Source of the DNA: a phage | Length of the DNA: 64,000 nucleotides | Reading direction: 5' to 3' (one strand) | Sequence record: PZ452589.1 | Shown: one piece after another, positions 1 to 64,000 of the stretch | Numbering within the stretch: the first letter of the stretch is position 1 | How the letters are laid out: each line of letters begins with the position of its first letter | The notes under the pieces: model-generated | The model's database searches: none | The model's input: the letters and a program-made list of their open reading frames with translations, nothing else | Told to the model about the DNA's origin: nothing | Position numbers and translations under genes: made by a program

Positions 1-32
1 ACATATTTACGTTCAAAGTTGATGTAGTTCAT
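1..32 (-). CDS. N-terminal ~10 codons (MNYINFERKY..) of a minus-strand gene continuing left of the window
   Basis: ATG (comp 30-32) preceded by GGAGAATAAA SD; rest of ORF is outside the window. Confidence 0.3.
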   Translation of the reverse strand, partial: MNYINFERKY

Positions 33-68
33 TTTATTCTCCAAGATGTTTAATTGCGGTACAGGTAT

Positions 69-97
69 ATAATATCATATCCTGTACCAAAGTAAAC
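69..97 (-). promoter_or_regulatory. T4 early-promoter-like element (GTTTACT-N16-TATTAT)
   Basis: minus-strand GTTTAC at 92-97 and TATTAT at 69-74; overlaps an 8-bp inverted repeat ggtacagg/cctgtacc. Confidence 0.4.
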
Positions 98-99
98 AA

Positions 100-432
100 T
101 TATTTTACTACTTTCCAATGCTGCATGTCAAGTTTACCAACTTTTTTCATCTTCTCAATTAAGCGTTCGGCACGTTGGCGAGCTGTAACATAATACCATT
201 CACCTAATTCATTTTGTTCAATTTTTCCAACGATTACTGTATTCAATTCATAAATCCAACCAGTAAAGAAATTATGAACTTGAATTGTAAAGGTGAAATC
301 TGTTCCCATACCTTCTGTTGTTTCTACTTCAATAATATCACCTTCAACTGCCATTAAGAACCACATAGTTTCATCATATTTACCATTGAAGCATTTAGTT
401 TTAACTGCAGCGTTCAGATTAATCGTTTTCAT
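100..432 (-). CDS. hypothetical protein, 110 aa (gene 30.x region)
   Basis: ORF with AAGGAG SD 8 nt before ATG; promoter directly upstream; identity not recognised. Confidence 0.6.
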   Translation of the reverse strand: MKTINLNAAVKTKCFNGKYDETMWFLMAVEGDIIEVETTEGMGTDFTFTIQVHNFFTGWIYELNTVIVGKIEQNELGEWYYVTARQRAERLIEKMKKVGKLDMQHWKVVK

Positions 433-459
433 TTTATTCTCCTTTGTTTGTGTAAGATA

Positions 460-489
460 ATACTATCACAAAGGAACCATACTGTAAAC
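460..489 (-). promoter_or_regulatory. T4 early-promoter-like element (GTTTACA-N17-TAGTAT)
   Basis: minus-strand GTTTACA at 483-489, TAGTAT at 460-465, TGTG just upstream of -10. Confidence 0.45.
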
Positions 490-511
490 AACTTTATGCA
501 ATCTTTGGAAA

Positions 512-537
512 ATAAAAAAGGACTCCCGAAGGAGTCC
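512..537 (-). terminator. rho-independent terminator with C(UUCG)G hairpin
   Basis: minus-strand RNA GGACUCC-UUCG-GGAGUCC followed by UUUUUUAUUUU, immediately after stop of ORF 543-719. Confidence 0.6.
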
Positions 538-542
538 TCAAC

Positions 543-719
543 TTATGCTTTCTGCTTACCAAAACGAGAAGCATCATCTCGAAGAACCGCACGTGCTCGG
601 CGCATGATCTTCTCAACAGTTTGATTGATACGAGAGTTCGACCCACGCTTGTAGCCAGCGCGTTTAGAATCACCAACTTTCTTTTCAACTGCTTTCTTTG
701 CTTTAGCTTGTTTTGCCAT
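543..719 (-). CDS. small highly basic protein, 58 aa (MAKQAKAKKAVEKK..)
   Basis: Lys/Arg-rich ORF; start chosen at internal ATG 717-719 with AGAGAA SD-like sequence; track ORF extends to 761. Confidence 0.5.
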   Translation of the reverse strand: MAKQAKAKKAVEKKVGDSKRAGYKRGSNSRINQTVEKIMRRARAVLRDDASRFGKQKA

Positions 720-1117
720 TATAAATTCTCTTTTAAATGAAAATGCAGGACTTATTGGCATTGCCTGCGCAAGCCCTCAAGGGGAACATAGGTTTTTTGA
801 TATTTAACGACCAGGATAACCATAAACCCGTCATCATACCTTATAGCTCTTATCTGTTGCACACCGTTAGCTTAAAGGTTCCGGGTTCGATTTCTCGAGG
901 ATAAGATATATACTGATGGATATATAGGCCTTGAGGCGTACTCCCGATTGGCCATCACCTCGGGGTAGCATGCACTTGCCGCTATAAGAATAACATTCAA
1001 GAGGTACACCGTAAAACTGCCGGGGTCTTAAAACTATAATGATTCGCAAATCATTAATCAGACAGTTCGACGGCTCCTCGTTTTAACTTCACACTAAGGC
1101 AGTGACTCTCCAATAAA

Positions 1118-1366
1118 TTACTTCAGTGTTACCACAAAGTGACGAACTGCTTTTCGTGCAGCAGAAGCCAGAGGCTTAGCATATTTAAGTTCATCTTTTT
1201 CCTGAAGCTCAGCAGCTAATGCAGTTTGAGCAGGATTCAGATGTTTGAAATAACGCAGGATTTCAAGAGCTTCGGCTTCAACATCAATAGATGCGCCATA
1301 GTTTTCGTGACCATTATTCCATGCGTTTCGTTGCAGTTCAAGAGCGTGTTGTAATTGTTTAATCAT
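1118..1366 (-). CDS. rIII: rIII lysis-inhibition accessory protein, 82 aa
   Basis: 82-aa ORF matching remembered T4 rIII length and its position immediately downstream of gene 31. Confidence 0.85.
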   Translation of the reverse strand: MIKQLQHALELQRNAWNNGHENYGASIDVEAEALEILRYFKHLNPAQTALAAELQEKDELKYAKPLASAARKAVRHFVVTLK

Positions 1367-1505
1367 TTAAAAATTCTCGTTAGAGATTAAAACTCGGTAG
1401 TCACGTTCTTCTGAATTTCATCTTCTTTCGACAGATCTCTCAGTTGTAGACTACCACATAGAATTGTTCGGTTAACTTATTATTCCGACACCCAATTCAT
1501 ATTAT

Positions 1506-1513
1506 TATTTATA
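1506..1513 (-). promoter_or_regulatory. T4 late promoter core TATAAATA upstream of rIII
   Basis: exact TATAAATA on minus strand directly after gene 31 stop, ~140 nt upstream of rIII ATG. Confidence 0.45.
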
Positions 1514-1849
1514 TCACTTATAAAGACACGGAATAGCTTTATAGTGACAGGTAACGAATTTTTGTTTAATTTCTTTTGGCTGCTTAAGACCCAGAGCTAC
1601 AAAAGGGTGTGGAACGTTTCGAATTTGACCAACTGGAAGAGAAGTCAAATCACCAACTTCACAGAAACCTTCAGGAACATCAGGACCGACAGAGTGAACT
1701 ACACACAGTTCAGGAACTTCACCTTGAACACGTTTACCGATAATAAGTCCTGATTCTGTAACTTCTTCATCACCGGCTTGTGCAGGTTCAGAAACTAAAA
1801 TAACATATTCACCGACAGCACGAATTGGTAGCTGTTGTACTTCAGACAT
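1514..1849 (-). CDS. 31: gp31 co-chaperonin (GroES analogue), 111 aa
   Basis: [22 protein letters not shown].. matches remembered T4 gp31; length 111 aa. Confidence 0.9.
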
Positions 1850-1871
1850 CGTTTTTTCCTTTTTGTTAACA

Positions 1872-1896
1872 GATGAATTAATAATAACAAATAATT
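1872..1896 (-). promoter_or_regulatory. MotA-dependent middle promoter (TGCTTTA-N12-TATTAT) for gene 31
   Basis: minus-strand MotA box TGCTTTA (1890-1896), 12-nt spacer, TATTAT (1872-1877); T4 gene 31 is known to have a middle promoter. Confidence 0.5.
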
Positions 1897-1906
1897 CTTA
1901 AAGCAT

Positions 1907-2215
1907 TTATTTACCAATAAATTGGAGCAAATGCTCAACTTTCATACCATTAACGGAAATCAATTTGTCAATAGAAAAACCTCGCCATGCACCAAGTTCA
2001 ACATCAAATACTGGAATCATATCAGTAGATTCTTTCCGAGTAGATTCAGTCAATTTACCAGTTTGCATGGTTGGCATAAAGTCAGCATCGCGAGTACCTT
2101 TCATAACACGAATAGTACCATCAGACTTTTCAAAAACTACGTTTGAAACACCCATGGACAATTTAGTTTTCAAAATTTCACGAATTGCTACTTTTTGTTC
2201 AGTCGTCAGTTTCAT
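1907..2215 (-). CDS. hypothetical protein, 102 aa (31.1 position)
   Basis: ORF abutting gene 31 region; position-based. Confidence 0.6.
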   Translation of the reverse strand: MKLTTEQKVAIREILKTKLSMGVSNVVFEKSDGTIRVMKGTRDADFMPTMQTGKLTESTRKESTDMIPVFDVELGAWRGFSIDKLISVNGMKVEHLLQFIGK

Positions 2216-2452
2216 TTATTTACCTATTACAGTTTTAATATGAGTTGTTCCACGTTCTTTAAGAGTGGAAAGTAATTTTTGGCATTTTTCTAAATCAGAT
2301 TTCCAACTATGTGGTCTATCAATACAAACCCAGTTTGACTTATAATACTGCTTCCATTTAGAGAAAAAATACTTCTTATACTCTACAGCAAATGAAATGT
2401 TCTCGTTGGAATAAGAACTAATTGCTGTGAGCTGTACCAAACGAAATTTCAT
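2216..2452 (-). CDS. hypothetical protein, 78 aa (31.2 position)
   Basis: ORF packed between 31.1-like ORF and cd. Confidence 0.55.
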   Translation of the reverse strand: MKFRLVQLTAISSYSNENISFAVEYKKYFFSKWKQYYKSNWVCIDRPHSWKSDLEKCQKLLSTLKERGTTHIKTVIGK

Positions 2453-3033
2453 TATTCACCACAGAATTCGTTGATATTTTCCCAGTTTAACTTATTCAAG
2501 TTTTTCTTAGGAACATTAAACACTTCAATACCTGCATTTCGCAGAATATCATCCCAGCCAGGTTTATTTTTATCGTATGTTTCGCAATAAACCAGCTTTT
2601 TAATTCCAGATTGAGCTATCGCTTTTGCGCAATCTGGACATGGAGAAAGTGTTACATACATAGTAGCACCTTCAATAGAAGAACCATTTCGTGCAGCAAA
2701 CAAAATTGCATTTAGTTCAGCATGAATTTCATTTTTAGATGACCATTCCGAGTGAGCACTACGATGTTCTTTCGCCAAGACAAAACGATCAGTTGAACCA
2801 AATGATACGCATTCAGGCTTATGACCTTGAATGATAGTATGTTTAGGCTTATTCAACAACCAACCTTGCTCAGCAGCATAATCACAACAGTTCACACCCC
2901 CTGCAGGTGAACCATTATATCCGGTAGAAATAATACGTCCATTCTTTTCAATTACTGCTCCTACCTTCCAGGAGCAACATTTTGATTCCTGCGATACTAA
3001 ATATGCAATTTGAAGTACTGTACTCGCTTTCAT
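2452..3033 (-). CDS. cd: dCMP deaminase, 193 aa
   Basis: HAELNAI and SPCPDCAKAI zinc-binding deaminase motifs; length equals T4 Cd. Confidence 0.9.
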   Translation of the reverse strand: MKASTVLQIAYLVSQESKCCSWKVGAVIEKNGRIISTGYNGSPAGGVNCCDYAAEQGWLLNKPKHTIIQGHKPECVSFGSTDRFVLAKEHRSAHSEWSSKNEIHAELNAILFAARNGSSIEGATMYVTLSPCPDCAKAIAQSGIKKLVYCETYDKNKPGWDDILRNAGIEVFNVPKKNLNKLNWENINEFCGE

Positions 3034-3368
3034 TTCATAATCACCAGATAAGCAGATTTAGCAGTTTCAACACGATAAATTTCGTGACGAAGTTTAGTTA
3101 TACTTTTAATAACAGAACTAATTATATTCTGCCCATCTTTAAAGCGGTTTTTCTTATCAATAAAAATTGCACCAGCCATCTTTTTGTGAAGCTCAACTGG
3201 ATACTTCGTCACAATAATAGCATCATACACAGAAGGATGAATACTATTCACTAGAGTGTCATTCATTAAAGTTATTCTAATGAACTGTGCTGTGTCAGAG
3301 TCAAGCGCTCTATGATCGCCAGTATCATTTTCAAGACAATTATCAATTATATCAGTTAAATTCATCAT
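3030..3368 (-). CDS. hypothetical protein, 112 aa (cd.x)
   Basis: ORF with 4-nt overlap to cd; function unknown. Confidence 0.55.
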   Translation of the reverse strand: MMNLTDIIDNCLENDTGDHRALDSDTAQFIRITLMNDTLVNSIHPSVYDAIIVTKYPVELHKKMAGAIFIDKKNRFKDGQNIISSVIKSITKLRHEIYRVETAKSAYLVIMK

Positions 3369-3601
3369 AGTACGCCATACACCCTTTGTGCTTCAACTAA
3401 TCCATCAAAATCCAATTTGAGATGTGTTATTTGGTCACCATCACCTGGATTCACAATTACTAATACCGAACGAGGAGTTTCGGTAATAACACGAACCGAC
3501 GTTTCAGGAAATCGTTCAGAAACCTTATTTACCAATTCTTGAGCAAATAGTTTAACTTTTTCTTGGAATTCTTTAACAGTAATTGGTTTTTCGCTTAGCA
3601 T
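3365..3601 (-). CDS. hypothetical protein, 78 aa (cd.x)
   Basis: tightly packed ORF, overlaps neighbours by 4-7 nt. Confidence 0.55.
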   Translation of the reverse strand: MLSEKPITVKEFQEKVKLFAQELVNKVSERFPETSVRVITETPRSVLVIVNPGDGDQITHLKLDFDGLVEAQRVYGVL

Positions 3602-4122
3602 GTTGATCCTAGCTCCTTACTTTCAACATTTTTAACTAATTTGACAGAAACTAATTCAGCATCTTGGGTAATCATTACCGGACCTTCTTCATGCTCTTCA
3701 AGATATTCTAGAGCTTTCTTTTTAGCTTCTTCCTTCGTATCAGTTTGAGCATAGATATAGAACATACAACCAGTAATACCTACTACTTTCCACTTAATTT
3801 CTTTATCAGTTTTAATTTCAAATTTACTTACAGAATCATCTTTTTGAACTTCTTCGAAAAAAGAATATTCTGACATATAAGCAATTGAAAATAACGGGCT
3901 AACTTTATAGGATTCACCCATTACATCAACAGCTTTATACCAACAATCATCAATTTCACGTTTAATGCTAATAACATTTTTCGCAGGATCTATTTTTACT
4001 TTAAATGAATTTTCCCCAATAAACTGGGCAATTCGTTTATTAGCCCCGCAAGTTTCATTAAAAATATCTTTATATCCAGCTTTAAAGCGATAAACCTTAT
4101 CTTCTTCAAACCATTCGCTCAT
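3595..4122 (-). CDS. hypothetical protein, 175 aa (cd.x)
   Basis: ORF; function unknown. Confidence 0.55.
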   Translation of the reverse strand: MSEWFEEDKVYRFKAGYKDIFNETCGANKRIAQFIGENSFKVKIDPAKNVISIKREIDDCWYKAVDVMGESYKVSPLFSIAYMSEYSFFEEVQKDDSVSKFEIKTDKEIKWKVVGITGCMFYIYAQTDTKEEAKKKALEYLEEHEEGPVMITQDAELVSVKLVKNVESKELGSTC

Positions 4123-4184
4123 TTCAATTTCCTCATTTGTTTTGGTAGAGCTATAATATCACAACTCTACCGTAAAGTAAACCA

Positions 4185-4490
4185 TTAAATCGCTTTGAAT
4201 TCCGCAGTTTGAGATTCAAAGCGAATGTCGCCTTTGATAACTAGCTCAGCATCAAGACCGAATACAACAATGATATGCGCGGAACCTGGATACAACGTAA
4301 TGGCAATAGAATCCACCTGGTCTGGAAGCAAAGTGTTCAATACATGAGTCACTTGAGCGTGGATTCGAAGCTCAGCTGCGTTATCAAGTTTTTCAAACAT
4401 ATTATTAGCGATAATTTGACTAAACACTACTTCTACGATTTTAGAGTAAGTCGGAAACATATTTACCTCACATAATTTTCTTCGAGCCAA
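4185..4490 (-). CDS. hypothetical protein, 101 aa (cd.x)
   Basis: ORF; start uncertain (internal Met possible). Confidence 0.5.
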   Translation of the reverse strand: MARRKLCEVNMFPTYSKIVEVVFSQIIANNMFEKLDNAAELRIHAQVTHVLNTLLPDQVDSIAITLYPGSAHIIVVFGLDAELVIKGDIRFESQTAEFKAI

Positions 4491-4655
4491 TCAATAACAT
4501 CCAAAGCGTTATCAAAAGTTGCGCCATCTACTTTGTCTTCTGTTTCATAATCAAGAACATCTAGGCCTACTCTTCCGTCAACAATAGGCCATAGACAAAA
4601 TAGATATTTCTTTTCTTTTTCAATTTTATCACAAAGACGATAAATCTTTTCTAGG

Positions 4656-4663
<8 letters not shown>
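4463..4663 (-). CDS. hypothetical protein, 66 aa
   Basis: ORF overlapping neighbours at both ends. Confidence 0.45.
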
Positions 4664-6078
<1,415 letters not shown>

Positions 6079-6306
6079 TTATTTTTTCTCAACTAATGAT
6101 TGAATATAATCATGCAGATCTTTAGATGCTTTGCCCCACTTATTTTGGTATTCATTTTTAAGATTAGCACGTGATTGAGCTAATAAAACATCATTAGTTG
6201 GAGGTAAAGATTCTAATCGCTGAATCTGGCGTCCATAAATCATTGCAGCCATCTCGGATTCATAAATCAATCCTTTGAGATGTTCAAATTGATGCCATGA
6301 AATCAT
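6079..6306 (-). CDS. hypothetical protein, 75 aa (pseT.x)
   Basis: ORF; function unknown. Confidence 0.5.
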   Translation of the reverse strand: MISWHQFEHLKGLIYESEMAAMIYGRQIQRLESLPPTNDVLLAQSRANLKNEYQNKWGKASKDLHDYIQSLVEKK

Positions 6307-6602
6307 TTACATTTATCCTCTTTTAACTCTTGACGATAATAACATATCATAGTTTTCTGGTCGTGTACATATCGTTTTACATCATTAAGCCAAATACGAA
6401 ATTCCTGAGAATCTTCAAATGGCATACCGACCCAAGCTTTACCATCAATAACTTTAACTTGCCAAGATAATTTAGCTTCGTCATATGACTTTATTTGTAC
6501 AGGCCAATTAGGATGAACTGTTTCTTTCTTTACTTCTAGAGGCTTTGTCGAACAACCAACTAGAAGACCAATAGATAATATTACTGCTGATAGTTTAATC
6601 AT
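6303..6602 (-). CDS. predicted lipoprotein, 99 aa
   Basis: N-terminus MIKLSAVILSIGLLVGCS has signal peptide with LVGC lipobox. Confidence 0.55.
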   Translation of the reverse strand: MIKLSAVILSIGLLVGCSTKPLEVKKETVHPNWPVQIKSYDEAKLSWQVKVIDGKAWVGMPFEDSQEFRIWLNDVKRYVHDQKTMICYYRQELKEDKCK

Positions 6603-6952
6603 TTAGAAAGGTCCTGGATGTCTTCTGCGAACTTGTTGAAGGAGTTGTTGATTTGTTTTTCAACCAATCCTGGCTTATGAGCCACCACATCCGCCTTCTT
6701 TGCATCTTTGCGCAGTTTTTCATTTTCACGCTCAATAGCAGCAATTGCCTCACGATTTTTATTATTCATCGCATCAATATAATTATACTGAATTCGCAAA
6801 TTATTTAATGCTAAGGCGTTTTCATTGGCCGTTTTTGTAATTTCAGTAACTGATGTTTCTAATCTTTCTACCTTATTTTTTAAAATAATAGATGTTCCGC
6901 CAAATGCTATTACAAGTAATAGCAATCCAGCTGTAAAATTACTTACATGCAT
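6599..6952 (-). CDS. predicted membrane-anchored coiled-coil protein, 117 aa
   Basis: N-terminal hydrophobic helix (AGLLLLVIAFGGTSIIL) followed by charged helical region. Confidence 0.55.
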   Translation of the reverse strand: MHVSNFTAGLLLLVIAFGGTSIILKNKVERLETSVTEITKTANENALALNNLRIQYNYIDAMNNKNREAIAAIERENEKLRKDAKKADVVAHKPGLVEKQINNSFNKFAEDIQDLSK

Positions 6953-7449
6953 AAAGTTTTAATAACCTCTATAATATCGTCTTGAGAAAGACCGTTAATT
7001 AAAATATGATGTTCAGCCGGAGATTTAGAAATTTTAAAGCACGCCGCAACATCTTCTGCCATATCCGATGCGCTACGATTTGGATTACTAATTCCAAGAC
7101 GATGCTTTCCTGTCAAAGGATTAACGATGATATAGCATTTGCAGCTATTGATATGAACATTAGGTTGAGTCTGATTAATAAACACTTCACAATCATACTT
7201 AGCGAGTTGATTTTCTAAAAAGACTTTCATCTCCTCAACCGCATCAGGAAGCATATCACGGGCTTGCTCAAGACGACGATTTCGATATTCTTTAATGGTC
7301 GTTTTCCGCTTTACTTGCTTAGCTAAATCTTTCTTAAGATCGGTGATATATCCAACTCGACGATTTCCTTTGAATACAGAAATCCCATCTGTAGTATCAC
7401 CGTATGCTTCAACGACCATTTCAGTAGTAATGAGCTGCAAATCCATCAT
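6943..7449 (-). CDS. alc: Alc, inhibitor of host transcription on dC-DNA, ~167 aa
   Basis: (M)MDLQLITTEMVVEAYGDTTDG.. matches remembered T4 Alc; adjacent to rnlA as in T4. Confidence 0.8.
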   Translation of the reverse strand: MMDLQLITTEMVVEAYGDTTDGISVFKGNRRVGYITDLKKDLAKQVKRKTTIKEYRNRRLEQARDMLPDAVEEMKVFLENQLAKYDCEVFINQTQPNVHINSCKCYIIVNPLTGKHRLGISNPNRSASDMAEDVAACFKISKSPAEHHILINGLSQDDIIEVIKTLCM

Positions 7450-7477
7450 AAAGTCCTCATGTTATGTCAGTAAGACT

Positions 7478-7507
7478 ACTGTAACACAACACGAGGGACT
7501 TGTAAAC
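7478..7507 (-). promoter_or_regulatory. early-promoter-like element (GTTTACA-N17-TACAGT) upstream of alc
   Basis: minus-strand GTTTACA at 7501-7507; weak -10. Confidence 0.35.
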
Positions 7508-7510
7508 AGC

Positions 7511-9098
<1,588 letters not shown>

Positions 9099-9104
9099 AA
9101 TAAA

Positions 9105-9122
9105 ATGGGCCTTGCGGCCCAC
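9105..9122 (-). promoter_or_regulatory. intercistronic GNRA hairpin between nrdB and denA
   Basis: minus-strand GGGCC-GCAA-GGCCC followed by AUUUUAUU, 2 nt before denA ATG. Confidence 0.4.
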
Positions 9123-9125
9123 TCC

Positions 9126-10304
9126 TTAAAAGTATTTTTTAAAACTCATCATAACTTTATCATCAACATCATTATCAATCTGTGCAACAAGATAAGATGA
9201 CAGTTCTACTTCTTGTGGCGCTGATTGAACATTATCAGAATTAAGATATTCACGAATCCAAGGATATGGATGTTTAACCGGAGCATCGGTAATTGGGCAT
9301 GGAAGACCACACTGTTTCATACGAGATACAGTTAAGTAATCAATAAAGCTCCACATGCTATTTGTATTTAATCCAGGAACATCGCCATCTTTAAATAAAT
9401 GAACTGCCCAATCTTTTTCTTGGCGGTTAACTTCCATGAAAATATCAACTGCTTCTTGTTCACACTCTTGAGCAATTTTAACCCATTCATCGCCGTCAGT
9501 GCCAAGTTGAAGTTGACGAATAATATATTGGGTGCCTTTAAGGTGAAGCTGCTCATCACGAGCAATAAATTTCATAATCTTCGCATTACCTTCCATGATT
9601 TCCATGTTCTTATGGAAGTTGAAAGTACATGCAAAGGATACATAAAAACGAATAGCTTCCAGAGCATTGATAACGTGCAGACAGAGATAAAGCGACTTCA
9701 TCAGGTCTCGTTTACATTCTTCCAAATGAGTGAGACTGTTTGAATATGCTTCTAAATCATATTCATTTTCAGCAAAATAACTAAAGTTTTCTTTGGCGTT
9801 TTCCCAAATACGTGTCTTGTCCAGAACATCATCATAATAACGACCAATAGATTCAGCACGTTTCATGATAGCTTTATCTAATACAATCTCATCAAATACC
9901 TTTGACGGATCAGCATAAAGATTTCGCATAATATGAGTGTATGAACGACTGTGAATAGTTTCACTAAAAGTCCATGTAGCAACCCATGTATCAAGGCTTG
10001 GGTCTGAAATCAATGACATAAGTACAGCAGACGGTGCACGACCCTGAATGCTATCTAGAAGTGATTGATACTTCAGGTTATTAGTAAAAATATCTTGCTG
10101 ATATTGAGGAAGCTTGTTAAATTGCGCAGCATCCATCATCAAGTTTACTTCTTCAGGACGCCAAAAAAATGATAAAGATTTCTCAATAAGTTCTTCAAAT
10201 ACTCTATGTCGTTGAATATCATATCGAGCTAAACCCAATCCAGAACCAAAAAACATCGGCTCAGTCAAAATATTAACAGGGGATGTATTAAAAACTGTAC
10301 TCAT
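9126..10304 (-). CDS. nrdB: ribonucleotide reductase small subunit, 392 aa, uninterrupted
   Basis: class Ia R2 sequence; single contiguous ORF (no group I intron). Confidence 0.9.
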   Translation of the reverse strand: MSTVFNTSPVNILTEPMFFGSGLGLARYDIQRHRVFEELIEKSLSFFWRPEEVNLMMDAAQFNKLPQYQQDIFTNNLKYQSLLDSIQGRAPSAVLMSLISDPSLDTWVATWTFSETIHSRSYTHIMRNLYADPSKVFDEIVLDKAIMKRAESIGRYYDDVLDKTRIWENAKENFSYFAENEYDLEAYSNSLTHLEECKRDLMKSLYLCLHVINALEAIRFYVSFACTFNFHKNMEIMEGNAKIMKFIARDEQLHLKGTQYIIRQLQLGTDGDEWVKIAQECEQEAVDIFMEVNRQEKDWAVHLFKDGDVPGLNTNSMWSFIDYLTVSRMKQCGLPCPITDAPVKHPYPWIREYLNSDNVQSAPQEVELSSYLVAQIDNDVDDKVMMSFKKYF

Positions 10305-10942
10305 TTAGAATCCTTAAATTTACATTTATCATAATGCCATCTTAAAGCATTGCCTTTATTAACTTTCTTGCCACAATGCGGACAAGGCGGATACTCTGTA
10401 CCTTGCTTAGTTCTCAAAGAAATCAAATCACGGGTTTCTTTAGTATGAGGAACATCTCTTGTCGGAGAGATTGTACCATACATCGGATTAAGCACGCCGA
10501 CTTTAGCAGCAGCTATATTCTTTTTAGCTTCTTCGGTTTTAGGTTTTCTCATGTGAGCTAAATGCTCTTTGGTAAATTTCCTTCCTTTAAGGGCTCTACT
10601 TATCTTTTCTCTGGTTTCTATAGAAACTTCACGTCCTATAGCAGCTTCAGATAAACGTCGTCTACCTAATTCGTACAGTTGAGAAGAAATTTTATATGAG
10701 CGATTTTTACCAGTCAAGCACATTAAACCAAAAGCTTTCTTTAATCCTGGGGTGTCATATATTTTACATAAAAGCCAATGAGCTATAAAATGCTCTCTAC
10801 CTGTTAATTCAACTAAATTTTCTTTATCATCAGAACCTCCCATACATCTAGGGATTATATGATGAGTCTCTTTATATCCTAATAAAGGTTCCCGGGTTTG
10901 AGCCCGGGAAATTAAACTATTATATACGTTTTGATAATTCAT
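10301..10942 (-). CDS. mobE: free-standing HNH homing endonuclease (mobE-like), 213 aa
   Basis: HHIIPRCMGGSDDKENLVELTGREHFIAH HNH motif; located between nrdA and nrdB as T4 mobE. Confidence 0.7.
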   Translation of the reverse strand: MNYQNVYNSLISRAQTREPLLGYKETHHIIPRCMGGSDDKENLVELTGREHFIAHWLLCKIYDTPGLKKAFGLMCLTGKNRSYKISSQLYELGRRRLSEAAIGREVSIETREKISRALKGRKFTKEHLAHMRKPKTEEAKKNIAAAKVGVLNPMYGTISPTRDVPHTKETRDLISLRTKQGTEYPPCPHCGKKVNKGNALRWHYDKCKFKDSK

Positions 10943-13206
10943 TACAATTTACACGCTGCGCAATCTTCAGCTTTTGGAGTTTCTATTTCATAATCATCAG
11001 TACCAGAACCATCACGGGTATTATGATAATAGAAATTTTTTCCGCCAAAATACCAAAAATACAAAAGGTCATCAATCATTATTGACATTGGAACCTTTCC
11101 TTTTGGAAAAATCTGCGGGTCATAATATGTATTCGCTGAAGCTGATTGACATACCCATTTCAGCATAATAGCTACCTGCGTAAGATAAGGTTTATTACCT
11201 TTCTTAGCTAATTTCCATGTATAATCATATAGGTCTATGTTATGTTCAATATTGGGCACGACTTGATTAAAGGAACCCTCTTTTGATTCTTTAACAGAGA
11301 CTGGTCCACGTGGAGGCTCGATACCGTTTGTACTGTTAGAAACTTGGGAAGATGACTCACATGGCATAAGTGCTGATAGTGTGCTATTACGGATGCCAAA
11401 GAGCTTAAGGTCTTCCCGCAGCGACGACCAGTCACAAACGTATTTTGGAGCTGCGATTTGGTCAATCTTTTTATTGTACCAGTCGATAGGTAATTCGCCT
11501 CGAGACCAACGAGTGTCTGAATAATATTCACAAGGTCCTTTTTCTTTGGCGAGCTTAATGGATGCTTTAATGAGTCCATACTGTAATCTCTCAAATAGTT
11601 CATGTGTTAAATCGTTAGCATCTTCATAAGAAGCAAAGTTACTTGCCAACCAAGCTGCATAGTTAGTAACACCTACACCGAGGTTACGACGCTTTTTAGC
11701 TTTTTCTGCTTCAGGAACTGGATATCCTTGGTAATCCAAAAGATTATCAAGAGCACGAACCTGGACTTCTGCCAATTCATTAATTTTATCTTGGTCTTGC
11801 CAGTCAAAATTATCCAGTACGAATGCAGAGAGAGTACACAATCCAATTTCAGCATCAGGACTATTCACATCATTTGTTGGAATAGCAATTTCACAGCACA
11901 AGTTACTCTGACGAATAGGTGCCTTTTCACGAATAAACGGAGTATAGTTATTCGTATTATCAATGAACTGTACATAAATCCTTGCTGTTCCTGAGCGTTC
12001 AGTCATGAGCAATTCAAATAGTTCACGGGCTTTAATACGCTTTTTACGAATATTAGGGTCTTTTTCTGCTGCTTCGTATAATTCACGGAAACGGTCTTGG
12101 TCTTTAAAATAAGAATAATAAAGCTCTCCGCCCATTTCATGGGGACTGAACAAAGTAATGTAATCGTTCTTTCCAAAACGTTCCATCATCAAATCATTCA
12201 GTTGAACACCATAATCCATATGACGAATGCGGTTTTCTTCTACGCCTTTGTTATTTTTCAAAACAAGAAGATTTTCAACTTCCAAATGCCAAATAGGATA
12301 ATAAGCAGTAGCAGCGCCGCCACGAATTCCACCCTGTGAGCATGATTTAACAGCAGTCTGAAAATGTTTCCAAAAAGGAATAACACCAGTATGGCGTACT
12401 TCACCCATGCCAATCTTAGAACCTTCAGCACGAATCATACCAACGTTAATACCAATTCCAGCGCGTTTAGAGATATATTCAACAATTGAAGCGGAAGCCT
12501 TATTGATAGACTTTAATGAATCACCTGCCTCAATAACAACGCATGAACTAAACTGCCGAGTTGGAGTACGGCAACCAGCCATAATAGGAGTTGGTAATGA
12601 AATCTGTCGAGTAGATACCGCTTCATAAAAACGGATAACATGTTTTAATCTATCAACAGGTTCATCTTGATGCAATGCCATTCCAATAGTCATAAATGCA
12701 AACTGTGGAGTTTCATAAATTTGACCAGTGGTTTTATCTTTAACTAGATATTTTTCTTTTAATTGCATCGCCCCGGAATAAGTAAATTCCATATCCCGCT
12801 CGTGCTTAATTTTTGATTCTAAAAATGTAATTTCTTCTGCTGAATATTTTGACAATAATTCAGGGTCATATTTACCTTCATTTACACAGTAAGAAATATG
12901 GTCAATAAATGAACGTGGTTCATACTGCCCATAAACATGCTTACGAAGAGCAAACATTAAACAGCGTGCAGCTACATATTGATAATCAGGTTCTTCAACC
13001 GAAATAGAATTCGCAGCGGCCTTAATGACAATAGTCTGAATATCATCAGTTGTCATTCCATCACGGAGATAAGATTTAATATTTTCATATAATTCATAAG
13101 GATCTACTGATGTTCCTTCAGCTGCCCAAGATAAAACTTTAATAATTTTTTGTGGGTCAAAGCTCTGAGAAACACCACTACTTTTGATAACATTAATTAA
13201 TTGCAT
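10942..13206 (-). CDS. nrdA: ribonucleotide reductase large subunit, 754 aa
   Basis: class Ia R1 sequence; length equals T4 NrdA. Confidence 0.92.
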   Translation of the reverse strand: MQLINVIKSSGVSQSFDPQKIIKVLSWAAEGTSVDPYELYENIKSYLRDGMTTDDIQTIVIKAAANSISVEEPDYQYVAARCLMFALRKHVYGQYEPRSFIDHISYCVNEGKYDPELLSKYSAEEITFLESKIKHERDMEFTYSGAMQLKEKYLVKDKTTGQIYETPQFAFMTIGMALHQDEPVDRLKHVIRFYEAVSTRQISLPTPIMAGCRTPTRQFSSCVVIEAGDSLKSINKASASIVEYISKRAGIGINVGMIRAEGSKIGMGEVRHTGVIPFWKHFQTAVKSCSQGGIRGGAATAYYPIWHLEVENLLVLKNNKGVEENRIRHMDYGVQLNDLMMERFGKNDYITLFSPHEMGGELYYSYFKDQDRFRELYEAAEKDPNIRKKRIKARELFELLMTERSGTARIYVQFIDNTNNYTPFIREKAPIRQSNLCCEIAIPTNDVNSPDAEIGLCTLSAFVLDNFDWQDQDKINELAEVQVRALDNLLDYQGYPVPEAEKAKKRRNLGVGVTNYAAWLASNFASYEDANDLTHELFERLQYGLIKASIKLAKEKGPCEYYSDTRWSRGELPIDWYNKKIDQIAAPKYVCDWSSLREDLKLFGIRNSTLSALMPCESSSQVSNSTNGIEPPRGPVSVKESKEGSFNQVVPNIEHNIDLYDYTWKLAKKGNKPYLTQVAIMLKWVCQSASANTYYDPQIFPKGKVPMSIMIDDLLYFWYFGGKNFYYHNTRDGSGTDDYEIETPKAEDCAACKL

Positions 13207-13523
13207 AAGTCCTCAACTTGAAAATCGTCTTTAAACAATCGGTTAACTATATGAGCTATTATATCACCATGACACGGCTTTGGTTTACATGTGCATCCTA
13301 GCCTCATTCCACGTAAAGGCTCTAAATGTGCTTTAGTTATTTCTCCGGATTTAATTCGACGTATAAAATCTTTTTTGAATAATTCAATGGCAGCCTCCCG
13401 GCTGCCAGCATCTTTACCGACGTAATTTCCCCAAAATGTACCACGGTGAATATTAACATCAAAGTCGGATTTATATTTATTCACTACTCGGCATATACGG
13501 CCTGCGCGGTTGTAAGTGTTCAT
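13197..13523 (-). CDS. hypothetical protein with C-x-C-x-P-x-P-C-HGD cysteine motif, 108 aa
   Basis: ..[22 protein letters not shown].. resembles DUF4326-type proteins as I recall them; unverified. Confidence 0.5.
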
Positions 13524-13752
13524 ATTGTTCTTCCGTTAAAACAGTAATATCGTAGTAACAGTCAGAAGAAGTTTTAACTGTGGAAATTTTATTATCAAAA
13601 TACTCACGAGTCATTTTATGAGTATAATATTTTTTGCCATAAATGATAATAGGCTGATTTGGTCCTGGAACTTCTAACTCACTTGGATTAGGAAGTGTAA
13701 AAAGAACTACACCAGAAGTATCTTTAAATCGTAAAATCATATATCCTCGCAA
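13477..13752 (-). CDS. hypothetical protein, 91 aa
   Basis: ORF overlapping the downstream ORF by 47 nt in another frame. Confidence 0.45.
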
Positions 13753-13760
13753 TAATAAAA

Positions 13761-14621
13761 TTACACCGCCATTTTTCCTTTAATTGGCGGATGAGATACA
13801 TAGTTGTTAAGAACAAAATTATGAGGCTTTGCAAATTGACTCAACCAAAATACCTGCGATTCTGTGTCCCATTCATCAAATTCATCTGGAAATTTTAATT
13901 GTAATTCGCATAAATCCATAGGTTCACGACATAAAATTTCTTTACATTGTTCTACGTGATTCATATAGATATGAGTATTACCACCAGAAAATATCAAATC
14001 TCCCGGAATAAGATTACACATCTTAGCTACAATATGAACTAACGTAGCATATGATGCAATATTAAATGGAAGACCGAGGAAAACATCTACCGAACGTTGA
14101 TACCACTGAAGGTCAAGGTATCCATTACGCACATTAAACTGATAGAACATATGACAAGGCGGTAATGCCATATATTTAAGTTCAGCTGGATTCCACGCAG
14201 AAACAATTTGACGCCTATCATTTGGCAGTTTTTTAATACGATCAATAACTTCTATAATTTGATCTACACCGCCAAAATCACGCCACTGTTTTCCATAAAT
14301 TGGACCAAGTTCACCGCTATGGTATCCTAAATCTTTTGCTTGATTTTCGTAATTTTCATCCCAGACTGTTTTGCCTTGAATTAATGAATCATGTTGAATT
14401 AATCGCAAATCATTGACATTTGTGCTTCCTGATAAAAACCATATTAGCTCAGCAATGCATGCATTCCAGGCGAGCTTTTTAGTTGTTACTGCAGGAAAAC
14501 CTTTGGTTAAATCCCAACGCAATTTAGTACCGAACAAAGCAATTGTTCCTGTGCCCGTTCGGTCATCGGTTTCATAGCCATTTTCAAAAATGTCTTTAAT
14601 TAAATCTTGGTATTGTTTCAT
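13761..14621 (-). CDS. td: thymidylate synthase, 286 aa, uninterrupted
   Basis: ThyA sequence (..[10 protein letters not shown]..); contiguous ORF, no intron. Confidence 0.92.
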
Positions 14622-14666
14622 TTAGTACCTTATATAAATTATAATACATTTTATGAAGCTAAATAA

Positions 14667-15014
14667 TCAATACGGTTTAGCATCAAATTTTCTCTCAATT
14701 TCAGGCGTGAAATATAATTCTTTACCGCGTTTGGAAAAGCGACCAATAATATGATAATTATTCTCATCAAACGTGATATTACCAATATCCATAGCTTTCA
14801 ACCAAATATCAATATTTCTATCCAGCTTTATGTCAAAATTCCAATACGGAGAACTATTACCGAAAATACTACAAGCGGATTCAGTGAAACAACTGCTATA
14901 AATCTTGTCTTTAGGAACTACTAATTGATAGACACCTTTAATAAACTGAGGACCCTGCCACTTTGGCTGTTTCTCATCTTTTTCTAATAGAATAGGGTAA
15001 TAATTAAAATTCAT
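14667..15014 (-). CDS. hypothetical protein, 115 aa
   Basis: ORF between td and frd. Confidence 0.55.
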   Translation of the reverse strand: MNFNYYPILLEKDEKQPKWQGPQFIKGVYQLVVPKDKIYSSCFTESACSIFGNSSPYWNFDIKLDRNIDIWLKAMDIGNITFDENNYHIIGRFSKRGKELYFTPEIERKFDAKPY

Positions 15015-15033
15015 ATTTCCGCCGCGCGTTATT

Positions 15034-15992
<959 letters not shown>

Positions 15993-16045
15993 TTTTTAAA
16001 GCATTGCATAATAGAATTCATCATTCATAAACTCAAATACAAAAA

Positions 16046-16405
16046 TTATATTATCTCCCATCGAAAAGGGTCAGGAGCATATCCGATAGAGTTAATCTTT
16101 TTAACTAAAGTTACCATTCCTTTGTTAACTGCTTGTGCGATTTCATCAAAAACTTCATCGCTATCATCATAAAGGTCATTAAAAAGTTCTAACACGTTCT
16201 TCTGAACTTTTAATTTATGACCAACAATCTCGCCTACAGTAAATTCGTTTCCGCCGATTCCAGTGTAAAACGTAATTACACCAGTTAACAGACTTTCGCG
16301 AGAATCTAGGTCATGTGATAAATTAATATAAGCCATCCCGGGTGCAGTTTTAAGTTGGCAACGAATATTTACTTGTGAAATTCCAGTTACATGAATGTCA
16401 GACAT
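16046..16405 (-). CDS. hypothetical protein, 119 aa (frd.x)
   Basis: ORF; unknown function. Confidence 0.55.
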   Translation of the reverse strand: MSDIHVTGISQVNIRCQLKTAPGMAYINLSHDLDSRESLLTGVITFYTGIGGNEFTVGEIVGHKLKVQKNVLELFNDLYDDSDEVFDEIAQAVNKGMVTLVKKINSIGYAPDPFRWEII

Positions 16406-16415
16406 AATATTTTCC

Positions 16416-16658
16416 TCAAATAGACTTTTTCACAATTTTCCAATCAGCTTTAAACTGATCGACGTCAGAGTGATAAATCCAAAATCCTGCGCTTTCACCG
16501 TCTTCATAAAGCGGACACCCATCACATTCATCTTCCCATCCCATGCCACGTAAAAGGTGTTCAGCTTTTTCAACAAGTTCAGAATCTTTACCGATGATAT
16601 TAAAATACCATTTACCTCTAACTTCTGAATCTTTGATGCTCTGGCGTTGTAATCTCAT
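16416..16658 (-). CDS. hypothetical protein, 80 aa (frd.x)
   Basis: ORF with AAGGAGAATAAA SD. Confidence 0.55.
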   Translation of the reverse strand: MRLQRQSIKDSEVRGKWYFNIIGKDSELVEKAEHLLRGMGWEDECDGCPLYEDGESAGFWIYHSDVDQFKADWKIVKKSI

Positions 16659-16668
16659 TTTATTCTCC

Positions 16669-16737
16669 TTAGCAAGCTTTAATCAAAAGATATAAACAGA
16701 CCAACATAACTGCTGCCATAATATAAGGTGCGAACAT
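16669..16737 (-). CDS. possible 22-aa hydrophobic micro-peptide (MFAPYIMAAVMLVCLYLLIKAC)
   Basis: ATG with GGAG 9 nt upstream, between early promoter and next gene; too short to call firmly. Confidence 0.3.
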   Translation of the reverse strand: MFAPYIMAAVMLVCLYLLIKAC

Positions 16738-16767
16738 TTTCTTTTCTCCATTAGTTTTGATAGGGTA

Positions 16768-16797
16768 ATAGTATCACACTACTACCCTTCTGTAAAC
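16768..16797 (-). promoter_or_regulatory. early-promoter-like element (GTTTACA-N17-TACTAT)
   Basis: minus-strand motif with TGTGA before -10. Confidence 0.4.
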
Positions 16798-17162
16798 TAC
16801 TTTTTGAAAGTTTTTCGCAAAAGTTCAATGATTTCATCTACATTGTTTTCGTCAACAATGCAGTGAATTTTTGTTACGCCAGAAACTTTGTCTTTGACTT
16901 CATCTTCTTCAGAAGTCGGTTCTTTATACTCACGAAAACAATGAAATTCGTCTTCACAAACGTTAAAGTAAAAATGCTTTCCATTTGCGCATTCAATGTG
17001 TTTTATTACTCTAAATCCATCAACAAAGAAAGCTTCTTTAACTTCAAACCATCCGCCATTTTCTTGAATAATTTTAACTATTGCTGAATTAGAACGTGGG
17101 CGATAATTAATAAATGTATCAATAAGTCTTGGAACAAGTTCATACTTTTTACCGATATACAT
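16797..17162 (-). CDS. hypothetical protein, 121 aa (frd.x)
   Basis: ORF; unknown function. Confidence 0.55.
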   Translation of the reverse strand: MYIGKKYELVPRLIDTFINYRPRSNSAIVKIIQENGGWFEVKEAFFVDGFRVIKHIECANGKHFYFNVCEDEFHCFREYKEPTSEEDEVKDKVSGVTKIHCIVDENNVDEIIELLRKTFKK

Positions 17163-17270
17163 TATGTTTTCCTCATTTTAACGGGGCTGTAATAGCCCCT
17201 TGATAATTATTGTTCAATCAATCCCATGTAAAATTCTGCGTCTTCAGAATCCATACCATCACAATATTCA

Positions 17271-17435
17271 TTAAGCCATAAAGCGGGTGAGGTCTTCAAG
17301 AGGACCTTCAATAACGATTTGAATACTCCAAAACTTAGAATCTTGCACGCTTGTGATACTAAGTTCAGGATAACGATTACGAATAATTTCTTCGATATAT
17401 TCAAAATCAACGATGTCAATATCAACTTTAGCCAT
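17271..17435 (-). CDS. hypothetical acidic protein, 54 aa ([13 protein letters not shown]..)
   Basis: start at internal Met preceded by AAGAGGAAAATA SD and promoter; track ORF (17271-17498) upstream part overlaps the promoter. Confidence 0.45.
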
Positions 17436-17478
17436 ATTATTTTCCTCTTTAATCATCAGCAGTATTGCCGATAGTTGT

Positions 17479-17508
17479 ATAGTACCATGGAAGGACAAGG
17501 ATGTAAAC
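17479..17508 (-). promoter_or_regulatory. early-promoter-like element (GTTTACA-N17-TACTAT)
   Basis: minus-strand GTTTACA at 17502-17508, TACTAT at 17479-17484. Confidence 0.45.
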
Positions 17509-17531
17509 CGTTTTGTGAAAAAATTTTTGAA

Positions 17532-17556
17532 ATAAAAAAGGGGACCTCTAGGGTCC
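17532..17556 (-). terminator. rho-independent terminator downstream of gene 32
   Basis: minus-strand GGGACC-CUAGA-GGUCCC followed by UUUUUUAUUUC. Confidence 0.6.
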
Positions 17557-17579
17557 CAATTAATTAGTAATATAATCTA

Positions 17580-18485
17580 TTAAAGGTCATTCAAAAGGTC
17601 ATCCAGGTCTGTGTCATCAGCACTAGATGAACTGCCAGAGCTTGAGCTCATAAAATCATCTTCAGTTTTTGTATTGAAGTCATCAACATTGAATGCATCC
17701 AAATCATCAGCAACTTTATCAGCTTTCTTAGCAGCAGTTGCAGCAGCACCGCCCATCACAGCAGTTCCCATAACTTGACCGAATTTAGTGCTCAGTTCTT
17801 CAAACGATTTGAATTTATCTTTAGAAGTCATTTCAGAAAGGTCAACCATTTGTTCGAACAGTTCTTTCTGGAAAGATTCATCGTCAATGTTTGGAATCGC
17901 AGATTGATTCAGGAATTTAGATTCGTCGTAGTTACTAAATCCAGAAACCTGTTTAACTTTCAGTACAAAGTTAGCACCTTCCCACGGACAAGTTACATCA
18001 ACCGGAGTTTCACCCATTTCAACATCAACCGCAATCATCGCGTTGATTTTATCCCAGATTTTCTTACCGAAACGATATTTAAATACTTTACCTTCATTTT
18101 CTGGAGCAGCTGGGTCTTTTACAACAAGAATATTAGCCCAGTAAGAAGTTTTACGTTTAACAAGACTGTACTCTTTATTGTCAGTGTTGTACAGATCATT
18201 TTTACTGATGTACTGACATACTGGACAAGAATCGTAATCACCGTGGGTAGATGAACACGTTTCAATATACCATTTGCCATTTTTCTTGAAACCATGATTT
18301 ACAAGAATTGCAAATGGTGCTTGTTCATCATTTTTAGACGGAAGAAAACGAATTACTGCTTGACCGTTACCCGCATTATCGAGTTTCAGTTTCCACTCGC
18401 CTTTATCTTCAGAAGAAAAACCTTTATTGCCATTCAGTTTAGCCATTTGTGCAGCAAGTTCAGCAGTAGATTTACGTTTAAACAT
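17580..18485 (-). CDS. 32: single-stranded DNA-binding protein gp32, 301 aa
   Basis: [23 protein letters not shown].. and acidic C-terminus ..DDLLNDL match remembered T4 gp32. Confidence 0.93.
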
Positions 18486-18539
18486 TTTATTTCCTTTTTA
18501 ACTTAATTTAATTAACAGTTGGTGCTATGACACTTTACC
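18486..18539 (-). promoter_or_regulatory. gene 32 mRNA leader / translational operator region
   Basis: leader contains UUAAAUUAAGUUAAAAAGGAAAUAAA repeats as in the T4 gp32 autoregulatory site; structure not verified. Confidence 0.4.
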
Positions 18540-19172
18540 TCATAGCTGGCATAATTTGCAATACTCTGGGTCTTCGAGAGGTATCCAACCTGAGTTGAAA
18601 TACTTTACCATCGATTTAGCAGTTGTATCAGTTATATTTATATTACCTTTAACTCTTCGCCATCCAGGAGTTTTACCGTACAGATTAGAGGATAATAATA
18701 ACACATAATTCTCGTAAGCAATATGAGATAATTTCCAAGACTCTATATTAGCTCGTGATGTTTTCCAAGGTCTAAAATCGTCACGGTTCATATAATTAGC
18801 CAATCTCATATGCTCTCTAACTTCCGGGTCTTTGGCTGGATGAGTTTCACCACTCACACCAAATCCACCACCAGCATATACCAGATTAAAATAGTCTGGA
18901 TTATCTCTGGCATTTACTTCAAGTTGGTATTTTCGTTCTGCTTCAATAACATCCAAGTCATCATCAATTTGAATTATTTTAACGCTCGGTTTTTGAAGCA
19001 TTAGCGCATTCAAAAATCTTTTTTGTTTACATGAGCTCCAGTATTCCTTTCCGGAAGAGTCATATATTATTCCGTTCTCAAATGAGCAATTTAATTTACT
19101 ACCGATATAGTAGTATGGCGGAGTCTTATTTTTGACACGGTCTTCAAATGTAAACCAATATACTATATTCAT
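18540..19172 (-). CDS. segG: GIY-YIG-type homing endonuclease (segG-like), 210 aa
   Basis: N-terminal IVYWFTF..YYYIGSK GIY-YIG-like motif; located between genes 32 and 59 as T4 segG. Confidence 0.6.
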   Translation of the reverse strand: MNIVYWFTFEDRVKNKTPPYYYIGSKLNCSFENGIIYDSSGKEYWSSCKQKRFLNALMLQKPSVKIIQIDDDLDVIEAERKYQLEVNARDNPDYFNLVYAGGGFGVSGETHPAKDPEVREHMRLANYMNRDDFRPWKTSRANIESWKLSHIAYENYVLLLSSNLYGKTPGWRRVKGNINITDTTAKSMVKYFNSGWIPLEDPEYCKLCQL

Positions 19173-19173
19173 A

Positions 19174-19827
19174 TCAATACTTACAAGATTTCACAGTTTC
19201 AATGAAAACATTTTTAGCTTTCTGTGAATCAATATTTAAAATTTTTCTATAAGCCTTTAACTTTATAGAATAATTATTCCAGACTAAATTATCAGTCTGT
19301 TCATCATGTTTATCAATTATATTTAAAAATGAATCAAGCAAGATAAACGTCTCAAACGAAATTATGTTCGATTGCAGAAGTTTAAAAATATAACTTGATT
19401 GAACTTTTGGATTATATTCAAAAATTTCTTTAAAAGCAGAAACTTCAACTTTTTTACTAAAATAATAAATGTTGCGAATATCTTCTTCAAACTTAAATTT
19501 AATTTGCTTTAAGCGTCCGATATATTCACGATAAAACACAAGTGCATCAGCGTCAGAGATGTCACCAATCCAAGCATCTTGGTTAGCAACCAAATTACTT
19601 ATAAAGATTAAAGCAAGTTCCTTTAATTTATATTTTTCTGATAACTTCTGAAAAAAATACTTATCCCTTCGCTTTTGATAAGCGGCATCAGACACCCGCA
19701 TGCACCAATTATACTTAATAACATCATACTTTCCATTCATATGTTGTTTTATCATTAAGTATAATTTATAAACTGATTTACCATCAATGTATCTTTCACC
19801 ACCAGCAGGCATGCGGAGTTTAATCAT
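19174..19827 (-). CDS. 59: gp59 helicase loader, 217 aa
   Basis: sequence and length match remembered T4 gp59; synteny 32-59-33. Confidence 0.9.
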   Translation of the reverse strand: MIKLRMPAGGERYIDGKSVYKLYLMIKQHMNGKYDVIKYNWCMRVSDAAYQKRRDKYFFQKLSEKYKLKELALIFISNLVANQDAWIGDISDADALVFYREYIGRLKQIKFKFEEDIRNIYYFSKKVEVSAFKEIFEYNPKVQSSYIFKLLQSNIISFETFILLDSFLNIIDKHDEQTDNLVWNNYSIKLKAYRKILNIDSQKAKNVFIETVKSCKY

Positions 19828-20162
19828 AGCAGAAAATCTAATGTATTAGTTTTTTCACAACGAACAACAGAAGGACGTAAAAGATTTTCGTCAATAGCTT
19901 CCGACTGAATTTTTTCAATTATACCCGAAGGAATAAATTTAGCAAATTGAGTTTCAGGAATAGAGTTTTCTTCCAAGAATGCTGTCGTAGCTTCAAGATA
20001 ACTCATTCCAAACTCTTCTACCATTTTTTCAATAATAAATCCATTTTCTTGACGATCAAGAAGCTTTGCTATTTCATCCTTTTCTTTCTTGATTGAAAGT
20101 TCTTTTTCTGAAAGACCGGTCTCATCGACCGGGCGAATATCATTTAGAGAAAACTGTGTCAT
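19824..20162 (-). CDS. 33: gp33 late-transcription co-activator, 112 aa
   Basis: MTQFSLNDIRPVDETGLSEKEL.. ending in clamp-binding-type tail ..TLDFLL; start at internal Met. Confidence 0.85.
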   Translation of the reverse strand: MTQFSLNDIRPVDETGLSEKELSIKKEKDEIAKLLDRQENGFIIEKMVEEFGMSYLEATTAFLEENSIPETQFAKFIPSGIIEKIQSEAIDENLLRPSVVRCEKTNTLDFLL

Positions 20163-20409
20163 AAAGTTCAACTACCTCTTCAGTTTCAGCTTCAAACACA
20201 TCACGATTATCTTTATGATACAAAGCTAATAGACGATTAAACATCTTACCATCAACGCCAAGTTCATCTTTGGCACGAATTCGAATATCTTTAATCAGTT
20301 CATTATAACCGGAAATTTTCAGTTTATGATCAGATGCTTCTTTAATAAATTTAGCCAAGTCTTCGCCATGGATAGCTTCATCAAATTCAACCATTTCTTT
20401 TTTAGCCAT
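20140..20409 (-). CDS. dsbA: DsbA double-stranded DNA-binding protein, 89 aa
   Basis: MAKKEMVEFDEAIHGEDLAKFIKE.. matches remembered T4 DsbA. Confidence 0.85.
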   Translation of the reverse strand: MAKKEMVEFDEAIHGEDLAKFIKEASDHKLKISGYNELIKDIRIRAKDELGVDGKMFNRLLALYHKDNRDVFEAETEEVVELYDTVFSK

Positions 20410-20417
20410 TATTCACC

Positions 20418-21335
20418 TCAAAATTCATTAATGCTATTAGTTAATTTAGAAAGACCCGCTTTTACAAAATATGAATAAATTTTGCCACGCGGTGGTAATT
20501 TATATGAATTATAGTAATTCACAATGTTTGAAGCAATATTATCAGGAATATAATCAAAATCAATTAGAACTAAATTTTCTTTATAACGATTATACTCAGA
20601 TTCTGAGAGAAGTACCTTAGCTTGCTCACGATCATTAGCAATAGCTTCAACGATTGAAGTTTTCATTGAAGGAGTCCGTTCACCTTCAACTCTGGTAAAC
20701 CAAAAGTCAGAACGTACTTTAACTGAAGCAACGTTATCCTTTTTGTCACCCTTAAGAATTTTAGTCATACAATCAATTTCAGCAGAACCGCTTTTAATTT
20801 TAACCCATTTCTTATGCATCGGTGACCATTGCTTAACATTTGGATATTTGTGAAGCTGTGTAAAGTCACCATCCGATGAAATGATTAAAATCTTATGTCC
20901 TTCTAAAGAGAACTTTTTAACAAGAACAGCAATGTGGTCATCTGCTTCATACTTATCAATATCCATAACAATGTATGGCATATAAGCTTTCAATTCATCT
21001 ATAACTTTATGGCTGGATTCAAAATAACCTTCCCAGTCCCAAGTAGATTCTTCTCGTGCTTTTCCACGGTTTTTCTTGTAATAGTAAGCGAAATCACGAC
21101 GCCAGTATCCAGATTTCGCGTTATCAATACACAGCACAATTTTAGTGTATCCAAGCGTTTTTGCTTTTTTGACATTAAACTTAATTGAGTTCAATATCAA
21201 ATGACGAACCATCGATAAATTAATTTTTTCTTTATCTGGGAAGTTTACCAGAGCAGTTGAAAGAGCAATTTGACTAAAGTCAATAAAGCAAATTCCTTCT
21301 TTGTAATCTTCATCCAGCATCATTTCTAAATCCAT
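20418..21335 (-). CDS. rnh: RNase H / 5'-3' flap exonuclease, 305 aa
   Basis: MDLEMMLDEDYKEG.. matches remembered T4 RNase H; start at internal Met (track ORF extends to 21350). Confidence 0.9.
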   Translation of the reverse strand: MDLEMMLDEDYKEGICFIDFSQIALSTALVNFPDKEKINLSMVRHLILNSIKFNVKKAKTLGYTKIVLCIDNAKSGYWRRDFAYYYKKNRGKAREESTWDWEGYFESSHKVIDELKAYMPYIVMDIDKYEADDHIAVLVKKFSLEGHKILIISSDGDFTQLHKYPNVKQWSPMHKKWVKIKSGSAEIDCMTKILKGDKKDNVASVKVRSDFWFTRVEGERTPSMKTSIVEAIANDREQAKVLLSESEYNRYKENLVLIDFDYIPDNIASNIVNYYNSYKLPPRGKIYSYFVKAGLSKLTNSINEF

Positions 21336-21397
21336 ATGAACCTCGTTCAATTAGTGAGATTTCTATTATATACTATCTAAATCTTAAAGTAAACAGG

Positions 21398-21405
21398 TAT
21401 AAATA
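21398..21405 (+). promoter_or_regulatory. late promoter TATAAATA for tail-fibre gene 34
   Basis: exact TATAAATA 35 nt upstream of gene 34 ATG, followed by AGGAG SD. Confidence 0.55.
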
Positions 21406-21439
21406 CTTATTATTGAAAACACAATAGGAGCCCGGGAGA

Positions 21440-24400
21440 ATGGCCGAGATTAAAAGAAAGTTCAGAGCAGAAGATGGTCTGGACGCAGGTGGCGATAAAA
21501 TAATCAACGTAGCTTTAGCTGATCGTACCGTAGGAACTGACGGTGTTAACGTTGATTACTTAATTCAAGAAAACACAGTTCAGCAATATGATCCAACTCG
21601 TGGATATTTAAAAGATTTTGTAATCATTTATAATAATCGTTTTTGGGCAGCAACGGATAATATTCCAAAACCTGCTGGAAATTTTAATAGAATTCGTTGG
21701 AAAGCATTACGTACTGATGCCGTATATACAACCGTATCATCTGGACCATATCAATTAAAATCCGGAGAAGCAATTTCAGTAGATACATCAGTTGGCAATG
21801 ACATTGAGTTTACTTTACCACCTTCTCCGCTTGATGGAGAAACCGTAATAATTCAAGATATCGGTGGAAAACCTGGCATAAATCAGGTTAAAATAAATTC
21901 TTCAAATCAGAGTATTGTCAATTTTAGAGGTGAACAGGTACGTTCAGTTTTAATGACTCATCCAAAGTCACAGATGGTATTCATTTTTAATAATCGTTTG
22001 TGGCAAATGTATATTGCTGATTATAGCAGAGAAGCTGCGATTGTTACTCCATCGACTGCATATCAAGCACAATCTAATGATTTTATCGTACGTAGATTTA
22101 CTTCTGCCGCACCGATTAATGTTAAACTTCCAAGATTTGCCAATCATGGAGATATCATTAATTTCGTTGATTTAGATAAATTAAATCCACTTTATCATAC
22201 AATTGTTACGACATATGATGAAACAACGTCAGTGCAAGAAGTTGGAACTCATTCCATTGAAGGCCGTACATCGATTGACGGTTTCTTGATGTTTGATGAT
22301 AATGAGAAATTGTGGAGATTGTTTGACGGGGATAGTAAAGCACGTTTACGCATTATAACGACTAATTCAAACATTCGTCCAAATGAAGAAGTTATGGTAT
22401 TTGGTGCGAATAATGGAACAACCCAAACAATTGAGCTTCAGCTTCCGACTGATATTTCTGTTGGTGATACTGTTAAAATTTCCATGAATTACATGAGAAA
22501 AGGACAAACAGTTAAAATCAAAGCTGCTGGTGAAGATAAAATTGCTTCTTCAGTTCAATTGCTGCAATTCCCAAAACGTTCAGAATATCCGCCTGAAGCT
22601 GAATGGGTAACAGTTCAAGAATTAGTTTTTAACGGTGAAACTAATTATGTTCCAGTTTTACAACTTGCTTATATAGAAGATTCTGATGGAAAATACTGGG
22701 TTGTACAGCAAAACGTTCCAACTGTAGAAAGAGTAGACTCTTTAAATGCTTCTACTAGAGCAAGATTAGGCGTAATTGCTTTAGCTACACAAGCTCAAGC
22801 AAATGCTGATTTAGAAAATTCTCCGCAAAAAGAATTGGCAATTACTCCAGAAACGTTAGCTAATCGTACTGCTACTGAAACTCGCAGAGGTATTGCAAGA
22901 ATAGCAACTACTGCTCAAGTAAATCAGAACACCACATTCTCTTTTGCAGATGACCTTATCATCACTCCTAAAAAGCTGAATGAAAGAACTGCTACAGAAA
23001 CTCGTAGAGGTGTCGCTGAAATTGCTACGCAGCAGGAAACTAATACAGGTACTGATGATACTACAATCATCACTCCTAAAAAGCTTCAAGCTCGTCAAGG
23101 TTCTGAATCATTATCTGGTATTGTAACTTTTGTATCTACCGCAGGAGCTACTCCAGCTTCTAGTCGTGAATTAAATGGTACGAATGTTTATAATAAAAAC
23201 ACTAATAATTTAGTTGTTTCACCTAAAGCTTTGGATCAGTATAAAGCTACTCCAACGCAACAAGGCGCAGTAATTTTAGCAGTTGAAAGTGAAGTAATTG
23301 CTGGACAAAGCCAAGAAGGATGGGCAAATGCGGTTGTAACGCCAGAAACGTTACATAAAAAGACATCAACTGATGCAAGAATTGGTTTAATTGAAATTGC
23401 TACACAAAGTGAAGTTAATACAGGAACTGATTATACTCGTGCAGTCACTCCTAAAACTTTAAATGACCGTAGAGCAACTGAAAGTTTAAGTGGTATAGCT
23501 GAAATTGCTACACAGGTTGAATTCGACGCAGGCGTCGACGATACTCGTATCTCTACACCATTAAAAATTAAAACCAGATTTAATAGTACTGATCGTACTT
23601 CTGTTGTTGCTCTATCTGGATTAGTTGAATCAGGAACTCTCTGGGACCATTATACCCTTAATATTCTTGAAGCAAATGAGACACAGCGTGGTACACTTCG
23701 TGTAGCTACACAAGTTGAAGCTGCTGCAGGAACATTAGATAATGTTTTAATAACTCCTAAAAAGCTTTTAGGTACTAAATCTACTGAAGCACAGGAAGGT
23801 GTCATTAAAGTTGCAACTCAGTCTGAAACTGTGGCTGGAACGTCAGCAAATACTGCTGTATCTCCAAAAAATTTAAAATGGATTGTGCAGAGTGAACCTA
23901 CTTGGGCAGCTACTACTGCAATAAGAGGTTTTGTTAAAACTTCATCTGGTTCAATTACATTCGTTGGTAATGATACGGTAGGTTCAACACAGCCATTAGA
24001 ATCATATGAGAAAAATGGTTATGCAGTATCACCATATGAATTAAATCGCGTATTAGCAAATTATTTGCCATTAAAAGCAAAAGCTGTAGATAGTAATTTA
24101 TTAGATGGTCTAGATTCGCTCCAGTTCATTCGTAGGGACATTGCACAAACAGTTAATGGTTCACTAACCTTAACCCAACAAACGAATCTGAGTGCCCCTC
24201 TTGTATCATCTAGTACTGCTACATTCGGTGGATCAGTTTCAGCAAATAGTACATTAACTATTTCTAATACTGGAACGGCAACTCGTCTGATTTTTGAGAA
24301 AGGACCTCAAACTGGAACAAACCCAGCTCAAACGATGACAGTCAGAGTGTGGGGAAATCAATTTAGTGGGGAATCAGACACAACACGTTCTACCGTATTT

Positions 24401-25309
24401 GAAGTTAGTGATGAAACGTCTAGTCATTTTTATTCTCAGCGTAATAAAGCTGGAAATATAACATTTAATATCAACGGTACAGTAACACCGATAAATGTTA
24501 ATGCTTCAGGAACATTGAATGCAAATGGTGTAGCAACATTTGGTAATTCAGTCACTGCAACTGGTGAAATTATTTCTCGAAGCGCAAATGCTTTCCGTGC
24601 TATTAGCGGAAATTATGGTTTCATTGTTCGCAATGACGGGTCAGTAACGAATTTTATGCTTACTGCATCGGGTGATCAGACTGGCGGATTTAATGGATTG
24701 CGTCCTTTAGCTATTAATAATGCATCTGGCCAAGTAACGATTGGTGAAAGCTTAATCATTGCAAAAGGTGCTACTATAAGTTCGGGTGGTTTGACTGTTA
24801 ACTCGAGAATTCGTTCTCAGGGTACTAAAACCTCTGATTTATATACCCGTGCGCCAACATCTGATACAGTAGGATTCTGGTCAATCGATATTAATGATTC
24901 AGCCACTTATAACCAGTTCCCGGGTTATTTTAAAATGGTTGAAAAAACTAATGAAGTGACTGGGCTTCCATACTTAGAACGTGGCGAAGAAGTTAAATCT
25001 CCTGGTACATTGACTCAGTTTGGTAACACACTTGATTCGCTTTACCAAGATTGGATTACTTATCCAACGACCCCAGAAGCACGTACCACTCGCTGGACGC
25101 GTACATGGCAGAAAACTAAAAATTCTTGGTCAAGTTTTGTTCAGGTATTTGATGGAGGTAACCCTCCTCAACCTTCGGATATAGGAGCAATCCCATCTGA
25201 TAATGGAATAATAGGTAATCTTACTATTCGTGATTTCTTACGAATTGGTAATGTTCGCATTATTCCTGACCCAGTGAATAAAACTGTTAAATTTGAGTGG
25301 ATTGAATAA
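21440..25309 (+). CDS. 34: long tail fibre proximal subunit gp34, 1289 aa
   Basis: length equals T4 gp34; repetitive beta-rich fibre sequence; first gene of the 34-38 block. Confidence 0.92.
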   Translation: MAEIKRKFRAEDGLDAGGDKIINVALADRTVGTDGVNVDYLIQENTVQQYDPTRGYLKDFVIIYNNRFWAATDNIPKPAGNFNRIRWKALRTDAVYTTVSSGPYQLKSGEAISVDTSVGNDIEFTLPPSPLDGETVIIQDIGGKPGINQVKINSSNQSIVNFRGEQVRSVLMTHPKSQMVFIFNNRLWQMYIADYSREAAIVTPSTAYQAQSNDFIVRRFTSAAPINVKLPRFANHGDIINFVDLDKLNPLYHTIVTTYDETTSVQEVGTHSIEGRTSIDGFLMFDDNEKLWRLFDGDSKARLRIITTNSNIRPNEEVMVFGANNGTTQTIELQLPTDISVGDTVKISMNYMRKGQTVKIKAAGEDKIASSVQLLQFPKRSEYPPEAEWVTVQELVFNGETNYVPVLQLAYIEDSDGKYWVVQQNVPTVERVDSLNASTRARLGVIALATQAQANADLENSPQKELAITPETLANRTATETRRGIARIATTAQVNQNTTFSFADDLIITPKKLNERTATETRRGVAEIATQQETNTGTDDTTIITPKKLQARQGSESLSGIVTFVSTAGATPASSRELNGTNVYNKNTNNLVVSPKALDQYKATPTQQGAVILAVESEVIAGQSQEGWANAVVTPETLHKKTSTDARIGLIEIATQSEVNTGTDYTRAVTPKTLNDRRATESLSGIAEIATQVEFDAGVDDTRISTPLKIKTRFNSTDRTSVVALSGLVESGTLWDHYTLNILEANETQRGTLRVATQVEAAAGTLDNVLITPKKLLGTKSTEAQEGVIKVATQSETVAGTSANTAVSPKNLKWIVQSEPTWAATTAIRGFVKTSSGSITFVGNDTVGSTQPLESYEKNGYAVSPYELNRVLANYLPLKAKAVDSNLLDGLDSLQFIRRDIAQTVNGSLTLTQQTNLSAPLVSSSTATFGGSVSANSTLTISNTGTATRLIFEKGPQTGTNPAQTMTVRVWGNQFSGESDTTRSTVFEVSDETSSHFYSQRNKAGNITFNINGTVTPINVNASGTLNANGVATFGNSVTATGEIISRSANAFRAISGNYGFIVRNDGSVTNFMLTASGDQTGGFNGLRPLAINNASGQVTIGESLIIAKGATISSGGLTVNSRIRSQGTKTSDLYTRAPTSDTVGFWSIDINDSATYNQFPGYFKMVEKTNEVTGLPYLERGEEVKSPGTLTQFGNTLDSLYQDWITYPTTPEARTTRWTRTWQKTKNSWSSFVQVFDGGNPPQPSDIGAIPSDNGIIGNLTIRDFLRIGNVRIIPDPVNKTVKFEWIE

Positions 25310-25317
25310 GAGGTATT

Positions 25318-26433
25318 ATGGAAAAATTTATGGCAGAGTTTGGGCAAGGATATGTCCAAACGCCATTTTTATCGGAAAGCAATTCAGTAAGATATAAAAT
25401 AAGCATAGCGGGTTCTTGCCCGCTTTCTACTGCGGGGCCATATGTTAAATTTCAGGATAATCCCGTTGGAAATCAAACATTTAGTGCAGGTCTTCATTTA
25501 AGAGTTTTTGACCCTTCTACAGGAGCATTAGTTGATAGTAAGTCATATGCTTTTTCTGCTTCAAACAATACAACATCTGCCGCTTTTGTTAGTTTCATGA
25601 ATTCTTTGTCAAACAATAGACTTGTTGCTATATTAACTAGCGGAAAGGTTAATTTTCCTCCTGAAGTGGTATCTTGGTTAAGGGGAGCAGGAACTTCAGT
25701 TTTTCCATCAGATTCAGTATTGTCAAGATTTGACGTGTCATATGCTGCTTTTTACACTTCTTCTAAAAGAGCTATCGCATTAGAGCATGTTAAACTAAGT
25801 AATAGAAAAAGCACAGATGACTATCAAACTATGTTAGATGTTGTATTTGATAGTTTAGAAGACGTCGGAGCTACAGGATTTCCTAAAAGAACATACGAAA
25901 GCGTTGAGCAATTTATGTCTGCGGTTGGTGGAACTAATAACGAAATTGCGCGATTGCCAACTTCAGCTGCTATAAGTAAACTTTCTGACTACAATTTAAT
26001 TCCTGGTGATGTTCTTTATCTTAAAGCACAACTATATGCTGATGCTGATTTACTTGATCTTGGAACTGCAAATATATCTATTCGTTTTTATGATGCATCA
26101 AATGGATATATTTCCTCGACCCAAGCTGAGTTTACTGGGCAAGCTGGGTCTTGGGAATTAAAAGAAGATTATGTAGTTGTTCCTGAAAATGCAGTAGGAT
26201 TTACGATATATGCACAAAGAACTGCCCAAGCAGGTCAAGGCGGCATGAGAAATTTAAGCTTTTCTGAAGTATCAAGAAATGGCGGAATTTCAAAACCTGC
26301 CGAATTTGGCGTCAACGGTATTCGCGTTAATTATGTCTGTGAATCGGCTTCACCTCCAGATATAATGGTACTTCCTACACAAGCCTCTTCTAAAACTGGC
26401 AAAGTGTTTGGACAGGAATTTAGAGAAGTTTAA
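25318..26433 (+). CDS. 35: long tail fibre hinge protein gp35, 371 aa
   Basis: position and length as T4 gp35. Confidence 0.88.
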   Translation: MEKFMAEFGQGYVQTPFLSESNSVRYKISIAGSCPLSTAGPYVKFQDNPVGNQTFSAGLHLRVFDPSTGALVDSKSYAFSASNNTTSAAFVSFMNSLSNNRLVAILTSGKVNFPPEVVSWLRGAGTSVFPSDSVLSRFDVSYAAFYTSSKRAIALEHVKLSNRKSTDDYQTMLDVVFDSLEDVGATGFPKRTYESVEQFMSAVGGTNNEIARLPTSAAISKLSDYNLIPGDVLYLKAQLYADADLLDLGTANISIRFYDASNGYISSTQAEFTGQAGSWELKEDYVVVPENAVGFTIYAQRTAQAGQGGMRNLSFSEVSRNGGISKPAEFGVNGIRVNYVCESASPPDIMVLPTQASSKTGKVFGQEFREV

Positions 26434-26437
26434 ACTG

Positions 26438-26466
26438 AGGGAGCCTTCGGGTTCCCTTTTTCTTTA
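26438..26466 (+). terminator. plus-strand C(UUCG)G hairpin / terminator after gene 35
   Basis: GGGAGCC-UUCG-GGUUCCC followed by UUUUUCUUU. Confidence 0.5.
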
Positions 26467-26471
26467 TAAAT
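26464..26471 (+). promoter_or_regulatory. late promoter TATAAATA for gene 36
   Basis: exact TATAAATA 25 nt upstream of gene 36 ATG. Confidence 0.55.
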
Positions 26472-26495
26472 AATATTAAAATAAAGGGGCATATA

Positions 26496-27146
26496 ATGGC
26501 TGATTTAAAAGTAGGTTCAACTGTGGGTGGATCTGTCATTTGGCATCAAGGAAATTTTCCATTGAATTCAGCCGGTGACGATGTACTCTACAAATCATTT
26601 AAAATATATTCAGAATATAATAAACCGCAGGCAGCTGATAACGATTTCGTTTCTAAAGCTAATGGTGGTACTTACGCCGGTCCAATTACTATTAATTACG
26701 GGGTAAATAGTTATCTTCAATTAAGTAATAATGAAACCCCTATCCGAATTCGTTCTGGTGGCGGCACTGGTAATACTCTTGTAGTTGGCGGCTCTTCCGG
26801 TGGTATTAGTTTTAGACCAGCAGGTAGTGAAATCACTACTGGACAAATTACTATTACGCCAGAAGGTTTGACAACATTTACCAAAGCTGTAACGGCTCCA
26901 TCTGTAACTGTTACATCTACTCCTTCCGCAGCATCTGATGTTACTCGCAAAGATTATGTTGATGGAGCAATAAATACTGTTACAGCAAATGCAAACTCTA
27001 GGGTATTACGCTCTGGAGACACTATGACAGGAAATTTAACTGCGCCAAACCTTTTTTCACAGAATCCTGCATCTCAACCTTCACACGTTCCACGATTTGA
27101 CCAAATCGTAATTAAGGATTCTGTTCAAGATTTCGGCTATTATTAA
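26496..27146 (+). CDS. 36: long tail fibre distal connector gp36, 216 aa
   Basis: position and size as T4 gp36. Confidence 0.88.
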
Positions 27147-27154
27147 GAGGACTT

Positions 27155-30100
27155 ATGGCTACTTTAAAACAAATACAATTTAAAAGAAGCAAAACTGCAG
27201 GTCAACGTCCTGCTGCTTCAGTATTAGCCGAAGGTGAATTGGCTATAAACTTAAAAGATAAAACAATTTTCACAAAAGATGACTCAGGCAGTGTTATAGA
27301 ATTAGGTTTAAAATATGGAGGAACAATTGATGGTTCTTTAACTGTTAATGGAAATATAATTGGAAATTTAACAGGTAACGCTGCAACTGCAACGAAATTA
27401 AAAACAGCACGAAAAATTAATGGTATATCCTTTGATGGGTCAAAGGATATCACGCTAACTCCATCTGACATAAATGTCAATAGCACAACATTTATAAAAA
27501 ATAATGGCGAATTACCTGTTGATGCTAATTTAGATGAGTATGGGCCTGTTGAAGAATATCTTGGTGTTTGGTCGAAAGCAACTTCAACCAACGCTCAACC
27601 AGCAAATAAATTTCCAGAAGAAAATGCTGTAGGTGTGCTAGAAGTATTTGTGGCCGGTCAATTTGCTGGTACTCAGAGATATACAACTAGATACGGAAAT
27701 GTTTATATTCGTTCCTTGACTGCTACATGGAACGGAGTAAATGGTCCGTGGAGTGTGTGGCGAAATATTCAATCCGGTACTCGTCCACTGTCAACAACAA
27801 TTGATCTTAATGATCTAGGAGGCGCTGAACACTTTGGTTTGTGGCGAAATAGTTCAAATTCTATTGCTACCTTTGACAGAAATTTCCCAGAAGAGGGGTC
27901 GTCAGCTCAAGGACTTTTAGAAGTATATGAAGGTGGAAACTATTCTCGCACACAGAGATATACGACCAGATTTGGTGTTGTTTATACTCGCTGTCTTGCT
28001 GCTGCATGGGATGCATCTGCGCCTAATTGGGGACCGTGGCAACAAGTCGGTAATGTCACACCAGCGACTTTCTATGATGGTGACCTTAATGATTTTAAAA
28101 CTCCTGGGTTATATAATATTTTAGGCACTGATGCCGTTATTAACTGTCCTACCGGTGAAGGTTTGCCGACTGTTATTGTTGGTTTGCTGGAAGTTAAACA
28201 GCGTGCTTCTGGCGGTGCTATTTTCCAAAAATTTACTACTGCCGGAACGGGTGCAACTACTCGCGATCGTATTTTTGAGCGTGCATATACTGGTGGTGTG
28301 TGGGGTGCATGGAACGAAGTATATACATCTTATTCTCTGCCAATTACTTTGGGTATGGGTGGTGTTAAAACTCAATTAGCGGAGCTAGATTGGCAAACAT
28401 TTGATTTTGTTCCTGGTAGTATGTTTAGCGTTCCTTTGAACAAAATAAAGAACATGCCAGCAAATATGAATTGGGGTACGATTGACGGAAACTTGGTTAT
28501 GTTTTCTGTCGGTCCTAGCGAACACACTGGCACAGGACGTACTGTTCAGGTTTGGCGTGGTACTGTATCCCAGACAAACTACCGTTATTTTGTCGTTCGT
28601 GTGTTCGGTAATTCTGGAAATAGAACTTGCACAGTTCGTCGTGTTGTTCTTGAAGACGGATCACATACTTGGACTGCTCAACAAAACTTTAGGGGATTGT
28701 TGAATATCACTGCTGCTGTTAATCTTGGTGCTAATCAGAAAATTTCACTTGCTCCAGGAGCATATATTCAAGCCCCTGCTAGCGGTTCTGGTTCTAATAC
28801 TTACGCGAATCAGAATACTACCATTGCACCATTATATCAGGCCATTGACGATTCAAATAAAAACCAGTTTGCGCCAATTGTTAAACAGAAAAATACTGTA
28901 AGTAATATCACCTTTGCCACTGGTATGGCTATAGGTACATCCGAATATAAGATCATTGCTCAGGGTGATTTATCAGCTAATGGAACAGCAGATGGGTTAA
29001 AACAATGGACTTTCATGCCGTCAGGTTATTTTAAATCTCCAGGGCGTGTATATGTCGGTGATGCGTTCCTTAATACAGATGGTAATATTGCCGGTTCAAT
29101 CTGGAAGAAATATAACAATGCGACAAATTTAGATGCTGCCTTGAATACTCGCGTAGGTAAAGGCGGTGATACGATGACAGGTCGGTTAACAATCAATGCA
29201 CCTAATGATTCTATCGTATTATCAACAACTGCTAGTAATTCTTTGCATATTCGCGGTGACATAGACGGGACTGGTAACTGGTATATTGGCAAGGGTGGTG
29301 CTGATAATTCGCTAGCATTTTATAGCTATGCTACTCAGGCGGCAGTACATATCACAAACAATGGTGAGATTTCGCTAAATCCACAAAATATCGCAATGGT
29401 TAACGTTAACCGCGATCGTGTACACATTAACGGTTCTGGATGGATTGCTAGACAACCGGGTGATTGGGGCAACCAATGGCGAGTAGAAGCTCCATTATTC
29501 GTCGATCATGGTTATGTTTCACAGGATTGTTATTATCCAATTATTAAAGGAAGAAGTGTAATCACCAATCAAGGGTTTGTAACTGCCGTCGATCTTGGTA
29601 TTCGTCGTGTCCCTAACAATTGGGGGCAAGCAATTATTCGTGTTGGATCTGCAGAGGCATCGCCAGCGGCTGGACACCCTAACGCGGTATTTGAATTTCA
29701 TTACGACGGTACTTTCTATTCTCCTGGTAATGGTAACTTTAACGATGTGTATATTCGTTCCGATGGTCGTCTTAAGATTAATAAAAAAGAGCTAGAAAAC
29801 GGAGCACTTGAAAAAGTATGTCGACTGAAAGTTTATATTTACGATAAAGTTAAGTCTATTAAAGACCGTAGTGTTATTAAACGTGAAGTTGGTATTATTG
29901 CTCAGGACCTTGAAAAGGAATTACCGGAAGCTGTATCTAAAGTTGAAGTTGATGGATCTGATGTTCTGACAATTTCTAACTCTGCTGTGAATGCTCTTTT
30001 AATTAAGGCTATTCAGGAAATGAGTGAAGAAATTAAAGAATTGAAAACGCCTCTCTTTACTAAAATTGCTCGCAAAATTAGTAAATATTTTAAATTCTAA
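27155..30100 (+). CDS. 37: long tail fibre distal subunit gp37, 981 aa, with C-terminal intramolecular chaperone domain
   Basis: fibre repeats; C-terminal ~112 aa carries the ..YIRS-DGRLK.. autoproteolysis motif of S74-type chaperone domains. Confidence 0.9.
29762..30100 (+). other. gp37 C-terminal intramolecular chaperone domain, predicted cleavage after Ser869
   Basis: S-D-G-R-L-K motif at codons 869-874 then helical ~110-aa tail. Confidence 0.55.
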
Positions 30101-30136
30101 CAACAAGGGGGAAATGCCCCCTTTGGAGTATAAATT

Positions 30137-30919
30137 ATGGCAGTAGTTGGTGTTCCTGGTTGGATTGGAAGTTCAGCCGCAAATGAAACAGGACAGCGCT
30201 GGATGAGTCAAGCGGCTGGTCAATTAAGATTGGGTGTTCCTTGCTGGATGAGTCAATTTGCAGGTCGCTCACGAGAAATTATTCACACGCTTGGAGCAGA
30301 CCATAACTTCAATGGTCAATGGTTCCGAGATAGATGTTTTGAGGCAGGTAGTGCACCTATAGTGTTTAATATTACAGGTGATTTAGTATCATATTCTAAA
30401 GATGTTCCTTTATTCTTCATGTACGGAGATACACCAAATGAATATGTTCAGTTAAATATACATGGCGTAACGATGTATGGACGTGGCGGTAATGGTGGTA
30501 GCAATAGTCCTGGCTCAGCTGGAGGTCATTGTATTCAAAACGATATTGGTGGGAGACTAAGAATTAATAATGGTGGAGCTATTGCTGGCGGTGGCGGTGG
30601 CGGTGGCGGCGGATATTATTCTCCTTTTTCACAAATGAGATTAACCTTTGGCGGTGGTGGTGGGCGTCCGTTTGGTGCACCTGGCGGATCTATTGATATG
30701 CAATCAGGCGCAACTGCTGGTACTATTTCTGCACCTGGCTCAGGATCCGTGAATGGTATCTATAATGGTGGAAACGGTGGTGAAGTAGGTTCCGCGGGAG
30801 GTAGATGCAATATTCGCGGTCAAGGATCTGAATATAATGGCGGCGCTGCTGGTTATGCTGTCATAGGGTCTGCTCCAACGTGGCAAAATGTTGGAGCAAT
30901 ATATGGTCCAAGAGTATAA
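30137..30919 (+). CDS. 38: gp38 receptor-binding adhesin of T2/T6 type, 260 aa
   Basis: glycine-rich motifs ([24 protein letters not shown]) between variable segments; T4-type gp38 would be ~183 aa. Confidence 0.85.
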
Positions 30920-30949
30920 TGTGAATAAATACCCTTAAAAGGAGGGTCT

Positions 30950-31606
30950 ATGGCAGCACCTAGAATATCATTTTCGCCCTCTGATATTCTGTTTGGTGTT
31001 CTAGATCGCTTGTTCAAAGATAACGCTACCGGGAAGGTTCTTGCTTCCCGAGTAGCTGTCGTAATTCTTTTATTTATGATGGCGATTGTTTGGTATAGGG
31101 GAGATAGTTTCTTTGAGTACTATAAGCAATCAAAGTATGAAACATACAGTGAAATTATTGAAAAGGAAAGAAATGCACGCTTTGAATCTGTCGCCCTGGA
31201 ACAACTCCAGATAGTTCATATATCATCTGAGGCAGACTTTAGTGCGGTGTATTCTTTCCGCCCTAAAAACTTAAACTATTTTGTTGATATTATAGCATAT
31301 GAAGGAAAATTACCTTCAACAATAAGTGAAAAATCACTTGGAGGATATCCTGTTGATAAAACTATGGATGAATATACAGTTCATTTAAATGGACGTCATT
31401 ATTATTCCGACTCAAAATTTGCTTTTTTACCAACTAAAAAGCCTACTCCCGAAATAAACTACATGTACAGTTGTCCATATTTTAATTTGGATAATATCTA
31501 TGCTGGAACGATAACCATGTACTGGTATAGAAATGATCATATAAGTAATGACCGCCTTGAATCAATATGTGCTCAGGCGGCCAGAATATTAGGAAGGGCT
31601 AAATAA
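30950..31606 (+). CDS. t: holin T, 218 aa
   Basis: MAAPRISFSPSDILFGVLDRLFKDNATGKVL.. with single TMD; matches remembered T4 T. Confidence 0.9.
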   Translation: MAAPRISFSPSDILFGVLDRLFKDNATGKVLASRVAVVILLFMMAIVWYRGDSFFEYYKQSKYETYSEIIEKERNARFESVALEQLQIVHISSEADFSAVYSFRPKNLNYFVDIIAYEGKLPSTISEKSLGGYPVDKTMDEYTVHLNGRHYYSDSKFAFLPTKKPTPEINYMYSCPYFNLDNIYAGTITMYWYRNDHISNDRLESICAQAARILGRAK

Positions 31607-31879
31607 TTATTTGTTCGTATACATTTCTAGATATCGATATACACCCTCAAAACCCTCGTTGAATTCATCGATGAGGGTTTTCTTATCTTCTTGAGTTAAT
31701 TCAGAAACAATTTTACGAAATGAATTCTGATTTAACTTTCTACCTTCATGCGTTACTCCAATCTCATTAAGAAATGCAATAAAATTAGCACGATTCTCAA
31801 CAATATCTTCTCTGGAAAATTTAATCAAAATAGATGCAACAGTAATAATTTCACGAACTGTATCAATGTTTTTATTCAT
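31607..31879 (-). CDS. asiA: anti-sigma70 factor AsiA, 90 aa
   Basis: MNKNIDTVREIITVASILIKFSREDIVENRANFIAFLNEIGVTHEGRKL.. matches remembered T4 AsiA. Confidence 0.9.
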   Translation of the reverse strand: MNKNIDTVREIITVASILIKFSREDIVENRANFIAFLNEIGVTHEGRKLNQNSFRKIVSELTQEDKKTLIDEFNEGFEGVYRYLEMYTNK

Positions 31880-31891
31880 TAACTATACCAC

Positions 31892-32044
31892 TCAATTAGT
31901 TGACTTTGTTATAATATCATCAGACGCTTGATTTGTAAACTGGTCTGTGTTATTTTCTTCAAAAATTTTTTCTACGAATTCCTTGAACGACTCGCGTTCC
32001 TGAGCTACATTATGCTCGATTACCTTTTCAAGATTATGACTCAT
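31892..32044 (-). CDS. possible small acidic protein, 50 aa (MSHNLEKVIEHNVAQ..)
   Basis: ATG overlaps arn stop (ATGA); contains the asiA promoter internally, so coding status uncertain. Confidence 0.3.
   Translation of the reverse strand: MSHNLEKVIEHNVAQERESFKEFVEKIFEENNTDQFTNQASDDIITKSTN
31911..31940 (-). promoter_or_regulatory. early-promoter-like element (GTTTACA-N17-TATTAT) upstream of asiA
   Basis: minus-strand GTTTACA at 31934-31940, TATTAT at 31911-31916. Confidence 0.45.
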
Positions 32045-32319
32045 TCGAAATAATCTTCAATTTCGTAATCATGGACATAAATCATTATAGTTTTTAATAC
32101 ATCATCAATACTTTTTCCTGGAGCTGGAATTACGTAAAAATATCCTGCTTTTGAGAGGTCTTTATAAGTTCCAATCAAGAAATCATTATTCTCAAGATGT
32201 AACTCTTCAACTAATTCATTGACAATTGAATGGTATAGGTTTGGTAGAAACTTATATAGCTTTTCTAGAATATCAATTTTGATTGTGTATTGAACCACGG
32301 ACTGAGAATCAATAATCAT
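32041..32319 (-). CDS. arn: Arn anti-restriction protein (McrBC inhibitor), 92 aa
   Basis: 92-aa acidic ORF directly upstream of asiA as in T4; sequence recalled as Arn. Confidence 0.75.
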   Translation of the reverse strand: MIIDSQSVVQYTIKIDILEKLYKFLPNLYHSIVNELVEELHLENNDFLIGTYKDLSKAGYFYVIPAPGKSIDDVLKTIMIYVHDYEIEDYFE

Positions 32320-32402
32320 AGACCTTCCCCTTATGTTTCTGTTTGCGATTAGATTCTTTAAACGCTTTCTTCTTATCCTTATGAACAGAAGCTTTATTAA
32401 AA

Positions 32403-32621
32403 TTATGCTTTGCGACTAAATTGTTCATAGTGCTGAATTACCTCTCTTAAACATTTGCATGTGAATGAAAACTTTTTAGCTACACCACATTCAAATATAT
32501 GTTCTCTTAAATCGCGTGTATCGGTATATCCCATCTCAACAATAAAATGCCGTATTAGATTTTTATCTTTATCGTTGAGAGAATTAAAATAATCGGATTT
32601 TGAATTAATTTCCCTGGCCAA
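32403..32621 (-). CDS. hypothetical protein, 72 aa (arn.x)
   Basis: ORF; unknown. Confidence 0.5.
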   Translation of the reverse strand: MAREINSKSDYFNSLNDKDKNLIRHFIVEMGYTDTRDLREHIFECGVAKKFSFTCKCLREVIQHYEQFSRKA

Positions 32622-32901
32622 TTTGAATCACCTTCAGTTGGCGTTTTAGCTCTTTTATCATCTCTTCGTTCATCGCAATATAAAGATCGCGTAAAGCAAG
32701 TTTTAGCATTCCATTTACTGGATAACTAAATGGACATACATAATCTTTTCCTACGAGCTTTTTAGTGAATTCCATATCACAGAACTGAAATGCCGGTTCA
32801 TTTGTATAAATTCCCCAATTAGTTGACATCATTTTATTGGCATATTCCAACGCCTGGATTTGATTCTTAATTCCATCAATTTGAAACTTTTTAATATTCA
32901 T
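32605..32901 (-). CDS. hypothetical protein, 98 aa (arn.x)
   Basis: ORF; unknown. Confidence 0.5.
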   Translation of the reverse strand: MNIKKFQIDGIKNQIQALEYANKMMSTNWGIYTNEPAFQFCDMEFTKKLVGKDYVCPFSYPVNGMLKLALRDLYIAMNEEMIKELKRQLKVIQIGQGN

Positions 32902-33368
32902 TAGTAAAGGTCCTCAGAGTAAAGTTCTTTTTCACTACCACCACGTTCAATACGCACTTGTCCAGCGTAAGTTGCAATAATCATTGCTTCTTCACGTGTC
33001 CAGTAATTGCTATACTGGTCAATAAATCCTTGGTCTTCACCACAAACATGGTCTGATACAAGTTTATCACTTACCTGGTCAAGAACTTCAGCCATATCTT
33101 TAGAATAATGACGAGCACCAGGAATAACCAGAGTCCCACCATCTTTTAACTTAAAGCGGTTGGCTGCACACACAATTCGACGTTGATATTTTTCATTATT
33201 GTTCCAATGAGCTACTTGCCAACAGATTTCAGGAACCTCTTCTAAAACATCCTCTTCCGTATATTCGGTGTAGTCGCCATAGGCCTGTAATTTAGCTGCT
33301 AGACTTTCTGGAGTTTCACGTAATAAAGCCAGGTCTAATAATTCAAGACGCTCTTTGAAGGTTTTCAT
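32901..33368 (-). CDS. hypothetical protein, 155 aa (arn.x)
   Basis: ORF with ATGA-type overlaps; unknown. Confidence 0.55.
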
Positions 33369-33520
33369 TTGGTTTCCTCAACACTTTTAATTTTTATAGC
33401 TTGTTTAGAACTTTCAAAGCATTGACAATATACTCTTACCGCATCAAACTGGTTGGCCGCTTTAAGATGGACTACACCTTCGCCGTTATAAAATTCTACG
33501 ACAATTTTAAATGTTTTCAT
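33365..33520 (-). CDS. small protein, 51 aa ([20 protein letters not shown]..)
   Basis: unlisted ORF exactly filling the gap between two genes, with ATGA overlaps at both ends. Confidence 0.45.
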
Positions 33521-33846
33521 TTAAACCATCCTTTAATACGTTGCCATAAAGTTTTCTGTTGAGCTTTGTTAACACCAATTGAGCGAATAACTGGTTGAGA
33601 TTCATGGAATTCTTTATAATCAGCAAGGTAAATTTCGTAAGCTGAATCCATAAAGGAACTTATAGCTGCCATGAAATTATTGCGAATACCTACTGGAGCA
33701 TCTTTACTTTCACGAATAATCATGTATTTGCCAGTCTTAATCTTTACAATAGTTCCAAGATAAGCCCCATGGTACCAGATGTCCCACCCCTCCTGAGTGG
33801 GTTCTGCACAACGACGAAGTTCATTGACAATTTCTAACTTGTTCAT
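33517..33846 (-). CDS. hypothetical protein, 109 aa (motA.1 position)
   Basis: ORF directly downstream of motA. Confidence 0.55.
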   Translation of the reverse strand: MNKLEIVNELRRCAEPTQEGWDIWYHGAYLGTIVKIKTGKYMIIRESKDAPVGIRNNFMAAISSFMDSAYEIYLADYKEFHESQPVIRSIGVNKAQQKTLWQRIKGWFK

Positions 33847-33856
33847 TATTTATTCC

Positions 33857-34492
33857 TCACAGTTCAGATGCTACAGTGATTACAGCTTCAATGTTTTCTG
33901 CCGAGCGTTTAATGTCAAGATACACATTACCGTTTTTAGCGATTTTACATGACATTCCGATGTCAGTAAATTTCTGAATATGATGTTCCATCATTTTGTA
34001 TCCAAAAATTCGCATATTTCCATTGTTGTTAATTTCAAAATTACGAATTCCGTGAGTGCGTTTTTCTAAAATAGCGAGATAGTTACTGCGGTAAGTTTCA
34101 ACCTTTTTAAGAACAAATCCATTTTCATCTAAAAGTTTTAACATGAAGTCTTTATCTTCTTCCATATCAGAAGTAATTTCGCGAGCTTTACGAGTTGCTC
34201 GTTTTTTCAGCAGTTCCGGAGCGTTTTCCTGTGCGTATAAAGTTGCTGCATTTGAAATAATATCCTGAGCTTCACCAGTAATGATTAATCCATCACCAGA
34301 TTTCTCCACCAGGCCTTTTTTAATCAATACCCCAATATTACTATTAACTACTGCATTACCTAAATCTGGATGCACCTCACGAACTTCTGCAGCTGTAATG
34401 AAATCTTTCTTAGCAATGGTAATTAAAATCGCAGCAGTTTTTTCATTCAGAATATCGTTAGAAGCTTTGATGATGTAAGTTACTTTAGACAT
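33857..34492 (-). CDS. motA: MotA middle-transcription activator, 211 aa
   Basis: MSKVTYIIKASNDILNEKTAAILITIAKKDFITAAEVREVHPDLGNAVV.. matches remembered T4 MotA. Confidence 0.9.
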   Translation of the reverse strand: MSKVTYIIKASNDILNEKTAAILITIAKKDFITAAEVREVHPDLGNAVVNSNIGVLIKKGLVEKSGDGLIITGEAQDIISNAATLYAQENAPELLKKRATRKAREITSDMEEDKDFMLKLLDENGFVLKKVETYRSNYLAILEKRTHGIRNFEINNNGNMRIFGYKMMEHHIQKFTDIGMSCKIAKNGNVYLDIKRSAENIEAVITVASEL

Positions 34493-34533
34493 TTTCTAAT
34501 CTCCGTAATTCTGTATCAGCAGTTGATAGTTGT

Positions 34534-34563
34534 ATAGTACCACAGTATGCTTTGGTTGTAAAC
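34534..34563 (-). promoter_or_regulatory. early-promoter-like element (GTTTACA-N17-TACTAT) upstream of motA
   Basis: minus-strand GTTTACA 34557-34563, TACTAT 34534-34539. Confidence 0.45.
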
Positions 34564-34585
34564 CGTTTTGTGAAAAAAATTTTAA

Positions 34586-34614
34586 AATAAAAAAGGGAGA
34601 GCCTCGGCTCTCCC
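34586..34614 (-). terminator. rho-independent terminator downstream of gene 52
   Basis: minus-strand GGGAGAGCC-GAG-GCUCUCCC followed by UUUUUUAUUUU. Confidence 0.6.
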
Positions 34615-34749
34615 TAAAATTACTGCATGACTGCGATAACTGTCATGATAACACGTTGAATGCCGAACGCAAGAAGACCTCCTGCTACAGCTGGAACAAC
34701 ACCTACCCCCGCTAGTAAAATGCCGCGCTTGTAATACCAATGAATGGAC

Positions 34750-36078
34750 TCATTTGATTTCCTCTAAATCTTTAGTGTATTCGGTAACTACATCAGTAGT
34801 TTTCCAATATTCGTTTTCTTCTTTCTTAGCTTTAGCTTCTTCAGCAAGTTTCTTTGCTTCGTCGGAAGTCATATGAAAAATATTCATTCCGACTAGTTTA
34901 TCAACATAAGAAGAATACATATCAATTTTAGAAAGTTCTTCGGTCAGTTCTTTGCGAGTTTTACCCTGCACAACAATTTCACCTGAAATTACTTTCTTAA
35001 TGAAATGTGCCTTGGCAAAGGCTAAACGAAATGCTGATTCAGTTTCTTTGATTTTGTTATCAATTCGTTTTTGGACATAAGTTTTACGAACTTCAACAAA
35101 GTCTTTAATTAAATCAACTACGTTATCGTAAACTTGCAGCTTTCCTTTCTCATTAATGACTGTAATATTCTGAGAACGACGCTCAATCAGTCCGAAGTCT
35201 TTCATAATTTTTGCATGGCGTTCTTCTTCATTATCGCTCAAAGAGTATTCTTTTCGGAATTTAACTTTGAATCCAAAACCATGCTCACCACAAGCATCAT
35301 CCCATGTAATGAAGCCTTTATCTTCAAGTGGGTCTAAGATTTTACTCACATAAGTTTCACGATCATACTTATACGGAATCTCAGTGATATGCATTTGAGT
35401 TCGTGAAGTAAACTTATATGTTCCACGAATTTCATATTGCCCATCAATTTCAACGACTTCACCACGAAATTCTGGGAATTCTACCTTCGGTTTAGTTACT
35501 TTCTTTCCTTGAAGAGCTTGCAGTACAGCTTTCTTAACAGAAGAAACACTATGAGGAAGAATGTAAGTTGCATAACCAGTTGCAATACCGGAAACGCCAT
35601 TAAGAAGAACAGTAGGAATAACAGGCAAATAGAAAGCAGGCGGAATGTGTTCTTTATCTTGATGTACCGGAGCATATTCAGTATCTTTATATACGTTATA
35701 GAAATTTTTACTTACACGAGCAAAAATATAACGACTTGCTGCTGCCTTTTGGACAGTACGAGAACCAAAGTTTCCTTGACCGTCTAACAGAGGAAAGTTA
35801 TTATTCCAAGTGTTAGCCATCAAAGCACCTGCGTCTTGCGCAGAGTTTTCACCATGATGATATCCAAGGTCCGCTACACCGCCTGCGATAGAAGCGAGTT
35901 TGTGAAACTTATCTTTATTTCCTCGTGCCAAATCAAGAGCTCGAGCAATAACAAATCGTTGAACTGGCTTAAATCCGTCAATCATATTTGGAATGGCACG
36001 ATTTTCAACCGTGTACATAGCATAAGCCAATGCTTCATTATCAATGATACTTTTTAAATCACGATTATTCAGTTGCAT
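34750..36078 (-). CDS. 52: topoisomerase II medium subunit gp52 (GyrA-like), 442 aa
   Basis: MQLNNRDLKSIIDNEALAYAMYTVENRAIPNMIDGFKPVQRFV.. type IIA topoisomerase A-subunit motifs. Confidence 0.92.
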   Translation of the reverse strand: MQLNNRDLKSIIDNEALAYAMYTVENRAIPNMIDGFKPVQRFVIARALDLARGNKDKFHKLASIAGGVADLGYHHGENSAQDAGALMANTWNNNFPLLDGQGNFGSRTVQKAAASRYIFARVSKNFYNVYKDTEYAPVHQDKEHIPPAFYLPVIPTVLLNGVSGIATGYATYILPHSVSSVKKAVLQALQGKKVTKPKVEFPEFRGEVVEIDGQYEIRGTYKFTSRTQMHITEIPYKYDRETYVSKILDPLEDKGFITWDDACGEHGFGFKVKFRKEYSLSDNEEERHAKIMKDFGLIERRSQNITVINEKGKLQVYDNVVDLIKDFVEVRKTYVQKRIDNKIKETESAFRLAFAKAHFIKKVISGEIVVQGKTRKELTEELSKIDMYSSYVDKLVGMNIFHMTSDEAKKLAEEAKAKKEENEYWKTTDVVTEYTKDLEEIK

Positions 36079-36082
36079 AAAT

Positions 36083-36223
36083 TTACCATACTAGTGAATG
36101 TAGTGCCATAATAACATCAGAAATGAAAAGCACGACTTGAATTAATCCGAACATTATTCCGTAATATAATGCTATCAATAAAATAGCAAGGGCTAATGAA
36201 TAGCCCAAGATTTTCTTAATCAT
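36083..36223 (-). CDS. small membrane peptide, 46 aa (52.1 position)
   Basis: ATG overlaps ac stop (ATGATTAA); hydrophobic; ends 5 nt before gene 52 ATG. Confidence 0.4.
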   Translation of the reverse strand: MIKKILGYSLALAILLIALYYGIMFGLIQVVLFISDVIMALHSLVW

Positions 36224-36374
36224 TAGTAGATAACAACACAAATGTTAAATATGCACACATACCCTGAGCTAAAGCTTGCGAAAACACACTGCTGGCATCA
36301 ATACAGATAGTTAAAACACATGCTACTATCCAACAAATAAATGAAATAACTCCTAATAATTTTGCGATATTCAT
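36216..36374 (-). CDS. ac: Ac acriflavine-sensitivity membrane protein, 52 aa
   Basis: MNIAKLLGVISFICWIVACVLTICIDASS..; small membrane ORF between stp and 52 as in T4. Confidence 0.65.
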   Translation of the reverse strand: MNIAKLLGVISFICWIVACVLTICIDASSVFSQALAQGMCAYLTFVLLSTND

Positions 36375-36381
36375 ATTTTCC

Positions 36382-36462
36382 TCACTGGCGTCCGAAGACG
36401 CCTTTAGTTTTAAGATTATTACGATAGAACTGCATCACGTGTTCGTTGTGGAAATTACTCAT
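36382..36462 (-). CDS. stp: Stp peptide (activator of host PrrC anticodon nuclease), 26 aa
   Basis: translates to [26 protein letters not shown], the T4 Stp sequence as I recall it; contains a C(UUCG)G hairpin near its 3' end. Confidence 0.8.
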
Positions 36463-36920
36463 TAATATGCCTGCAAAACGAATTTAAAATTATCAGCCAA
36501 CATACGGTTCATTTCTTCAAGTGTTTGATACTCAGAATGATGATTACGAGTAAACGCTAAAGCTAACTGTCCTTTTCCAAATCCCGTCGTCAGAGGTTTC
36601 ATCTTAGAAGCAGGCAGATAAAATACTGCGTATGGAACATTGTTATTTGCAATAGTACGTGCAAGCTGAGACCGACGTTGACGAATATGACTTAGAACTG
36701 CACTGAATCCTTGCTTAGAACGCTGATTACCTACATAAAATCGTGCAGACACGCATGGATTACTAAATGGACGACCATCTAATTTACTCACTAAAAAGTA
36801 AAATCCAGGTTTAGATAAAAAGTCTTTATGCGGAGTTCCCAAAAACCATTCACCGTTCTTGATTGTACCAATAACGGTAGCGCCCGCATTATTCAGATCA
36901 GTAGCAGTCATATATTTCAT
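36462..36920 (-). CDS. ndd: Ndd nucleoid disruption protein, 152 aa
   Basis: [33 protein letters not shown]..; start at internal Met with GAGGAAATTAAT SD. Confidence 0.85.
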
Positions 36921-36980
36921 ATTAATTTCCTCTAAATTATTTTCTACTCCAAGGCCGCATGAATACACGCGGCCATTAAA

Positions 36981-37196
36981 TTAATCGTCGCAGTCGACGC
37001 TCAATTCCCAAAACTCTTCTACGGTATAAGTTTCAGTATCATTTTCAATACAGAAACGTTCATTACTGTTATTTGCTAAAGTAGCATTAACTGTCGGTTT
37101 CTCGCTAGTGCTCTTAAGAGGTGAAATACGAATTAACTGATCACCATTATCTAAACAAAAAATTTCACCAACTTTTACATCTTTAAAGATTTTCAT
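36981..37196 (-). CDS. hypothetical protein, 71 aa (ndd.x)
   Basis: ORF; acidic. Confidence 0.5.
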   Translation of the reverse strand: MKIFKDVKVGEIFCLDNGDQLIRISPLKSTSEKPTVNATLANNSNERFCIENDTETYTVEEFWELSVDCDD

Positions 37197-37204
37197 AATT
37201 CACC

Positions 37205-37315
37205 TCAAGGAGTATAAAATCCAAACGCAGTTGTTGACCATCCCATCCAATATGGGAAATTTGCGCCAATGTAAAACATAAGAATATAAAACCAACCGCT
37301 CAGCAAATTCATCAT
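37205..37315 (-). CDS. hydrophobic micro-protein, 36 aa (MMNLLSGWFYILMFYIGANF..)
   Basis: ATG overlaps upstream stop (ATGA); not in ORF track. Confidence 0.35.
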   Translation of the reverse strand: MMNLLSGWFYILMFYIGANFPYWMGWSTTAFGFYTP

Positions 37316-37509
37316 TTTACACCATTCCAAATTGTTTCAACCACGGATTTTAAACCATTTTGATGAATGTCCATTCCAACTACCGCCATCAAATAGATTC
37401 CAACTACAACTGAACCTAAGGCAAAAATCAGCATGAAAATGAATAAAGCCGGAAAAATATTATCGAAAAACCATTCAATAAATGTAAAAGCACTGCGTTT
37501 ACGCTTCAT
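37312..37509 (-). CDS. small membrane protein, 65 aa (MKRKRSAFTFIEWFF..)
   Basis: start at internal Met with GAGGAAAAT SD; two predicted TM helices. Confidence 0.45.
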   Translation of the reverse strand: MKRKRSAFTFIEWFFDNIFPALFIFMLIFALGSVVVGIYLMAVVGMDIHQNGLKSVVETIWNGVK

Positions 37510-37516
37510 ATTTTCC

Positions 37517-37630
37517 TCACATAAATCCAAAGTAAGCATTTAATACATCAATCATTAAAACGATTGGGAATATACTCAAAACTACTAGTATTATAACTAC
37601 ATTCCATATAGCTTTAACAATCTTTTTCAT
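37517..37630 (-). CDS. hydrophobic micro-protein, 37 aa (MKKIVKAIWNVVIILVVLSIF..)
   Basis: GGAGGAACAGAAA SD and own early promoter; track ORF upstream extension overlaps the promoter. Confidence 0.4.
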   Translation of the reverse strand: MKKIVKAIWNVVIILVVLSIFPIVLMIDVLNAYFGFM

Positions 37631-37658
37631 TTTCTGTTCCTCCGTAGTTGATAGGGTA

Positions 37659-37688
37659 ATAATACCACAGAGGAACAGTCTTGTAAAC
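37659..37688 (-). promoter_or_regulatory. early-promoter-like element (GTTTACA-N17-TATTAT)
   Basis: minus-strand GTTTACA 37682-37688, TATTAT 37659-37664. Confidence 0.45.
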
Positions 37689-37873
37689 AACTTTTTTAAA
37701 AATATTCGTAATAAATGTGAATACCAATCACCACTGCCGAAACTTGCGCAACCCACCATGCACAAGCAATAAGTACAGAATTCAAAATTTTCATAATAAC
37801 CTCATTACAAAAGTAAATGTTAAACAAATTACTGGAATACTAATTAACCAAACAAAACACCACCATAGTGAAC

Positions 37874-38146
37874 TCATAGTTCAATCTCAACGATTTTCAT
37901 TTCATTACTATTAATAGCCGCTTTAAGACTATCTGAAAGAATTACATTCCAGTGGTCATTCATATGACCATTAACTAAGCGTGTAATTTCTTCAGGAGTT
38001 GAAAAATAAGGCTGATCGGACTCCCAATGCGATAATCCTAAGCGAGTATAAATCATGCCTTCATCATCGCTAGAATATTCAACTGACACAAACTCATCAG
38101 TTATTTTATGCTTAGCATAATAAAATTTAAATTTCATTTTACTCAA
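37874..38146 (-). CDS. hypothetical protein, 90 aa (ndd.x)
   Basis: ORF; preceded by two further unlisted micro-ORFs (28 and 32 aa, hydrophobic). Confidence 0.5.
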   Translation of the reverse strand: MSKMKFKFYYAKHKITDEFVSVEYSSDDEGMIYTRLGLSHWESDQPYFSTPEEITRLVNGHMNDHWNVILSDSLKAAINSNEMKIVEIEL

Positions 38147-38349
38147 TAATCCGCTAAAAGATCGACGATTGCATCACGAAGACACTTATTCGCAATACGT
38201 TTAAGAGCAATTTCAGTTTCTGGAGCATTTTGAATAATCATTGAATTCAATTCAGCCTCAGCAAACTGAAGTTCTTTAACTAGTTCAGCTTTATATTTCC
38301 CTTGCCCTTTCTTAGCTTTTGCTCGTTTTAATTCAGCTGTAGTAAACAT
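38143..38349 (-). CDS. hypothetical protein, 68 aa (MFTTAELKRAKAKKGQ..)
   Basis: start at internal Met with GGAGAATAAA SD downstream of promoter. Confidence 0.45.
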   Translation of the reverse strand: MFTTAELKRAKAKKGQGKYKAELVKELQFAEAELNSMIIQNAPETEIALKRIANKCLRDAIVDLLADY

Positions 38350-38383
38350 TTTATTCTCCAAATCCGTATCAGTTGATAGTTGT

Positions 38384-38413
38384 ATAGTACCACGGTCCTT
38401 GTGGTATGTAAAC
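38384..38413 (-). promoter_or_regulatory. early-promoter-like element (GTTTACA-N17-TACTAT)
   Basis: minus-strand GTTTACA 38407-38413, TACTAT 38384-38389. Confidence 0.45.
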
Positions 38414-38428
38414 TGTTTTGTGAAATTT

Positions 38429-38986
38429 TTAAATGGAAAGATACCATCCATTGTAGTTGCTTTTTCTTACAACCTTACGAAGGTCTTCTCTGTCACCGAT
38501 GAACTTCGGAGTGTACTGGATGACACCTGGATGAATTTCTTTAGTGTTGAATATAATTATACAGTCAGCGACTTGATGATTTAGAATGGGCCCTAGATTT
38601 ATTCCAGAACCATATGGATACTCTCCGCTGCATCCTGTTGTCACCGAAATCCAACGTGAGTCAGTTTGATGTGTCTTAACTTCTATACGAAGCCCGCAGT
38701 ATTTTGGATGTGCTAAAACATCCCATGCGTATGTGTACGGATCATCGACATCTTCTTGGCCTTTATTGACATATCCACTTAGCCAATCTGCCACAAAAAA
38801 CTCTGCGTACACAGCGATACGACATCTTTCAATAACTTCTATTTTATCCTGGTTCGGATTTTGTTTTAAAGAGTATCTTGCAGTATCAGCAATTTTGGCC
38901 TTCATTTCACTAGTCAAGTCATTGTTTGATAGGGTAAATGACGGAATCTGAAATAGTCTCTGCAAACCCGGATTCGTTTTCTGCAT
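38429..38986 (-). CDS. denB: endonuclease IV, 185 aa
   Basis: 185-aa ORF between ndd region and rIIB as in T4; sequence recalled as DenB. Confidence 0.8.
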   Translation of the reverse strand: MQKTNPGLQRLFQIPSFTLSNNDLTSEMKAKIADTARYSLKQNPNQDKIEVIERCRIAVYAEFFVADWLSGYVNKGQEDVDDPYTYAWDVLAHPKYCGLRIEVKTHQTDSRWISVTTGCSGEYPYGSGINLGPILNHQVADCIIIFNTKEIHPGVIQYTPKFIGDREDLRKVVRKSNYNGWYLSI

Positions 38987-39051
38987 TTAAACTTTCCTTT
39001 TATGTCTGAATCACTGGTATTCATATAATAAATCATAATTTCTCTTAAAAC

Positions 39052-39079
39052 AAAAGGGCCGAAGCCCTTATTTTATTTG
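39052..39079 (-). terminator. C(UUCG)G hairpin with flanking U-runs (bidirectional terminator-like)
   Basis: AAGGGC-UUCG-GCCCUU followed by UUUUGUUUU on minus and TTATTTTATTT on plus. Confidence 0.5.
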
Positions 39080-39267
39080 AATTGTGCAATTCTTTTCTCT
39101 AGACATTCAGCATAAGATTTCATTGAGATAAACTGCGAAAGTAACAGTTCTTGCTCAACTGCATTAACTGTTAGAAACTTTGCGCTTTCTAAAAATTTGC
39201 TCAGTGCATTAATTTTGAGCATTAATTGATCGTATTCTTCTTTTACTCGTGCTTGATAACCTAACAT
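39073..39267 (-). CDS. hypothetical protein, 64 aa (denB.1 position)
   Basis: ORF with AAGGAAAATT SD, flanked on both sides by the same hairpin sequence. Confidence 0.5.
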   Translation of the reverse strand: MLGYQARVKEEYDQLMLKINALSKFLESAKFLTVNAVEQELLLSQFISMKSYAECLEKRIAQFK

Positions 39268-39281
39268 AATTTTCCTTAGTT

Positions 39282-39297
39282 AAGGGCCGAAGCCCTT
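39282..39297 (-). promoter_or_regulatory. intercistronic C(UUCG)G hairpin overlapping rIIB stop codon
   Basis: second copy of AAGGGCCGAAGCCCTTATTT. Confidence 0.4.
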
Positions 39298-40234
39298 ATT
39301 TAAATTGTTCAGTAACGTCTTCAACTACTTCGTATTGGCAGGTACGCATTTTAGCATCGTTGTAATCAATCGGAATTGATACTACATCACGCGGATGTAC
39401 TTTAACTTTTACAACTCGGCTAGTTGAACTGCCAAAGTGACGAATATAAGATTTAGAACACACATGCAGACCGCGAGAACAAGTTTGTGTATCATCGTCA
39501 TTCACACGAGTACGTGGCATTTTAACTACTTTACCAGGGCTGTTATCAAAAGTATTTGAATGACAGTCAAAGTAATTGCTGCGAACTACTTTCCAAGCAT
39601 AGAAGTAACCGTCTTCTGTAATTTCAATATCGTTTGCTACCAAGAAATCAAAGAGTCGAGATACCGCTTTTTGGCTTGGGTTTTCCAACAGATTTTCCAA
39701 GAACGGAAAATAGAATTCAAAGTTTTCGCCTTTTTCCATCGAGTCAAGAATACGATCAACCAAACCAGATCGCAATTCAATATTTTGATAGAACAAGCTT
39801 CCACCTTCAATTCGAACATCACCGGAAATATATTTTTCAACAGCGCGACGAACATTAATTTTTTGTGCCGCTTCTTCCAACTTATCCGCTACAAGCAGAT
39901 TAAGAATTTCCTGGAAGTTTGAATGAGTATTAGGAGTTGCGTTATAAGTTACACCGTCAACAGTAATTGAAATGAATTTTTTAGATGCATTCCAAATAAT
40001 GTCAGATTTAGCAACTGGAGCAATAACTGCATCGCTATTAACTTTAACTGTAATATCACCGCTAATAGTAACTTTAGGGCGTTTAGCTTCTTCAGCATTT
40101 TTCAAAACACGACGGATTGTGTCAACCGATACACCTTGCCAATCAGCCAATTCCTGCTGAGTGTAATTACCACTTGAATACAGTTTAACAATTTCAGCTT
40201 GTTCGTTTTTGGTCAGGCATTTAATATTGTACAT
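39296..40234 (-). CDS. rIIB: rIIB, 312 aa
   Basis: MYNIKCLTKNEQAEIVKLYSSGNYTQQELADWQGVSVDTIRR.. ; length equals T4 rIIB. Confidence 0.92.
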   Translation of the reverse strand: MYNIKCLTKNEQAEIVKLYSSGNYTQQELADWQGVSVDTIRRVLKNAEEAKRPKVTISGDITVKVNSDAVIAPVAKSDIIWNASKKFISITVDGVTYNATPNTHSNFQEILNLLVADKLEEAAQKINVRRAVEKYISGDVRIEGGSLFYQNIELRSGLVDRILDSMEKGENFEFYFPFLENLLENPSQKAVSRLFDFLVANDIEITEDGYFYAWKVVRSNYFDCHSNTFDNSPGKVVKMPRTRVNDDDTQTCSRGLHVCSKSYIRHFGSSTSRVVKVKVHPRDVVSIPIDYNDAKMRTCQYEVVEDVTEQFK

Positions 40235-40245
40235 AATTTTCCTTA

Positions 40246-42423
40246 TTAGGCCGCAAGGGCCTTCATAGTTTTAGCGATTTGGGAAACTTCATCATCACTT
40301 AAAGAGTTGCGATAACCGATGAAGTCGGAAACAATACGGAATTTCTTGGTAAACTCAGCAACCATTTTATCACTGTTTTTTGAAGCATTATTTGATAATA
40401 CATCAAAAAGATTAGTTACTGTCCAGATGTCATGACCGATGGTATCTTTTCCACCATTGAAATATACGCCCCGTAATGAACTAACTATATTAGCGAGTCG
40501 TGTATATTCTTCAGAAACTTCATCTGTACTGAAGTACTTCATCATAAAATCTAGTTCAGGATACTTGATAATTTTATCAATATATCGTTGAGCTGAACTT
40601 GAATAACCTACATACTTATCATAATCTACATCATCAAAAGCATCTACATATAAATCACGTAAAGCTTCAAAAATACATTGGCACTGACCGAGTTCTTTTA
40701 CCTTTTTCTGTAAAAGCGGACGAATAACATAAAATTCATTAATGCCAATAAGATTAGCCATACGAATCAAAATATTCATAGATGGATGACAAAGCGATGT
40801 AGTACCATCCATAGAGAAAATATCAGAACGATGCATATACGCTACATAACCAGTAATTTCATCTGCTTCTGATGTGAGCGTAAATAGTTCCTCTTTTTCC
40901 CAGCGTCCGTCTTTAATTTCAAACTTAAATGCTGTAGCAGCTTTAGGACGAGGAGCTTTACTTTTAACTACCTTTGGAATATAGCTTTTAACTAAAGCTT
41001 CAATTTCTGACAAATAATGAATGTTAACTTCATCACTTTCAAACATTGCCATAATATCAGGTAGTAAATCAATCTGCGATTCTACTTCCGGATTAATAAA
41101 CAGAAGACGCTCATTGTGATGAATATTCAAAGTGTTATTAAATTCACTATCATCTAACGCGTGTGCTAATCCACGGACAATATTAACACGATTTTTAATA
41201 TTATCAATAACGATATTAATTTTTGTTGTATTAATACCAAACAGACGATAACTTGATGCAACGGCTGAAGTTTCATGACTTTGCTTAATGCGTTTCAGTC
41301 GAGGGTCAAGATTTACTTCATACACAACTCCTGCATTGCATAACTTACTGTCAGGTTCAAACATGCTCTGCATCTTTTTATATGACAGATTTTTAGTCGT
41401 GAATTTGACTGAATTACTAATCATATAATCTCGAGCAGAATATCCCATCTTCATCAATTCACGGTATGTGTGACGAGGAGATGTAGATTCTTTAAATCGT
41501 TTTACATCTTCATTAAATGCTTTCTCACTGAGTTCTTTAACTCGTTCAATAATATTTTTACGAGTACGATCATCCAGTGAAAGAGCCTCACGAGATGGAG
41601 CAATATCAAGTGAACCCATTGGAAACTTAATGTAATTCACTTCATTGCGAATGCTTAGCCAGTTACGGTCTCTAATAACACCATCGATAGGATAAACAAT
41701 ACCGCCATAGATAGCATATAATCCACCACGATCAGGCCAGTATCTTTCTGGATTTACACCGTAATAGTCATCAAAATCCGGAAAATAATCAATTTCGCGG
41801 TCAAGACCATTAATGATAGCCAAATCTTTGAATGGTCGCATGATATAAGAAACTTCATAAGCAAAGTTTCTAAAGTCTTTTTCTTCAACTGGAACTACGA
41901 TTTCAATACCAGTTTTATCATCTGGACCCATTTCTTTTACGAATGTAGGTTTAATCTGTGGACCATCACCATCCATGTAAGCTACATAACCACGAATTTC
42001 ACCTTTATGATAAGAAGTAATACTAAACGTATCAGTATAACTAAACGGAGATTTAGAACCTAAACCAAACCCGCCAATAAAGTCATTAGATTCAGCCTTA
42101 GATGAACTGAAGTATGAATTATATAACCCAGGAGAATTATCATCACCCTGAATATCAAAATCACTCATACCCGGACCAAAATCTCGACAAACAAATCGCG
42201 GATCTAATCGTCCTGGAACTTGTATGATAAATTTTTCAGGATTTCCATTAAGTGCATGGGCATCAATCATATTAGTAATTAATTCACGGACTACTGCACG
42301 AATCTTGTTTGTATACAAATCAGATGACAGAATTTTAAATACTTTAGGAGATGCTGTGATGCTAAATGCTTTTGATTTAGAACCATTGCCAAGAATTGTT
42401 TCTTTTTCAGTGGTGATAATCAT
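40246..42423 (-). CDS. rIIA: rIIA, 725 aa
   Basis: length equals T4 rIIA; N-terminal ATPase-like region; adjacent to rIIB. Confidence 0.92.
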
Positions 42424-42433
42424 AATTTCCTCA

Positions 42434-42637
42434 TTAATTCATATTACGCTTAATAACTTCAGCAACTTCTAGTAATTCATCTTTAGTTGCAGTGTCGGAT
42501 TGAATTTTATCTCTAATATCTTTAAAGCGGTTTTTAAATTCTTCGGCTTCTCCCATATCGAAAAAGCGTTGAATGATTCTATATTCTCGATGAACTGCTT
42601 TATCAAAAAGTTCTAAATTTACTTTATATGATTTCAT
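42434..42637 (-). CDS. hypothetical protein, 67 aa (rIIA.1 position)
   Basis: ORF with own promoter; between 39 and rIIA. Confidence 0.5.
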
Positions 42638-42662
42638 TTCAATATCCTCATTTGCCCAATTA

Positions 42663-42692
42663 ATTATACCACATCCTTGTGGTAAAGTAAAC
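42663..42692 (-). promoter_or_regulatory. early-promoter-like element (GTTTACT-N17-TATAAT)
   Basis: minus-strand TTTACT and consensus TATAAT (comp 42663-42668). Confidence 0.45.
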
Positions 42693-44512
42693 TACTGGCT
42701 CATCCATTCTTTACGAAGGTCAGCATTATCTCCCATGAGCATTTCAAAAAGCTCTTTCCAGTTCTCAGGAAGTTTAACAACATCATATACTGGATTTTGA
42801 ATCATCTCACGATATTCAGATTTTTCCAAAGAGCCAAGTCCTTTAATATAACGGATGCTATGTTTAGGTAGAGCATCTTTAGCACTCTCATATTCAGCGA
42901 CTGTATAAAACCATTCTTGTTTTTTACCAATCTGTGCGATGATTACAGGAGTTTTGACAAAGCGAATTCGTCCTTGCTCAAACAGTTCTGGCCAATTACT
43001 AAAAAATCCAAGCAGAGAAGGATAAATGCTTCCTAGGCCATCATGGTCAGCATCAGTCATAATAGCGATATTATGATAATTCAAGTTTTCAGCTTTTTCA
43101 CCGAGAACTAATCCAGTGATTGCGCAAATATCAAATAGTTCTTTGTTTTTAAGCATATCTGCATAAGACATACCCCAACTGTTGAGAACTTTACCGCGCA
43201 ATGGATAACCACCGTGAAGTTCTTTATCACGAACATCAATAAGATATCCGATAGCAGAATCACCCTCAGTCAAGAACAATGTAGTATCAGCATCTTTACC
43301 ACAAAGATTCGCTTTGATATGTTTATGAACCTTAGCTTTAGATGCCTTTTTAGCTGCTTTAGTTTCTGCTGCTTTTTCTGCCGCCAATTTACGAGCCAAA
43401 GCAGCTTCAATAATTGGCATCAGAATTGCTTCATTATTCAAAATAGCACGTGAAATCTTTTTAGCATCAAGCTGAATATGACTACGGATTTCACCAAATG
43501 GAGAAGTCAAACGCTCTTTAGTTTGAGAATCAAATCGCATGTTTTTCATATCACGAACAAACATAACGATTGTCAAACATTCTTTAACGCGTGCTTTAGT
43601 CACATCAATTTTGAACTTACGTTTGATTTGTGGAATAAGGTCTTCACAAATATCATCCATAACGCAGTCAATATGATGGCCACCATTCTTAGTATGAATG
43701 TTATTGACGTATGTTAATTGACGAAAACCATCCGGTGAACGACCAACCGCAATAGAACAATTTTCTTGTTCTTGAACAATAGCATGTTCATCATATTGGC
43801 GTGCATATTTCTTAAAATTGCCCTGAACCTTTTTACCATTAAAGGTAAATTGAATATCAGGATAAACTACTGCAAGTGTCTGGAGACGATCTAGTGTAAT
43901 GTCAAGATAAACTTGGGACAGCTCATTAGTTTCAAATGACATAAAATCAGGAATGAAAGTAACACGAGTTCCTTTCCATTTTCCAGGAATAGTTTCCCAT
44001 GATTTATTTTCCATGCCATTTGAACAACGAACTACAATATTATTTTGACCATCACCAGTTTCACCGACAAACATCACAGAAAAAATGTTTGTCAAACTAG
44101 AACCAACACCATTCATACCGCCAGTGACGCGTTCTTTATCATCACCAAAGTTACCACCTGCTTTTGGAATAGTCCATGCAGCAACAGGACCAGGAATTTC
44201 TTCACCAGTAGGTGTTTTAACCATCGCTTGTGGAATACCGCGACCGTTATCTTCAACTGTTACTTGATTGTTTTTAATAGTAACATTAATTTTATTTGCG
44301 AATTTAAACTTAGTACGAATACCTTCATCTACTGAGTTATCGATAATTTCATCAATAAGCTTAACAAGACCAGGTACATACTGAACACTTTCCCATTTAC
44401 CAAACAGAAAGCGCTCATGCATTTCATTAGCAGAAGAGCCAATATACATGCCGCTACGCTTTTTGATATGTTCAATATCGCTCAGAATTTTAATTTCATT
44501 CTTAATCATCAC
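42692..44512 (-). CDS. 39: topoisomerase II large subunit gp39 (GyrB-like), 606 aa, unsplit
   Basis: (M)MIKNEIKILSDIEHIKKRSGMYIGS.. GHKL ATPase plus TOPRIM in one ORF; T4 splits this into 39 and 60. Confidence 0.92.
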   Translation of the reverse strand: MMIKNEIKILSDIEHIKKRSGMYIGSSANEMHERFLFGKWESVQYVPGLVKLIDEIIDNSVDEGIRTKFKFANKINVTIKNNQVTVEDNGRGIPQAMVKTPTGEEIPGPVAAWTIPKAGGNFGDDKERVTGGMNGVGSSLTNIFSVMFVGETGDGQNNIVVRCSNGMENKSWETIPGKWKGTRVTFIPDFMSFETNELSQVYLDITLDRLQTLAVVYPDIQFTFNGKKVQGNFKKYARQYDEHAIVQEQENCSIAVGRSPDGFRQLTYVNNIHTKNGGHHIDCVMDDICEDLIPQIKRKFKIDVTKARVKECLTIVMFVRDMKNMRFDSQTKERLTSPFGEIRSHIQLDAKKISRAILNNEAILMPIIEAALARKLAAEKAAETKAAKKASKAKVHKHIKANLCGKDADTTLFLTEGDSAIGYLIDVRDKELHGGYPLRGKVLNSWGMSYADMLKNKELFDICAITGLVLGEKAENLNYHNIAIMTDADHDGLGSIYPSLLGFFSNWPELFEQGRIRFVKTPVIIAQIGKKQEWFYTVAEYESAKDALPKHSIRYIKGLGSLEKSEYREMIQNPVYDVVKLPENWKELFEMLMGDNADLRKEWMSQ

Positions 44513-44561
44513 TTATCCTCGTTTGGTTTCGGGAATATTATACTCCGGTAATCATAAAGCT

Positions 44562-44579
44562 AAAGGCCCGAAGGCCTTT
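44562..44579 (-). terminator. C(UUCG)G hairpin after lipoprotein gene
   Basis: minus-strand AAGGCC-UUCG-GGCCUU; U-rich tract is weak on minus and stronger on plus. Confidence 0.4.
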
Positions 44580-44851
44580 TATTTAAAACGGATAGTCGAA
44601 TCCTTGAAGAATAGACCAGAACACACGGTTCCTTCTACTTTCTGCCCAGTAGGTCCAATAGCACGAAATCCAGTATGTTGGAAATCATTTTCAGAGCAAC
44701 CGAACCAGTTGTATCCAGTGATTTCAATATTAGTAAAACCGCTTGATGACAAAATTTTGGTTGCATTATCAGTATCAGTACATCCTGCTAAAGACACTGC
44801 TAATACTAATGCTGCGATAGAACGATTAATATATTTCATAATTTCACTCAA
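44579..44851 (-). CDS. predicted lipoprotein, ~86-90 aa (39.x position)
   Basis: MKYINRSIAALVLAVSLAGCTDT.. signal peptide with LAGC lipobox; start may be the Met at 44839. Confidence 0.55.
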   Translation of the reverse strand: MSEIMKYINRSIAALVLAVSLAGCTDTDNATKILSSSGFTNIEITGYNWFGCSENDFQHTGFRAIGPTGQKVEGTVCSGLFFKDSTIRFK

Positions 44852-45215
44852 ATTTAATGGCTTGAAGGAGACTAATAACTCTCAAACGACTTCTTTCATC
44901 TTTAACTGTAAAAGAAAGAGGGTCACCAGATTTCATAGTAATAGTACATTCAAAATCAAAACCTTCGGGGACTTCTTCGAATAGGTCAAATTCTTCATCA
45001 TATATTAGAACATTACTCTGAAAACTGTGAAGAATTTTTCCATCATTTCCAGATGCTGTACTAATCATTGTAACATTATTACCTTTCATATCTTCAACGA
45101 TAAATTCGCTTGTAGATATTACGGCATTAATAGAACCATTCCTATAAATAGCAGAAAATAGATATTTCTTTTCTTCACCTTCGCGAATGCGATATTTCTT
45201 ACCAATTTTAAACAT
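44844..45215 (-). CDS. hypothetical protein, 123 aa
   Basis: ORF; unknown. Confidence 0.5.
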   Translation of the reverse strand: MFKIGKKYRIREGEEKKYLFSAIYRNGSINAVISTSEFIVEDMKGNNVTMISTASGNDGKILHSFQSNVLIYDEEFDLFEEVPEGFDFECTITMKSGDPLSFTVKDERSRLRVISLLQAIKFE

Positions 45216-45217
45216 AA

Positions 45218-45394
45218 TTACCCTTTAAGTAAGTCGTAAAAACCACCATTCACATGCTTAGGAGCGGAAACTAACCGAATAGCAATCCGATGACAATCAG
45301 GACATACATCAGTATCCCTTTCAGAAATTTTCTTGATTTTTTCGTATTCTTTTGCACAGTCTTTGGATTGACATTTATAATCATAAAGCGGCAT
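45218..45394 (-). CDS. zinc-ribbon mini-protein, 58 aa (MPLYDYKCQSKDCAKEYE..CPDCH..)
   Basis: unlisted ORF exactly filling an intergenic gap; CxxxxC..CxxC pattern typical of FmdB-type zinc ribbons as I recall them. Confidence 0.45.
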   Translation of the reverse strand: MPLYDYKCQSKDCAKEYEKIKKISERDTDVCPDCHRIAIRLVSAPKHVNGGFYDLLKG

Positions 45395-45396
45395 AA

Positions 45397-45810
45397 TTAT
45401 TCCTTAAAGTGAGCTTTCAACATCTGATACAAAGACCATGCCTGTACATTATTTTCAATAGTAACGTTCATAACCGGGAATTCAGATGGATCAGTTATTG
45501 TTGCAGATTCTTCCTGCTCTTCAGCTGCCTGGTATGGATTTTCAACTTCATTAAAGAATTCAGCTTCATTCGATGAAAGCCAAATAAAATCTTCATCCAA
45601 AATATCTTTACCAGAAGATAGTACTAAATTTCCAGCAAATGACATAATTTTAATAGGACGCCCAAGAGCATCCACATCTAAAATTTTAAAAGGATGCATA
45701 CCTAAACGGCGTGCATAGATTCCGTTATCAGTATGGTCTTTAATAAAATTTTCTTGAGCTTGTTTATTTTTAAATTGATACCATTTATTAACTTCAAATT
45801 TAATAGCCAT
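45397..45810 (-). CDS. hypothetical protein, 137 aa (goF region)
   Basis: ORF; identity with T4 goF not established. Confidence 0.5.
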
Positions 45811-46025
45811 TAATAAATTTCCTTCCAGTAAGTTGTACCATCTTCAGTGATTTCACGAAATACACCGTAAATTGGTTGTTTATCCCCAACCTTTTCATAC
45901 ACATAAACCGAAGTCAAGTGAGTAAACTTAGCAGTGTGTTCCTTTTGAACTACTACCAAATCTGGATCGAATAACACATCTTCAAATTCGTCATTAGTGC
46001 AGTTCTGAACAATTTTACGTTTCAT
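45810..46025 (-). CDS. hypothetical protein, 71 aa (cef position)
   Basis: 71-aa ORF, same length as T4 Cef, but sequence identity not verified. Confidence 0.5.
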
Positions 46026-46196
46026 TACAATTTCCTCGTTAATTGAACATTGGAGCGATGCGTTTCAGAAGAGTAGCAGCACCTTTGGCAAATTTTCCAT
46101 TTTATTCTCCAAATTATTTTCTATATCAGTAGTTGATATTGATATAGTACCATAATCAACTACTGATGTATATAGTTTTATGAAAAATTTTAAACT

Positions 46197-46688
46197 TTAT
46201 GCATAGCGAGCTTTGCTATAGTGTTTAATCCAACTTTCAGGAATGACTTTGTATGTTCCTAAAAATACCGCGTTGTATAACTTAACGCCATCTTCTACCC
46301 ATTGATCAGTAATGTATGCACACATAGCGCGAGTACGCCGAGGAAGTGGTTGTCCACCTTCGGTAAATTCAAACTCATAAGGAGCAATGAACTTGATAGC
46401 TTGACCAAGTTTCCACTTAAAGTCTACACCTACATGCGAAGTATCAATCGTTTCAATTCCTTTAGCAGGAACAGCTTTCAAAAACGCAGGCTCAAGAAAT
46501 TTCCATCGAACATAACCAAACTGGGGCTTAGACATTCCATCTTTAGCAATGATACGTACTTTTACTTCAGAATCTTCATCTTTAACACCGTGTTTAAGCT
46601 GAATGCTTACAACTTCGACCAATTTTCCTGCTGCTTTAGAACGGGATTTATCAGATACACGAGCAATTTCGCCGATATTAATATTCAT
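46197..46688 (-). CDS. hypothetical protein, 163 aa (motB region), paralog of next ORF
   Basis: C-terminal ..YITDQWVEDGVKLYNAVFLGTYKVIPESWI.. shared with ORF 46762-47265. Confidence 0.55.
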   Translation of the reverse strand: MNINIGEIARVSDKSRSKAAGKLVEVVSIQLKHGVKDEDSEVKVRIIAKDGMSKPQFGYVRWKFLEPAFLKAVPAKGIETIDTSHVGVDFKWKLGQAIKFIAPYEFEFTEGGQPLPRRTRAMCAYITDQWVEDGVKLYNAVFLGTYKVIPESWIKHYSKARYA

Positions 46689-46761
46689 AATTATCTCTCA
46701 CTTGTTAAAAAGATTTTATACTCCACAGGACCATTATACTCTGGTCCCAAGAGTTTGTAAA

Positions 46762-47265
46762 CTAGCTTACACGAACATTAATCACTGCGCTACGAGGAAC
46801 TACAGAGTATTCTCCAGCATGAACTACGTTCAGAAGTTCAACGCCATCTTCAATCCACTGGTCAGTTACCCAACCACCGACCGGATTCGCGAATGGACGA
46901 CGAATGTAAACCGCCTTACACAACAAATCAGTCGGGTCTTCAATTTTTTCAACTGGTGCCACATACATAGAAACTAAATCCATATCAATATGGAATTTTT
47001 CCTGTTCTTCTTTTTCAATTTCTGTCAATAGACTAAAATCTTTTTCATAAATAATAAGCGATGACACCATTCCATAATAGTTTCTAATTTCAATATACAT
47101 CATGCCGATAAGAATTCCGCTATTAACACTAATAACAGTAAAAGGATATCCGCCAGTTAAAGCAAGAAGTTCACAAAACTTATTATGAGCTGTATTAGAC
47201 AGTACCGGAAAATTCTTAATTTCATCAAATTTTTTCAATTGATAAACAGCATTATTTTTAATCAT
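46762..47265 (-). CDS. hypothetical protein, 167 aa, paralog of previous ORF
   Basis: C-terminal ..WVTDQWIEDGVELLNVVHAGEYSVVPRSAV.. Confidence 0.55.
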   Translation of the reverse strand: MIKNNAVYQLKKFDEIKNFPVLSNTAHNKFCELLALTGGYPFTVISVNSGILIGMMYIEIRNYYGMVSSLIIYEKDFSLLTEIEKEEQEKFHIDMDLVSMYVAPVEKIEDPTDLLCKAVYIRRPFANPVGGWVTDQWIEDGVELLNVVHAGEYSVVPRSAVINVRVS

Positions 47266-47275
47266 AATTTTCTCT

Positions 47276-47815
47276 TTAATCTAAGGTAATAAAGCCTTTT
47301 AGTTCGGCATGAGATTTGCGGAACATTACTTGATGCCCGCCAACGATAACTTGGTCATCTGGTACTTCGTATACAGCAAGATAAAATCCTTTCGAAGCTA
47401 ATTCTTCACGCTCTTCTCGTGTGAACCATCTCATCATATCATATTCGCTAGCGAAAGCAAAATGATAAAGAGCTATAAACCATCCTGGAATATGATATTC
47501 TACTCCAACATAATCTTTCTTGAACTTAGTATTAATTACTATATTAGCGTTTTTAACTAATAGTTTATCTTCGTGTGGTAAAGGAATTCTTTTATTATTA
47601 TCGCTATGATGCATAAAATTAGGTCTGTCATAACCTACGTGTAATAGCCACTCTTCGCTCCATGAATCTATTATACTCCTGTACGGCGTTATTTGAACAC
47701 AAAGATTTCGACGTATTGTTATAGCATCTTCATAATCAAGAATACTAAACGATGATTCAACACGATAAATTTTCATTTTATTATCCTCAGTAGCTATGGT
47801 GTTATAATACCACAA
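47276..47815 (-). CDS. hypothetical protein, 179 aa
   Basis: ORF with own promoter. Confidence 0.55.
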   Translation of the reverse strand: MWYYNTIATEDNKMKIYRVESSFSILDYEDAITIRRNLCVQITPYRSIIDSWSEEWLLHVGYDRPNFMHHSDNNKRIPLPHEDKLLVKNANIVINTKFKKDYVGVEYHIPGWFIALYHFAFASEYDMMRWFTREEREELASKGFYLAVYEVPDDQVIVGGHQVMFRKSHAELKGFITLD

Positions 47816-47833
47816 CTAACCGAGGAAGTAAAC
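47804..47833 (-). promoter_or_regulatory. early-promoter-like element (GTTTACT-N17-TATTAT)
   Basis: minus-strand GTTTAC 47828-47833, TATTAT 47804-47809. Confidence 0.45.
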
Positions 47834-47839
47834 AACTTT

Positions 47840-48523
47840 TTATCGTTTTGTTGGAAGAGATAGAGGATCGCAATCTTCCTCTGATGGAGCATCTTCAAGA
47901 CCCATAGCATATCGCAAAGCGTACTTCATCATCAGGATGTCTTTCGCACAGTCATGAATAGAATCATGCGCAACGAATCCATCTAAAGTTCCTTTTGGAA
48001 GAGGACACGTGGTCATATCACGAACAAGCAGAAGTGCTTCAATTCTGGTACGAATATCACGCTGATTCCAGAATTTACATGGTTCTAACTTAAATGTGTC
48101 AAGTTCATTCTCAGAAACACCATTAAGACGTTGAATATCACGAATGAGATCGACTAAAATTGGAAAATCAAACGACATTCCACGGCACCAGCCTTGAGAT
48201 TTCCAAGGATCGATATTATGTGCATTGATGTAATCATTAAATTTCGCAATACCGTCGATAGTGCTTACATCTTCATCGGACGGTGCAATATTTTTTCGAG
48301 CTTCAGGAGACTGATTTTTCCACCATTCGATAGTGCTTTTAGTAAAAAGACGATGTCCTTTTTGGCTTTTTAAATCAAATTTGATTTTAATGCCGCGTGA
48401 AACTAATTCATCAAATGTTTCAACTACTTCTGGGTTAGGGTCAAAAGCAATTACAGCTAAATCAATAACAGCTGCTTTTTCACCACTTCCCATTGTTTCA
48501 AAATCTATAATAAAATCAAACAT
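47840..48523 (-). CDS. dexA: exonuclease A (DnaQ-like 3'-5' exonuclease), 227 aa
   Basis: MFDFIIDFETMGSG.. DEDD exonuclease motif; length equals T4 DexA. Confidence 0.85.
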   Translation of the reverse strand: MFDFIIDFETMGSGEKAAVIDLAVIAFDPNPEVVETFDELVSRGIKIKFDLKSQKGHRLFTKSTIEWWKNQSPEARKNIAPSDEDVSTIDGIAKFNDYINAHNIDPWKSQGWCRGMSFDFPILVDLIRDIQRLNGVSENELDTFKLEPCKFWNQRDIRTRIEALLLVRDMTTCPLPKGTLDGFVAHDSIHDCAKDILMMKYALRYAMGLEDAPSEEDCDPLSLPTKR

Positions 48524-48765
48524 TAAATTTTCCTTGCTAAATCGCGAATTTGACCTACAGTATAATCTTGAATATAAACTTTATTAATAGGTTCATCAAT
48601 AAATTTTGCCATAGATTCAATATCTTTTTGTATTTCTTCAAGACTGTATACTATCTTTAAAGCTTTTTCGCGAATAGTAATATTTTCAGGACCCTGATTT
48701 TCTTCAATGACAGCTTTAACATTTGTCATAAGAGATTTAAACTGGTACCAACTCAATTCAATCAT
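48523..48765 (-). CDS. hypothetical protein, 80 aa (dexA.x), member of tandem paralog set
   Basis: ..LEEIQKDIESMAKFIDEPINKVYIQDYTVGQIRDLARKI similar to next ORF. Confidence 0.5.
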   Translation of the reverse strand: MIELSWYQFKSLMTNVKAVIEENQGPENITIREKALKIVYSLEEIQKDIESMAKFIDEPINKVYIQDYTVGQIRDLARKI

Positions 48766-49018
48766 TAATAATCGCCTTATAAAGATAGCTAATTTCGCCT
48801 AAAACATAATCACTGATTGTAACAGTTTTCACTTCACCACAAAAGAATTCTAACGCAATTAAATCTCGTTCAATTTCTTCTAATTGAAGCCTCAACTTAC
48901 TAGATTCAATTTTTACATTTCTACGATTTTTACTATAAGCTATTTCATAAATTTCGCTCACTTTATCTTGAAGAAGATAAAACTGGTCTTTAGTTATTTC
49001 CACGAATAGCTTCCTCAA
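48758..49018 (-). CDS. hypothetical protein, 86 aa (dexA.x), paralog
   Basis: ..LEEIERDLIALEFFCGEVKTVTISDYVLGEISYLYKAI. Confidence 0.5.
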   Translation of the reverse strand: MRKLFVEITKDQFYLLQDKVSEIYEIAYSKNRRNVKIESSKLRLQLEEIERDLIALEFFCGEVKTVTISDYVLGEISYLYKAIIND

Positions 49019-49250
49019 ATTTAATTAGTAATTTACAGACACTTTCATCTAGTGTAATTACCGTATCTGTATTACTGTGATATGATTGTTTTTCAATTCG
49101 TTTAATTGCTAATATAGTATCACTTATAAGATAAAGCTTATGAAGGAGCTCAGCTCCTGTTACCATAACATTAAGATTATCTTGCTTATTAGTATGCTTC
49201 CTTATACCATCTATTAGACGATTTAAATATTTTGAATTGATGTTAATCAT
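48990..49250 (-). CDS. hypothetical protein, 86 aa
   Basis: ORF; weaker similarity to the two preceding ORFs. Confidence 0.5.
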   Translation of the reverse strand: MININSKYLNRLIDGIRKHTNKQDNLNVMVTGAELLHKLYLISDTILAIKRIEKQSYHSNTDTVITLDESVCKLLIKFEEAIRGNN

Positions 49251-49256
49251 ATAGCC

Positions 49257-50576
49257 TCACACATAAAACACATCATAACGACCACGTGTTACACCAACAT
49301 AAAGAAGCTGCTGAGCTAGTTCAGCATCTGCATAATGAATACAAGGCGTATAAATGAAAGCACGGTCTACAGACATGCCCTGAGCTTTATGGAATGTTGA
49401 TGCAGGAAGCGCTTTCACTTTACTAAACTGTGATTTAGCATCCCAAAAATCACTCCACGGAGCCTTTCCGCCTTTATTCCAATTTTTATAAGTTTCTGCC
49501 GTTTTACCTAAAAACAGGTTAAACTTATATAGCTCTTCATCAGATGAAATTATTTTAATCTTTTCACGATAATATTCATCATCGCCGTAAGTTTCTACTG
49601 TTAAATCCCAATGACGAATTAAGTATTCTCCAGGAACACCACGAGCTTTAACAAACGTTGATGTATACTCTGCTTCTATAATACGAACTAATTGTCCATT
49701 ATTAAAAATAATTTCTGATACAGGCTTTCCATCAATTTTATATGTTTTAATTAACGGTTCTTGCATTACAATAATTTCACCGACAATAAAATCTTTATCA
49801 GTTTCAAAAATCTTTTTACGAATAATGCTATTTAACTTATCAACAGATTTATTCGTAAATGCCATTACGCGATTTTCAAACAAATCATCTAGTGATTTGA
49901 CGATTGAAAAATAATTTACCATAAAATCGCGTAAAGCGGTATCACCAGTAAATCCACGTACTCCATGACCGTCAACAACTTTATCATAAATCCACTTACC
50001 GTTACGAACGTCAGTAGCTACATCAATAATAGGAGCATTACTGCGTTTAACTTCAGTGAGTTCACACTGATAAAAATCTTTGTGTGTAAAGAATGGACTG
50101 ATATAAGCAGTATTTTCTCCTGGATCAACAGGTCTAATTTGCTTATTATCACCTATTCCAATTATAGTACACCAAGGTGGAATAGTTGAAAGCAGAATTT
50201 TAAATAGCTTTCTATCATACATTGACACTTCGTCGCAGATTAATACCCTGCATTTAGCTAAATCTGGTACTTCCTTCTGTTCAAAAAGAACGTTTTCTTC
50301 ATATGTTACTGGGTTAATTTTAAGAATACTGTGAATAGTACTCGCTTCTTTCCCCGACAGTTTTGAAAGAATCTTTTTAGCTGCATGTGTAGGAGCTGCC
50401 AAAATGATACCAGTTTCGCCTGTTGATATTAAAGCTTCAATGATGAACTTAGTAAGAGTAGTCTTACCAGTACCAGCAGGTCCATTAATAGTTACATGAT
50501 GTTTCTTTTCTTTAATAGCCCTCATAACGATGTTAAAGGCATTTTTCTGGCCTTCTGTCAAATCATCAAATGTCAT
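49257..50576 (-). CDS. dda: Dda DNA helicase (SF1B), 439 aa
   Basis: MTFDDLTEGQKNAFNIVMRAIKEKKHHVTINGPAGTGKTTL.. matches remembered T4 Dda. Confidence 0.92.
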   Translation of the reverse strand: MTFDDLTEGQKNAFNIVMRAIKEKKHHVTINGPAGTGKTTLTKFIIEALISTGETGIILAAPTHAAKKILSKLSGKEASTIHSILKINPVTYEENVLFEQKEVPDLAKCRVLICDEVSMYDRKLFKILLSTIPPWCTIIGIGDNKQIRPVDPGENTAYISPFFTHKDFYQCELTEVKRSNAPIIDVATDVRNGKWIYDKVVDGHGVRGFTGDTALRDFMVNYFSIVKSLDDLFENRVMAFTNKSVDKLNSIIRKKIFETDKDFIVGEIIVMQEPLIKTYKIDGKPVSEIIFNNGQLVRIIEAEYTSTFVKARGVPGEYLIRHWDLTVETYGDDEYYREKIKIISSDEELYKFNLFLGKTAETYKNWNKGGKAPWSDFWDAKSQFSKVKALPASTFHKAQGMSVDRAFIYTPCIHYADAELAQQLLYVGVTRGRYDVFYV

Positions 50577-50884
50577 CGGAAAGTCCCTGCAATTGGAATA
50601 CTAACAATACGCCCAGTATCTAGAATTCGTTGATATAATCTTTGTGTATCTACATCAGGCTTAACATGTTTAACTTCTATTTTATTAAACCAAAACTTGC
50701 GTGGAGTCTCAACTAGTCTTGGAATTCCCATACCTAAAGCTAGTTTATATTGGTCTTTGAGAGTAGTAAAAACTCTATCAGCAATCTCTCTTTCAAAAAA
50801 CACAGCAGGACGATGTTCATCAAGTGGAACTGGCGCCGTAAATCCGTCTTTGTCTCGGTAAACTATCGCATATACATAAACCAT
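50573..50884 (-). CDS. hypothetical protein, 103 aa (dda.1 position)
   Basis: ORF overlapping dda start by 4 nt. Confidence 0.55.
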   Translation of the reverse strand: MVYVYAIVYRDKDGFTAPVPLDEHRPAVFFEREIADRVFTTLKDQYKLALGMGIPRLVETPRKFWFNKIEVKHVKPDVDTQRLYQRILDTGRIVSIPIAGTFR

Positions 50885-50885
50885 A

Positions 50886-51632
50886 TTATCCTCGGATAAG
50901 TTTAAAAATTGAACAATTTAGCGGGTATCCTCTTTTCAGTTTAAGTTTATCAATAAAAGACAAGTTTTGATACCGCTCTACACCTTGAATAATTTTATCA
51001 CACATATCATATTGCATTTCTGCTTCTGACAACTTTTTCACAATTTTCCAATCCGAGCCTTTAAGAAGAACGTTCAGTTTAACAACTTCAGCGCCTTCTG
51101 CTATGCGAGAACCATCAATACGAGCTTTAAGTGCTATAATTCTTAGCTTAATATCAGAGGTCTGTTTTGATTTAGAAAGCTGAGAAATGTGTTCAATTCG
51201 GTTTTCACGTTTTTTCTGTATAGCTTTAATTTGATTATAAGTCTTTTTGATTTTAGCCCATTTCTTTTCATCTAAATTTAGTTTATGAACTTTTTTCGCA
51301 GATGAACGACCAATTCGCAAAGCAAATAAATCACGCTTTTCAATCAACTCTTCTAAAGTATAATCAGAACGAAATGTATTATACTTTTTCTTTACTGCAA
51401 TAACATTCCCTTTAATGTATCCAATGTTATTATCAAAACGTTCTAATGATAATTTCTCTCCTTCAATACGATTATCAAAAGGTTCTCCCGAGTAAGCACA
51501 AACTTTTTGATCTAAAATGTTCTTAATGTAATTGAAGTCTAAGTTAAAATCTTTAGAACGTCTTTTTGCAGATGCCTGAGTATGCTCTAAACGACGTTTA
51601 ATTTTACGAATTTGGTTATTAGACAGTTTCAT
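50886..51632 (-). CDS. srd: Srd-like protein (sigma-related decoy), 248 aa
   Basis: basic 248-aa ORF between dda.1 and modA as T4 srd; assignment by position and size only. Confidence 0.55.
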   Translation of the reverse strand: MKLSNNQIRKIKRRLEHTQASAKRRSKDFNLDFNYIKNILDQKVCAYSGEPFDNRIEGEKLSLERFDNNIGYIKGNVIAVKKKYNTFRSDYTLEELIEKRDLFALRIGRSSAKKVHKLNLDEKKWAKIKKTYNQIKAIQKKRENRIEHISQLSKSKQTSDIKLRIIALKARIDGSRIAEGAEVVKLNVLLKGSDWKIVKKLSEAEMQYDMCDKIIQGVERYQNLSFIDKLKLKRGYPLNCSIFKLIRG

Positions 51633-51662
51633 ATTTTTCTCACGGACGGTTAACTTACTTAT

Positions 51663-51692
51663 ACTATATCATTTTTACTTCAGCTTGTAAAC
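51663..51692 (-). promoter_or_regulatory. early-promoter-like element (GTTTACA-N17-TATAGT) upstream of srd
   Basis: minus-strand TTTACA comp 51686-51691, TATAGT comp 51663-51668. Confidence 0.45.
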
Positions 51693-51748
51693 AACTTTAT
51701 GTAAAATGCTTTAAAACTTTCGTGGTATAATGAATCTAAGTCCTTCCA

Positions 51749-52351
51749 TTATAGATTAAATCCTTCAAAATCAAGAGTATAGATAGTGTATGTTGAATAC
51801 TTTTTATACTCATATCTATCTGCAATTCTAAATACACTTCCAGCTGGTATCATTACTTCTTGTTCATCTGAAACTAATTCCATATTACGATAACGATGGC
51901 TATCCGGAAACTTAAAGTTTGGATTGTATTCTTTACAGCGTAGAGCTTTTATGGCATACTCCTGGAAATTGAATACCATAGGAGCTTTGAATTCAAAAAT
52001 AACCTGTGTGTTATACTCTAAACCGGAAGCAAAATGTAGAGCTATATTTTTATCATATGAAGCTGATACGACTTTATCAAATGTAATAATATCAATTCCT
52101 TGATTTAATATTTGTTTAGTCTCAGCTGGAACACCTCTCCAAAGAGGTTTATCGTTTGGAACCAAACGAGATTTGATTATTTCATTTAACCAAGTATGGT
52201 CATCTGGTTTGTTGGTAATACAACGAATTAAAAGTTCAATTTCAGATAAATTAAACCCTTCAGAAAGCAATTCTTCACGAATAGAAGCACGCACCGATGC
52301 ATCCATTGATTTTATTTTAAAATCTTTTAGTTGCATTACTGAGTATTTCAT
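51749..52351 (-). CDS. modA: ModA ADP-ribosyltransferase, 200 aa
   Basis: R (LWRGV), S-x-S (VSASYD), E-x-E (EQEVMIPAGS) ART motifs; length equals T4 ModA. Confidence 0.8.
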   Translation of the reverse strand: MKYSVMQLKDFKIKSMDASVRASIREELLSEGFNLSEIELLIRCITNKPDDHTWLNEIIKSRLVPNDKPLWRGVPAETKQILNQGIDIITFDKVVSASYDKNIALHFASGLEYNTQVIFEFKAPMVFNFQEYAIKALRCKEYNPNFKFPDSHRYRNMELVSDEQEVMIPAGSVFRIADRYEYKKYSTYTIYTLDFEGFNL

Positions 52352-52971
52352 TCAACTACCTCAATATCATAAACTTTAAATGTTCCAAATGAATCGTGTA
52401 ATTTTTCTTTTGAAATAGAAGTTATTTTATACTTTCCAATTGGAATCATCCATTCTTGTTCACGTACAATCATCATTAAGTTATCAGTACGTTCTGAATC
52501 TAATCCATCAGTATCTTCATATGTATACTTAAATTCAGTATTAGGAGAAGAAAGTATAATATCGCTGATATGGTCAGAATAATTAAAAGCTTTATCAGTT
52601 TTTAAGCGAAATATTATTTCAGTGAAATACTCAACATAAGAAAAACCACATGCTGTGTGCAAACTAGTAGTAAATGAATCTACTCTGTTCGTTGAAAACA
52701 CTTCTCCAACTTGTAAATCTTTAATGAGTTCTTTTGTCGATTTTGATATACCACGATATAGCTGATAAGGCGATTTAGTTAAATGCTTTTTAACGATTTT
52801 ATTCAACTGCCGATGAAGAGCTTCATTCTTTTTGGCTTCCATACATTGCCAAAGAACAGACTGCTCAAAGTCAGTAAATTTTTCACAGACTTTTTTATAC
52901 ATATCATATTGAAAATCAACGCTTTCAGCTTTTATAGATAACTGTTCAACATCTGCAAGATTAATAATCAT
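52348..52971 (-). CDS. modB: ModB ADP-ribosyltransferase, 207 aa
   Basis: LYRGIS, STNRVDS, EQEWMIPIG motifs; tandem with modA. Confidence 0.8.
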   Translation of the reverse strand: MIINLADVEQLSIKAESVDFQYDMYKKVCEKFTDFEQSVLWQCMEAKKNEALHRQLNKIVKKHLTKSPYQLYRGISKSTKELIKDLQVGEVFSTNRVDSFTTSLHTACGFSYVEYFTEIIFRLKTDKAFNYSDHISDIILSSPNTEFKYTYEDTDGLDSERTDNLMMIVREQEWMIPIGKYKITSISKEKLHDSFGTFKVYDIEVVE

Positions 52972-53038
52972 GATAGCCTCCGTATACTTCAGAAGCTATC
53001 ATATCATCGTTAGAAAGGAAAGTAAACAACTTTTTGAA

Positions 53039-53221
53039 TTATTTTGCCCAGGGAGCCCAAGGCGGAGGGTCAAGATGGTATGAAGCTAGTTCTTCTAGAA
53101 GAGCATCTGGGGCTTCAATTCCATAATTCTGTAATACTATACGGTACTCTTTCTTATAATCACTAGAATCATTCTGGATATTCGTAGAATGATTATCTTC
53201 TAACATCTCAAATAAATCCAT
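53039..53221 (-). CDS. hypothetical protein, 60 aa
   Basis: ORF; acidic. Confidence 0.45.
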   Translation of the reverse strand: MDLFEMLEDNHSTNIQNDSSDYKKEYRIVLQNYGIEAPDALLEELASYHLDPPPWAPWAK

Positions 53222-53229
53222 ACTAATTC

Positions 53230-53700
53230 CTAGCGATAAAAACCAAATTGACGATTAGCTTCAATAATCTTTCTTTCTTCTTCGGACATTCTCCAGCGTA
53301 GTCCAACATCAAAATGAGCCCAGACCATCTTAACAAATGCATTTATATCTTTAATATCTTCAATAATGAATGTTTTACTTTTAGAAGGTTGACTCGCTAA
53401 TTTAACTTTATCGTCTTCAAACATGTCAAAAAGACCATATTCATGAGCTCTTTTATAGCCTTTAATAGTTAAAGCTTCGGAAGAAGAAAACGGTGAATCA
53501 GTATTCTGTAAAATATCTTCAGTATGCTTTATAATTAGAATAACATTTTCTGGATATTTTCTTTCTTTTATATCTTTAATTAAAAAATCCGGATTTTCTG
53601 CTAAAGGAATAATTAATGAGCATTTTTTACCAAGTGTATTTACTGATTTACCTTCTTTGGACATAAATTCTATTGAATAATGTTTTGCTACTTCAATCAT
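53230..53700 (-). CDS. hypothetical protein, 156 aa
   Basis: ORF; unknown. Confidence 0.5.
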
Positions 53701-53857
53701 GTGATTTCCTTTTGCCTACTAATGGACCGTCAGGAATTTTATTTTCCTGGATATACTTCTCATTTTCTTCCATCATCTTACTGCCAATTTTAAGAAGCAA
53801 ATCCAAGGCTTCATTTGCTTTAGCCTTTGCCTCTTCTAACGTCATATCTTTGGTCAT
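53693..53857 (-). CDS. small protein, 54 aa ([21 protein letters not shown]..)
   Basis: unlisted ORF filling an intergenic gap, ATGA overlap with upstream stop. Confidence 0.4.
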
Positions 53858-54057
53858 GATTTATCACCATAGATGTCTCTCATCAATTTAAGCGCTGAGC
53901 GTTCTAATTTCTTTTCTTTCTCAGCACTAATCATTGATTTCATCCATTCTTCTGACTCGTTCTGCATTTCTTTATTTGCTTGTTCAACCCAACCATCATC
54001 AATATACATTGAGTTTGGTCTATTGAACCATTCAAGAATCTTCTTGAGAGCTTTCAT
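53854..54057 (-). CDS. hypothetical protein, 67 aa
   Basis: ORF. Confidence 0.45.
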
Positions 54058-54529
54058 TTATTTTACCTAAAACAATAGTATGGACACCGTCAAATTCATG
54101 AATTTTTAGCAAATTTGGATTTAAATTATTCCATAAAGAAGTAATAAAATATGATAGCGCACTTTCGTCCGTAATTATAAATTTATTTCCTTTATCTATT
54201 TTCCAATCATATATTGAATCATATGAATAGAAGGATAACGGTTTATTATTATAATATGCTTCAGCAACATCAATATAGTTAGATTTAGTAAATGCTTGAA
54301 TTGCCATAAATGGAGAATTTTGTACAGTTTCAATAATTCCGATCTTTTTAAGTTTTATTTCAACATCTTCTGGAACTGGCATTGAAATAAAATCTTCTAC
54401 TAGATACATGTCATTGTCATATCTTTTATCAATCATTACTGCTACTGTAATTGGAACATCCTTGACAAACGCCATACTAATACTATTGATAGACATTTCA
54501 AACAAAATTGCTTCCATAATTTTCCTCAA
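54032..54529 (-). CDS. hypothetical protein, 165 aa
   Basis: ORF. Confidence 0.5.
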
Positions 54530-54867
54530 TCACAAGATGTAGATGAACAACTAGAATCACAAGAACTTCCACATGAATCGCCCGTCCATACATGAACAGG
54601 AACATTAGTATCATATGAATCAGAACTAGACTGTGTATTCTGTGCATTAGATGATGTAGTAGGTACTGACCAGCGCCAAGGATTTTTATAATATTCTTGG
54701 GCTTCTTCATAAGTCATAGTAACTGCTTCTACTGTTCCATCTCCCATATAAACATACTCAACTACAGTTAAAGGAAGATAGTCATTTGAAATAGGAACTA
54801 CACCTTCTCCCGGAGTTGTAGAGAAAAAATCTGTAAAGAAATTTTTAAACCAATTAAAGATAAACAT
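54526..54867 (-). CDS. hypothetical protein with Cys/Ser-rich C-terminal tail, 113 aa
   Basis: C-terminus ..[19 protein letters not shown] encoded by short DNA repeats. Confidence 0.5.
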
Positions 54868-55073
54868 TACAAAAAACCTCTCTTGAATTCAACTTGCTTC
54901 TCGCCATAATCATATCGAATCTCTGCATTAAATTCGACAGAACCATCTGCGTACATCATAAATGAATGCACAACAACTTCTGTGGACCATGGCTGCAGTT
55001 CATATTTCTTCATTACATGCCGTGAAATGATAATATCTAAATCTTCATTTGGTTTAATCCAACGATTTAACAT
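54867..55073 (-). CDS. hypothetical protein, 68 aa
   Basis: ORF directly downstream of soc terminator region. Confidence 0.45.
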   Translation of the reverse strand: MLNRWIKPNEDLDIIISRHVMKKYELQPWSTEVVVHSFMMYADGSVEFNAEIRYDYGEKQVEFKRGFL

Positions 55074-55135
55074 AGTGCTCTCCTCTATAAGATAATTTTA
55101 TTATACCATACTCATTTTGGAAAGTAAACCGGTAA

Positions 55136-55165
55136 AATGAAAAAAGGACTCCCTAGGGAGTCCTT
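55136..55165 (-). terminator. rho-independent terminator downstream of soc
   Basis: minus-strand AGGACUCC-CUA-GGGAGUCCU followed by UUUUUCAUUUU. Confidence 0.55.
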
Positions 55166-55171
55166 GAATTA

Positions 55172-55408
55172 TTAACCACCTATTTCTGTAGGCGTAAACA
55201 TTGCAGCATTCTTAGTTTTCCAAGTTGCTGCATCGGAAACTACATCAGAATAAGCTGCTTTTTCTGACGGAAAGATTTGATAATGAGAATCTGCAATACG
55301 GTGTTCATTTGAATATACATCAAATGCTACAGAAACTTCCATACCTTTAACTTCTTTGCCTTCACCTGCTGGATGAGTAAAGGTCTTGATGTTAACGAAA
55401 CCACCCAT
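55172..55408 (-). CDS. soc: Soc small outer capsid protein, 78 aa
   Basis: ..VNIKTF....VSVAF.VYS....I...HYQ.FPSEKAAYS.. pattern shared with T4 Soc; late promoter upstream. Confidence 0.8.
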   Translation of the reverse strand: MGGFVNIKTFTHPAGEGKEVKGMEVSVAFDVYSNEHRIADSHYQIFPSEKAAYSDVVSDAATWKTKNAAMFTPTEIGG

Positions 55409-55439
55409 AATAAACTCCTTTATTGTTTAATTACAGGTG

Positions 55440-55447
55440 TATTTATA
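55440..55447 (-). promoter_or_regulatory. late promoter TATAAATA upstream of soc
   Basis: exact TATAAATA on minus strand ~30 nt upstream of soc ATG. Confidence 0.5.
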
Positions 55448-55449
55448 AC

Positions 55450-55590
55450 TTACAATTTAGCGGCTTTCCAGAGTTGTTCAATAATCTCTTGGTCTATTTC
55501 TTTAGTTATTTCATTACGTAATAAAGCAGTAAGGGCTTTCGCCCTTTTCTTATTCAACTTTTTGAGTTGACGTTTATTTAAACGAGACAT
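55450..55590 (-). CDS. small basic protein, 46 aa (MSRLNKRQLKKLNKKRAKAL..)
   Basis: unlisted ORF between gene 56 and soc; ATG overlaps 56 stop by 1 nt; contains a GNRA hairpin. Confidence 0.4.
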   Translation of the reverse strand: MSRLNKRQLKKLNKKRAKALTALLRNEITKEIDQEIIEQLWKAAKL

Positions 55591-56108
55591 TAATAACCTC
55601 GGTCCTGACGAGCAAAGTTCTCGGCATTTTTCAGATAATAAAGTTTAAAGATTTCTTCTGCTGTAAGACCAAGACCTTGGAACATGTTCAGAACGAAATG
55701 GAGAATATCAATCATTTCAAACTTAATTTCCAGTTGGTCTTGTGGAGACAAATCAGTAATCAGAGTTTCACGACGTTCACCATGCTGCGACTTCCAAGGT
55801 TTCCATACAGCAGATGCGTCTTTTTCACCATTACTCATACCACCAAGAGAAGTCAGAAGTTCACGGAATTCATCATCAATATAATCTTTCTGATTACGCA
55901 GCCAATCAACAACTTCACCTGCAGTAGCCAAATCATCAGGATGACGATTATATTCAGGTTTATCTTTAGCTAAACGAACCTGTAAAGATTTCTGCATATC
56001 AAGCATAACTTGCAGCGGGTCTTTTTCATCACCGAGAATATCCCAATATTCATTTTGAGCTTTATCAGCGCCTTCAATCAGTTGTGAACATTCATTAAAG
56101 TAAGCCAT
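55590..56108 (-). CDS. 56: dCTPase / dCDPase gp56 (MazG-like), ~172 aa
   Basis: MAYFNECSQLIEGADKAQNEYWDILGDEKDP..; start at internal Met with AAAGGAAAAATA SD (track ORF extends to 56201). Confidence 0.85.
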   Translation of the reverse strand: MAYFNECSQLIEGADKAQNEYWDILGDEKDPLQVMLDMQKSLQVRLAKDKPEYNRHPDDLATAGEVVDWLRNQKDYIDDEFRELLTSLGGMSNGEKDASAVWKPWKSQHGERRETLITDLSPQDQLEIKFEMIDILHFVLNMFQGLGLTAEEIFKLYYLKNAENFARQDRGY

Positions 56109-56179
56109 TATTTTTCCTTTCAATTCATGGGTTAGTAGATTAATTATACAATAAATATATAAAGCAATAAGGAGGACAT

Positions 56180-56380
56180 ATGGTACAAAAATTAATGGCA
56201 CTTGTTAATGCCATAAAAGGTAATAAAAAACGTATAGCTTTTACTATTTCTGCTATGGTAGGAATTTTACTCTGGAACTTTATTCTATCACCTGTTGCAA
56301 TTGCGCATGGTGTTAATATTCCAGTAGTTACTCTTGATACATTCGTAGATCTAGCATTTGCTTTAGTTGGGTTAATTTAA
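56180..56380 (+). CDS. plus-strand small hydrophobic protein, 66 aa
   Basis: AAGGAGG SD 4 nt before ATG; two hydrophobic segments; only plus-strand ORF in this minus-strand region; ends convergently at gene 61 stop. Confidence 0.45.
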   Translation: MVQKLMALVNAIKGNKKRIAFTISAMVGILLWNFILSPVAIAHGVNIPVVTLDTFVDLAFALVGLI

Positions 56381-57405
56381 ATCTTGGCATATTTAGATAA
56401 CCGCATTTTAGCCATTAACCCCTGGGCAATATTATTTTTCATATATTCCATAATTTGTTCAGGGGTTGCACCTTCCTTTCTAATCATATCATTAACATCT
56501 TTTGATTTCCAGGGAGATTTATCCCAAAACATAACCCTTTCTCCTGCATCAACTAATTTAGTCATTCGCTTGATAGTGTCAGGGTGACGAGGTTCATTAT
56601 CTAAAACCCACACTCGTCTATCTTTAAATGGAACAACTTCTAGGTCTAATTGACCACCCGTAATAGCTATACCATTTTCAATAAAAAGTGAATCTATAGG
56701 TCCTTCTAGAACATATACATCGCCATCTTTAACTCGTTCGACTCCATAGATTTTTGTTGCCTCAGGATAAGCTTTGATGGTGATATATTTTTGAGGAGCA
56801 TCTTTCTTTAATGCACGTCCTTGAAAAGACTCAGCTTTTCCATTAGCATTATAAATTGGAATAACAAGACGAGGCTCAGAAATTTCCTTTTTGTATGTTC
56901 CCGGTGCTATGCTATTAACTAATTTAGGCCATTCGGTTGTAAACCAAAGATATTTCCATTTATCCTTTGGAATACAACGAGCTTTTACATATTTTATAAT
57001 TGGATGGTCTTCCGCCAGTTTATCTAATCTAACGCATGACGGAAGAGATTTAATTATTTTCTTCTCAGGTTGTTTAGGAAGTTCTTTAGGTTTTTCTACT
57101 GGACGACTTTTACCTTTTTCTTTTCTTATTTCAAAGATATACTCACGATATAAATCAGGTTCAAACTCCTTTAAATATATTCCGATTGGCGCATGATAGT
57201 TACAGTTATAACAATGGATATTTCCTTCATTATTATCACCATAATACCATCCACGAGCTTTATTCTGATCGGTTTTTGAATCTCCACAAACAGGGCATCT
57301 AAACCGCAATTTAAAAGTTGAACTATTATTTACTTGTGTGAATTTAGGTAAATGAGCTAATGCACGATACGCAAACTCATTATCAATCCAAGGTATTGAT
57401 GACAT
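56377..57405 (-). CDS. 61: DNA primase gp61, 342 aa
   Basis: N-terminal zinc ribbon CPVCGDS..CYNC and TOPRIM region; length equals T4 gp61. Confidence 0.9.
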   Translation of the reverse strand: MSSIPWIDNEFAYRALAHLPKFTQVNNSSTFKLRFRCPVCGDSKTDQNKARGWYYGDNNEGNIHCYNCNYHAPIGIYLKEFEPDLYREYIFEIRKEKGKSRPVEKPKELPKQPEKKIIKSLPSCVRLDKLAEDHPIIKYVKARCIPKDKWKYLWFTTEWPKLVNSIAPGTYKKEISEPRLVIPIYNANGKAESFQGRALKKDAPQKYITIKAYPEATKIYGVERVKDGDVYVLEGPIDSLFIENGIAITGGQLDLEVVPFKDRRVWVLDNEPRHPDTIKRMTKLVDAGERVMFWDKSPWKSKDVNDMIRKEGATPEQIMEYMKNNIAQGLMAKMRLSKYAKI

Positions 57406-57407
57406 TT

Positions 57408-57572
57408 TTACTCTTCTTTTTCTTTAGATTCCTCTTTCTTCTTTTTAGGAATCTGTTCAGGACCTTTATTTACTACAGCGCCTGACGTTGTTCCAGTAGA
57501 GATATTTTCAGGATTACCACCTGAATCTCCAGCGACCATATCTTCTTTGATAAATTCTTTATATGTTTTCAT
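57408..57572 (-). CDS. small hydrophilic protein, 54 aa (MKTYKEFIKEDMVAGDSGG..)
   Basis: unlisted ORF between 61.1-like gene and gene 61. Confidence 0.4.
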   Translation of the reverse strand: MKTYKEFIKEDMVAGDSGGNPENISTGTTSGAVVNKGPEQIPKKKKEESKEKEE

Positions 57573-57573
57573 A

Positions 57574-57930
57574 TTAACCTCTATTCATAAAAGCATTAAA
57601 AATTTGGTCATCAATAGATGGAATAGCAACCTTTTCGGCATCATTTAGCAAATCATTAATTTCATCAGATAGCATAACACATGTGCCTTTATTTCCTGTA
57701 ATTGTTACTGCACAATTACGAACGTTTTCTTTATCAAATTTTAGGTTAATATTTTCGTAGTGAAAATCCTTTAATGCCGAATATATCTTTAAAATGAAAT
57801 TGTCTTTTACTACAATAAACCCAACCTCACTATTAAAACGTGGTTCATGGAAACTGTAATAAACCTTTTCATCTATAAAATCGTATGAAATTTTTTCCAT
57901 TTTTAAATATGAAAATTCAGAACTATACAT
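57574..57930 (-). CDS. hypothetical protein, 118 aa (61.1 position) with shared C-terminal tail
   Basis: C-terminus ..AIPSIDDQIFNAFMNRG nearly identical to that of next ORF. Confidence 0.55.
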   Translation of the reverse strand: MYSSEFSYLKMEKISYDFIDEKVYYSFHEPRFNSEVGFIVVKDNFILKIYSALKDFHYENINLKFDKENVRNCAVTITGNKGTCVMLSDEINDLLNDAEKVAIPSIDDQIFNAFMNRG

Positions 57931-57931
57931 A

Positions 57932-58573
57932 TTAACCTTTATTCATAAAAGCATTAAAAATTTGATCGTCAATAGAAACTTTTACTTTAGGCTGTTCTTC
58001 AAACGTTAATTCATATCCACATATTACAATTTTGTGATCGATACCAAAATACACAGAAGCAATATTATTAATATTATTTTCAGTGAAATCTAAATCAACA
58101 TCAATATCTTTTTGACTAACGCTCAAAGGATAATTAATACGAATAATTCGATTATCTTTAACAAAGATTCCACCGACATACTCTGTGCTGCGTTTAAAGT
58201 TTACACGTTTCCTAAATGAAAAATATTCAGGTTCTTTATGGGCTCGACTCATAGGGCTTAAAGTGTATTCCGAATATGAAATATCAAATCCTACACCTTC
58301 AATATGAGCCAAAGTGTCATGATTAAACCAATTATAATCGTATGCCAAATCCATTAAATTGTAATATGTGAAAGGCACCGGATTAACATCATATGTTGTA
58401 CCTTTAAAATCTGCCCAGGCAACGATTTCGTTATCTTTAACAATTACAAAAATTGTGTCAATAAGATATCCACGGTTATTTTCATCAGGCGTTATATTAT
58501 AACATTGTGCATCAGGAAATTTACCGTATTTAAACGGTGGATTTTTGTGCATATAATAAATCATATTATTCAC
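57932..58573 (-). CDS. hypothetical protein, 213 aa (61.2 position) with shared C-terminal tail
   Basis: C-terminus ..KVSIDDQIFNAFMNKG. Confidence 0.55.
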   Translation of the reverse strand: MNNMIYYMHKNPPFKYGKFPDAQCYNITPDENNRGYLIDTIFVIVKDNEIVAWADFKGTTYDVNPVPFTYYNLMDLAYDYNWFNHDTLAHIEGVGFDISYSEYTLSPMSRAHKEPEYFSFRKRVNFKRSTEYVGGIFVKDNRIIRINYPLSVSQKDIDVDLDFTENNINNIASVYFGIDHKIVICGYELTFEEQPKVKVSIDDQIFNAFMNKG

Positions 58574-58859
58574 CTGTGATTTCGGTTACGATATTTTTGT
58601 TATTAAAGTTTTTATCGCAATACAGAACATAATTATACTGCATTACACCACCAGACTTAAGTTGTTTTTGCACTTCAGCTTTCATTTTAGGACGATCGCG
58701 CTCAACAATATTCATAATATCCGCTTCAATTTGAGTTTCAACTTCAGTCTGATCTGCAGTCATAGACCATTCACACAAGTCTTTATCATATCCTGCCATA
58801 GCAGGCTGAGCAGCACAAGAAGCCAAAGTAAAAATTGTAGCAAAAATAAATTTTTTCAT
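58566..58859 (-). CDS. sp: Spackle periplasmic lysozyme inhibitor / superinfection exclusion protein, 97 aa
   Basis: 97 aa with cleavable signal peptide MKKFIFATIFTLASCAAQPAMA; position as T4 sp (61.3). Confidence 0.75.
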   Translation of the reverse strand: MKKFIFATIFTLASCAAQPAMAGYDKDLCEWSMTADQTEVETQIEADIMNIVERDRPKMKAEVQKQLKSGGVMQYNYVLYCDKNFNNKNIVTEITGE

Positions 58860-58919
58860 GATAATCTCCTCAGTAGTTTATGTTTATATAGTATCTCAAT
58901 TTCCAACAAAAGTAAACAG

Positions 58920-59219
58920 CTATTTTAAAACTTCTGCATAATCACATGTTACAAACTGTTTCTCTAGCTTAACGATCTTACGAAAATGCCTTTTACACTG
59001 ACGAATCTGCCTCTTCGTAGGACGTACAGCAAACTTAATAAATTCCACTCGACCAAATGGAGGACTTTCTTCTGCTGGAATATCTAACACCAATTCCCAC
59101 GTATCTGCAACAAGTGCTTTGAATTGAGTATTTTTCCTGACATTATACGGAGTAGGTTTAAATAAAACAATATGCATATTATCCTCGGCAATCCACTTCG
59201 CACACTTTCTTGTCATCAA
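58920..59219 (-). CDS. hypothetical protein, 99 aa (61.4 position)
   Basis: ORF overlapping dmd by 41 nt. Confidence 0.5.
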   Translation of the reverse strand: MMTRKCAKWIAEDNMHIVLFKPTPYNVRKNTQFKALVADTWELVLDIPAEESPPFGRVEFIKFAVRPTKRQIRQCKRHFRKIVKLEKQFVTCDYAEVLK

Positions 59220-59361
59220 TGAAAGCTTTAACTAATGCTTTATTAACTTCAGCATATTGAGTAGTAGCCCATTGAACGTCATCTTTCATCATTGTGATTT
59301 CTTTAGTAAACATGCTTTCATTCTTAAACCACCCCATAAAAACTACCTTTACCAATTCCAT
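59179..59361 (-). CDS. dmd: Dmd antitoxin (inhibitor of host RnlA/LsoA toxins), 60 aa
   Basis: 60-aa ORF MELVKVVFMGWFKNESMF.. immediately downstream of gene 41, with own early promoter, as T4 dmd (61.5). Confidence 0.7.
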   Translation of the reverse strand: MELVKVVFMGWFKNESMFTKEITMMKDDVQWATTQYAEVNKALVKAFIDDKKVCEVDCRG

Positions 59362-59390
59362 AACAATCTCCTCATTTAACCAACAAGACT

Positions 59391-59420
59391 ACTATACCAT
59401 AGTCTTGTCAGTTTGTAAAC
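59391..59420 (-). promoter_or_regulatory. early-promoter-like element (GTTTACA-N17-TATAGT) upstream of dmd
   Basis: minus-strand GTTTACA 59414-59420, TATAGT 59391-59396; -10 lies within an 8-bp inverted repeat caagacta/tagtcttg. Confidence 0.45.
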
Positions 59421-60847
59421 TAAAATTTTAATTCATTTGCCAAAGCATCTAACTGAGCTCGAGTGGATTCATTTCTTTGATAGCGATTCTGTTCAGCCTG
59501 AATCTGTTGTGAACCTGCTACTTCACTCACTTCGGTTGGAGTAGAATCTTGTTCAATTTCTACCCATTTTTGATTTCCTTTTTGAACACCCATCAAAAAC
59601 TTATTCCACTTATTCTTATCACCATATCGTGATTTGATTTGCTTAATAAGTTGTTGTTCAGCAGCTGCCAACTCCTCGGTTTCAATGACCGCAAGCATAA
59701 AATCGGCTGTCGCTGGAAGACCAGCAGATTCTGCGATATCACTCATGTTAACATCGGAAGAGTCCCAAGCTTGTTTACCGACCTGTGCTGCAGTCCAAAG
59801 AACAGTTTCGGTTTCAACAGCAAGAGCACGTAATTCCTCTGCAATGGCTTTAACAGTTGTGTAACTATTTTCTGAGTAAACTCTAATGCGACAAGATTTA
59901 CAAATACCTAGATAGTCGACAATAATGATCGTTGGAACAAAATTCTTTTTGAGCTTCAATTCATTCAAGAGAGACCTGAATGTATTAGCGTCTGCTCCAC
60001 CAGTGGGATACTGTTTAACGATTAAACGACCGAGGGTAGATTTCTCACGCCATTTTTCCATTTTTCCTTTATACTCAGCGTAAGAAATATGTCCATCATC
60101 AATATCATCAAGAGAAACATCGAGCATATTAGCATCAATACGTTTAGCGCAGACTTCTTCTGCCATTTCCATAGAGATATAAAGAACGTTATGACCAAGC
60201 TGCAAATAATCTGCTGCTAATGAACAAAGTCCTAATGATTTACCAACGTTAACGCCAGCCATTAAAACGTTCAGTGTTCCTGTCTCAGCTCCGCCTTTAG
60301 TAATTTTGTTTAGAATTCTGAGTTTAAATGGAACTTTACGAGCTTTATTCATATAAGATAGCCAGCGTGCTTCGTAGTCATCCATCCAATCATGACCAAC
60401 GTAGCTATCAAATGAAATTGATAATGCTTGACGCATGATGTCAGGAATAGCACCAACATCCGGCATTTTCTTATTTCGTTTTTCCGGAGGAAGCTCAGCA
60501 TTAGTTTGAATTTCGATTATTTTAGACGTAGCATTAAACATCGCCCTTTGCTGAACATATTTTTCTGTTTCTTTTACTAACCAGCTGTGGTCTTCCGGAG
60601 AATCAGCCAGTTTTGAAATAAGTGTTTTTACACCAGAATATTCTGTTTCAGTAAATGAACTATTTTCTAATGCAACATTTAACGCATTAATAGATGGAAC
60701 GCTATGGTACTCATTAACATGAGATTTAATTAATTTGAATGTATTTTTAGCTGGACCACTTTCAAAATATTCTGAATCCATATATGGCCAAACTTTTGAA
60801 AAATAAGCTTGATCAAATATAAGATGAGAAAGAATAATTTCTACCAC
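59420..60847 (-). CDS. 41: replicative DNA helicase gp41 (DnaB-like), 475 aa
   Basis: Walker A ..GVNVGKS..; length equals T4 gp41. Confidence 0.92.
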   Translation of the reverse strand: MVEIILSHLIFDQAYFSKVWPYMDSEYFESGPAKNTFKLIKSHVNEYHSVPSINALNVALENSSFTETEYSGVKTLISKLADSPEDHSWLVKETEKYVQQRAMFNATSKIIEIQTNAELPPEKRNKKMPDVGAIPDIMRQALSISFDSYVGHDWMDDYEARWLSYMNKARKVPFKLRILNKITKGGAETGTLNVLMAGVNVGKSLGLCSLAADYLQLGHNVLYISMEMAEEVCAKRIDANMLDVSLDDIDDGHISYAEYKGKMEKWREKSTLGRLIVKQYPTGGADANTFRSLLNELKLKKNFVPTIIIVDYLGICKSCRIRVYSENSYTTVKAIAEELRALAVETETVLWTAAQVGKQAWDSSDVNMSDIAESAGLPATADFMLAVIETEELAAAEQQLIKQIKSRYGDKNKWNKFLMGVQKGNQKWVEIEQDSTPTEVSEVAGSQQIQAEQNRYQRNESTRAQLDALANELKF

Positions 60848-60856
60848 ACTTACTCC

Positions 60857-61219
60857 TTAAAAGAATTTAAACTTTTTCTTTGACCTTTTATTAAATGCAT
60901 CTTGTAGTTGCATTGTAATACATTTTTCTACATGAGGAGCTAACTCAGCTTTTCTTTCTTGGTCAAGAACAGCAAAGTCCATTACAACCTTTCCATCAAC
61001 CCAATCCAGTTTAGTTACATACACTATATGTGTAGAACCATCTTCTAGTTTAATGACAATCTCCTGGATAACATTTTCCATGGCAGATTTAATTATCTTA
61101 AGAGATTCATTAAAAAGACGTTCTTTTCTTTCTTCTTCCCCCTCCGAAGAGGGGGATTCATCGATAATTTCTAGATCTAAATCTAAATCATCTTTATTCA
61201 TTAAATTCTTCCATATCAC
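60857..61219 (-). CDS. 40: gp40 head vertex assembly chaperone, ~114-120 aa
   Basis: small ORF between uvsX and 41 as in T4; assignment by position. Confidence 0.6.
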   Translation of the reverse strand: MIWKNLMNKDDLDLDLEIIDESPSSEGEEERKERLFNESLKIIKSAMENVIQEIVIKLEDGSTHIVYVTKLDWVDGKVVMDFAVLDQERKAELAPHVEKCITMQLQDAFNKRSKKKFKFF

Positions 61220-62375
61220 TTAACTGCTCGAGGTCAGTTTCTAAATCAGCAGCTGATTTACTTTTACTTTCTGGAGATTTAAATTTTTCAACCTTTGAGT
61301 TAATCAATTCATCAACTTCAGCTTCAACAATTTCATTACTATCAATAGCACCTAACTGATAAGCACGTTTAATAGCATCTCGGAATGGTTGATGCTTAAA
61401 TAAAGGACCCCAGAATGTAGTGCAGTTGGTATCTTTTGCACGCCAAGATTTTTCTTCGCGAATCATCTCACCGGTTTCTTCATCAAGAAATTCACGGGCA
61501 TACCAGCCATTTTTAGGTTTTACTACAAATCCTAATTCTAGAGCCATATCTAACAATCCAGAATAAGGATCGATACCACCGTCAAATTTAACATCAATAA
61601 AGAATTTACTTTTTTCTTTAACGGTACGAGATTTTTCTACATTTAGAACAAATTGATACCCCTGAAGATCAGAACCATCTTTAATTTGACGTTTACCGAT
61701 AATGAATACAGTATCAGCCGAATACATTACGCCTGTACCGCCTGTCATCACGGTTTTACTAAACATTTCAATTGTTTCAATTGTATGGTTAACCGCAACG
61801 CACGGAATATTTTTAATGCTAAAGTAAGGAGTAACAATACGGAATAATGACTTCAGTGATTTAGCACGAGTCATATCTGCCACAGATTTTTCATTCAAGG
61901 CATCTTCCGTTTCTTTCTTAGAAGCCATATTACCAATTGAGTCGATGAATACTATAACCTTTTCACCACGCTCAATAGCTTCAAGCTGATTCACCATATC
62001 AATTTTCAGCTGTTCAACTGATTGAATTGGCGTATGAATTACACGTTCCGGGTCAACTCCCATGGATCGCAAATAAGCTGGAGTAATACCAAATTCGCTA
62101 TCATAGAATAGACAAACCGCGTCAGGATATTTGTTCAAATATGCCGCAACCATAGTCAAAGACATATTTGATTTAAAGTGTTTAGAAGGCCCTGCAAAAA
62201 TAGTTAAACCAGACTGCATACCGCCATCAATCGCACCAGAAATAGCGATATTAAGCATTGGAATTTTTGTACGAATTACATCCTTTTCATTAAAGAATTT
62301 AGATGTAGTCAGCTCAGCAGTCATTTTAGAAGTGGAAGCTTTAATCAAACGGGATTTTAAATCTGCAATAGACAT
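61194..62375 (-). CDS. uvsX: UvsX recombinase (RecA-like), 393 aa
   Basis: MSIADLKSRLIKASTSK.. Walker A ..AGPSKHFKS..; matches remembered T4 UvsX. Confidence 0.92.
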   Translation of the reverse strand: MSIADLKSRLIKASTSKMTAELTTSKFFNEKDVIRTKIPMLNIAISGAIDGGMQSGLTIFAGPSKHFKSNMSLTMVAAYLNKYPDAVCLFYDSEFGITPAYLRSMGVDPERVIHTPIQSVEQLKIDMVNQLEAIERGEKVIVFIDSIGNMASKKETEDALNEKSVADMTRAKSLKSLFRIVTPYFSIKNIPCVAVNHTIETIEMFSKTVMTGGTGVMYSADTVFIIGKRQIKDGSDLQGYQFVLNVEKSRTVKEKSKFFIDVKFDGGIDPYSGLLDMALELGFVVKPKNGWYAREFLDEETGEMIREEKSWRAKDTNCTTFWGPLFKHQPFRDAIKRAYQLGAIDSNEIVEAEVDELINSKVEKFKSPESKSKSAADLETDLEQLSDMEEFNE

Positions 62376-62452
62376 TCATTTTTTCCATAGGCATCATTAT
62401 ATTTTCCTCACTGGTTAAAGATAGAGTAATTATAACACAATAAATTTAGGCA

Positions 62453-63301
62453 TTAATCAACTGCTATTGGATGAATAGCATTAAACTTATGAAATGCTTC
62501 TGATTTTTCTTTACGTGAAACGCACATGCGAAGAACCTTTAATGGTTCGTCTTCTTCACCCAACGATTTTCGTTTTTCAATATTAGAAGTTTTCCAACGA
62601 GCTTGCTCTGGAAACTCTCTATTGATTTGCTCAAGCGCTCTATTATGTTTAGAATTACTACGAATTGAACTGCACCCGCCAGGAGCTTGTGCTTTTCCAG
62701 ATACAACCAGATATTTGAACAAGGCCAAATGCGGATAACCTTGATTAATTAAATTGAGAAATGCATACATATCTTCGCACAAATCAATTTTTCCATACCC
62801 AATTTGTTCTGTCGTAAGTTTTCCGAGGTCATACCATGTATTCGTGAATCCATATGAATTTTCACGATAATTACCCCAAGATGAAGTAATTTTAAAAATA
62901 GGTAGACGAGCATGGCCATGATAATACCCGCAATCCATGGCATCCTCAACATATTGAATCAATTCATAGAACTGTTCACGAGTCAATTGATTGACTTTAT
63001 CTACGCAACGACGATCATCTCTTTTTCGCATTGAACTCATACGAATAGTAGTATCATCGTCAATCATCCAGATTCGTTGACCTGCATATATATCGGTAAT
63101 TGCTTTACGAGTACCGGCAATTCCGTTTACATCATCAGGAATAGTTATAATTTTAGCTCTAGACCCATAAGCGTCATGATAAGCTTTTTCTTCATGTTCA
63201 CGCACTACAATATGCGGTTCATAATCAGTCGGAAACATATCAAGGGCAGAAACTGCCCTGACACGCTGATAACTTGGAATTACGAATTGAATCATTTCCA
63301 C
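62453..63301 (-). CDS. GT-A-fold glycosyltransferase, 282 aa, in the bgt position
   Basis: VIPSYQR and IWMIDDDTT (DxD) motifs; T4 has a 351-aa GT-B beta-glucosyltransferase here, so probably a T2/T6-type HMC-DNA glycosyltransferase. Confidence 0.6.
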   Translation of the reverse strand: MEMIQFVIPSYQRVRAVSALDMFPTDYEPHIVVREHEEKAYHDAYGSRAKIITIPDDVNGIAGTRKAITDIYAGQRIWMIDDDTTIRMSSMRKRDDRRCVDKVNQLTREQFYELIQYVEDAMDCGYYHGHARLPIFKITSSWGNYRENSYGFTNTWYDLGKLTTEQIGYGKIDLCEDMYAFLNLINQGYPHLALFKYLVVSGKAQAPGGCSSIRSNSKHNRALEQINREFPEQARWKTSNIEKRKSLGEEDEPLKVLRMCVSRKEKSEAFHKFNAIHPIAVD

Positions 63302-64000
63302 TCACCTTTATAGTCTTTTTTCACAATATGAGTTTCGCCAGTATTCCACCAATGATCAACCAAGTAAAAATGACGAGAATATACATGAAGACTTCCGACA
63401 TTCCATATAATAGAACCTGCTTTATACTGACGAGATGAATCGCCGGCATTCAAATCAGATACTAATTTATCTAATACGTATTTTTGCCATGCATAATCAT
63501 TACGGAATCCGAAGACCACGTCATTTGAGCGCATGCTTACTACTGCATTGACTTTCTTATCACGAATCAGGTACTGTACTGTATTAGTACACATGAAATC
63601 TGACATACCATCTTTATTGTAGTCAAATTGCATGGATGGACGAGTATAAATCATGATACCACGTCGAGAATCAGGATTTTGACCAAGTTCAGCTAAACAC
63701 ATATCATACTGGGCATAGTTATCTTCTGACCAAATAGCCCAACCATAATTCGAGTTAATTTCGCCTTTAGAAGATGCTACCTGCTGCCAAATCTTTGGTG
63801 TTTCACCTGGAATATCTTTAACAAACAAGCTCTTAGATTTATACCATTCAAGTTCACGTTGAATGTATTCATCATTAAGAGCGCCAAAAATAAACGGTTC
63901 ATCTGCTACAAATGATGCGCCAATAATTTCAATAGTTTTAACACCAGTTTTATCAACTACGAAATCTTTTTCTTTTAATGCAAGCCCCAAATGAAGACGG
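63292..64000 (-). CDS. 42: dCMP hydroxymethylase gp42, C-terminal ~235 codons (5' end beyond window)
   Basis: ..LHLGLALKEKDFVVDKTGVKTIEIIGASF.. matches remembered T4 gp42; reading frame stays open to the window edge. Confidence 0.85.
   Translation of the reverse strand, partial: RLHLGLALKEKDFVVDKTGVKTIEIIGASFVADEPFIFGALNDEYIQRELEWYKSKSLFVKDIPGETPKIWQQVASSKGEINSNYGWAIWSEDNYAQYDMCLAELGQNPDSRRGIMIYTRPSMQFDYNKDGMSDFMCTNTVQYLIRDKKVNAVVSMRSNDVVFGFRNDYAWQKYVLDKLVSDLNAGDSSRQYKAGSIIWNVGSLHVYSRHFYLVDHWWNTGETHIVKKDYKGEWK

Follow-up and report, generated by a model that had tools for sequence, protein, structure and literature searches.

Two kinds of RNA-only counter-defence are known, namely pseudo-ToxI and the RNA anti-CRISPRs, and ToxI is a 36-nt repeat RNA that serves as the type III antitoxin of the ToxIN abortive-infection system. 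The purine and lysine riboswitches have aptamers built on multi-helix junctions, with kissing contacts between adjacent hairpin loops. The put RNAs of HK022 and EAR are cis-acting processive antiterminator RNAs that are self-contained and have no dedicated expression platform, and the T-even phages produce the structured stable RNAs rnaC and rnaD (species 1 and 2 RNAs), of approximately 120-140 nt. Several small ribozyme classes have been reported with a patchy, cassette-like distribution in phage intergenic regions. The ToxI repeat has the sequence AGGTGATTTGCTACCTTTAAGTGCAGCTAGAAATTC (PMC8610362), and the "pseudo-ToxI" of PhiTE neutralises ToxN (PMC3475682).

Here we analyse a 64,000-nt stretch of phage DNA (the window), which is from a Tequatrovirus (T4-like) genome and carries a structured RNA domain of 145 nt at 843-987 (minus strand), between the genes 30.9 and rIII. 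No description of this RNA was found in the literature when searched by locus, topic and sequence string. We file it as an undescribed family of phage-borne structured noncoding RNA cargo, and it could yet prove to be a new functional class.

The intergenic region between 30.9 and rIII

The locus belongs to a minus-strand gene block comprising 30.8, 30.9, rIII, gp31, 31.1, 31.2 and cd, and a 901-nt query around the gap is 100% identical in many Escherichia and Yersinia T4-like phages. Gene rIII occupies 1118-1366 (minus), and 30.9 occupies 543-719 (minus), or 543-761 with an upstream ATG. The start of 30.9 is ambiguous in the ORF lists (719 or 761), and the ATG at 761 has no Shine-Dalgarno sequence. 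We favour the start at 719, on the basis of the T4 annotation (58 aa) and of a Shine-Dalgarno sequence, AAGAG, ahead of this ATG on the minus strand. The noncoding gap extends over 720-1117 with the T4-annotated start and over 762-1117 with the upstream ATG. The 30.9 product is a basic protein of 58 aa, to which Pfam and PHROGs assigned no function. Its leader (720-769, minus) contains the stem GCAGG...CCUGC (763-767 with 745-749); the leader, like the Shine-Dalgarno sequence, was read from the sequence. After 30.9 lies a strong intrinsic terminator (518-539, minus), GGACUCC-UUCG-GGAGUCC followed by a U-run, which accounts for the weak Rfam matches Atu_C8 and Phe_leader.

The first-pass annotation of the window had described 762-1117 as a GC-rich island that is free of credible ORFs. 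The noncoding gap is real, and no credible ORF lies in it; the 60-aa ORF at 867-1049, which that annotation had already distrusted, is not conserved, nor are the other short ORFs. Across the 145-nt core, none of the six frames is free of stops in any of 23 distinct homologues, and a protein-coding gene was rejected as a candidate in the absence of any open frame conserved across them. The GC enrichment holds against the genome, with GC fractions of 0.438 (762-1117) and 0.469 (843-987) compared with a window mean of 0.355, placing gap and core within the top 1.4-1.5% of equal-sized windows of the 64 kb. It was overstated with respect to the immediate neighbours, however, as 30.9 (0.446) and rIII (0.41) are nearly as GC-rich.

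In GenBank, short ORFs are annotated over the RNA on either strand, under the names "hypothetical protein", "protein rIII" or "lysis inhibition accessory protein". Examples are found in OK274152.1 (L002; 1753-2050), MK327945.1 (L001; 1753-2050) and KX258185.1 (L004; 2415-2558). In view of the lack of a conserved frame, such ORFs are very likely spurious.

No Rfam 15 family was matched in the gap. A scan of 1.1 kb returned nothing in 762-1117 at E ≤ 10, narrowing the scan to 166 nt still returned nothing at E ≤ 10, and the copies of the RNA in loci L004 and L009 gave no match at E ≤ 1.

Secondary structure of the RNA

Besides a decayed tRNA, an intron remnant and a regulatory region, the first-pass annotation had listed a structured noncoding RNA as a reading of the gap, and this reading is now strongly supported for 843-987 (minus) by covariation, conservation and a covariance-model match. 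The model, R1, was built from 20 distinct copies and with cmsearch detects the domain at 175.6 bits (E = 1.4e-37), the sole match in the window. RNAalifold on a MAFFT alignment gives 44 pairs, 21 of which show compensatory double changes. Pairs were further counted in a model-guided alignment of 24 distinct sequences, with the pseudoknot added to the structure. In this alignment 99.1% of 1123 cells are paired, compared with 26-41% once the partners are slid by 1-3 columns. Changes on both sides occur in 24 of the 48 pairs, compared with 8.0 ± 1.9 in shuffles, and none of 500 shuffles reaches any of the measures, although these shuffle statistics overstate independence, the 24 sequences being from few lineages. 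The controls with slid partners, like the variety of pair types, nevertheless speak for a real signal. Covariation is seen in seven of the eight helices, the kissing loop included, and the 3-bp P2 is invariant.

The predicted fold is centred on a four-way junction of P1 to P4 with zero unpaired linker bases; all of its elements lie on the minus strand. P1 pairs 981-985 (AUAGC) with 843-847 (GCUAU), with compensatory changes in four of five pairs (AU/UA/GC/CG); it corresponds to inverted repeat I4 and can be extended to 8 bp (981-988 with 840-847). The P2 arm (927-980) begins with three invariant pairs, GGC:GCC (978-980 with 927-929), and continues through a conserved internal loop, AAGUGCAU (970-977) opposite CUCAAG (930-935), whose consensus is AAGKGCAU / CUCAAG. 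The arm ends in P2a, a 12-bp hairpin (958-969 with 936-951) in which six of the 12 pairs covary. Its loop L2a, UGAUGG (952-957), kisses the loop L3, CCAUCA (914-919), over 6 bp. L3 caps the P3 hairpin (907-926), a 7-bp stem with four covarying pairs, a 6-nt loop and a closing U·G, which is found in 22 of the 24 sequences and is compatible with the minus strand only. Complementarity between the kissing loops, YGAUGG and CCAUCR, is complete, and they covary, with the pair types GC/AU/UA and GC/AU. The sixth kissing pair (CG 15, UA 7, AG 1) was yielded by an all-against-all search of column pairs, a search too noisy, with few lineages, for other use.

The remaining domain, P4 (848-906), opens with the P4 helix (900-906 with 848-854; four of seven pairs covary), which leads into a three-way junction formed with the P5 hairpin, the P6 hairpin and the invariant junction strand GCAACA (855-860). 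P5 (887-898; three of four pairs covary) has a GAAA loop here, and GAAA, UAAA or GUAA (GNRA-type) across homologues. P6 (882-886 with 861-866; one of five pairs covaries) closes L6, a conserved 15-nt loop (867-881). In total, approximately 35 unpaired positions are invariant. Because the alignment contains 47 G·U cells and no A·C cell, the RNA strand is assigned to the minus strand, in the sense of the flanking genes. Judged from covariation and conservation across the homologues, the 145 nt demonstrably constitute a conserved, elaborately folded noncoding domain on this strand.

The short palindromes pointed out in the gap are real and coincide with the covarying helices. The structure was resolved only by comparative analysis; folding the sequence by itself gave no useful signal for either strand (z-scores of -1.4 and -1.1). 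A tRNA T-loop-like motif, GGGTTCGATT, had been noted at 883-892; it is indeed present on the plus strand, but it is the antisense of the P5/P6 boundary (the P5 3' strand and the P6 5' strand) and is not conserved, most homologues having GGGTCCGATT at its position. An alternative pairing of CCUCAAGG in the RNA with CCUUGAGG in the downstream hairpin (inverted repeat I3) was rejected, as it shows no covariation across homologues and is a coincidence of two near-palindromes.

Occurrence in phages and hosts

BLAST over 50,697 phage records indicates that T4 and many relatives match the gap ends alone, approximately 200 nt in total. The 135-145-nt core is kept in 408 phage records, compared with 1011 records that match the gap, and approximately 40% of the Enterobacterales T4-like records matching the gap carry the RNA. 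It is present in a single copy per genome. Among 41 rIII loci in IMG/VR, 15 carry it, in every case on the rIII strand and downstream of this gene. Pattern scans of IMG/VR and metagenomes gave a few dozen loci, mostly on contigs of T4-like size or fragments thereof, and all of those searched with the model were positive.

The BLAST identities of the core are 91-96% in Jiaodavirus and Karamvirus, 80% in Erwinia phage Cronus and 69% in EcS1 and, for a match of greater length, approximately 85% in Moonvirus. Aligned globally, the core shares 90-92% identity with the copies of KpV477 (Jiaodavirus), SonariX and Moon (Moonvirus), whereas in the same comparisons the flanking genes reach 71-74% (rIII), 66-68% (gp31) and 64-87% (30.9). 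By these identities, the RNA is conserved above the neighbouring protein genes in most comparisons.

The SonariX record (PQ898399.1, L005, Enterobacter phage) is a 248.7-kb "partial genome" whose taxonomy stops at "Viruses". It includes a typical T4-like cd-gp31-rIII-30.9 block with the 145-nt RNA and may be a chimeric or concatenated assembly.

The host and plasmid sequences searched gave no homologue. None was detected at E ≤ 10 in 5,426 complete E. coli genomes, and PLSDB plasmids gave just two chance matches of 30 nt. In GTDB representative genomes a strict pattern had no match, and a looser pattern had at least 120; among the matches listed (80 loci), all were model-negative. Since no host or plasmid counterpart was detected, simple mimicry of a host RNA is unsupported for the 145-nt RNA.

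Mobility of the RNA domain

Alignment with T4 reveals an empty site, with approximately 155 nt of the gap missing between ...CTTGAATGT and ATGATGACGG... and flanks that are approximately 97% identical. In other Tequatrovirus-like contigs the same junction (window 842/988) is occupied by an unrelated conserved module of approximately 50 nt, CTATCACGCGTCAGAAAAAGGTTATCTGTCTAAGTCGTGG (L043:~1875-1925, L049, L054, L048 and L060). The junction can be regarded as a cassette slot with three alleles, because the 145-nt RNA, the ~50-nt module or nothing is found there. Placement varies among the T4-like genera. The distance from the RNA to the 30.9 start ranges over 88-181 nt with differing intervening modules, that from the upstream (rIII) stop codon over approximately 10-130 nt, and the order of the RNA relative to the other modules of the gap changes.

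A further copy, 84.5% identical, was found in PKM.Lu.22.1, a 76-kb podophage of the Grimontviridae that is related to Salmonella phage 7-11. It sits between a conserved 257-aa gene, for which Pfam and PHROGs gave no function, and the gene of an ECF-type sigma factor. In the alignment the insertion is clean, approximately 152 nt long and has ends that coincide with P1; the RNA is absent from the sister phage PKM.Hi.22.6 (98.4% identical), from 7-11 and from GAP52. The insertion has no target-site duplication and lies 3 nt from a native ToxI-like unit; approximately 40 nt downstream of it follows an intrinsic terminator, ahead of the sigma-factor gene. The RNA is not accompanied by an expression platform when it moves.

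These alignments demonstrate a discrete P1-bounded cassette that is present or absent at one site in near-identical genomes, and likewise its horizontal transfer into an unrelated phage family. From the clean insertion and the variable placement in T4-like phages, it follows that the RNA is an autonomous module passing from one virulent phage to another, unrelated one.

Companion modules in the gap

Directly after the rIII stop codon, a degenerate ToxI-like unit is found at 1079-1113 (minus). The match in the window is weak, with 20 of 31 positions in common with ToxI, and 10 of 2000 shuffles score as well. At the same position the identity is 25/34 in T4, 30/34 in KpV477 and 32/36 in some T4-like phages, and the ToxI-like unit of phage 7-11 is identical to ToxI at 33 of 35 positions; for these copies of the relatives (25/34 to 33/35), none of 2000 shuffles scores as well. 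Loci with ToxI-like units include L054 (~1750-1785), L004 (~2645-2680) and L084 and L083 (SSB-like to sigma-factor gap); T4-like phages have a single unit after the rIII stop, and 7-11-like podophages have one in the corresponding gap. Tandem arrays that match the 7-11 version occur on 73 small Enterobacterales plasmids, with an identity of 95-100% except in four records, and on one such plasmid a ToxN/AbiQ toxin gene lies immediately downstream of the array. Two tandem ToxI-like units were observed on a viral contig (L087:1872-1930). The hairpin after rIII had also been considered as a type I-F CRISPR repeat, a candidate that was dropped because the ToxI match is much stronger.

Between this unit and the 145-nt RNA, a spacer (988-1078, minus), approximately 97% identical to T4, includes the hairpin AAUGAUU-UGCG-AAUCAUU (1037-1056, minus; inverted repeat I5). 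On the 30.9 side lies the module B hairpin (793-838, minus), composed of AUGAUG, stem, loop GUUnnnGGUUAUC, stem and tail CGUUAAAUAUCAAAAAAC, which T4 also has. Its 25 distinct versions are spread over several genera, with a stem that changes yet stays complementary as judged by eye, and where it lies with respect to the 145-nt RNA varies from genus to genus. A short GC hairpin follows at 770-787 (minus), with the conserved flanks GUWCCC-loop-GGGCUUG; the window has a single exact copy. All the T4-like relatives that were examined have this hairpin, which lies downstream of the RNA here and upstream of it in EcS1 and PS49.

From this arrangement the gap resembles a store of small RNA modules, and one or more of them would belong to a known RNA-based counter-defence class. 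The minus-strand RNA, its absence in T4 and the mosaic of RNA modules with the ToxI-like unit had all been missed in the first-pass annotation.

Putative function and alternatives

We tentatively favour the reading that the 145-nt RNA acts autonomously as an accessory RNA and is not a regulator of 30.9. It would be read out as part of the rIII-30.9 transcript and would work as RNA itself, by binding a protein or a small molecule or by catalysis. Its tertiary fold would act autonomously on some host or phage factor, and its function would be accessory, dispensable in T4, and other than the control of 30.9. The most likely role would be to interfere with a host factor, for example a protein of RNA metabolism or an RNA-targeting defence, given the ToxI-like antitoxin mimic in the same gap. 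This shared location is circumstantial, as the unit in the window is degenerate and lies 91 nt from the RNA. Within the autonomous reading, a specifically counter-defence role is possible, and we hold it to be rather doubtful. The approximately 35 invariant unpaired bases speak against the autonomous reading, as so many are seen more typically in riboswitch aptamers and ribozymes than in RNAs that simply bind a protein.

A cis-acting RNA, that is, a riboswitch-like sensor, a put/EAR-like antiterminator for the passage of RNA polymerase through downstream terminators or a structure for the stability or processing of the rIII/30.9 mRNA, seems unlikely and is the best of the alternatives. The RNA is always in sense orientation inside a transcription unit, and its build is aptamer-like, with a P1-closed multi-helix junction, kissing loops and many invariant unpaired bases. 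The PKM.Lu.22.1 copy precedes the terminator of the sigma-factor gene by approximately 40 nt, and a strong terminator follows 30.9 in the window. However, spacing, modules and their order differ among genera with no conserved expression platform, the flanks are unchanged whether the RNA is present or absent, and the downstream genes are unrelated (30.9 and the gene of an ECF-type sigma factor). T4 retains the same 30.9 leader and terminator without the RNA, and the four-way junction lacks unpaired bases that could make a pocket. Compared with a riboswitch, the P1-closed, conserved structured domain is present, whereas a conserved platform and a recurrent class of regulated genes are not. The proposal in the first-pass annotation that the gap may be a regulatory region is likewise unlikely for the core as a regulator of 30.9, given that the core comes and goes with its flanks unchanged and that its spacing to 30.9 varies.

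A new self-cleaving or otherwise catalytic RNA that would process the polycistronic transcript is improbable to a greater degree. The four-way junction, the conserved internal loops, the tertiary loop-loop contact and the approximately 35 invariant unpaired bases would suit a ribozyme, as would the patchy, cassette-like occurrence in phage intergenic regions. Against it, no Rfam ribozyme family was matched at E ≤ 10, and each genome has one copy.

It is very improbable that the domain is a DNA-level element (MITE-like, or a recombination or replication site) or a small protein-coding gene. P1 forms terminal inverted repeats and the cassette shows insertion/deletion polymorphism, as such an element would, but covariation extends to the internal helices and the kissing loop, with G·U pairs that just one of the strands allows. 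Moreover, the P1 sequence varies freely, unlike transposase-bound ends, and the insertion in PKM.Lu.22.1 has no target-site duplication. The short ORFs placed over the RNA in GenBank records would suit a small gene, but stops occur in every frame. A decayed tRNA or tmRNA or a group I intron remnant, suggested by the T-loop-like GGGTTCGATT at 883-892, can be practically dismissed: ARAGORN finds no tRNA or tmRNA gene on either strand of 500-1400, Rfam has no tRNA or intron match, the motif is on the wrong strand and variable in homologues, the fold is not a cloverleaf, the empty site of T4 is itself noncoding, and strong purifying selection with compensatory changes would be unexpected in a remnant.

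Returning to the autonomous accessory RNA, a broader proposal can be made from the arrangement of the gap, which we regard as speculative and unlikely in its full form. The rIII-30.9 gap may be an island of shuffling RNA counter-defence cargo, composed of the ToxI mimic and structured modules. The 145-nt RNA may be a new protein-free anti-defence effector, sequestering or inhibiting a protein of host immunity or RNA metabolism, or else a new ribozyme, and it may spread as a P1-bounded cassette between unrelated virulent phages.

Comparison with described RNAs

The RNA has escaped notice in viruses that are among the best studied, as T4 lacks it and annotation pipelines leave the region blank or place spurious ORFs in it. 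Its combination of a covarying fold with a 6-bp kissing loop, high conservation, clean polymorphism and cross-family transfer is rare for a phage noncoding RNA, and the natural empty site of T4 provides a ready isogenic test bed. It would represent a new class if it turned out to be a ribozyme or to sense a ligand. Beyond pseudo-ToxI and the RNA anti-CRISPRs, phages may have further RNA-only devices for counter-defence or host manipulation, and this hypothesis is concrete and testable because the 145-nt RNA shares its gap with a ToxI-like mimic.

Like the orphan phage RNA motifs (Weinberg and Breaker lists; PMC10690425), the 145-nt RNA is defined by covariation and borne by phages; unlike them, it is not among the Rfam 15 families. 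The main text of PMC10690425 (Fremin and Bhatt 2023) does not mention T4-like phages. With rnaC and rnaD of T4, it has in common that a structured RNA of similar length is encoded by T-even phages, but it lies at another locus and is absent from T4. No homology was detected either: cmsearch with filters off over T4 68.5-73.5 kb, which holds the tRNA genes, rnaC and rnaD, gave a best score of 8.4 bits, off rnaC and rnaD.

The put RNAs and EAR are likewise self-contained structured RNAs, and the PKM.Lu.22.1 copy, placed just upstream of a terminator, recalls them; there is no similarity in sequence or model, however, and the 145-nt fold is much larger and different. The purine and lysine riboswitches share with it a P1-closed junction, a loop-loop Watson-Crick helix and invariant unpaired bases, which is a resemblance of architecture. 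The 145-nt RNA differs from them in having an extra P4-P5-P6 domain, with no Rfam match, no junction linkers, no conserved expression platform and no common regulated gene.

Compared with ToxI and pseudo-ToxI, the 145-nt RNA is nonrepetitive, four times as long as a ToxI unit and folded through a junction and kissing loops, and, unlike pseudo-ToxI, it has no detectable host or plasmid counterpart. Like pseudo-ToxI, it is noncoding RNA cargo of phage intergenic regions, patchy in distribution and horizontally exchanged (PMC3475682), and a ToxI-like unit resides in the very same rIII-30.9 gap.

Follow-up and report, generated by a model that had tools for sequence, protein, structure and literature searches.

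What do the very small open reading frames crowded between gene 52 and denB of this phage encode, and what role might their products have? The window analyzed here, a stretch of 64,000 nucleotides from record PZ452589.1, comes from a Tequatrovirus, and the interval from gene 52 to denB is its accessory early region. A first-pass annotation had listed eight micro-ORFs in this interval and proposed a cluster of early-expressed membrane micro-proteins next to ndd, denB, stp, and ac, to be compared with T4 ndd.1–ndd.6. All eight were present at the coordinates claimed and on the minus strand, on which every feature described below also lies; the proposal was borne out by orthology, the membrane location being predicted.

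Assignment of the Micro-ORFs to T4 Genes

The closest record was phage BW-1 (99.4% identity), T4 showed 95.8% identity over the interval, and annotated Tequatroviruses had 97–99% DNA identity to the window with an unchanged gene order. Judged by sequence, the eight micro-ORFs are orthologs of T4 52.1, ac, stp, ndd.2, ndd.2a (together with ndd.3), ndd.4, ndd.5, and ndd.6. In the T4 counterpart block (NC_000866, 165209–166996), order, strand, overlaps, and lengths were as in the window, and the T4 proteins were identical to those of the window or a few residues apart and shared their PHROG and Pfam families. A profile search gave a PHROG family match for every one of the eight micro-ORFs, and three of them (52.1, ndd.2a, and stp) passed the Pfam cut-offs. 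Because the T4 annotation already calls these ORFs predicted membrane proteins, the observation is not new, and as a finding it is already known: the ORFs have long been annotated in the T4 reference and placed in PHROG or Pfam families. The interest left lies in the function of these micro-proteins, which are conserved, early, non-essential, predicted to be membrane proteins, and encoded in a compact group. What the analysis gained is quantitative evidence that these are real genes, a correction of the T4 ndd.3/ndd.2a annotation, and a map of the regulatory elements within and between the tiny ORFs, which constrains any deletion or recoding.

Two genes of the interval are context genes and not micro-ORFs: ndd, for the nucleoid disruption protein (36462–36920; 152 aa; T4 and RB14 annotation; dN/dS 0.17), and the ndd.1 ortholog (36981–37196; 71 aa; PHROG 2183; dN/dS 0.12), which codes for a soluble, acidic protein whose T4 counterpart has been seen at the protein level in T4 proteome data. 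Unlike T4, the window carries two additional non-hydrophobic ORFs between ndd.6 and denB; they occupy 37874–38349, within the range of the proposed cluster, and the first-pass annotation had left them undescribed. One, which we call orfA (37874–38137; 87 aa), resembles RB14ncORF269c and RB69ORF270c (PHROG 2390, E = 1.5e-46; RB14 annotation), and its segment is missing from T4. The other, orfB (38143–38349; 68 aa; PHROG 4535), resembles RB32ORF266c and is variable, being found in four of 16 sequences (the window, RB14, bov9_1, and LF73P3) when the window and 15 other Tequatrovirus loci were counted.

Coding Evidence, Hydrophobicity, and Translation Signals

The first-pass annotation had made its proposal depend beforehand on whether related phages keep the reading frames. 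The frames were unbroken in 15 Tequatroviruses, and selection on them was purifying: for the six uncharacterized ORFs (52.1, ndd.2, ndd.2a, ndd.4, ndd.5, and ndd.6), the variable sites pooled over these phages comprised 51 synonymous and 31 nonsynonymous ones, giving a dN/dS of 0.16 (p = 5e-16), with omega values of 0.78 and 1.08 in the pooled off-frames. All of them except ndd.4 were also individually significant. Homologs of 52.1, ndd.4, ndd.6, and ndd.2 were present as well in Dhaka-, Mosig-, and Kanagawavirus and in a Klebsiella phage, and pN was lower than pS in 19 of 20 cross-genus comparisons, the exception being ndd.6 against CIP9. These substitution patterns indicate that the micro-ORFs are genuine genes, coding for protein and kept by purifying selection.

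Seven of the eight micro-ORFs are predicted to encode a protein of 28–65 aa consisting of little more than a single hydrophobic helix; the exception, Stp, is hydrophilic, in keeping with what the earlier annotation implied. The strong hydrophobicity that had been claimed for almost all of them held for six, which contain a 19-residue stretch with a mean Kyte–Doolittle value above 2, and was only moderate (1.17) in ndd.2; GRAVY ranged from 0.6 to 1.8 across the micro-ORFs. By hydropathy and AF2 helices, the proteins have the size (below about 65 aa) and the one predicted transmembrane helix of small single-pass proteins, and 52.1, ndd.2a, and ndd.4 have a basic N-terminus. T4-derived annotation attaches outer-membrane or periplasmic labels to ndd.2, ndd.2a, ndd.5, and ndd.6. 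A lipobox-like motif was found only in ndd.5 (LIAC, ending at residue 11), the IVAC of Ac is not kept in other genera, and peptides of 28–36 aa are too short for a β-barrel. On the coding strand, six ORFs starting with ATG were 26 aa or longer and included a hydrophobic stretch, against none on the opposite strand; 500 dinucleotide shuffles yielded a mean of 1.1 ± 1.0 such ORFs and a maximum of five, so that none reached six. Coding density over 36083–37877 was 91.8%.

Almost every ORF had also been credited with its own SD. A strong GAGG or GGAGG was found for ac, ndd.2a, ndd.4, and ndd.5 only; in 52.1, stp, ndd.2, and ndd.6 the SD is weak or absent, and the start of each of these overlaps the upstream stop. 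The ATGA overlaps that had been described were found at ndd.2a/ndd.2, orfA/ndd.6, and ndd.6/ndd.5, other start/stop overlaps being those of ac/52.1 (8 nt) and ndd/stp (TAATG).

The ac and stp Genes

The ac (acridine resistance protein) ortholog (36216–36374) codes for a hydrophobic protein of 52 aa and is preceded by a GAGG SD; the T4 and RB14 annotation, a PHROG 2501 match (E = 3.7e-25), and synteny with T4 identify it. The protein equals T4 Ac plus one residue and is otherwise identical. Its site-count dN/dS was 0.39, and divergent alleles occur in Shfl2, LF73P3, and other genera. Going by the gene name in the T4 annotation, Ac is probably linked to the acridine sensitivity of infected cells.

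The stp ortholog (36382–36462; 26 aa) matched Pfam PF08133 with 75.3 bits (cut-off 25) and PHROG 6763. Its amino acid sequence is exactly that of T4 Stp, and its dN/dS was 0.15; on the T4 annotation, the protein presumably activates host PrrC and acts on EcoprrI. The sequence coding for the Stp C-terminus, just ahead of the ac SD, forms a UUCG-tetraloop hairpin (GGCGUCUUCGGACGCC; 36387–36402; z = −3.4). Thirteen of the 15 other Tequatroviruses share its stem exactly; bov9_1 has one mismatch, and LF73P3 is without the hairpin.

The ndd.2, ndd.2a, ndd.5, and ndd.6 Genes

The PHROG matches of ndd.2, ndd.5, and ndd.6, like that of ndd.4, were full-length (E between 1.6e-17 and 3.9e-26), and the T4 order is kept. 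The ndd.2 ortholog (37205–37315; 36 aa; PHROG 4135; dN/dS 0.18, p = 4e-5) is aromatic-rich and coupled to ndd.2a by ATGA; its homologs in the Klebsiella phage and CIP9 have the motif G.N.(P/A)YW(M/L)G in common. The ndd.2a ortholog (37312–37509; 65 aa) has KRKR at the N-terminus and a long hydrophobic helix, and its C-terminal tail, NGLKSV.ET.WNG.K, is invariant. It matched Pfam DUF7248 (71.9 bits, cut-off 27) and PHROG 2401 (E = 3.4e-30), showed a dN/dS of 0.12 (p = 1e-7), and formed just eight clusters among 5.8 billion proteins. It had been described as a two-helix protein; AF2 (pLDDT 80) modeled a short helix at residues 5–17 and a single long one at residues 19–64.

The ndd.5 ortholog (37696–37794; 32 aa; PHROG 5011; dN/dS 0.08, p = 5e-4) encodes a hydrophobic peptide, has a GAGG SD and an ATGA overlap with ndd.6, and was confined to Tequatrovirus among the loci examined. 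The likewise hydrophobic ndd.6 ortholog (37791–37877; 28 aa; PHROG 8851; dN/dS 0.11, p = 0.012) overlaps its upstream ORF by ATGA and has homologs in UP19, VR5, ATK47, and CIP9, with W...IW...IP..C.

Gene 52.1 Overlaps a Hairpin and a Putative Promoter

The 52.1 ortholog (36083–36223; 46 aa) is predicted to form a single long hydrophobic helix (AF2, residues 2–45, pLDDT 97). It matched Pfam DUF7396 over residues 1–46 of 46 (78.3 bits, cut-off 27) and PHROG 3595 (E = 8e-25), has no SD, and its start overlaps the ac stop by 8 nt. The gene was found in all seven distant T-even loci examined (pN/pS 0.16–0.53), where it likewise lies immediately upstream of topoisomerase gene 52 and downstream of ac.

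Two kinds of putative regulatory elements share its sequence. Two tandem, terminator-like hairpins (36170–36206; z = −3.8) occupy the 5′ half, 10 nt past the ac stop. Their position is shared by nine lineages with differing sequences, and in eight of the nine the stability exceeded that of synonymous recodings (z from −2.4 to −4.0; z about 0 in the control half). The 3′ half contains the putative counterpart of the T4 gene-52 middle promoter (36101–36132; start at about 36101), placed in the window by transferring coordinates from T4, where the P52 start site is 165227, printed as 65227 (PMC2988021 Table 1). It comprises the MotA box TGCTTTTCA (36132 to 36124) and the −10 element TATTAT (36113 to 36108), and GTGCTTTT.ATTTC.GATG.TAT is almost invariant in nucleotides across nine lineages.

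Since 52.1 shares its sequence with an RNA hairpin under selection and with the putative gene-52 middle promoter, its conservation cannot be credited to the protein in full. Some of the ORFs, 52.1 above all, could be frames open incidentally in regulatory DNA and not functional proteins. In 52.1 the RNA structure of the 5′ half is selected past coding needs, the best-conserved residues, VLFISDVI, fall on the nearly invariant MotA box and −10 element, the SD is missing, and within Tequatrovirus one off-frame scores equally low as the true frame. However, frame 0 contains zero stops in nine lineages, against 5–8 and 1–2 in the other frames, the length is constant at 45–46 codons, and pS between genera is 0.40–0.76 versus a pN of 0.07–0.31. 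Residues 6–19 vary in sequence and keep their strong hydrophobicity (GRAVY 2.3–3.2), and the conserved Y20, Y21, G22, G26, L27, S43, and L44 show synonymous changes outside the promoter elements. The five remaining uncharacterized ORFs had dN/dS values of 0.08–0.38 in the annotated frame only. We therefore regard incidental frames as very improbable and treat 52.1 as a protein-coding gene.

The ndd.4 Gene and Its Leader Hairpin

The ndd.4 ortholog (37517–37630; 37 aa; PHROG 3098) encodes the peptide with the highest hydrophobicity in the set (3.05 over its best 19-residue stretch) and has a GGAGG SD and its own promoter-like site. Homologs were found in six of seven distant loci, with conserved K.I.N...VL.I.P..(5 residues)..ID, and six representative clusters in 1.84 billion. 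Within Tequatrovirus the gene has only five variable sites, too few for a significant dN/dS; between genera, pN/pS was 0.31–0.44.

The first-pass annotation had proposed two early promoters, and the coding strand does contain two sigma-70/T4-early-type promoter-like sites, as consensus matches only. The site in the ndd.5–ndd.4 spacer (37659–37688; an A-tract and GTTTACA-17-TGgTATTAT) is kept in all 15 Tequatroviruses and has counterparts in five further lineages. At the site in the denB–orfB spacer (38384–38412; TTTACA-17-TACTAT with TG), a leader structure was looked for and none was found (z = −0.4). The candidate counterpart of a third promoter, the T4 middle promoter Pndd.3 (37583–37615), lies inside the ndd.4 coding sequence, with TATAAT from 37595 to 37590 and a start at about 37583; it was placed by coordinate offset from the T4 start site, 166702 (PMC2988021 Table 1).

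A 15-bp hairpin (37634–37678) has its 5′ arm in the promoter spacer and the ndd.4 SD as its 3′ arm. It folds at −23.2 kcal/mol (z = −4.7), whereas RNA starting after the −10 element folds at −2.0 kcal/mol only, and 98.3% of its pairs form across eight distinct sequences. In Dhakavirus-type phages the layout of the leader is shared and the arm sequences are different. Covariation was matched by shuffles: Tequatrovirus showed wobble changes only, with shuffles equaling the observed value, and the one compensatory pair among four Dhaka-type sequences was reached in 113 of 500 shuffles. The case for the hairpin consequently rests on the difference in arm sequence between genera. The start of the proximal promoter lies downstream of the 5′ arm, so the SD would be free only in promoter-proximal RNA.

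Hairpins that sequester the ribosome-binding site are found in T4 genes e, soc, 49, and I-TevI (PMC3014915), and ndd.4 is not among the examples given in that review. As in those genes, the ndd.4 SD would be paired in read-through RNA and free in promoter-proximal RNA; unlike them, its proximal promoter resembles a sigma-70 early and not a late one, and the control is here a prediction from sequence. The conserved hairpin appears to shut the ndd.4 ribosome-binding site unless transcription begins at the gene's own promoter, the start of which is placed by consensus.

Expression and Dispensability in T4

The early expression that had been claimed agreed with the T4 data, in which the transcripts of these genes are all classed as early (PMC9697503 Table S2) and transcription of the counterparts takes place in the first minutes after infection. 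The middle promoters P52 and Pndd.3 also map within the T4 block (PMC2988021). A time-course proteome of T4 detected no product of 52.1, ac, stp, or ndd.2–ndd.6, which its authors attribute to small size, citing Ndd.4 (P39249) as an example probably too small for detection; no T4 ribosome-profiling data were found in the papers searched. A holin identity was considered and rejected, given the early T4 transcripts, the neighbors ndd, denB, and gene 52, and proteins without a charged C-terminal domain.

In CRISPRi-ART, stp, ndd, ndd.1–ndd.6, and denB were scored "Not Fit" (PMC11879866 supplement), and T4 data on knockdown and deletion show that phage growth on laboratory E. coli does not depend on the block. 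The T4 sa-delta-9 deletion, from 52.1 through denB, retained 50% of the wild-type yield and lost T4-stimulated phospholipid and phosphatidylglycerol synthesis (PMC6071114), a block-level phenotype that may belong to denB or ndd. Only three phenotypes map to the block: an acridine phenotype for ac, the activation of PrrC by Stp, and this loss of phosphatidylglycerol synthesis on removal of the whole block.

Possible Functions of the Micro-Proteins

We consider it probable that the micro-ORFs encode accessory early inner-membrane proteins that adjust host envelope functions, by a mechanism that we infer as follows. The micro-proteins would be made from the two sigma-70-type early promoters and the internal MotA-dependent middle promoters, with translation starting at an SD of their own or through coupling to the stop codon upstream, and would insert into the inner membrane. 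There, each would act as a small modulator on one protein or process of the host envelope; candidate targets include permeability or efflux, the synthesis of phospholipids, and defense based in the membrane. Such a role matches the "monkey wrench" idea put forward for T4 immediate-early genes.

Bacteria have small inner-membrane regulators of this type, in the pairs AcrZ–AcrB, MgrB–PhoQ, and MgtS–MgtA, and acridines are efflux-pump substrates. Like AcrZ, MgrB, and MgtS, the micro-proteins are below about 65 aa and have a single predicted hydrophobic helix with conserved polar or aromatic positions suggesting helix–helix contacts, and the presumed effect of Ac on acridine sensitivity is a further parallel. 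They differ in showing no sequence similarity to these regulators, in being phage-encoded, and in having no known partner protein. T4 itself has the superinfection exclusion proteins Imm and Sp and the lysis inhibition protein rI, of 83–97 aa and with defined phenotypes. These, too, are small early or accessory envelope proteins of the T4 group that are non-essential in the laboratory; the micro-proteins are smaller, and no PHROG or Pfam match was found between their families and Imm, Sp, or rI.

A narrower idea has a small chance of being right, namely that one or several of 52.1 and ndd.2–ndd.6 determine T4-stimulated phosphatidylglycerol synthesis. In this view they would be single-helix proteins modulating enzymes or transporters of the host inner membrane, and devices such as the ndd.4 hairpin would restrict their production to the immediate-early window.

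Alternatively, the micro-proteins might have no general physiological role and serve as host-range or counter-defense factors, each directed against one particular membrane-associated abortive-infection or exclusion system found in certain hosts, or as its trigger. Their neighbors Stp (PrrC/EcoprrI) and rIIA/rIIB (RexAB) act in this way, and known defense-related genes lie within the block. The gene set is mosaic among genera: ndd.2a and ndd.5 are found in Tequatrovirus only, ndd.4 is missing in Mosigvirus ATK47, and the stp slot of VR5, the Klebsiella phage, and CIP9 holds a different hydrophobic ORF of 57–61 aa. The T4 sa-delta-9 and CRISPRi-ART data, moreover, are counted as showing no fitness effect on laboratory E. 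coli. However, no defense system is known to interact with any of the micro-proteins, and ndd and 52.1 go unmentioned in the main text of a T4 transposon-screen preprint. Almost every T-even locus examined carries 52.1 and ndd.4, which is more in keeping with a general function, and we judge a pure counter-defense role unlikely, if worth weighing.

It appears quite improbable that the micro-proteins damage the membrane directly, as toxin- or holin-like depolarizers or superinfection-exclusion factors acting on the lipid bilayer itself, with no protein as their target. The shortness and strong hydrophobicity of the helices speak for such damage, as does the report that many small T4 immediate-early genes are host-lethal once cloned (Kutter et al., PMC6071114). 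Against it, polar, aromatic, and proline positions are conserved inside the helices (YYG...VLFISD in 52.1, P and ID in ndd.4, IP..C in ndd.6) and the soluble tail of ndd.2a is invariant, which favors specific contacts over bilayer damage; the genes are also early and not co-expressed with lysis genes.

The ndd.3/ndd.2a Annotation in T4

The T4 reference splits ndd.2a into "ndd.3" and a truncated "ndd.2a," whereas the gene of the window is intact. It was whole, at 65 aa, in 14 of 15 Tequatroviruses, and T4 has a 1-nt deletion in codon 2. The "ndd.3" of T4 is the product of this one-base deletion, which may be a genuine mutation in the strain that was sequenced or an error in the sequencing.

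Organization and Identity of the Micro-ORFs

ORF listing and translation showed that the region 36083–38349 is coding on the minus strand, and each reading frame claimed by the first-pass annotation was present there. Eight micro-ORFs were identified, all on the minus strand: 52.1 (36083–36223, 46 aa), ac (36216–36374, 52 aa), stp (36382–36462, 26 aa), ndd.2 (37205–37315, 36 aa), ndd.2a (37312–37509, 65 aa), ndd.4 (37517–37630, 37 aa), ndd.5 (37696–37794, 32 aa), and ndd.6 (37791–37877, 28 aa). The genes ndd (36462–36920) and ndd.1 (36981–37196) sit among them on the same strand, and coding density over 36083–37877 reached 91.8%. Two non-hydrophobic minus-strand ORFs, orfA (37874–38137) and orfB (38143–38349), lie on the denB side (denB, 38429–38986). 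This stretch (37874–38349) is an indel polymorphism: T4 lacks both ORFs, orfA is kept in Mosigvirus and Dhakavirus, and orfB (68 aa) occurs in four of the 16 Tequatrovirus sequences (the window, RB14, bov9_1, and LF73P3). A scan of 35900–39300 against Rfam at E ≤ 1 gave zero matches.

The proposal that almost all of these products are strongly hydrophobic was accurate for six of the eight, which showed a mean hydropathy of 2.2–3.05 over a 19-residue stretch, but not for the aromatic-rich ndd.2 (1.17) or for Stp, which is hydrophilic. The coding strand contained six hydrophobic ATG-ORFs of at least 26 aa and the other strand none, while dinucleotide shuffles yielded 1.1 ± 1.0 such ORFs, with none of 500 reaching six. 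This excess indicated that the array is real and not an artefact of composition.

The region matched 578 phage records, the best being Tequatroviruses (97% over 2.7 kb); identity to the window was 99.4% for BW-1 over a 1.8-kb core and 95.8% for T4. The ORFs were named from synteny with the RB14 and T4 annotations, and every micro-ORF had a full-length PHROG family match; the comparison with T4 ndd.1–ndd.6 returned orthologues. The Pfam cut-off was passed by 52.1 (DUF7396), ndd.2a (DUF7248), and stp (PF08133). The T4 annotation already labels these genes as predicted membrane proteins and, together with the PHROG and Pfam matches, this means that the cluster is a known one whose T4 orthologues are catalogued.

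Evidence for Coding

In order to evaluate frame conservation, the window was aligned with 15 other Tequatrovirus loci (92.5–99.4% identical). Frames were intact throughout, except for a frameshift in T4 ndd.2a, shifts of the ndd.2 start codon, and alignment artefacts at boundaries. Pooling the six uncharacterised ORFs (52.1, ndd.2, ndd.2a, ndd.4, ndd.5, and ndd.6), 51 synonymous and 31 nonsynonymous variants were counted over distinct variable sites, giving an omega of 0.16 in the annotated frame (p = 5e-16) and of 0.78 and 1.08 in the +1 and +2 frames. Individually, ndd.2, ndd.2a, ndd.5, and ndd.6 were significant and 52.1 weakly so; for ndd.4 the alignment offers just five variable sites.

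Seven other T-even loci were also examined (Dhakavirus IME08, UP19, and VR5; phage 212; Mosigvirus ATK47; a Klebsiella phage; and Kanagawavirus CIP9). With phmmer, 52.1 was found in all seven, ndd.4 in six, ndd.6 in four, and ndd.2 in two, and no match to ndd.2a or ndd.5 was obtained in these loci. Between the window and the other lineages pS was 0.34–0.92 and pN 0.07–0.48, with pN/pS mostly 0.16–0.6, the exception being ndd.6 versus CIP9 (1.24). Within the helices, non-aliphatic positions are kept: 52.1 retains YYG and VLFISD, ndd.4 P and ID, ndd.6 IP..C, and ndd.2 G.N.(P/A)YW(M/L)G. AlphaFold2 predicted a single helix for 52.1 (residues 2–45, pLDDT 97) and a short helix (5–17) followed by a long one (19–64) for ndd.2a (pLDDT 80). 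These results showed that the micro-ORFs are real, conserved genes orthologous to T4 genes, encoding small hydrophobic helical proteins plus Stp.

The 65-aa ndd.2a is intact in 14 other phages. Codon 2 of the gene in the T4 reference carries a single-base deletion (ATGAAGCGT to ATGAACGT), and the loss of this base accounts for the T4 annotation of "ndd.3" and a short "ndd.2a" (5049–5129 and 4933–5055 of the T4 locus, L003; NC_000866). The "ndd.3" frame is entered as a PHROG singleton; it is the out-of-frame product and probably not a real gene.

Signals Overlapping 52.1

Two tandem terminator-like hairpins (36170–36206, minus strand) lie inside the 5′ half of 52.1. A hairpin occupies the identical position in nine lineages with differing sequences, and in eight of these it was more stable than synonymous recodings (z −2.4 to −4.0; z about 0 for the control half). 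The 3′ half overlaps the counterpart of the gene-52 middle promoter mapped in T4, with its MotA box and −10 element (36101–36132, minus strand). These two elements lie where conservation of 52.1 is highest, at VLFISDVI, and the nucleotides GTGCTTTT.ATTTC.GATG.TAT are near-invariant across genera. The micro-ORFs could be incidental to regulatory DNA, an explanation that concerns mainly 52.1 and that we consider very improbable. Frame 0 of 52.1 contains no stops, the other frames containing 5–8 and 1–2; away from the promoter elements, codons of conserved residues show synonymous changes, and the N-terminal segment diverges in sequence while keeping its hydrophobicity. Judged from these sequence patterns, 52.1 looks coding despite dense overprinting.

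Translation Signals, Promoters, and the ndd.4 Leader

A separate Shine–Dalgarno (SD) sequence had been ascribed to these ORFs; strong GAGG/GGAGG motifs precede ac, ndd.2a, ndd.4, and ndd.5, but not 52.1, stp, ndd.2, and ndd.6, whose starts each overlap the upstream stop, an arrangement implying that their translation is coupled. As to the two early promoters proposed, two sigma-70/T4-early-type promoter-like sites were located on the coding (minus) strand by consensus match, and at that level only: one in the denB–orfB spacer (38412→38384) and one in the ndd.5–ndd.4 spacer (37688→37659), the latter kept in 15 of 15 Tequatroviruses. Among the middle promoters mapped in T4, Hinton's table (PMC2988021) includes P52 (start 165227) and Pndd.3 (start 166702); transfer by offset places the first within 52.1 (about 36101) and the second within ndd.4 (about 37583). 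GGAG, the motif at which T4 RegB endoribonuclease cuts early mRNAs (PMC3014915), is within the SD sequences of ndd.4 (37634–37648) and orfB (38355–38362), which makes both messages possible substrates of RegB.

The ndd.4 leader, including its promoter (37634–37688, minus strand), forms a hairpin of 15 bp (−23.2 kcal/mol, z = −4.7) in which promoter spacer sequence is paired with the ndd.4 SD, while no structure is left in RNA starting past the −10 element (−2.0 kcal/mol). The layout recurs in Dhakavirus-type phages, whose arms (CATCTCCATT / AATGGAGATG) are unrelated in sequence and among which phage 212 shows one compensatory pair; the CIP9 version has 6 bp. Within the genus, distinct sequences were too few for covariation statistics to be informative. 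The ribosome-binding site would be closed in read-through RNA and open in promoter-proximal RNA, and the hairpin would restrict translation of ndd.4 to promoter-proximal transcripts. The device is one already described in T4, for genes e, soc, 49, and I-TevI (PMC3014915), here joined to an early-type promoter. No such leader hairpin was found at the denB-proximal site.

Expression and Possible Function

In T4 time-course omics, transcripts of 52.1, ac, stp, and ndd.2–ndd.6 are classed as "early," as the first-pass annotation had anticipated, and their proteins as "NA"; Ndd and Ndd.1 were detected, and Ndd.4 (5 kDa) is cited as probably missed owing to its small size (PMC9697503). Our literature search found no T4 ribosome profiling study. 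The T4 orthologues, the hydrophobic helices, and these transcripts support the reading of the block as an early membrane micro-protein cluster.

In T4, the sa-delta-9 deletion spans 52.1 through denB; yield stays at 50%, and the rise in phospholipid synthesis that the phage otherwise induces, above all in phosphatidylglycerol, is lost, an effect known for the block as a whole. The authors of that study noted that several products of the deleted region are predicted to be membrane-located (PMC6071114). With moderate confidence, we propose that the micro-proteins would enter the inner membrane and there modulate proteins or processes of the host envelope. CRISPRi-ART knockdown scored stp, ndd, ndd.1–ndd.6, and denB all as "Not Fit" (PMC11879866 supplement); neither the CRISPRi-ART nor the HIDEN-SEQ study discusses these genes in its main text. 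According to the T4 literature, the phage can do without the micro-ORFs under laboratory conditions. That the products are bilayer-damaging, toxin-like or exclusion peptides appears quite doubtful to us.

Sequence diversity was drawn from GenBank phage records; an IMG/VR search with Ndd retrieved only five loci, all near-identical Tequatroviruses. Among 5.8 billion proteins ndd.2a formed 8 clusters and 52.1 formed 12, and an exhaustive representative search of 1.84 billion gave six representatives of ndd.4. The three families are narrow, and their named sources are always T-even phages. Host-specific counter-defence factors are an alternative to envelope modulation that we judge unlikely.

Other Observations

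A strongly hydrophobic ORF of 57–61 aa directly follows ndd, replacing the stp of T4, in VR5 (2810–2989 of locus L015), the Klebsiella phage (3326–3511 of L017), and CIP9 (3330–3503 of L018), and unrelated hydrophobic ORFs occupy the ac slot in several genera. In protein P0007 of Shigella phage Sf25 (62 aa), the first 31 residues of ndd.4 are fused in-frame to the C-terminal half of ndd.2a; both PF26889 and PF23906 are present in it, so a newer Pfam release includes the ndd.4 family. Literature searches with DUF7248, DUF7396, and the PHROG numbers returned nothing. A 2026 preprint on a Mosigvirus "elongasome-modulating peptide" uses none of the terms "ndd," "acridine," "gp52," "denB," or "transmembrane," and we therefore draw no connection between it and the cluster.

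Public records often leave 52.1, stp, and ndd.6 uncalled and mislabel ndd.1 or ndd.4 as "naphthalene 1,2-dioxygenase" and denB.1 as "Rz-like spanin." Labels such as "outer membrane" or "periplasmic" look unfounded for helices of 28–65 aa; the sole feature able to justify a lipoprotein or outer-membrane label is a lipobox-like LIAC in ndd.5 (residues 8–11, ending at Cys11; 37762–37773).

A UUCG-tetraloop hairpin, GGCGUCUUCGGACGCC (36387–36402, minus strand), encodes the Stp end GVFGRQ and directly precedes the ac SD. Of the 15 other Tequatroviruses, 13 have exactly this stem and bov9_1 has one mismatch in it, while LF73P3, where the Stp C-terminus differs, lacks the hairpin. Two further hairpins lie between ndd.1 and ndd (36953–36999, minus strand; −26.4 kcal/mol, z = −3.7), and stem variants of the second (GGCCGCGUG...UGCGGCC) among relatives mostly preserve pairing.

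Follow-up and report, generated by a model that had tools for sequence, protein, structure and literature searches.

A 66-codon plus-strand ORF beside gene 61 of a wV7-like Tequatrovirus is very likely the resident gene dam.1, next to a slot without dam

We found that the short plus-strand open reading frame (ORF) between genes 56 and 61 in a 64,000-nucleotide stretch of phage DNA (record PZ452589.1; this whole stretch is called the window below) is very likely the wV7-type orthologue of dam.1, a resident gene of this locus. On its gene 56 side is a slot that is empty here and occupied by dam in T4 and T2. The ORF is a known conserved gene of the Tevenvirinae, and it already carries a hypothetical-protein annotation in hundreds of genomes. 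The 2.1-kb stretch around it is 98–99% identical to wV7/T4_ev151-type Tequatrovirus phages, with 749 phage records matching, and by this measure of sequence identity the window is a wV7-like Tequatrovirus.

An earlier note on this DNA had described an interval of about 270 bp between genes 56 and 61 and, within it, a plus-strand ORF of 66 codons with an AAGGAGG Shine-Dalgarno sequence and a convergent end at the gene 61 stop. All of these features are present (Table 1). The gap between the two genes measures 265 bp (56112-56376), and the TAA of the ORF and the TAA of the primase gene share the tetranucleotide TTAA at 56377-56380. Gene 56, the left neighbour, is only 77% identical to T4 at the nucleotide level (blastn). 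This divergent stretch (55627..56148) lies in flanking DNA of 92–98% identity to T4, which presumably agrees with the SegF-associated divergence already known for gene 56. In the soc-56 interval (55450..55590, minus strand), a 46-aa ORF (phrog_14392) stands in place of the homing endonuclease gene segF of T4. On the other side of gene 61, two adjacent minus-strand ORFs of 118 and 213 aa (57574..57930 and 57932..58573) are both called gp61.2 in wV7, whereas T4 has one 61.2 gene only. Their C-terminal peptides, ...SIDDQIFNAFMNRG and ...SIDDQIFNAFMNKG, are near-identical, and the pair (57574..58573) seems to reflect either a partial duplication in tandem or a swap of domains.

Table 1. Features of the gene 56–gene 61 region, in window coordinates
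Feature	Coordinates	Strand	Basis and remarks
Gene 56 (dCTPase)	55590..56111	minus	phrog_173, E=1.5e-46; wV7 annotation; left neighbour of the ORF
Middle-promoter-like element of gene 56 (candidate)	56143..56167	minus	read from the sequence; overlaps the late-promoter element
dam junction	56149..56168		boundaries of blastn segments between T4 and the window, plus alignment; 20 nt here versus 899 nt in T4 (dam and flanks; 3327-4225 of the T4 excerpt around dam)
Predicted late-promoter -10 element AATAAATA, A(-13) variant	56150..56157	plus	motif; 22 nt 5' of the ATG
Shine-Dalgarno sequence AAGGAGG	56169-56175	plus	sequence; 4 nt 5' of the ATG
dam.1-family CDS, 66 aa	56180..56380 (stop codon included)	plus	ORF list; phrog_2024, E=1.5e-31
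Gene 61 (DNA primase)	56377..57405	minus	phrog_47, E=1.1e-106; wV7 annotation; right neighbour, convergent

The product of the ORF matches the phrog_2024 profile over its full length, with residues 2-66 on profile positions 1-65 of 65. Its annotated orthologue in wV7 is YP_007004774. The same gene is named dam.1 in T4T (HM137666) and T6 (MH550421), and RB32ORF030w in RB32. Members of the dam.1 family in Tequatrovirus are 92–100% identical in amino-acid sequence to the window ORF and agree with it in position, strand and the 4-nt overlap with the gene 61 stop. Nothing of substance differs between dam.1 of these relatives and the window ORF, except that the left flank is without dam here. In T4 itself, an ORF identical to the window ORF at 65 of 66 residues lies at 17738..17938 (plus strand) of NC_000866, between dam and gene 61. 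It falls in a 309-bp dam-61 stretch that RefSeq NC_000866 leaves empty, and it is likewise unannotated in the T4 records NC_000866.4, AF158101.6 and MT984581. On the other hand, it is annotated in T4T, T6, RB55, RB59 and newer T4 records. A literature search for dam.1 and RB32ORF030w, which included T4 Ribo-seq and small-protein studies, found nothing on this gene.

The family extends well beyond Tequatrovirus. A tblastn search with the window protein gave matches in 696 phage records. Coverage was 80% or more in 687, and 193 Mosigvirus-type copies at about 50–56% identity and one Kanagawavirus copy at 38% are among the matches. With the protein of the Kanagawavirus ZX14 as the query, 919 records were found and Klebsiella phages were added. 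Copies occur in no fewer than six genera (Tequatrovirus, Mosigvirus, Kanagawavirus, Jiaodavirus, Marfavirus and Gaprivervirus). The ORF is convergent with the primase gene, and lies on the strand opposite to the early genes, wherever synteny was inspected (the window, T4, T2, T6, HX01, ZX14, KpV477, VR7 and PhiKpNIH-6). When 1.84 billion representative proteins were searched exhaustively with HMMER, the matches were small Tevenvirinae proteins and spurious long, repetitive hydrophobic proteins, and no relatives outside small phage proteins were found.

Two variants of the locus were observed. In VR7 (Gaprivervirus), the family is represented by a tandem pair of paralogues in the 56-61 interval (1295..1492 and about 1501..1700 of the locus excerpt). 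The first, annotated as VR7ORF033w, is Mosigvirus-like. The second is Kanagawavirus/Marfavirus-like and unannotated; it has its own Shine-Dalgarno sequence, and its frame appears to continue into the 3' end of the primase gene. In T6 (2501..2701 of the locus excerpt), codon 1 of the ORF is ATT instead of ATG, the Shine-Dalgarno sequence is intact, and the record begins the gene at Met6. A 61-aa database homologue also starts at the position matching T6 Met6. Thus, residues 1-5 may not be needed, or translation may initiate at AUU.

We then investigated the predicted protein. AlphaFold2, run on a shallow alignment, gave helices at residues 2-12, 16-42 and 52-63 with a mean pLDDT of 80.5. The first is predicted to be a basic amphipathic N-terminal helix, and the second (about 16-42) a transmembrane helix carrying the invariant W32-N33-F34. 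A loop with H43-G44 and P48 follows, and then a predicted short C-terminal helix bearing D53 and D57. All five lysine and arginine residues lie in residues 4-18, none after the long hydrophobic helix, and the C-terminus reads ...AFALVGLI. The C-terminal segment is unlikely to span the membrane, because its helix has only about 12 residues, acidic residues are conserved at two of its positions, and in KpV477 and ZX14 the segment is either shorter or more polar and less hydrophobic. A two-transmembrane hairpin was rejected on these same grounds. Of the two hydrophobic segments that the earlier note had pointed out, both are thus real, but the second is probably not transmembrane. From the shallow alignment and hydropathy, we predict a single-pass inner-membrane protein with an N-in/C-out topology and a periplasmic tail of about 25 residues. 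A conserved asparagine in the middle of a membrane helix favours helix–helix association, and by analogy the asparagine in the WNF motif of dam.1 suggests such an association.

Searches for known domains and folds led back to the family itself. Scans of the ORF product and two distant homologues against Pfam (E<=10), NCBIfam (E<=1) and PADLOC gave no match. Foldseek found only the family itself in BFVD and nothing below E=7 in the PDB, and a profile search against PDB sequences gave nothing below E=0.5. Transposon insertion data exist for one orthologue, bas37_0144 of phage Bas37 (91945..92145, plus strand), which has the 4-nt overlap with the primase gene and whose coordinates are those of our tblastn match in MZ501089.1. 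In the gene-level results of the HIDEN-SEQ preprint (10.1101/2025.11.20.689424), this gene has insertions at 20 of 24 TA sites and is classified as 'Non-essential' in E. coli K-12. No depletion of bas37_0144 is given in two host comparisons, and the gene is not among the hits highlighted in the main text of that preprint. The T4 gene table of the same source is without the ORF.

These data bear on the possibility that the ORF encodes a second lysis protein of the hole-forming kind, namely a holin or pinholin. In favour of this are the small size of the product, its hydrophobicity, its probable late expression and its mid-membrane asparagine, which would favour oligomerisation. Moreover, UniProt labels the OE5505 orthologue (A0A482MZV5) as 'Holin'. 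We rejected this label, as well as the 'putative head morphogenesis protein' of a T2 record, as unsupported similarity transfers or guesses. The charge of the protein is N-terminal, a charged C-terminal cytoplasmic tail is missing, and there is probably only one true transmembrane helix. No endolysin gene adjoins the ORF, the canonical holin gene t is present in the window, and no holin family was matched. In addition, the Bas37 orthologue is non-essential in the Tn-seq results given in the preprint, whereas losing a sole holin would block lysis. A hole-forming role is thus very unlikely.

We then investigated how the ORF might be transcribed. All loci examined have the heptamer ATAAATA 16–22 nt 5' of the ATG, in eight upstream contexts whose surroundings are wholly different. 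The octamer is AATAAATA in the window, wV7, T6, HX01-type Mosigvirus and KpV477; GATAAATA in T4 and T2; CATAAATA in the second Mosigvirus type and VR7; and TATAAATA, a perfect match to the consensus, in ZX14 and PhiKpNIH-6. The T4 late promoter is TATAAATA at positions -13 to -6, with a poorly conserved T(-13) (PMC1524935), and A is found at -13 in 9 of the 50 listed T4 late-promoter sites (PMC2988020). In the window, ATAAATA occurs 14 times where 37.5 copies are expected, an under-representation of about 2.7-fold, and all 100 of 100 shuffled sequences had at least 14 copies. Where other copies lie directly 5' of a start codon, the gene is a late one, namely 34, 36, soc or the holin gene t. 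The copy before t in the window is AATAAATA (30925..30932), and T4 t has the perfect TATAAATA (697..704 of the T4 locus excerpt); the former is a natural A(-13) variant ahead of a lysis gene. At four perfect TATAAATA copies (8048 and 45144 on the plus strand; 18641 and 1512 on the minus strand), no ORF begins a short way downstream, and these copies might be late promoters of an internal or antisense kind.

The early and middle transcripts of T4 have a single polarity, whereas its late transcripts have either polarity (PMC2988020). The window ORF lies on the plus strand in a region where early and middle transcripts run the opposite way, and therefore it should be a late gene. Its product is probably made late in infection. 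The antisense orientation, which had struck the earlier note as unusual, is then an ordinary one for a late gene, and a late-promoter core does precede the ORF. We infer that transcription would start at about 56163 in a gp55-dependent manner, leaving a 17-nt leader. This candidate late promoter is read from a motif of 7–8 nt, and AATAAATA also lies inside the spacer of the putative middle promoter of gene 56 on the minus strand, so that part of its conservation in the window context could serve the minus strand.

The minus-strand element of gene 56 consists of TTGCTTTA (reverse complement of 56160-56167), an 11-nt spacer and TATAAT (reverse complement of 56143-56148). We take TTGCTTTA to be a MotA box from our general knowledge of the consensus. 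The element is equivalent in position to P(M)16.53 of T4, which has a mot-box and a -10 (X01416), and to the oriA primer promoter (NC_000866). As there is no dam here, the late-promoter element and the gene 56 middle promoter interdigitate. The break in homology with T4 exactly separates the -10 from the MotA box, and a consensus MotA box is nonetheless found in the replacement sequence. A palindrome, ATGGCACTTGTTAATGCCAT, lies within the 5' end of the ORF (56195..56214) and is identical in T4. Read on the minus strand (56214..56195), this palindrome is followed by TAATTTTTGT, making it the only terminator-like site of the region by score, and it may weakly terminate or attenuate transcription between gene 61 and gene 56. 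An Rfam scan of 55900-56700 gave a single chance snoRNA match (E=0.73).

With such a convergent layout, the main product of the plus strand could be a late antisense RNA that runs into gene 61 and silences the primase or early mRNAs, the peptide being secondary. The overlap of the two genes is compatible with this, and a search for terminators gave none on the plus strand downstream of the ORF. However, purifying selection at the protein level would be left unexplained. Because of this selection, an antisense role could coexist with coding but would not be the main constraint, and we consider it highly improbable as the principal function.

The protein-level evidence is as follows. Nei-Gojobori dN/dS values are 0.07–0.39 in all comparisons, and synonymous sites are saturated between genera. 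Even at amino-acid identities as low as about 30%, and across six or more genera, the reading frame, start codon and Shine-Dalgarno sequence are retained, and an (A)GGAG(G) site is kept in every homologous locus although the flanks diverge. Alignments show invariant or near-invariant residues at I12-K13, W32-N33-F34, P38, G44, P48, V56-D57 and G64-L65. The window ORF has all the motifs of the family: basic residues clustered at the N-terminus, W-N-(F/L/Y) within the transmembrane helix, (H/Q)G following that helix and a C-terminal G-L. The phrog_2024 match, the wide tblastn spread and the purifying selection indicate that the ORF is more than a chance frame. Judged by these patterns of conservation, it is a real coding gene. 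The predicted folding of the 5' region of the mRNA has a z-score of 0.16, and this region is therefore without special structure.

Alternatively, the ORF might be no gene at all, its open frame and conservation reflecting only roles of the minus strand, for instance in the terminator or 3' end of gene 61 transcripts and in the promoters of dam and gene 56. The T4 reference annotations do lack the ORF, the minus strand does have the terminator-like hairpin, and X01416 places a potential early dam promoter in the same T4 spacer. Yet the frame, its start and its Shine-Dalgarno sequence survive across the genera with dN/dS well below 1, the WNF, G44 and G64-L65 residues are invariant, and 687 of the 696 matches are full length. 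We find this alternative hardly credible.

The history of the locus is best seen from dam. The T4 record places dam between genes 56 and 61, just as the earlier note had said. In T2, dam is followed by an extra 181-aa ORF and then by dam.1, and T6 has no dam although its ORF is annotated as 'dam.1'. When the window was aligned with T4, a comparison that the earlier note had proposed, dam was found to be missing from the 56-61 interval here. A tblastn search with T4 Dam gave no homologue in the whole 64-kb window (nothing better than E=1.5) or in wV7 23.9-123.9 kb (nothing better than E=0.9), and these two stretches together represent the whole of that genome type except about 2.5 kb. The earlier note had also allowed that nothing would be missing if dam lay elsewhere and T4 had the same 56-61 architecture. 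A relocated dam was thus not found in the sequences searched, but T4 does have the same ORF in the same place, with dam inserted beside it.

Record counts point in the same direction. T4-type Dam (at least 90% identity) is found in about 182 records and the ORF (above 90% identity) in about 503 Tequatrovirus records, and the T4-type dam-proximal spacer is found in 180 of 504 records. By these counts, dam is an accessory cassette of about 0.9 kb that is present in about one-third of Tequatrovirus records. Since T4 and T2 carry both genes and the record counts agree, the ORF is the conserved resident and dam the variable cargo. Other phages have other cargo in the slot: a GIY-YIG-like 381-aa protein in KpV477, LprI-like and MazG-like proteins in PhiKpNIH-6, and a 94-aa ORF in ZX14. 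The locus can thus be described as a fixed T-even frame of 56, slot, dam.1 and 61 in which the slot cargo is exchangeable, and therefore the missing dam of the window is ordinary accessory-gene variation. The 181-aa ORF of the T2 type in the dam-dam.1 interval (1865..2410 of the locus excerpt, minus strand) is mislabelled as 'head outer capsid protein' in AP018813, and it has no Pfam match. Bas37 has a shorter ORF of 61 aa at the same spot.

The earlier note had called this a replacement locus, but the idea that the ORF is novel cargo, an alternative cassette substituted for dam, deserves next to no credence: dam is missing relative to T4 and the ORF does occupy most of the 265-bp gap, but dam and the ORF coexist in T4 and T2 (the T4 copy at 65 of 66 identical residues), the ORF and gene 61 are 97.7% identical to T4 at the nucleotide level (blastn) with the dam cassette on the left as the sole structural difference, and conservation of the ORF extends to genera in which dam is never seen at this locus.

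Returning to dam.1 as a resident gene, we consider it very probable that its product is a late-expressed, laboratory-dispensable accessory protein of the inner membrane. A possible course of events can be outlined. Late in infection, gp55-RNA polymerase would start at AATAAATA and produce a plus-strand mRNA with a short leader; a late gp55 start is proposed because the motif is conserved and the early and middle transcripts of T4 run the opposite way. The strong Shine-Dalgarno sequence would then allow translation of the 66-aa protein. This protein would enter the inner membrane with its Lys-rich N-terminus in the cytoplasm, one helix carrying the asparagine of WNF, and an acidic amphipathic tail in the periplasm. 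Speculatively, helix–helix or periplasmic contacts might modulate lysis timing, lysis inhibition or envelope integrity, the protein not being a holin proper. As to the specific role, it is only a tentative and speculative suggestion that the protein modulates an event at the envelope late in infection, for example lysis timing or lysis inhibition. That dam.1 is an overlooked late-acting single-pass regulator, tuning holin T, RI-dependent lysis timing or envelope integrity, is a rather doubtful proposal; it would have been missed because the T4 reference annotation used in most omics and genetic screens lacks dam.1.

The biological consequence of this finding is modest. Nevertheless, the T4 reference records omit a gene that is conserved in at least six genera of the Tevenvirinae, and screens that rely on these records leave dam.1 unscored, an example being the T4 gene table of the HIDEN-SEQ study. 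As a conserved small membrane protein that is probably made late, it is a cheap and reasonable target for a knockout and lysis-phenotype study.

In comparison with known systems, dam.1 has only its neighbourhood in common with T4 Dam, a DNA-(adenine-N6)-methyltransferase, and the two proteins are unrelated. With class II holins and pinholins it shares small size, hydrophobic helices and presumed late expression. It differs from holins on the points given above, namely the charged C-terminal tail, the endolysin neighbour, the family match and its dispensability. The S21-68 pinholin has two transmembrane helices, as opposed to probably one in dam.1. Closer parallels may be found among the RI antiholin, Imm, Sp and Ac of T4, which, like dam.1, are small, laboratory-dispensable T-even proteins of the inner membrane or periplasm. 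RI has a larger periplasmic domain than dam.1, and Imm and Sp are encoded by early genes on the opposite strand. The HMMER, Pfam and Foldseek BFVD searches revealed no sequence or fold likeness between dam.1 and any of these four proteins. By analogy, the functional niche of the RI antiholin, Imm, Sp and Ac would be the likeliest one for dam.1.

Follow-up and report, generated by a model that had tools for sequence, protein, structure and literature searches.

A 49-bp Direct Repeat in a T-even Phage as the Probable Common 3' End of Two Neighbouring AdfA-Family Genes

In the genome of a T-even phage, two adjacent genes finish in an almost identical sequence of 49 bp, which raises the question of why this short stretch is shared by genes whose bodies have diverged. 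The stretch of DNA analysed here (the window) comprises 64,000 nucleotides of the sequence record PZ452589.1 and belongs to a T-even phage (Tequatrovirus), with Salmonella phage SG1 as the best match of the region at 99.2%. An initial annotation, made from the sequence alone, offered two options for the repeat, namely a recombination junction or a C-terminal docking tail; both omit the middle promoter P61 and the Shine-Dalgarno sequence, which were found inside the repeat. In the interpretation developed below, the repeat is probably the 3' end that two adjacent anti-toxin genes of the AdfA family, distant relatives of each other, have in common. Known features largely account for it, including the tandem arrangement of AdfA-family paralogs, the conservation of their C-terminus, the coupling of translation, and the duplication of P61.

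The Repeat and the Two Genes That Share It

A repeat search recovered two copies that are identical at 46 of 49 bases and separated by 358 bp from start to start. A pattern search allowing 3 mismatches found exactly 2 copies in the window, and the 49-nt repeat had no match in 100 dinucleotide-preserving shuffles. The position of the copies, their degree of identity, and their computed anatomy (Table 1) agree with the initial annotation, in which each copy was described as spanning about 14 last codons and the stop of one gene plus the start of the next. All genes of the locus lie on the minus strand, and on the coding strand the repeat reads TCT ATT GAY GAY CAA ATT TTT AAT GCT TTT ATG AAT A(G/A)A GGT TAA T ATG. 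The encoded peptides, SIDDQIFNAFMNRG and SIDDQIFNAFMNKG, bear out the proposed common ending with its R/K difference; of the 3 differences between the copies, one alters the amino acid (AGA/AAA, R/K), and the other two, GAT/GAC and GAC/GAT, are synonymous. As for the protein lengths given earlier, that of 118 aa stands, whereas 213 aa requires an alternative GTG start of adfA at 58573; the ATG three codons downstream (58564, 210 aa) matches the homologues.

Table 1. Coordinates of the features discussed, counted from the first nucleotide of the window.
Feature	Position	Strand	Remarks
Gene 61, DNA primase	56377..57405	-	Gene served by P61
Gene 61.1, 54 aa	57408..57572	-	Shine-Dalgarno sequence (AGAGG) and ATG inside repeat copy 1
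Repeat copy 1	57570..57618	-	14 last codons and stop of the 118-aa gene, T, ATG of 61.1
P61 copy 1	57571..57597	-	MotA box AATGCTTTT at 57589-57597, 12-bp spacer, -10 TAATAT at 57571-57576
Short AdfA-family paralog, 118 aa (RB32ORF033c type, phrog_4122)	57574..57930	-	Pfam AdfA, PHROG, BLASTP, AlphaFold2
Repeat copy 2	57928..57976	-	14 last codons and stop of adfA (61.2), T, ATG of the 118-aa gene
P61-type copy 2, predicted	57929..57955	-	MotA box at 57947-57955, spacer ATGAATAAAGGT, -10 TAATAT at 57929-57934
adfA (gene 61.2), 210 aa from ATG, two-domain form	57932..58564	-	PF23813; T4/RB55 annotation 61.2
sp (spackle, 61.3)	58566..58859	-	Upstream edge of the slot with AdfA-family genes in all relatives examined
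tifA (61.4)	58920-59177	-	Anti-toxin island member, context
dmd	59179-59361	-	Anti-toxin island member, context
Gene 41, helicase	59420-60847	-	

Gene 61.2 has been named adfA, for anti-DarT factor A (PMC9391042, PMC11825919), and its product in the window matches the Pfam family PF23813 (AdfA) with 456.7 bits. The 118-aa protein reaches 34.1 bits over profile positions 113-211, above the gathering threshold of 27 bits, and its database clusters carry a precomputed PF23813 assignment. In addition, phrog_4122, to which it belongs, and the PHROG of AdfA hit each other, and the GenBank record of RB32 labels the short gene (RB32ORF033c) as "similar to gp61.2". In BLASTP, the 118-aa protein aligns with AdfA at E=7e-12 when the tail, which contributes much of the score, is included; with the tail removed, 32% identity over 79 aa is retained (E=2e-4), colinear with AdfA residues 111-186. 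A comparison of the tail-less bodies with hhalign, based on shallow alignments, gave an E value of about 0.003 and a probability of about 10%.

The AlphaFold2 model of the 118-aa protein is a confident single domain (pLDDT 83, pTM 0.72) in which five strands, a helix, a strand, and a helix are followed by a linker (102-104) and a tail helix (106-115), with pLDDT above 90 in the domain, below 50 in the linker, and 53-60 in the tail helix. The full-length model of AdfA is of poor quality (pLDDT 61.6) and was therefore used for the order of secondary structure only; it presents the strand-helix pattern twice, with a terminal helix as in the 118-aa model, so the predicted structures of both proteins exhibit the same pattern of five strands and then a helix. 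A search for a solved structure or a convincing fold match for proteins of the family returned none.

Judged from these alignments and models, the 118-aa protein is probably a single-domain distant paralog corresponding to the C-terminal domain of AdfA, with a kinship outside the tail that appears as weak homology. The short protein resembles AdfA in its tail, in its slot beside sp, in a score above the Pfam threshold, and in its alignment to the C-terminal domain, whereas it differs in having one domain rather than two, in the low identity of its body, and in having no match to the Pfam AdfA model once the tail is removed. The earlier description of the two proteins as "otherwise unrelated" is accordingly replaced by that of probable distant AdfA paralogs.

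Three Overlapping Codes Proposed for the Repeat

In the proposed explanation, which is considered likely, adfA and its single-domain 118-aa paralog, arranged in tandem, would fill the slot from sp to 61.1, with the repeat as their shared 3'-end module; the overlap of three codes would have kept this module almost unchanged as the bodies of the genes drifted apart. One would be an invariant C-terminal peptide, DDQIFNAFM, predicted to form a short helix behind a variable linker and presumably serving as an interaction motif for a partner common to all members of the family. Another would lie in the R-G-stop codons and the following TATG, which would provide the Shine-Dalgarno sequence and the stop-start junction coupling the translation of the next gene. 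A third, in Tequatrovirus, would be the MotA/AsiA-dependent promoter P61 in the last 27 bp, which would start transcription 8 nt inside 61.1 and serve the primase gene 61. The two copies also mark the edges of a 358-bp cassette that some T-even genomes carry and others lack.

The AdfA-related family is narrow, with 10 clusters retrieved by an exhaustive profile search of 1.84 billion representatives. DDQIFNAFM is carried by every member found, behind a linker whose length varies by up to 25 aligned positions among distant members; since only sequences with the motif can pass the pattern scans and the profile scores most strongly in the tail, relatives that bear a tail are the more readily ascertained. 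The distant members P0021, P0023, P0024, and P0028 and the Dhakavirus 122-146-aa type all follow sp directly and precede the 61.1/61 genes, and they carry the exact peptide on bodies 24-48% identical to the 118-aa protein; P0021 is 59% identical to AdfA, and the other three numbered members are single-domain proteins. The codons of the tail vary synonymously elsewhere (GAT/GAC, CAA/CAG, ATT/ATA, TTT/TTC, AAT/AAC, GCT/GCA/GCC, AGA/CGA, TAA/TGA), with variants of the D, D, Q, I, F, N, and A codons coming from Mosigvirus, Dhakavirus, and more distant T4-like contigs, and the nine-residue core is free of amino-acid changes except for D-to-V in one 41-aa fragment. Two independent tandem pairs, L028 and L035, consist of a Dhakavirus-type gene of 145/168 aa followed by a 118-like gene of 119/122 aa, with tails on both genes that differ within each pair at 3-4 synonymous sites. 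Within the Dhakavirus type, the divergence of the tail (about 10%) equals that of the body.

These codon comparisons indicate strong purifying selection on DDQIFNAFM as a protein sequence. In line with the shared C-terminal motif that the initial annotation offered as one option, the peptide behaves like a conserved motif: it is invariant on diverged bodies, its codons vary synonymously, and the linker before it differs in length. The search for DDQIFNAFMN in other phage proteins that had been suggested was carried out through degenerate-codon scans of IMG/VR and a metagenome collection, which detected the peptide solely on three body types (AdfA, 118-aa, and Dhakavirus) and on no other protein family. 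The body of the Dhakavirus type has no significant similarity to AdfA (hhalign E=0.13), so that exchange of a portable tail is possible for members of this type. Its assignment as a homolog of the N-terminal domain of AdfA was rejected as not significant, with a weak Foldseek match to a phage VR25 protein alone. A strongly amphipathic character of the tail helix was likewise rejected, as its hydrophobic moment is the same as that of shuffled sequences.

As regards its function, the tail most resembles a tethered interaction motif, since it is invariant, follows a variable linker, and is positioned with low confidence relative to a confidently modelled domain, and a C-terminal interaction motif common to the family is plausible. 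It has been reported that AdfA(R164H) binds DarT1 in a two-hybrid assay and that specificity maps to body position 164, where His neutralises DarT1 and Arg does not (PMC11825919). Given that DarT1 specificity resides in the body, the invariant tail may have as its target an equally invariant toxin feature, some other common partner, or AdfA itself. The AdfA of the window has Asn at the aligned position (NNINNIAS), neither His nor Arg, and in the short paralog no His or Arg can be aligned to it.

A more far-reaching reading, tentative and rather doubtful as a whole, holds that the tail is a portable docking peptide for a shared partner, that the 118-aa protein is a second anti-toxin factor, and that AdfA arose by fusion of tandem single-domain genes. 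The fast-evolving anti-toxin domains sharing one partner would be those of the two-domain AdfA, the 118-aa type, and the Dhakavirus 122-146-aa type, and this partner could be a site conserved among DarT-like toxins or else some hub of the phage or the host. A tandem arrangement of the kind envisaged for the fusion is seen here and in L028 and L035. If this reading were true, phages described as devoid of adfA, such as T2, would carry a short version of it.

The translation signals for the next gene occupy the end of the tail, where AGAGG in the R-G codons forms the Shine-Dalgarno sequence and the TAATATG that follows forms the stop-start junction. Variation in the tail is confined to its two final residues, which track the downstream gene: R-G (AGAGGT/CGAGGT) precedes 61.1, a tifA-like gene, or a 65-aa gene, and K-G (AAAGGT) or R-D (AGAGAT/CGAGAT) precedes genes of the 118 type in Tequatrovirus and Dhakavirus-like contigs. 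This tracking suggests that the final two codons are constrained mainly as a ribosome-binding site, which would be weakened before the short paralog.

The experimentally mapped start site of P61 is given as 19122 in T4 in Table 1 of Hinton 2010 (PMC2988021), which cites Marshall, Sharma and Hinton 1999, and the consensus of middle promoters is (a/t)(a/t)(a/t)TGCTTtA, followed after 12 +/- 1 bp by the -10 element TAnnnT (PMC2988021). In T4 (NC_000866), 61.1 occupies 18966-19130 and 61.2 occupies 19132-19758. With the coordinate system checked on Pdam, in which TATAAT falls at -12..-7, the +1 position of P61 is an A eight nucleotides into 61.1, and its -12..-7 element is TAATAT, in which the stop codon of 61.2 is followed by a single T and by the first two bases of the 61.1 ATG. 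The sequence AATGCTTTT lies 12 bp upstream of the -10 element, within the N-A-F codons inside the 61.2 tail.

Copy 1 of the window is identical to T4 over the 27 bp, with 57564 as the equivalent of the T4 start, and copy 2 differs from T4 P61 in a single spacer base (G to A), with an equivalent start at about 57922. Both copies fit the MotA consensus (AATGCTTTT, 12 bp, TAATAT), and the record of phage Lutter has 27-bp promoters annotated on both copies of its repeat. By this match, the last 27 bp of the repeat are identified as the MotA-dependent middle promoter P61, and since its sequence is present in both copies, this phage would possess two copies of the promoter. Copy 1 agrees with T4 P61 in the MotA box, spacer, TAATAT, and start-site region and would be expected to be active in this phage, whereas the presence of two copies, 358 bp apart, distinguishes the window from T4. 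Copy 2 may also act as a promoter; its predicted transcript would begin inside the 118-aa ORF and keep the start of 61.1 intact, unlike that of P61 proper.

The contribution of the promoter to the identity of the two copies was assessed by a codon-usage test that takes its expectation from the 31 long ORFs of the window and rests on 14 codons. Over all 14 codons, 2 synonymous differences were observed against 6.05 expected (P=0.017); the 3' part of the tail, formed by the 27 nt of P61, had 0 against 2.85 (P=0.018), and the 5' part had 2 against 3.2 (P=0.30), which places the excess of synonymous identity in the 27 nt of P61. According to this test, selection on the peptide and AT-rich codon bias explain most of the identity, and the promoter or a recent exchange explains the rest. 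Mosigvirus tails, with GCA, and most tails of the Dhakavirus type, with GCC, have a disrupted MotA box, and C6-like tails keep GCT, so the promoter explains nucleotide identity within Tequatrovirus only.

Variation of the Slot and Competing Explanations

A megablast search of the locus returned 665 phage records. The body of the 118-aa gene was retrieved from 299 records, with an identity of at least 95% in nearly all cases, and the adfA body, which is far more diverse, occurs in 487. Across these roughly 665 T-even records, the two genes are present or absent independently, giving four architectures: sp-adfA-118-61.1, sp-adfA-61.1 (T4, RB55), sp-118-61.1 (T2), and sp-61.1 (RB6). Inclusion-exclusion estimates put both genes in about 150 records, the short gene only in about 145, adfA only in about 330, and neither in about 35. 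At least 111 records share the arrangement of the window, as do RB32-type genomes with a T4-like adfA allele. The near-identical repeats bound a cassette, and relatives differ by exactly one unit: the gap in the alignment of the window with T4 is one 358-bp repeat unit, extending from inside copy 2 to copy 1. The variation in ORF content between the repeat copies that the initial annotation had proposed to look for among T-even relatives is therefore present.

In T2 and RB6, sp is followed by TTAGAGG(T/C)TA(G/A)TATG, a sequence similar to the final 15 nt of the repeat; every cassette boundary accordingly falls within the segment from the Shine-Dalgarno sequence to the start codon. Formation of these two junctions by simple microhomology deletion from the two-gene form was rejected, because the observed sequence GGTGAATAATTAGAGG... 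differs from the predicted products. Further rearrangement is apparent in the mosaic structure of adfA, for example in ECP52, and in phiD1, the sole tandem-amplified example, which has two copies of the short gene and a 33-aa remnant in a record with N bases at that place. T4 is known to amplify and delete the adfA-tifA-dmd region via short homologies (PMC9391042). It is plausible that the 49-bp direct repeat is a substrate for homologous deletion and duplication, and recombination may actually have taken place at it.

A rival view regards the repeat as a mere scar left by a recent recombination or gene conversion event, a functionless junction of modular shuffling whose copies would be near-identical just because the copying was recent. 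Such a scar would fit the synonymous identity above the expectation from codon usage, the match of the RB32-type copies at 48 of 49 positions, the GAT/GAC variants common to the paralogs, the presence or absence of a cassette with its edges in the repeat, and the use of short homologies by T4 in this region. However, the peptide is invariant even where the DNA has drifted at 5-7 of the 49 positions and the bodies have diverged to the extent described above, the tandem pairs L028 and L035 keep both tails without homogenisation, and the excess identity is limited to the 27 nt of the mapped promoter. Conservation across genera with synonymous change largely refutes a scar as the sole explanation, which is regarded as improbable; the recombination junction offered in the initial annotation is partly right, with the cassette edges lying in the repeat. 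A purely nucleotide-level conservation, in which P61 and the Shine-Dalgarno/start signals are maintained and the peptide is a passive by-product, would agree with the filling of the last 27-30 nt by P61 and the SD/ATG, with the location of all differences between the copies outside P61/SD/ATG apart from the spacer base, and with the dependence of the last two residues on the downstream gene (K-G/R-D before the 118 type, R-G elsewhere). This is also held to be quite unlikely, as tails of Mosigvirus and most of the Dhakavirus type lose the MotA box through synonymous change (GCT to GCA/GCC) with identical amino acids, and the seven 5' codons (SIDDQIF), which lie outside the promoter, are equally invariant as protein.

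The initial annotation had also likened the tail to the clamp-binding tails of T4 proteins. A peptide for the gp45 sliding clamp or another replisome hub, comparable with the C-termini of gp43, gp33, and gp55, would be a short, conserved, hydrophobic/aromatic C-terminus behind a flexible linker, as is the case here, and the genes are located between those of primase and helicase. The tail of the RB69 polymerase is presumably loosely similar to the repeat peptide (LFDMF versus IFNAF). The likeness is not upheld in detail: T4 gp43 ends in ASLDFLFG, with a different hydrophobic spacing and distance from the C-terminus, and the T4 consensus (S/T)LDFL(F/L/Y) stands at the extreme C-terminus, whereas N-R-G follow here. 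The gp45 clamp motif was accordingly rejected for the tail DDQIFNAFMNRG, which has a different spacing and three residues after its hydrophobic block. The known activity of AdfA, moreover, is binding of the DarT1 toxin (PMC11825919), not replication, and a clamp peptide is considered very improbable.

Signals at the level of RNA were sought as well. No Rfam match at E<=1 and no terminator-like site were found in 56300-59500, and an RNA element was rejected, given the lack of an Rfam match and the ordinary fold of both copies (z-scores of -0.9 to +0.7).

Significance and Relation to Known Systems

AdfA is among the few known phage inhibitors of the DarTG toxin-antitoxin defence, and a C-terminal peptide that is invariant throughout the family, including its short single-domain members, offers a defined region to mutate and a defined bait peptide. 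T2 has been described as lacking an adfA homolog (PMC11825919), and it carries the 118-aa gene; T2-type phages, treated in the literature as adfA-less, carry a short paralog, which matters for DarTG resistance experiments. P61 is duplicated in about 150 sequenced T-even phages according to the inclusion-exclusion estimate, which may alter the middle-mode expression of 61.1 and primase. The literature consulted contains no report that the tail is invariant throughout the family, that the 118-aa gene is a short relative of AdfA, or that P61 is duplicated.

Two known systems invite comparison with the locus. In PeSL cassettes (Comeau et al. 2014), a short regulatory sequence is likewise repeated on the flanks of a dispensable gene within a variable region, and the repeats delimit the stretch that is present or absent. 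The repeated sequence of these cassettes combines a strong sigma-70-like early promoter with a stem-loop terminator and is intergenic, whereas the repeat described here contains a promoter of the middle type and is mostly coding; an assignment as a PeSL cassette was rejected on these grounds, there being no stem-loop or terminator and no sigma-70 -35 element. The T4 anti-toxin island, dmd - tifA (61.4) - adfA (61.2), shares both locus and gene order with the window, and the region represents a natural case of cassette gain and loss in this island. Srikant et al. 2022 described segmental gain and loss via short homologies, with laboratory amplification of dmd-tifA by microhomologies of 6-10 bp; the window differs from the island studied there in presenting natural variation, in involving a paralog of AdfA, and in being bounded by a 49-bp repeat.

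Tail ending and linker of the short paralog

The tail, an invariant C-terminal peptide with the core DDQIFNAFM that is encoded by the repeat, closes with K-G (AAAGGT) or R-D (AGAGAT/CGAGAT), and not with R-G, when it lies directly upstream of any 118-aa-type gene, the short single-domain paralog of adfA (T4 gene 61.2, anti-DarT factor A). This ending before 118-aa-type genes is common to Tequatrovirus and Dhakavirus-like contigs, and its nucleotide sequence suggests a weaker Shine-Dalgarno for the short paralog. Within the 118-aa gene, the part varying most among close relatives is the linker encoded by the 30 nt directly upstream of the invariant tail, with an identity of 0.73-0.77, compared with at least 0.93 in the rest of the gene, and with AEKVAIP and AENITAP as peptide variants.

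Short paralog copies and the AdfA specificity residue

The 61.2 slot of phage T2 holds only the 118-aa short paralog, which is labelled 'gp61.2' in the T2 record; this phage is said to be naturally without an adfA homolog (PMC11825919). In the record of Yersinia phage phiD1, the 118-aa gene is present twice, together with a 33-aa remnant, and the tail stands at the end of each. These 118-aa copies would represent tandem amplification via the repeat, but N bases are present in the same stretch, and misassembly or a mixed population could also have produced such a pattern.

At the DarT1-deciding position of AdfA (164, RB69 numbering), T4-type proteins carry His and neutralise DarT1, whereas RB69-type proteins carry Arg and do not (PMC11825919). 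The AdfA of the window carries Asn at this position, in the context NNINNIAS, and this allele was found, in a small sample, in genomes also having the 118-aa paralog.

Positions of the features discussed (L-numbers, loci of relatives)
Feature	Location	Strand
K-G/R-D tail end before 118-aa-type gene	window 57932-57940; L005, L006, L009, L023, L028, L031, L032, L035, L039	
Linker code	window 57614-57643	
AdfA position 164 codon	window 58064-58066	minus
sp-adfA junction	window 58561-58576	
Small ORF, dam.1/RB69ORF029w-like	window 56180-56380	plus
T2 short paralog	L001 1775-2131	
phiD1 118-aa copies and remnant	L006 2147-3683	
Duplicated tail end	L024 4370-4390	
73-aa ORF, phage C6	L004 about 2285-2503	minus
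73-aa ORF	L028 1875-2096	

Stop-start junctions and neighbouring genes

The TAATATG arrangement of both repeat copies (stop of the tail gene, one T, ATG of the next gene) also occurs where adfA meets sp, the gene upstream of it (GGTGAATAATATG). In a distant T4-like contig (L024), the tail end AGAGGCTAA is followed at once by a second AGAGGCTAATG, a tandem duplication of the SD-stop segment of 9 bp.

Gene 56 (dCTPase) adjoins gene 61 in the window, and the dam methyltransferase gene that occupies the gene 56-61 position in T4 is missing there (55590-56380), the small ORF being the sole item between the two genes.

Directly after an AdfA-family tail, a 73-aa ORF without annotation begins at a TAATATG junction in phage C6 and in L028. 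With 37% identity and E=3e-13, it is homologous to the ToxN inhibitor TifA/61.4, and therefore a tifA-like gene comes after an AdfA-like gene in Dhakavirus.

Follow-up and report, generated by a model that had tools for sequence, protein, structure and literature searches.

What occupies the slot between uvsX and gene 42 in this phage, where T4 carries its beta-glucosyltransferase, and which sugar would the product add to the phage DNA? The gene found in this slot in T2 and T6, ba-gt, sets the sugar decoration of the DNA and thereby decides which host defences see it. We analyzed the 64,000-nt stretch of record PZ452589.1 that contains the locus (hereafter the window, meaning the whole stretch). 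The original prediction was that a GT-A glycosyltransferase stands here in place of the T4-type enzyme, with a different glucosylation pattern of hydroxymethylcytosine (hmC) and different sensitivity to restriction as consequences. We consider it very likely that the gene is a T2/T6-type ba-gt (also called g-gt or TAGT), whose product would make alpha-gentiobiosyl-hmC after an alpha-glucosyltransferase has acted, with a T6-like pattern expected. The resemblance is more than chance, because PHROG 842, the Pfam TAGT family and 475 phage records all match.

An uninterrupted open reading frame (ORF) spans 62453..63301 on the minus strand in the mechanical ORF list, flanked by uvsX and by the 3' part of gene 42. 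The local gene order, all on the minus strand, is 41, 40, uvsX, ba-gt/TAGT, 42, as it is in RB51, T2 and T6. Read from a GTG codon, the frame gives the 282 residues originally proposed; the frame is real, but translation almost certainly begins two codons further in, at the ATG at 63295, which would make the protein 280 residues long. This ATG is preferred because it overlaps the gene 42 stop codon and agrees both with the N-termini of homologs and with the annotations of relatives. Of the 11 homologs collected, nine are full-length, and these were aligned with the window protein (alignment A1); the N-terminus M(xx)IQFVIPSY is common to all full-length homologs. The annotated coding sequence is 843 nt long and overlaps gene 42 by the same 4 nt in each of RB51, T2, TB37, Some, CP, Geo and SfPhi01. 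The GTG at 63301 was rejected as a start on the homolog N-termini and these annotations. The features of the locus are the following.

62453..63295, minus strand: coding sequence of ba-gt/g-gt/TAGT, very probably a beta-glucosyl-HMC-alpha-glucosyltransferase; 280 codons plus a TAA stop (T2 98%, teqdroes 100%, PHROG 842, PF20691).
63292..63295, minus strand: ATGA overlap of the ba-gt ATG start with the gene 42 TGA stop; the minus-strand sequence reads ...GGTGAGTGGAAATGATTCAATT.
63296..63301, minus strand: two extra in-frame codons, GTG GAA, part of the mechanical ORF and, judging by the homolog N-termini, probably untranslated as part of the ba-gt protein.
63263..63280, minus strand: IPSYQR motif, residues 6-11 (alignment A1; strand E3-7 of the model, pLDDT ~89).
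63053..63061, minus strand: DDD triad, residues 79-81, the putative DxD motif for metal and UDP-sugar binding (invariance, model topology, GT-A matches).
62771..62776, minus strand: E174-D175 ('CED'), candidate catalytic base region (conservation, analogy with GT2 enzymes).
62376..62452, minus strand: 77-nt spacer from the ba-gt stop to the uvsX start (ORF positions; segA absent).
63292..64000, minus strand: 3' portion of gene 42 (dCMP hydroxymethylase), cut by the window end (ORF; annotated as 42 in RB51, T4 and T6).
61194..62375, minus strand: uvsX recombinase, whose place downstream marks the syntenic slot (ORF; annotation in relatives).

The identity, family, fold, motif conservation and synteny of the gene were all established directly in this analysis. 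PHROG 842 ('beta-glucosyl-HMC-alpha-glucosyltransferase') was matched over residues 2-277 with E=3.5e-88. A Pfam scan of the protein returned TAGT only (TET-associated glycosyltransferase, PF20691), covering profile positions 2-205 of 205 at 42.6 bits (E=8.8e-11), with a curated gathering threshold of 27.5 bits. NCBIfam and PADLOC yielded no matches for the protein and were uninformative. Direct comparison with the T2 enzyme gave 275/280 identical residues (98.2%), allele comparison with that of T6 gave ~98% identity, and the RB51 record itself remarks of its copy that it is 'similar to T2, T6 b-gluc-a-gluc transferases'. The gene also lies between gene 42 and uvsX in a Tequatrovirus-type segment, as a T2/T6 ba-gt does. 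Run against the T2 and T6 beta-glucosyl-HMC-alpha-glucosyltransferases, the comparison called for by the original prediction thus supports its T2/T6-type reading, together with PHROG 842 and PF20691.

The same gene is widespread. Megablast found 475 phage records carrying it whole, in the same slot, at ≥90% nucleotide identity, and tblastn matched 689 records at the protein level, among them phage teqdroes, which encodes a 100% identical protein. A second tier of tblastn matches, at ~64% identity, comes from T4-like phages of Klebsiella and Enterobacter. PF20691 members from T4-like phages of Klebsiella, Enterobacter and Serratia share the family and the motifs and often stand beside a dCMP hydroxymethylase gene, but are more divergent (47-65% identity). 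Some members of the family pair with a beta-glucosyltransferase or stand without any alpha- or beta-glucosyltransferase (PMC13216743), and their acceptors may differ. Nothing here is scientifically new: earlier work already covers the gene, where it lies, which fold class it belongs to and what it makes.

How does this protein relate to the enzyme that T4 encodes at the same place? Homology to T4 Bgt would have counted against the original prediction, and we detected none: with the 351-residue T4 protein (from NC_000866) as reference, the best BLASTP segment covers 8 residues at E=2.3. T4 Bgt, RB51 Agt and the window protein fall into three separate Pfam families (PF09198, PF11440 and PF20691, respectively). 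Between 42 and uvsX, T4 carries the 351-aa b-gt and the homing endonuclease gene segA; the window has only the TAGT gene and the 77-nt spacer there. The two enzymes have in common the slot, UDP-glucose as donor, a beta linkage and the decoration of hmC DNA after replication. They differ in Pfam family, in fold (GT-B in T4 versus GT-A here, as also described in PMC13216743), in the lack of any sequence similarity, in length (351 aa with segA alongside versus 280 aa) and in acceptor, which is bare hmC for T4 Bgt and would be alpha-glucosyl-hmC for the enzyme of the window type. The ORFs and the T4 annotation thus confirm the predicted location in the T4 b-gt slot. To say that the gene replaces Bgt is right as to the slot but apt only from a T4-centric view, T4 being the exception. 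As a separate observation, the GIY-YIG gene segA, which lies between b-gt and uvsX in T4 (3563-4400 compared), is absent from the window and likewise from T2, T6 and RB51.

We then turn to the fold, for which the evidence comes from a predicted model, because no solved structure matched by sequence search at E≤1. The model has a mean pLDDT of 73 and a pTM of 0.75, with values mostly of 76-95 over the N-terminal 120 residues and below 50 at residues 125-138 and 203-211, which are poorly defined. Its topology runs beta1 (3-7), helix, beta2 (28-32), helix, beta3 (48-52), helix, beta4 (74-77), directly followed by D79-D80-D81. A DxD motif after the fourth strand is the canonical GT-A arrangement. 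Foldseek matched the model to WrtF, AvpGT, RmlT, TarS, TarP and K4CP (E ~3e-4 to 1e-3), and the listed matches were all of GT-A or nucleotidyltransferase fold, with no GT-B enzyme among them. Most of these neighbours belong to the inverting GT2 family, which fits an enzyme that makes a beta linkage from UDP-alpha-glucose. The model thus predicts a GT-A/GT2-like fold with a single Rossmann-like alpha/beta/alpha nucleotide-binding domain, whose closest neighbours are GT-A enzymes, rather than the two-domain GT-B fold.

The motifs on which the GT-A/GT2-like class had been proposed are both present, VIPSYQR at residues 5-11 and IWMIDDDTT at residues 75-83 in the 280-aa numbering, and the class itself is borne out by the structural matches and the conserved DxD. 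No substitution of I6, P7, S8, Y9, R11, D79, D80, D81 or D175 occurs among the aligned homologs, which reach down to 32% identity, and E174 is nearly invariant. In the model, IPSYQR makes up beta-strand 1 and the loop after it, within the nucleotide-binding half. D175, in its 'CED' context, would by comparison with GT2 enzymes be a plausible catalytic base for an inverting GT-A reaction. For the T6 TAGT, a published AlphaFold3 model likewise shows a GT-A fold and clusters as sister to GT2, and the alpha- and beta-glucosyltransferases are GT-B (PMC13216743).

The pathway that we propose would begin with the dCMP hydroxymethylase of gene 42, immediately upstream, which would make the hm-dCMP that is incorporated into phage DNA. 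A phage alpha-glucosyltransferase encoded outside the window would put an alpha-linked glucose on hmC, and the TAGT, as a DxD-dependent, inverting GT-A enzyme, would transfer a second glucose from UDP-glucose onto this alpha-glucose in a beta-1,6 linkage, yielding alpha-gentiobiosyl-hmC. Through the ATGA start/stop overlap, ba-gt would be expressed together with gene 42; the overlap suggests co-transcription and translational coupling of the two genes. We limit regulatory claims to this overlap because a promoter and terminator scan of 62000-64000 gave counts at shuffled expectation (10 vs 8.8; 2 vs 1.0).

Where would the partner enzyme be encoded? No Agt or Bgt was found in the 64-kb window by tblastn (all E>1). 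The close relatives RB51, T6, Geo and SfPhi01 carry a-gt ~12 kb from gene 42 on its far side, a position that would fall outside the window, and we therefore expect an a-gt partner elsewhere in this genome. A second TAGT/Bgt/Agt-like gene in the window was considered and rejected, its sole weak match (E=0.13, 9393-9815) lying inside nrdB and being due to chance.

The chemistry of the enzyme and its consequences for defence would carry over from published orthologs. T2 and T6 are devoid of b-gt, and their ba-gt adds a beta-1,6 glucose to alpha-glucosyl-hmC to form gentiobiosyl-hmC, which accounts for ~5% in T2 and ~72% in T6, with ~25% bare hmC in both (PMC11078745, PMC6024577, 10.64898/2026.02.25.707755, PMC13216743). 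When T6 is deprived of ba-gt/g-gt, its DNA behaves as alpha-glucosyl-hmC DNA (PMC11078745; 10.64898/2026.02.25.707755), the papers putting the alpha-glucosyl-hmC share at ~75%, in PMC11078745 as a presumption. Ten Tequatrovirus phages from Durham contained alpha-gentiobiosyl-hmdC and no beta-glucosyl-hmdC by HPLC/MS, and the authors name a TAGT 'at the position syntenic with' the T4 beta-glucosyltransferase as the source of the second glucose (PMC13390438). Three of them, TB37, Some and CP, encode enzymes 98.6-98.9% identical to the window protein by tblastn, in identical synteny and with 3-4 substitutions (G13R, M69I, H40Y, etc.). Their DNA holds ~1/3 5hmdC and ~2/3 alpha-gentiobiosyl-hmdC, with alpha-glucosyl-hmdC at background only (PMC13390438).

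These data bear on whether the enzyme could instead act first, as a primary hmC glucosyltransferase that takes over the function of T4 Bgt and places the first glucose on bare hmC with a different fold. The gene does occupy the exact T4 b-gt slot, 288 of 753 phage genomes carry a solitary TAGT with no alpha- or beta-glucosyltransferase (PMC13216743), and some distant members of the family might act on other acceptors. However, the phages with the 98.6-98.9% identical enzymes have no beta-glucosyl-hmC and leave about a third of their hmC unmodified (PMC13390438), the behaviour of T6 without ba-gt places the enzyme after the alpha-glucosyltransferase, and all close relatives carry a-gt. We therefore regard such a first-step role as very improbable.

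Transfer of another sugar, or through a linkage other than beta-1,6, comparable to what the second arabinosyltransferase of Mosigvirus does, appears more improbable still. Sugar and linkage specificity are unreadable from sequence, and related phage lineages do add other disaccharides, such as the arabinobiose of Mosigvirus (PMC13390438). Yet the T2 enzyme, 98% identical to the window protein, yields gentiobiosyl-hmC, and so do the TB37, Some and CP phages, in which alpha-gentiobiosyl-hmdC was identified by HPLC/MS (PMC13390438).

For the gentiobiosyl-forming enzyme, how much product should be expected? The T2 ba-gt (UniProt Q06717 per PMC6024577) resembles the window gene in its 280 residues, its position between 42 and uvsX, its ATGA overlap and its Pfam family. 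It differs from it by R11H, at an otherwise invariant arginine, and by P251S, in a phage whose DNA is ~5% gentiobiosylated; the window allele keeps R11 and in addition differs from T2 by G13R, Y40H and M69I. The T6 ba-gt/g-gt, from the classic high-gentiobiosyl phage, shares the slot. Allele comparison shows that the window protein has R11 in common with T6 and all measured high-gentiobiosyl phages, T2 alone having H11 and S251. The window allele is intact at 40/40 invariant columns of the alignment. Because it keeps every invariant residue, R11 included, we expect a T6-like or TB37-like pattern, which by analogy would comprise ~2/3 gentiobiosyl-hmC, ~1/4-1/3 bare hmC, little alpha-glucosyl-hmC and no beta-glucosyl-hmC.

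This quantitative prediction is soft, because the gentiobiosyl share varies among very similar enzymes, from 5% in T2 through ~40% in the Geo group to ~67-72% in T6 and the TB37 group. In the Geo group, whose enzyme is equally intact, hmC, alpha-glucosyl-hmC and gentiobiosyl-hmC stand at ~1:2:2 (PMC13390438). The gentiobiosyl-hmC pattern originally put forward is thus supported through the near-identical orthologs (PMC13390438), and the amounts remain a soft estimate.

The same spread invites the reading that the window allele has little or no activity, at the T2 level or below, leaving DNA that is mostly mono-alpha-glucosylated with little gentiobiose. Near-identical enzymes do differ greatly between T2 and T6 (PMC11078745, PMC6024577), lab-stock records carry lesions at invariant sites (R11H in T2, Q10amber and an Asp loss in T6), and the G13R of the window allele adjoins the IPSYxR motif. 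But no T2 or T6 lesion is present in the window copy, whose 40 invariant columns are all intact, and position 13 varies among homologs (G, D, E or R in the alignment). G13R is common to the window and RB51, M69I to the window and teqdroes, and the occurrence of G13R in RB51 and of the identical protein in teqdroes is as expected if nature maintains the allele. We thus consider a weak or inactive allele unlikely and retain the T6-like expectation.

The stock records deserve a description of their own, concerning as they do public records rather than the window. The two independent T2 records, PV648363 (3001-3843) and AP018813 (7283-8125), encode identical ba-gt proteins with R11H and P251S. In the GenBank/RefSeq-source T6 record MH550421 (22137-22979, minus strand), codon 10 of ba-gt/ggt is an amber TAG where the window has CAG, and beta-strand 1 would be missing, along with the invariant IPSYxR, from the annotated product of 261 aa from Met20, which is odd for the classic high-gentiobiosyl phage. 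An independent T6 record, AP018814 (22134-22973, minus strand), has CAG at codon 10 but has lost one Asp of the triad in frame (DDD to DD), reading IWMIDDTT in a protein of 279 aa. The window copy has neither lesion. The differing lesions of the two T6 records could reflect stock drift, selection or sequencing error. A RefSeq T6 TAGT entry, YP_010067197.1, served as query in a published survey (PMC13216743), and the amber codon matters if that entry derives from MH550421.

On sequence grounds, R11H may explain the difference between the ~5% gentiobiosylation of T2 and the ~72% of T6. Relaxed or negative selection on gentiobiosylation in the laboratory is suggested because T2 and T6 stocks have each changed at an invariant position. 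The wider idea, that the window carries a fully conserved, 'high-activity' ba-gt allele, that R11H explains the T2/T6 gap, that lab stocks are under relaxed or negative selection and that wild Tequatroviruses, this phage included, keep an ancestral, heavily gentiobiosylated state, is one that we hold as speculative and rather doubtful.

How usual is this arrangement? The window is an ordinary Tequatrovirus segment: three overlapping queries of 24-25 kb found it covered to 95-100% at 96-97% identity by phages that include SfPhi01, ES19/21, G2540 and wV7. The possibility that it comes from an unusual phage was rejected, since many Tequatrovirus genomes cover it at this identity. The combination of a-gt and ba-gt without b-gt is reported for RB3, 5, 6, 7, 9, 10, 14, 27, 32, 33, 51 and 68, and the only T4-like exceptions are RB55 and RB59 (PMC6024577, Table 1). 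Alpha- and beta-glucosyltransferases occur together in only 6 of 753 genomes (PMC13216743). Because that pairing is rare and a-gt with ba-gt is widespread, the window represents the usual, majority state among T4-like coliphages and T4 the exception. A 2026 paper already sets the GT-A and GT-B enzymes apart and describes alpha-glucosyltransferase with TAGT as common and T4 as the exception.

For host defence, gentiobiosylation of hmC makes DNA resistant in vitro to Brig1, the alpha-glucosyl-hmC glycosylase, and T6 deleted for ba-gt is more sensitive to Brig1, which degrades its DNA in vitro (PMC11078745). Similarly, BapA, a deglucosylase working with Brig3, acts on g-gt-deleted T6 DNA but not on that of wild-type T6 (10.64898/2026.02.25.707755). 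Both glucosyl stereoisomers, and gentiobiosyl-hmC as well, are reported targets of GmrSD (PMC13216743), and BrxU cleaved every modification tested (PMC13390438). The altered sensitivity that had been predicted thus finds support for Brig1 in vitro and for BapA, the partner of Brig3, but none for the type IV enzymes examined, GmrSD and BrxU. In practice, for phage therapy or defence-system screens, the phage would be best treated as T6-like, not T4-like.

Several minor features accompany the locus. A search of the entire window (1-64000) with ARAGORN returned no tRNA genes; the T4-type tRNA cluster presumably sits in another part of the genome. On the minus strand, the 77-nt spacer upstream of uvsX reads ATGCCTAAATTTATTGTGTTATAAT. 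By eye, it contains a TGnTATAAT-like extended -10 element, unflagged by the generic promoter scan, and ~11 nt upstream of it a TGCCTAA that resembles the T4 MotA box (TGCTTtA); these elements may form a middle promoter for uvsX.

Between nrdA (10942-13206) and nrdB (9126-10304), a 213-aa ORF (10301-10942, minus strand) has an HNH-like 'HHIIPRCMGG' and weakly resembles the C-terminal part of T4 SegA by tblastn (E=0.001). As in T4, the gene at this place probably encodes a homing endonuclease of the mobE kind. Immediately downstream of nrdB, a 144-aa ORF (8688-9122, minus strand) with a GIY-YIG-like motif probably encodes a homing endonuclease, either truncated or of a small seg type.
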